From a virus (lineage: Duplodnaviria > Heunggongvirae > Uroviricota > Caudoviricetes): a DNA stretch of 11,218 bases. The notes below the pieces were generated by a model. That model searched no databases, was not told the DNA's origin, and saw only the letters and a list, made by a program, of their open reading frames with translations. Every line of letters starts with the position of its first letter. Position 1 is the first letter of the stretch. Of the stretch, positions 1-11,218 are shown in pieces. Made by a program: the position numbers and the translations under genes. The stretch lies in IMG/VR virus record IMGVR_UViG_2667528065_000004. The stretch is one strand, 5' to 3'.

Positions 1-7815: not shown

Positions 7816-8090
7816 ATGTCTCGACTAATCACTTTACAGGACTGGGCTAATCACCTTTCCGGACTGGGCTAAAGAAGAATTTGGGGACTTAGCACCAAGT
7901 GAGCGAGTTCTGAAAAAATACGCGCAAGGGAAAATGATGGCCCCACCCGCTAGGGAAAATGATGGCCCCACCCGCTATAAAAGTTGGTCGCTACTGGATG
8001 ATTGACCGAAATTCCCGTTTTGTAGGAACGCTTGCAGAACCGCCAACTCCCAATAAACGCAAACCCAAAACTCCAACGGATAATCGCTGA
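7816..8090 (+). pseudogene. xis: Excisionase (Xis-like) gene disrupted by two duplication-type insertions
   Basis: ATG 7816 with AGGAGG RBS; frame stops after 18 codons. Removing the 22-bp insert (7851-7872, an imperfect copy of 7829-7850) and the perfect 25-bp tandem duplicate (7953-7977 = 7928-7952) restores a continuous ~75-aa Xis-like ORF MSRLITLQDWAKEEFGDLAPSERVLKKYAQGKMMAPPAIKVGRYWMIDRNSRFVGTLAEPPTPNKRKPKTPTDNR whose TGA overlaps the int ATG at 8090. Confidence 0.65.
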
Positions 8091-9232
8091 TGGCTGCTAG
8101 ACCCCGATCTCACAAAATCTCTATACCCAATTTATATTGCAAATTAGATAAGCGAACCGGAAAGGTATATTGGCAATACAAACATCCACTATCCGGTCGT
8201 TTTCATAGCTTAGGAACTGATGAGAATGAAGCAAAACAAGTTGCTACTGAAGCAAATACCATTATTGCTGAACAACGTACCCGACAAATATTAAGCGTCA
8301 ATGAGCGTCTAGAAAGAATGAAAGGCAGGCGTTCAGACATTACGGTGACAGAATGGCTTGATAAATATATTTCTATCCAGGAGGACAGGCTGCAACATAA
8401 TGAACTAAAACCCAACTCCTATCGGCAAAAAGGTAAACCCATTCGTCTTTTCCGTGAGCATTGTGGAATGCAACACCTCAAGGATATTACCGCACTTGAT
8501 ATTGCCGAAATAATTGATGCTGTAAAGGCTGAAGGTCATAACAGGATGGCGCAAGTCGTGAGAATGGTGTTGATCGACGTCTTCAAAGAAGCACAACACG
8601 CAGGACATGTTCCGCCAGGATTTAACCCAGCGCAGGCAACAAAACAACCGCGAAATCGAGTAAACCGCCAAAGATTATCACTGCCCGAATGGCAGGCAAT
8701 ATTTGAAAGCGTAAGCAGACGGCAGCCCTATTTAAAATGCGGCATGCTACTTGCTCTTGTTACTGGACAACGTTTAGGCGATATCTGCAATTTGAAATTC
8801 TCTGATATATGGGACGACATGTTGCACATTACTCAGGAAAAAACCGGTTCAAAACTTGCTATTCCGCTTAGCCTGAAATGCGATGCTCTGAATATTACCC
8901 TTCGTGAAGTTATATCTCAGTGCAGGGATGCTGTTGTTAGTAAATATCTGGTCCATTACCGTCACACTACCTCTCAAGCAAACAGAGGAGACCAGGTTTC
9001 TGCAAATACTCTTACAACGGCTTTTAAAAAGGCCAGGGAAAAATGTGGCATAAAATGGGAGCCAGGAACTGCGCCCACATTTCATGAGCAGCGATCTCTG
9101 TCAGAACGGTTATATCGGGAACAGGGTCTGGATACGCAAAAGTTGTTAGGTCATAAATCCAGAAAAATGACCGACCGATACAATGATGATCGTGGTAAAG
9201 ACTGGATTATCGTAGATATCAAAACAGCATAG
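8090..9232 (+). CDS. int: Tyrosine recombinase / phage integrase (e14 IntE / phage 21 Int type)
   Basis: Intact 380-aa ORF MAARPRSHKISIPNLY...; C-terminal catalytic region with HxxR and Tyr (LGHKSRKMTDRY); adjacent to the attachment site in icd. Confidence 0.9.
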   Translation: MAARPRSHKISIPNLYCKLDKRTGKVYWQYKHPLSGRFHSLGTDENEAKQVATEANTIIAEQRTRQILSVNERLERMKGRRSDITVTEWLDKYISIQEDRLQHNELKPNSYRQKGKPIRLFREHCGMQHLKDITALDIAEIIDAVKAEGHNRMAQVVRMVLIDVFKEAQHAGHVPPGFNPAQATKQPRNRVNRQRLSLPEWQAIFESVSRRQPYLKCGMLLALVTGQRLGDICNLKFSDIWDDMLHITQEKTGSKLAIPLSLKCDALNITLREVISQCRDAVVSKYLVHYRHTTSQANRGDQVSANTLTTAFKKAREKCGIKWEPGTAPTFHEQRSLSERLYREQGLDTQKLLGHKSRKMTDRYNDDRGKDWIIVDIKTA

Positions 9233-9242
9233 AAAATAGCCA

Positions 9243-9279
9243 GTTTTGGGGAAGGGTTTTGGGGAAAGTTTTGGGGAAG
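9243..9279. repeat. Three direct repeats of GTTTTGGGGAA (9243-9254, 9256-9267, 9268-9279) between the int stop and the icd 3' end; candidate integrase arm-type sites
   Basis: Seen directly. Location next to int and the att region is consistent with P'-arm-type binding sites. They could also belong to the same duplication phenomenon seen elsewhere. Confidence 0.45.
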
Positions 9280-9294
9280 ATTTTACATCATCAT

Positions 9295-9324
9295 AAAACA
9301 ACGGGCGTGTTATACGCCCGTTTC
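9295..9324. terminator. Rho-independent terminator, best oriented for icd (minus strand), possibly bidirectional for int
   Basis: Perfect 8-bp stem acgggcgt (9301-9308) / acgcccgt (9314-9321), 5-nt loop. On the minus strand it is followed by UGUUUUAUGA, 25 bp downstream of the icd stop. Confidence 0.65.
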
Positions 9325-9348
9325 AATATTTAACACATGTAGTAGTGA

Positions 9349-10700
9349 TTACATATTCTTGATGATCGCGTCACCAAACTCTGAACATTTCAGCAGCAGT
9401 TTAGCGCCTTCCATCAGACGTTCGAAGTCATAGGTTACGGTCGGCGTTGGCGTTGATTGCGCCTTCCATACCTTTAACAATCAGGTCTGCGGCTTCAGTC
9501 CAGCCCATATGGCGCAGCATCATCTCAGCGGAGAGAATAATAGAGCCTGGGTTTACTTTGTCCTGTCCGGCATATTTCGGCGCAGTACCGTGGGTGGCTT
9601 CAAACAGGGCGCATTCGTCACCGATGTTTGCGCCAGGGGCGATACCGATACCACCAACCTGCGCTGCCAGGGCGTCAGAAATGTAGTCACCGTTCAGGTT
9701 CATACAGGCGATAACATCATATTCAGCCGGACGCAGCAGGATCTGTTGCAGGAATGCATCAGCAATCACGTCTTTAATGACGATCTCTTTGCCGGTATTC
9801 GGGTTTTTAACTTTCAGCCACGGGCCGCCGTCGATCAGTTCACGGGCCGCCGTCGATCAGTTCACCGCCAAATTCTTCACGCGCCAGCTGGTAGCCCCAG
9901 TCTTTAAACGCGCCTTCGGTGAACTTCATGATGTTGTCTTTAAACGCGCCTTCGGTGAACTTCATGATGTTGCCTTTGTGCACCAGGGTGTTGACTTCAT
10001 GATGTTGCCTTTGTGCACCAGGGTCACAGAGTCAACGATCGTTAGCAATTGCGTATTCGATCGCTGCACGAACCAGACGTTTGGTGCCTTCTTCCGAACA
10101 CGGCTTAATACCGATACCGCAATGTTCCGGGAAGCGAATTTTCTTCACGCCCATCTCTTCACGCAGGAATTTAATCACTTTCTCAGCGTCGGCAGAGTCT
10201 GCTTTCCATTCGATACCCGCATAAATGTCTTCCGAGTTTTCACGGAAGATAACCATATCGGTCAGTTCAGGGTGTTTAACCGGGCTTGGAGTGCCCTGAT
10301 AGTAACGTACCGGACGCAGGCAGATGTAGAGATCCAGTTCCTGGCGCAGGGCAACGTTCAGAGAGCGAATACCGCCACCAACCGGAGTGGTCAGCGGGCC
10401 TTTAATGGCAACGCGATATTCACGAATCAGATCAAGGGTTTCAGCAGGCAACCAGACGTCCTGACCATAAACCTGTGTGGATTTTTCACCGGTGTAAATT
10501 TCCATCCAGGAGATTTTACGCTCGCCTTTATAGGCTTTCTCGACTGCAGCGTCGACCACTTTCAGCATGGCTGGGGTTACATCTACACCGATTCCATCAC
10601 CTTCAATGTAAGGGATAATCGGATTTTCAGGAACGTTGAGTTTGCCGTTTTGCAGGGTGATCTTCTTGCCTTGTGCCGGAACAACTACTTTACTTTCCAT
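9349..10700 (-). pseudogene. icd: Isocitrate dehydrogenase gene icd, reading frame broken by multiple insertions
   Basis: N-terminal ORF 10032..10700 is Icd ([26 protein letters not shown]...EYAIANDR*). ORF 9428..9769 is the Icd C-terminal region in another frame. The final segment YDFERL...[11 protein letters not shown] ends at 9349. Span is 1352 bp versus 1251 bp for a 416-aa Icd plus stop. The 101 extra bp are accounted for by a 1-bp insertion (~10034), a ~35-bp duplication (9990-10024), a 36-bp tandem duplication (9937-9972), a 22-bp tandem duplication (9841-9862), a 4-bp insertion (~9449-9456) and a CTG insertion (~9397-9405). Confidence 0.85.
9819..10024. repeat. Three tandem duplications inside icd: 22 bp x2 (9819-9840 / 9841-9862), 36 bp x2 (9901-9936 / 9937-9972), ~35 bp x2 (about 9955-9989 / 9990-10024, imperfect at its 5' edge)
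   Basis: Seen directly: cacgggccgccgtcgatcagtt x2; tctttaaacgcgccttcggtgaacttcatgatgttg x2; ttcatgatgttgcctttgtgcaccagggt repeated after a gttgac spacer. Confidence 0.9.
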
Positions 10701-10871
10701 TCACCTCTCCTTCGAGCGCTACTGGTTTGCTCGTCTGCCACCACGTTGCATATGCGTTTGCGTCCTGCGATACGGATGCTTTAGAGCAATTTTTTGTTAA
10801 TGATTTGTAATTGGCTTGTCAATACTACCCTATTGTTTGCCGTCATGAAAGATGCGCGTTATTAGGCTATA

Positions 10872-11218
10872 ATGCGGCAATTCATAATCTCTGAAAATAC
10901 CATGCAAAAAACTTCTTTTAGAAATCACAAGGTTAAGCGATTCAGCTCGCAACGTTCTACCAGACGAAAACCTGAAAACCAGCCCACGCGTGTGATCCTG
11001 TTCAATAAACCCTACGATGTTCTTCCGCAGTTCACCGATGAAGCCGGACGCAAAACATTGAAGCCGGACGCAAAACATTAAAAGAATTCATCCCGGTTCA
11101 GGGGGTGTATGCGGCAGGTCGTCTCGACCGCGACAGCGAAGGGTTACTGGTGCTGACCAATAACGGCGCTTTGCAGGCGCGTTTAACCCAGCCGGGTAAA
11201 CGTACCGGGAAAATCTAG
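10872..11218 (+). pseudogene. rluE: 23S rRNA pseudouridine synthase RluE gene, 5' part, frameshifted by a 20-bp tandem duplication; continues past the window end
   Basis: Translation [63 protein letters not shown] matches the RluE N-terminus as I recall it. gaagccggacgcaaaacatt is duplicated at 11040-11059 / 11060-11079, producing a premature stop at 11079-11081. The downstream sequence encodes the expected continuation ([44 protein letters not shown]) in the original frame. Confidence 0.8.

What the first reader, a model, noticed from the sequence alone, without database searches (positions are those of the whole stretch)
9349..10700. Host icd carries six independent insertions, mostly perfect short tandem duplications, totalling exactly the 101 bp excess over a canonical icd
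The Icd N-terminus is intact up to ...EYAIANDR, where a single extra A (~10034) causes a stop. Further downstream the frame is repeatedly shifted by a ~35-bp duplication, a 36-bp tandem duplication, a 22-bp tandem duplication, a 4-bp insertion and a 3-bp CTG insertion, yet every segment between the events still encodes recognisable Icd sequence in some frame. Such a dense set of undiverged insertions in a central metabolic gene is not typical of natural pseudogenisation. It suggests either very recent events such as replication slippage in a mutator or relaxed background, or an assembly or sequence-construction artefact.
Basis: partly seen in the sequence, partly recalled or inferred. Interest (0 to 1): 0.6.

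Follow-up and report, generated by a model that had tools for sequence, protein, structure and literature searches.

The report
Assembly-made false duplications breaking icd
The six insertions that break the isocitrate dehydrogenase gene are really in this sequence, but they are almost certainly errors of a 2013 draft genome assembly (small stretches written twice where pieces were joined), not mutations in the bacterium.

Summary
The icd gene (9349-10700, minus strand) carries six insertions of 3, 4, 22, 36, 35 and 1 nt, 101 nt in all. Deleting them restores a 1251-nt gene whose 416-aa product is identical to WP_000444487.1.

The phenomenon is not specific to icd. The window is the whole GenBank draft contig AOQI01000107.1 (GCA_000397365.1). 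Against four near-identical complete E. coli genomes it has 13 indels, all insertions and all copies of adjacent sequence (1-4 nt or 20-36 nt). They also hit xis, the spacer upstream of xis, the spacer after icd, rluE and the junk-like left contig end. They fall in tight clusters with 46-107 nt spacing.

None of them occurs in 5426 complete E. coli genomes, in three contig collections, or in 153 billion catalogued gene positions. Two sister drafts of the same submission batch (AOQB01 = E. coli TOP379, and AOQL01) carry the same locus with different tandem insertions. Some sit at the same join points, and again there are no deletions. Imperfect copies have their errors next to the junction, and the end points show only chance-level microhomology.

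Best reading: under-collapsed overlaps between joined fragments of a low-quality short-read assembly. This is not a real feature, and interest is low.

The parts
9349..10700 (-). icd (NADP-dependent isocitrate dehydrogenase) CDS as written in this contig: 1352 nt, split into fragments of 222, 41 and 113 aa
   Evidence: It is colinear with the annotated icd of KC-Dl-1, UPEC132, YP3 and GN02350. Pfam Iso_dh is on record for the fragments. Removing the six insertions restores a 416-aa protein identical to WP_000444487.1.
10035..10035 (.). +1 A (a->aa), which creates the premature TGA at 10032-10034
9976..10010 (.). +35 nt, imperfect tandem copy (2 mismatches in the first 4 nt of the second copy); it overlaps the unit of the 36-nt event
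9902..9937 (.). +36 nt perfect tandem duplication (periodic run 9900-9972)
9844..9865 (.). +22 nt perfect tandem duplication (periodic run 9819-9865)
9443..9446 (.). +4 nt GGCG, flanked by two substitutions (9439 G, 9458 T) that match the allele of the residual icd' copy and of sister draft AOQL
9397..9399 (.). +3 nt CAG (in frame). Sister draft AOQB has a 31-nt duplication whose second copy starts at the same base.
9344..9346 (.). +3 nt AGT just downstream of the icd stop codon (outside the CDS)
9300..9519 (-). Phage-supplied replacement 3' end of icd plus its terminator hairpin (9300-9322). This segment is also present as a residual icd' remnant elsewhere in related genomes (a two-copy repeat).
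   Evidence: Alignment to the annotated 168-nt icd remnant of UPEC132, L010 48762-48929
7744..7767 (.). +24 nt (23-nt tandem copy plus one extra T next to the junction) in the spacer upstream of xis
7816..8100 (+). xis (excisionase) broken by +22 nt (7851, copy with 3 mismatches), +25 nt (7953, perfect) and +1 C (8044). It is restored exactly when these are removed.
8090..9232 (+). Integrase, 380 aa, untouched, lying between the clusters of insertions
   Evidence: Its being spared is not significant once the clustering is taken into account.
10872..11218 (+). 5' part of rluE, cut by the contig end and frameshifted by a perfect +20 nt tandem duplication at 11039-11058
1..55 (.). Garbled left contig end: poly-C runs, an imperfect duplication of about 18 nt of the phage O gene, and 29 nt that do not align to any reference
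   Evidence: Sister draft AOQB has a 26-nt tandem duplication about 20 nt from this point.

Best explanation
The insertions are errors of the draft assembly, not mutations. The contig appears to have been stitched from shorter fragments (reads or small sub-contigs), and the ends of adjacent fragments overlapped by 1 to about 36 nt. Where an overlap was not recognised and merged, the fragments were joined end to end and the overlapping bases were written twice. Overlaps could go unrecognised because they were too short, or because base-call errors sat at a fragment end. The result is an insertion-only spectrum of tandem copies that breaks every gene it touches (icd, xis, rluE) while leaving every other base correct. 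What is shown: the events exist, they are private to this contig, they are all tandem copies, they cluster, they recur in kind in sister drafts, and their removal restores all genes. What is inferred: the exact stitching step and software.
For: (1) Source. The window is the reverse complement of the whole GenBank WGS contig AOQI01000107.1, 11218 nt, assembly GCA_000397365.1.

(2) Private to this contig. None of 5426 complete E. coli genomes has the icd or xis insertions. A junction 28-mer is absent from the viral, genome and metagenome contig collections. The 113-aa and 41-aa broken-icd products occur on no other contig among 153 billion gene positions.

(3) Spectrum. There are 13 insertions and 0 deletions here, and 20 and 0 when two sister drafts are included (sign test about 1e-6). 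All are copies of adjacent sequence, 1-4 nt or 18-36 nt, never longer than 36.

(4) Not gene-specific. Events lie in icd, xis, rluE, two spacers and the phage O gene at the contig end.

(5) Clustering. Events are spaced 46-107 nt apart within four clusters (P about 5e-6). Both contig ends have an event within 180 nt, and the left end is poly-C junk.

(6) No other damage. Removing the insertions restores icd, xis and rluE with no amino-acid change.

(7) Sister drafts. AOQB01 (E. coli TOP379 according to PMC5060011) and AOQL01 hold the same locus, lack all of the window's insertions, and have their own: +26, +4 and +31 nt in AOQB; +1, +2, +18 and +22 nt in AOQL, one at the hflD/purB junction.

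(8) Shared join points. In bet, +TT and +TTAC have the second copy starting at the same base. In the icd 3' end, +CAG and +31 nt start at the same base. The window's contig starts about 20 nt from the +26 event of AOQB.

(9) Errors at the junction. The imperfect copies carry their mismatches within about 12 nt of the junction.

(10) No slippage signature. Microhomology at the end points is 0-3 nt, mean 1.1, near the chance value of 0.67.

(11) Suspect substitutions. The substitutions private to the window are all nonsynonymous, including a TT->CC doublet. One site is triallelic among the three sister drafts.

(12) Precedent. Under-collapsed 'homotype' false duplications caused by read errors and low depth are a recognised class of assembly error (PMC9516828).
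Against: No reads were available, so no junction was checked against raw data. The assembly method and coverage of GCA_000397365.1 are unknown to me, and the describing paper (PMC3695744) is not held. The recurrent join point in bet is not a repeat boundary in close relatives, and the clusters do not sit in regions of extreme G+C. What fixes the join points therefore remains unexplained. A real hotspot would also give recurrence at the same site.
Confidence: 0.9

Rival explanations
1. The duplications are real, very recent mutations. They would have been produced by replication slippage or flap-processing failure in a mutator background (for example a Pol I 5'-nuclease defect), with icd, xis and rluE tolerated as losses.
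For: The spectrum is insertion-only short tandem duplications, which resembles what I recall for yeast rad27 and E. coli polA 5'-exonuclease mutators. icd, xis and rluE are dispensable in rich medium (general knowledge). Sister isolates also carry duplications.
Against: Events cluster at 46-107 nt spacing instead of spreading over the contig: none lie between 53 and 7743. One lies within 55 nt of a contig end among poly-C junk. There are no flanking direct repeats beyond chance. Copies differ by up to 3/22 while the surrounding 11 kb differs from relatives by about 0.1%, and those differences sit at the junction. No event is shared between the sister drafts, although they share lineage alleles. 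At roughly one event per 1-6 kb, a genome would carry about a thousand or more, which is hard to reconcile with viability. No other public assembly holds any of the events.
Confidence: 0.04
2. The errors come from collapsing the two genomic copies of the icd 3' end into one consensus. The two copies are the phage-supplied copy and the residual icd' remnant.
For: Window 9300-9519 is a two-copy segment in related genomes. The window's alleles at 9439 and 9458 equal the remnant's alleles. Sister draft AOQL has a 'GC' at icd codon 406 that is the remnant's allele, next to phage-copy alleles. Three of the window's events and one of AOQB's fall in this segment.
Against: This can account only for the cluster at 9344-9443. 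The events at 9844-10035, 7744-8044 and 11039 and those in the sister drafts (bet, O, mid-icd, hflD/purB) lie in sequence that is single-copy in relatives.
Confidence: 0.05
3. The window was altered after download (synthetic corruption or a planted decoy).
For: The pattern looks designed: only insertions, with genes restored exactly on removal.
Against: The window is identical over all 11218 nt to the public record AOQI01000107.1. Sister records of the same submission show the same kind of event.
Confidence: 0.01

Closest known systems
Under-collapsed ('homotype') false duplications in draft genome assemblies (Ko et al. 2022, Genome Biol, PMC9516828)
   Same: The same locus is written twice because reads with errors or low depth were not merged. 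The copies are adjacent, specific to one assembly, and create false gene disruptions or gains.
   Different: That class was described at kb scale in vertebrate assemblies, usually with a gap between the copies. Here the copies are 1-36 nt, directly abutting, in a bacterial short-read draft with no N.
Uncollapsed end overlaps when adjacent de Bruijn-graph contigs or reads are concatenated (my own knowledge of assemblers, not tested here)
   Same: Perfect copies are never longer than a plausible k-1 or read length (36 nt maximum). The spectrum is insertion-only. Join points recur between assemblies made by the same pipeline.
   Different: The software and parameters of this assembly are unknown. 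The lengths vary (18-36) rather than being one fixed k-1.
Short tandem duplications in flap-endonuclease-deficient mutators (yeast rad27; E. coli polA 5'-exonuclease mutants), recalled from the literature
   Same: Insertions that duplicate tens of bases in tandem.
   Different: Those duplications are flanked by short direct repeats and are scattered genome-wide and heritable. Here microhomology is at chance level, events are clustered, and they are not shared by sister isolates.
Lambdoid prophages integrated in icd (e14 / phage 21 type) that supply a replacement icd 3' end
   Same: The integrase and excisionase genes sit next to icd. About 164 nt of icd 3' end is provided by the prophage, and a 168-nt icd' remnant is annotated in UPEC132.
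   Different: This known arrangement is only the setting. It explains the two-copy segment 9300-9519 but not the insertions.

Membership tests
E. coli icd (NADP-dependent isocitrate dehydrogenase gene) | Colinear, near-identical to annotated icd, with conserved neighbours (int on one side, rluE on the other) | tested here: met
E. coli icd (NADP-dependent isocitrate dehydrogenase gene) | Encodes a full-length Iso_dh protein | tested here: not met
   As written, the reading frame stops after 222 aa. It is met only after the six insertions are removed.
Natural pseudogene | Disruptions accompanied by substitutions, and by an indel spectrum that includes deletions | tested here: not met
   There are 0 amino-acid changes after repair and 13 insertions to 0 deletions.
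Natural pseudogene | The same lesions seen in independent sequences of the lineage | tested here: not met
   The lesions are absent from 5426 complete genomes, from the two sister drafts and from all catalogued contigs.
Assembly false duplication (under-collapsed overlap) | The inserted bases are a tandem copy of adjacent sequence | tested here: met
   All 20 events in the three drafts
Assembly false duplication (under-collapsed overlap) | Specific to one assembly, with other assemblies from the same pipeline showing the same kind of event at other or the same join points | tested here: met
Assembly false duplication (under-collapsed overlap) | Associated with contig ends or poorly supported stretches, with sequence errors next to the junction | tested here: met
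Assembly false duplication (under-collapsed overlap) | Junctions unsupported, or supported at very low depth, by raw reads | not testable with these tools
   No read data are reachable. No Logan assembly carries this lineage's exo allele.
Slippage / flap-defect mutator signature | Duplications bounded by short direct repeats (microhomology above chance) | tested here: not met
   0-3 nt, mean 1.1, against about 0.67 expected
Slippage / flap-defect mutator signature | Events scattered along the genome rather than clustered | tested here: not met

The most novel reading that the evidence does not exclude
The duplications are real. In that case a clinical uropathogenic E. coli lineage would undergo bursts of localised, error-prone short tandem duplication: repeated template switching during repair synthesis at recurrent hotspots. 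Sibling isolates would then each carry different alleles at the same sites, including independent inactivations of icd.
Probability: 0.03. Interest if true: 0.7.

Novelty: not a real feature. Interest (0 to 1): 0.05.

Why it matters
As biology it does not matter: the isolate very probably has an intact icd, xis and rluE. It matters as a warning. This draft, and its sister drafts in the AOQ batch, contain insertion-only false duplications at roughly one per 1-6 kb in the locus examined. Such errors create false pseudogenes, false frameshifts and unique 'orphan' protein fragments. These fragments have already entered large protein collections, as the 41-aa and 113-aa products show. Pseudogene counts, pangenome analyses or mutation-spectrum inferences that include these assemblies would be distorted.

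Tried and rejected
(a) I searched for a duplication junction in the viral, genome and metagenome contig collections and found nothing. The source was found instead by exact look-up of the truncated protein.

(b) I asked whether the contig ends seen in other assemblies at exactly icd codon 222 mark a repeat boundary that coincides with the window's stop codon. I rejected this. The remnant icd' covers only the last ~165 nt. The protein cluster also holds partial Icd products of many lengths, so the coincidence comes from querying for exactly that length.

(c) I tested whether all events lie in the two-copy icd/icd' segment. Only the 9344-9443 cluster does.

(d) I tested whether the recurrent join point in bet is a repeat boundary. 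Both halves of bet are single-copy in the close relatives.

(e) I tested whether the clusters sit in extreme G+C where coverage would drop. They do not.

(f) I tested whether the integrase being spared indicates selection. P = 0.006 if the 12 events were independent, but with four clusters it is about 0.2, so not significant.

(g) I tried to read the paper that describes the isolates (Chen et al. 2013). It is not held. Accession searches gave only the identity AOQB01 = TOP379.

Full report
**What is there**

The window is colinear over 30-11217 with a lambdoid prophage integrated at icd in E. coli KC-Dl-1 and other phylogroup-B2-like strains. The gene order is replication gene O, ydaT/ydaS, a cI-like repressor, kil, gam, bet, exo, xis, int, then host icd (minus strand) and rluE.

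Against KC-Dl-1 there are 13 mismatches and 13 indels. Every indel is an insertion in the window, 199 nt in all. The same 13 insertions appear against UPEC132, YP3 and GN02350.

Six insertions lie inside the icd CDS 9349-10700. They are +3 at 9397, +4 at 9443, +22 at 9844, +36 at 9902, +35 at 9976 and +1 at 10035. The extra A gives the stop after ...ANDR.

**It is not an icd phenomenon**

Seven further events of the same kind lie outside the CDS:
- +3 nt just 3' of the icd stop (9344).
- +24 nt in the spacer upstream of xis (7744).
- +22, +25 and +1 nt inside xis (7851, 7953, 8044).
- +20 nt in rluE (11039).
- A garbled left end (1-55) with poly-C runs and an imperfect duplication of about 18 nt of the O gene.

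Every event is a copy of the adjacent bases. Sizes fall in two classes, 1-4 nt and 20-36 nt.

The events form tight clusters at 7744-8044, 9344-9443 and 9844-10035, plus 11039 and the left end. Spacings within clusters are 46-107 nt, and there are no events between 53 and 7743. Eight of 12 gaps are <=110 nt, P about 5e-6 under uniform placement.

Removing the insertions restores icd (416 aa, identical to WP_000444487.1), xis and the rluE 5' part, without a single amino-acid change.

**Where the sequence comes from**

An exact look-up of the truncated 222-aa Icd product identified the source as GenBank WGS contig AOQI01000107.1. This contig is 11218 nt long and belongs to draft assembly GCA_000397365.1. 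The window is its full reverse complement. That excludes any tampering with the window. It also shows that both window ends are contig ends, so there is an aberration within 55 nt of one end and within 180 nt of the other.

The insertions are private to this record:
- No complete RefSeq E. coli genome (5426) has the icd or xis insertions.
- A junction 28-mer is absent from three contig collections.
- The duplication-dependent 41-aa and 113-aa products occur on no other contig among 153 billion gene positions.

**Sister assemblies**

The window's exonuclease allele (Q38) is found only in two other records, AOQL01000123.1 (GCA_000397425.1) and AOQB01000005.1 (GCA_000397225.1). These have neighbouring accession numbers in the same submission batch. 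AOQB01 is E. coli TOP379 according to PMC5060011. From memory, the 'TOP' strains are the recurrent-UTI isolates of Chen et al. 2013. That paper is not held, so I could not read the methods.

Over about 17 kb of the same locus, the sister drafts have none of the window's insertions but have their own:
- AOQB: +26 nt (O gene), +4 nt TTAC (bet), +31 nt (icd 3' end).
- AOQL: +1 nt, +2 nt TT (bet), +18 nt (mid-icd), +22 nt (hflD/purB junction).

All of these are tandem copies and there are no deletions, giving 20 insertions to 0 deletions over the three drafts.

Three join points recur:
- In bet, the second copy starts at the same base in AOQB and AOQL, and only the overlap length differs (4 against 2 nt).
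- In the icd 3' end, the window's +CAG and AOQB's +31 nt both have the second copy starting at 'cagtttagcgcc'.
- AOQB's +26 nt lies about 20 nt from where the window's contig begins.

**Anatomy of the copies**

Seven long copies are perfect, and their end points share only 0-3 nt of microhomology (mean 1.1, chance about 0.67). They therefore lack the flanking direct repeats expected of slipped-strand or flap-mediated duplication.

The imperfect copies carry their discrepancies next to the junction:
- 7744: an extra T about 5 nt from the junction.
- 7851: 3 mismatches, 7-12 nt after it.
- 9976: 2 mismatches, 3-4 nt after it.
- AOQB +31: 1 mismatch, about 8 nt before it.

These copies differ by up to 14%. 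The rest of the contig differs from its relatives by about 0.1%. Divergence after a real duplication cannot explain that difference.

The substitutions private to the window (163, 6840, 7416-7417) are all nonsynonymous and include a TT->CC doublet. The shared lineage alleles, in contrast, are mostly synonymous. One site (window 5354) is T in all references, G in two drafts and A in the third. These are signs of a low-accuracy consensus.

**Mechanism proposed (inferred)**

Adjacent fragments (reads or small sub-contigs) overlapped by 1 to about 36 nt. They were joined end to end where the overlap was not detected. Short overlaps give the 1-4 nt class. Longer overlaps, some spoiled by end errors, give the 18-36 nt class.

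This model explains several features at once:
- the insertion-only spectrum;
- the tandem nature of every event;
- the ceiling at 36 nt;
- the errors at the junctions;
- the read-length spacing inside poorly covered stretches;
- the association with contig ends;
- the recurrence of join points across drafts made by the same pipeline;
- the perfect restoration of all genes on removal.

It corresponds, at a small scale, to the under-collapsed 'homotype' false duplications described for draft assemblies (PMC9516828).

In the segment 9300-9519, confusion between the phage-supplied icd 3' end and the residual icd' remnant probably contributes. The remnant is annotated in UPEC132. The window's 9439G/9458T and AOQL's 'GC' at icd codon 406 are remnant alleles.

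**What remains unexplained**

I could not determine what fixes the join points. The bet site is not a repeat boundary in relatives, and the clusters are not in extreme G+C. I saw no reads and do not know the assembler.

**Rivals**

A real mutator or slippage origin (about 4%) is contradicted by several findings:
- the clustering of events;
- the link to contig ends;
- the lack of microhomology;
- the junction-proximal errors;
- the absence of shared events among sister drafts that share lineage alleles;
- the implied load of about a thousand or more events per genome.

Repeat collapse alone explains only one cluster. Synthetic tampering is excluded.

**Verdict**

The feature is an assembly artefact, and interest is low. 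Its practical value is as a flag that the AOQ-batch drafts generate false pseudogenes and orphan protein fragments.

Noticed in passing
window 195-288: There are four to five copies of a ~20-nt unit, TTTACCTGATTCGGGTAAAC, itself an inverted repeat, inside the phage replication gene O. They look like the origin iterons of a lambdoid phage. They are also present in the reference genomes, so they are not part of the artefact.
   Followed up: no
window 9242-9284: Three and a half copies of AGTTTTGGGGAAG lie between the int stop codon and the icd terminator hairpin (9300-9322). They are present unchanged in the references. They may be integrase arm-type sites of the attachment region.
   Followed up: no
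window 5354 (exo codon 38): This site is triallelic: T in four complete genomes, G in the window and AOQL, and A in AOQB. The resulting Q38 protein is found only in these three drafts among all catalogued contigs. This suggests a systematic base-call problem in this batch rather than a lineage SNP.
   Followed up: partly
window 163, 6840, 7416-7417: The substitutions private to this contig are all nonsynonymous (O K196Q, I3T in a 71-aa protein, F2P in the DUF4222 protein via a TT->CC doublet). The DUF4222 variant exists on no other catalogued contig. These are probably consensus errors.
   Followed up: partly
L017 (AOQB01000005.1) 17243 onward; L018 (AOQL01000123.1) 14994-15015: In the sister drafts the PhoQ product is listed as 497 aa against 486 aa in five other E. 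coli loci, which hints at another in-frame insertion. A 22-nt tandem copy also duplicates the start of purB.
   Followed up: partly
L018 10624-10625 (icd codon 406): Two adjacent bases carry the allele of the residual icd' remnant, inside an otherwise phage-type icd 3' end. This is a 2-nt chimera between the two repeat copies, and read alone it would create a stop codon.
   Followed up: partly
L003-L007 (contig ends at icd nt 666-669): Many unrelated public contigs (69 index blocks) end within icd at exactly codon 222, the same point as the window's premature stop. I judged this to be an effect of querying for that exact length, because partial Icd products of many other lengths exist. I did not examine why so many contigs break there.
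   Followed up: partly
L009 1-3400 and L010 48762-48929 (UPEC132): The sitABCD iron/manganese transporter operon lies between the prophage tail genes and the 168-nt residual icd' remnant. It is therefore inside the region bounded by the two icd-derived attachment sequences.
   Followed up: no
window 11218 and 1-29: The last base of the contig (G) disagrees with all references (T). The first 29 nt do not align to any reference. Both contig ends are untrimmed low-quality sequence.
   Followed up: yes

What the first reader, a model, noticed from the sequence alone, without database searches (positions are those of the whole stretch)
11040..11079. Perfect 20-bp tandem duplication frameshifts host rluE
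gaagccggacgcaaaacatt occurs twice in tandem. Upstream of it the translation matches the RluE N-terminus and downstream the expected continuation ([44 protein letters not shown]) resumes in the original frame, so the duplication is the only lesion. A third gene hit by the same class of event within 3.4 kb strengthens the view that one mechanism or one artefact process acted on this region.
Basis: partly seen in the sequence, partly recalled or inferred. Interest (0 to 1): 0.45.

Follow-up and report, generated by a model that had tools for sequence, protein, structure and literature searches.

The report
Assembly-error duplication in draft rluE
The 20-base repeat that breaks the rluE gene is really in the deposited sequence, but it is one of about a dozen short repeats packed into the error-prone end of a single draft E. 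coli contig, so it is most likely an assembly mistake and not a mutation.

Summary
TGAAGCCGGACGCAAAACAT occurs twice in perfect tandem at 11039-11078. It shifts the rluE frame by +2 and creates a TAA stop at 11079-11081. Removing one copy gives 108 of 108 residues identical to RefSeq RluE.

The window is the whole of contig AOQI01000107.1 from draft assembly GCA_000397365.1. Against the closest complete genome (E. coli YP3) it shows 12 alignment gaps, every one an insertion that repeats adjacent sequence. They are 1 to 36 nt long, there are no deletions, and only nine substitutions occur. Eleven of the gaps (12 duplication events) fall in four clusters in the last 3.5 kb, hitting xis, icd (7 events) and rluE. 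The twelfth gap is at the garbled contig start.

Several copies are imperfect, with errors only next to the junction. Pieces between junctions are about 45-54 or 92-105 nt long. The contig ends 140 nt downstream with a wrong last base.

None of 5426 complete E. coli genomes carries any of these duplications. The junction sequences tested were absent from the viral, species-representative and metagenome collections.

Best explanation (about 0.85): overlapping sequence pieces were joined end to end without merging their overlaps. Read mapping or PCR would settle it. Interest is low.

The parts
11039..11058 (+). Copy 1 of the 20-nt unit TGAAGCCGGACGCAAAACAT. This is the segment scored as an insertion relative to all reference genomes.
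11059..11078 (+). Copy 2 of the 20-nt unit. It is followed by T at 11079, which is the only exact microhomology (1 nt).
10872..11218 (+). 5' part of rluE (23S rRNA pseudouridine-2457 synthase). It is interrupted by the duplication, with a premature TAA at 11079-11081, and it runs off the contig end. The last base, g instead of t, makes a false TAG.
9349..10700 (-). icd (isocitrate dehydrogenase). It carries seven window-specific insertions that repeat adjacent sequence: 9339-41 (just outside the stop codon), 9391-93, 9443-46, 9819-40, 9936-71, 9990-10024 and 10034.
9819..9862 (.). Perfect 22-nt tandem duplication in icd, with 3 nt of microhomology.
9900..10024 (.). Two overlapping duplications in icd. 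One is a perfect 36-nt duplication (9900-9971). The other is a 31-nt duplication separated by 4 unmatched bases GTTG (9959-9989 and 9994-10024). ACTTCATGATGTT occurs three times.
9339..9455 (.). Three small insertions exactly 52 nt apart: GTA, CAG and GGCG. They lie inside the 215-nt icd 3' segment that also exists as an icd' pseudogene copy at the far end of the prophage in YP3.
7725..7771 (.). 24/23-nt imperfect tandem duplication upstream of xis. The first copy has an extra T near the junction.
7816..8100 (+). Prophage excisionase gene (xis). It is interrupted by a 22-nt imperfect duplication (7825-7868), a perfect 25-nt duplication (7927-7976) and a 1-nt duplication (8043).
1..51 (.). Degraded contig start. 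It has poly-C errors and an imperfect 18-nt repeat of the adjacent sequence, inside the O-like replication gene.
8090..9232 (+). Prophage integrase. It is intact and lies between the duplication clusters. It is included as context, showing that the events are clustered and not spread evenly.

Best explanation
The 20-nt duplication in rluE is not a biological feature. It is a false tandem duplication made when a draft genome was assembled. Where the assembler had only short, poorly overlapping pieces (single reads or tiny contigs), neighbouring pieces that overlapped by 1-36 nt were placed end to end without merging the overlap, so each overlap is written twice. The low-quality bases at the ends of the pieces were carried into the consensus. 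This explains the imperfect copies and the garbled contig ends. What is shown: the pattern of differences from all references, its restriction to this one contig, and the junction-proximal errors. What is inferred: the exact assembler step (scaffold join, gap filling or consensus) and the cause of the local lack of coverage.
For: (1) Source: the window is the complete 11218-nt contig AOQI01000107.1 of draft assembly GCA_000397365.1. (2) Against E. coli YP3 (L001) the alignment has 12 gaps, all insertions in the window, no deletions and 9 substitutions. Every insertion repeats adjacent sequence, with lengths 18, 24, 22, 25, 1, 3, 3, 4, 22, 36+35, 1 and 20 nt. The eleven best complete genomes all span 10970 nt for 11166 query nt. 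The 196-nt difference is exactly the sum of the insertions. (3) Privacy: 0 of 5426 complete E. coli genomes has the rluE duplication (best identity 96.1%, which I read as 498 matches over 518 aligned positions). None has the xis set (record span 72 nt shorter) or the icd set (94 nt shorter). Four junction strings were scanned. The rluE junction is absent from viral, species-representative and metagenome contigs. The icd 36-nt junction is absent from species-representative contigs. The xis 25-nt junction is absent from viral contigs. The icd 22-nt junction gave one metagenome hit, which is an unrelated chance match. Of the two window-specific ORF products looked up, one (Icd fragment 9428-9769) is on this contig only and the other (truncated RluE 10872-11081) is not on record at all. 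(4) Natural variation control: nine contigs from other strains differ from window 10035-11217 by 0-25 substitutions, and their only indel is this 20-nt gap. (5) Clustering: the events sit at 7725-8043, 9339-9446, 9819-10034 and 11039, with clean stretches of 1298, 398 and 1024 nt between them. Pieces between junctions are 98, 105, 92, 52, 49, 95, 54 and 45 nt. Three insertions are spaced exactly 52 nt apart. (6) Imperfect copies carry errors only next to the junction: an extra T at about 7744, ACTTTACA changed to ACCTTTCC at about 7855, GGTC changed to GGCG at 9443, and the GTTG filler at 9990. The contig start has poly-C errors and the last base is wrong. (7) Exact microhomology at the borders is only 0-3 nt, and 1 nt for rluE. 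There is no hairpin potential (z = 0.36). (8) The contig stops inside single-copy rluE 140 nt after the duplication. (9) False duplications caused by read errors, very low depth and incorrect gap filling are a documented class of assembly error (PMC9516828).
Against: No reads could be examined, so the junction has not been shown to lack read support. The assembler and sequencing platform of GCA_000397365.1 could not be identified. The first 7.7 kb of the same contig is clean, so the problem is local, and I can only guess why. One cluster lies in a known 215-nt repeat, but the xis and rluE sites are not known repeats. A perfect 20-nt duplication is also what a real slippage event would look like. 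Other contigs of the assembly could not be inspected for the same signature.
Confidence: 0.85

Rival explanations
1. The rluE duplication is a genuine private mutation of the sequenced clone. It arose by replication slippage or template switching and inactivates rluE, a non-essential rRNA pseudouridine synthase. At least some of the neighbouring events are artefacts or independent mutations.
For: The copy is perfect. rluE is dispensable in E. coli (established knowledge, not tested here). The flanks are identical to a wild-type relative. A single 20-nt duplication is a known kind of spontaneous mutation.
Against: There is only 1 nt of flanking microhomology. It sits 140 nt from a contig end whose last base is wrong. 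It is one of about 12 events of the same kind in 3.5 kb, and several of those carry junction errors. It is not seen in any other genome or collection.
Confidence: 0.08
2. A real, localised burst of short tandem duplications occurred at the prophage-host junction. Possible causes are error-prone repair of a double-strand break, or template switching during in-situ prophage replication that runs into flanking host DNA. This burst destroyed xis, icd and rluE in one lineage.
For: All events are of one class and are confined to xis, attR, icd and rluE next to a lambdoid prophage that encodes Gam, Bet and Exo. Errors restricted to the duplicated patches could in principle reflect error-prone synthesis.
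Against: I know of no bacterial process that yields a dozen insertions of 1-36 nt with no deletions and almost no substitutions. Seven hits in icd would make a natural B2 isolate a glutamate auxotroph (established knowledge). Read-sized spacing, exact 52-nt spacing and degraded contig ends point to data handling. No second example exists in 5426 genomes, about 1600 of which carry this xis region.
Confidence: 0.03
3. The duplications are present in the reads but were created in vitro. Possible sources are chimeric molecules from amplification or library preparation, or a minority or contaminant template sequenced at very low depth. The assembler then reproduced them faithfully.
For: The signs of low depth are the same: errors at piece ends and a short contig ending in a single-copy gene.
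Against: It cannot be told apart from the main explanation with the data available. Amplification chimeras are usually inverted or long-range, not a series of short direct repeats (my own knowledge).
Confidence: 0.04

Closest known systems
[quoted passage not shown] 2022, PMC9516828)
   Same: Adjacent duplicated sequence is found only in one assembly. It is associated with contig ends or joins, erroneous bases and presumed low depth. It disrupts gene models and creates false frameshifts.
   Different: The documented cases are mostly kilobase-scale and in vertebrate assemblies, and they are often separated by an N gap. Here the units are 1-36 nt, directly abutted with no N, in a bacterial draft. 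Read depth, the defining diagnostic, could not be checked.
Spontaneous short tandem duplication by replication slippage between direct repeats
   Same: A perfect head-to-tail copy of a short unit that causes a frameshift.
   Different: Slippage events are typically bounded by several nt of microhomology and occur singly. Here microhomology is 0-3 nt, events are clustered, some copies are imperfect, and deletions, the commoner outcome of slippage, are absent.
Wild-type E. coli icd-rluE-nudJ locus with a lambdoid prophage integrated in the 3' end of icd (e.g. strain YP3, NZ_CP072687.1)
   Same: Gene order and sequence are essentially identical: 9 substitutions over 11 kb, with the same prophage, integrase and attR, and the same RluE protein once one copy is removed.
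   Different: The window has 214 extra nucleotides, all local repeats, and none of them is present in the complete genomes.

Membership tests
rluE gene (23S rRNA pseudouridine-2457 synthase) | Sequence identity to annotated RluE, and position between icd and nudJ | tested here: met
   108/108 residues are identical to WP_001248664.1 after one copy is removed. RefSeq annotation under the match reads rluE next to icd. Orthologues in related contigs carry PF00849.
Assembly false duplication (unmerged overlap or gap-fill error) | Present in one assembly only and absent from independent genomes of the same lineage | tested here: met
   (0 of 5426 complete genomes). (no junction matches). (the one hit is an unrelated chance match). 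(a window-specific ORF is found on this contig only).
Assembly false duplication (unmerged overlap or gap-fill error) | Located at or near contig ends or joins, together with other errors of the same kind and erroneous bases beside the junctions | tested here: met
   The duplication is 140 nt from the contig end. There are 12 similar events, and both contig ends are degraded. Junction-proximal errors occur in at least four of the internal events. Pieces between junctions are 45-105 nt.
Assembly false duplication (unmerged overlap or gap-fill error) | No or very low read support across the duplication junction | not testable with these tools
Replication-slippage tandem duplication (real mutation) | Unit bounded by a short direct repeat (microhomology of several nt) | tested here: not met
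   Exact microhomology is 1 nt for the rluE event and 0-3 nt for the others.
Replication-slippage tandem duplication (real mutation) | Junction supported by reads or PCR from the organism | not testable with these tools
   No reads or DNA are available.
Naturally decaying pseudogene | Substitutions and deletions accumulate together with the disabling lesion, and the lesion is shared by relatives | tested here: not met
   There are 0 substitutions against a Logan contig over 1183 nt. There are no deletions anywhere. No relative shares the lesion.
Quasi-palindrome or hairpin-templated mutation | Duplicated unit lies in or next to an imperfect inverted repeat that could template it | tested here: not met
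   The DNA fold of 11010-11110 is no better than shuffles (z = 0.36). Only the separate 1-nt insertion at 10034 extends a palindrome.

The most novel reading that the evidence does not exclude
The duplications are real. In that case a localised shower of a dozen short (1-36 nt) tandem duplications, with error-prone copying of the duplicated patches, struck the 3.5 kb around the attR junction of a Red-encoding lambdoid prophage and knocked out xis, icd and rluE together. That would be a clustered insertion-only mutational signature not described in bacteria.
Probability: 0.03. Interest if true: 0.65.

Novelty: not a real feature. Interest (0 to 1): 0.05.

Why it matters
The practical lesson is that apparent frameshifts and pseudogenes of xis, icd and rluE in this record should not be read as gene loss. 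Scans for tandem duplications in draft assemblies need a filter for events that are clustered, insertion-only, private to one contig and close to contig ends. If the events were real after all, they would define an unusual clustered duplication signature at a prophage junction. The evidence here gives that little room.

Tried and rejected
(a) Finding the strain or the assembly method. Full-text searches for AOQI00000000, AOQI01, GCA_000397365 and neighbouring WGS prefixes found nothing. My guess that it was one of the Cress/Koffas drafts was wrong, since ATCC 23502 is CAPL00000000.

(b) Looking up the truncated 69-aa RluE product. It is not on record anywhere.

(c) An apparent coincidence. At least 24 contigs of other assemblies end at window position 10035, exactly where the 1-nt insertion lies. 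I first read this as a repeat boundary and then rejected that reading. The look-up selects only contigs whose partial Icd has exactly 222 residues. Their ends vary by 0-2 nt. Partial Icd products of many other lengths exist. The 421-nt icd segment is single-copy in complete genomes. The plasmid hits are chromosome-sized or chromosome-fragment records.

(d) A chimera of the two icd 3' copies as the cause of the 9339-9446 cluster. The window follows the icd copy at 9 sites and the pseudogene copy at 2. This is equally well explained by ordinary allelic variation, so it is inconclusive.

(e) The single metagenome hit to the icd junction 23-mer is an unrelated GC-rich sequence.

(f) A hairpin or quasi-palindrome origin for the rluE unit. 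No structure was found.

(g) A literature search for GapCloser-specific tandem duplication reports gave no directly relevant paper.

Full report
**Observation.** The sequence at 11040-11079 is gaagccggacgcaaaacatt written twice. Tandem Repeats Finder reports 11039-11079, period 20, 2.0 copies, 100% matches. The repeat finder places the copies at 11039-11058 and 11059-11078. By my estimate a perfect 20-nt tandem repeat in 11 kb has a chance expectation of about 1e-8. The ORF from ATG 10872 ends at a TAA at 11079-11081 after ...[14 protein letters not shown]. The expected continuation [14 protein letters not shown]...GKRTGKI is read from 11060, in frame +2 relative to the ATG. With one copy removed, the 108 residues in the window are identical to RefSeq RluE WP_001248664.1. 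The 109th codon is TAG instead of TAT, because the very last base of the window is g instead of t.

**What the window is.** An exact-product look-up identified the window as the complete 11218-nt contig AOQI01000107.1 of the NCBI draft assembly GCA_000397365.1. It holds the early and integration region of a lambdoid prophage: an O-like replication gene, ydaS/ydaT-like genes, a cI-like repressor, kil, gam, bet, exo, xis and int. The prophage is integrated in the 3' end of icd, and the start of rluE follows. The closest complete genomes are E. coli strains such as YP3, UPEC132 and KC-Dl-1, at 98.8% identity when gaps are counted.

**The duplication is one of many.**
- A pairwise alignment to YP3 (L001) has 12 gaps. 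All are insertions in the window, there are no deletions, and there are only nine substitutions.
- The insertions are at 34-51 (18 nt), 7725-48 (24), 7839-60 (22), 7927-51 (25), 8043 (1), 9339-41 (3), 9391-93 (3), 9443-46 (4), 9819-40 (22), 9923-93 (71, which is 36 plus 35), 10034 (1) and 11039-58 (20).
- Each one repeats the adjacent sequence.
- The eleven best complete genomes all span 10970 nt against 11166 query nt. The 196-nt difference is exactly the sum of the insertions after position 52, so all of them are specific to this contig.
- Dedicated searches confirm this for each region. For rluE the best identity is 96.1%, which I read as 498 of 518, in 5426 of 5426 genomes. For xis the best records are 72 nt shorter than the query. 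For icd they are 94 nt shorter.
- Four junction strings were scanned. The rluE junction is absent from IMG/VR, GTDB species representatives and JGI metagenomes. The icd 36-nt junction is absent from species representatives and the xis 25-nt junction from IMG/VR.
- The one metagenome hit, to the icd 22-nt junction, is a chance match in unrelated DNA.
- The window-specific Icd fragment encoded at 9428-9769 exists on this contig only, among about 15 billion proteins.

**Anatomy of the events.**
- They form four clusters: 7725-8043 (upstream of and inside xis), 9339-9446 (the icd 3' end and attR), 9819-10034 (mid-icd) and 11039 (rluE). Clean stretches of 1298, 398 and 1024 nt separate them, and the first 7.7 kb has no events apart from the contig start.
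- If each junction is treated as the border between two abutted pieces, the pieces are 98, 105, 92, 52, 49, 95, 54 and 45 nt long. The three small insertions are exactly 52 nt apart.
- Several copies are imperfect, and the errors sit only next to the junction. There is an extra T in the first copy at about 7744. ACTTTACA becomes ACCTTTCC at the start of the second copy at about 7855. GGTC is repeated as GGCG at 9443. Four unmatched bases, GTTG, lie between the 31-nt copies at 9990.
- The contig start (1-51) shows the same thing in a stronger form, with poly-C errors. The contig's final base is also wrong.
- In mid-icd, three successive pieces tile the reference with overlaps of 36 and 31 nt, so ACTTCATGATGTT appears three times.
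- Exact microhomology at the borders is 0-3 nt, and 1 nt for rluE.
- The rluE region has no more hairpin potential than shuffled sequence.

**Interpretation.** A natural history of gene decay does not fit. Over window 10035-11217, nine contigs from other strains differ by 0-25 substitutions, and their only indel is this 20-nt gap. One of them (Logan SRR27876728) has no substitution at all. A dozen insertions, no deletions and almost no substitutions, seven of them in icd, is not what bacterial mutation or drift produces (general knowledge of mutation spectra, not tested here).

The pattern is what is expected if short sequence pieces with low-quality ends were chained and their short overlaps written twice. 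This is the small-scale equivalent of the false duplications documented for draft assemblies, which are linked to read errors, very low depth and incorrect gap filling (PMC9516828). The maximum unit of 36 nt would fit overlaps shorter than a k-mer of about 37, but that is speculation.

One cluster (9339-9446) lies in the 215-nt icd 3' segment that is present twice in such lysogens. In YP3 the two copies are 94.9% identical. That is a plausible reason for assembly trouble at that site. For xis and rluE no repeat is known. The contig's break inside single-copy rluE, 140 nt past the duplication, is itself a sign of missing or conflicting data.

**Limits.** I could not see reads, other contigs of the assembly, or the assembly method. 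The artefact verdict is therefore an inference from pattern, held at about 0.85. About 0.08 remains for a genuine private slippage mutation in rluE. About 0.04 is for an in-vitro origin upstream of assembly. About 0.03 is for a real clustered duplication process at the prophage junction, which would be remarkable.

**Comparison with known things.** The gene is rluE by sequence and synteny. The lesion resembles a slippage duplication in form but fails the microhomology criterion and the independence criterion. It meets every testable criterion for an assembly false duplication, and the read-depth criterion remains untestable here.

**Verdict.** The feature is most probably not real, and interest is low (0.05).

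Noticed in passing
window 2440-3393 (+): A 317-aa protein with no Pfam hit on record. It lies directly downstream of the cI-like S24 repressor (1623-2378), which is the position held by rexAB in lambda. It matches the PADLOC candidate anti-phage defence family PDC-S42 over its full length (E 3.4e-86) and PHROG 3243 of unknown function.
   Followed up: partly
window 6073-6825 (+): A 250-aa hypothetical protein between exo/DUF1317 and the TraR-like gene. It matches PHROG 887, labelled queuine tRNA-ribosyltransferase, but only over the first half of the profile (positions 11-266 of 509, E 4e-99).
   Followed up: no
window 191-307: Five copies of an approximately 20-nt unit, TTTACCTGATTCGGGTAAAC, itself an inverted repeat, spaced 19-29 nt apart inside the O-like replication gene. 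They look like lambdoid origin iterons. The contig starts just upstream of them.
   Followed up: no
window 9242-9284: AGTTTTGGGGAAG repeated 3.4 times at 12-13-nt spacing, between the int stop codon (9232) and the icd terminator hairpin (9300-9322, minus strand). The alignment to YP3 shows no difference here, so the repeat is also in YP3 and is real. It may be a set of integrase arm-type binding sites of attR.
   Followed up: no
window 10026-10045: The 1-nt insertion at 10034 turns the 8-nt palindrome ACGATCGT of icd into a 10-nt palindrome AACGATCGTT. This is probably coincidence, but it is also the form that a quasi-palindrome correction would take.
   Followed up: no
window 9439 and 9458: Two substitutions relative to YP3 icd carry the bases found in the YP3 icd' pseudogene copy at the other prophage end. 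They could reflect ordinary allelic variation, gene conversion, or mixing of the two copies during assembly.
   Followed up: partly
window 1-51 and 11218: Both contig ends are degraded. The start has poly-C runs and an imperfect 18-nt repeat. The last base is g instead of t and creates a false TAG codon in rluE.
   Followed up: yes
L003-L011 (contigs of other assemblies) against window 10033-10035: Many unrelated draft and Logan contigs end within icd codon 222-223. This is most likely a selection effect of looking up an exact 222-residue product, because partial Icd products of many lengths exist. No repeat boundary was found there.
   Followed up: partly
PLSDB records hit (e.g. NZ_CP141089.1, 4.9 Mb; CP088669.1, 730 kb): Records filed as plasmids carry chromosomal icd and are hundreds of kb to several Mb long. 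They appear to be chromosomes or chromosome fragments mislabelled as plasmids.
   Followed up: no
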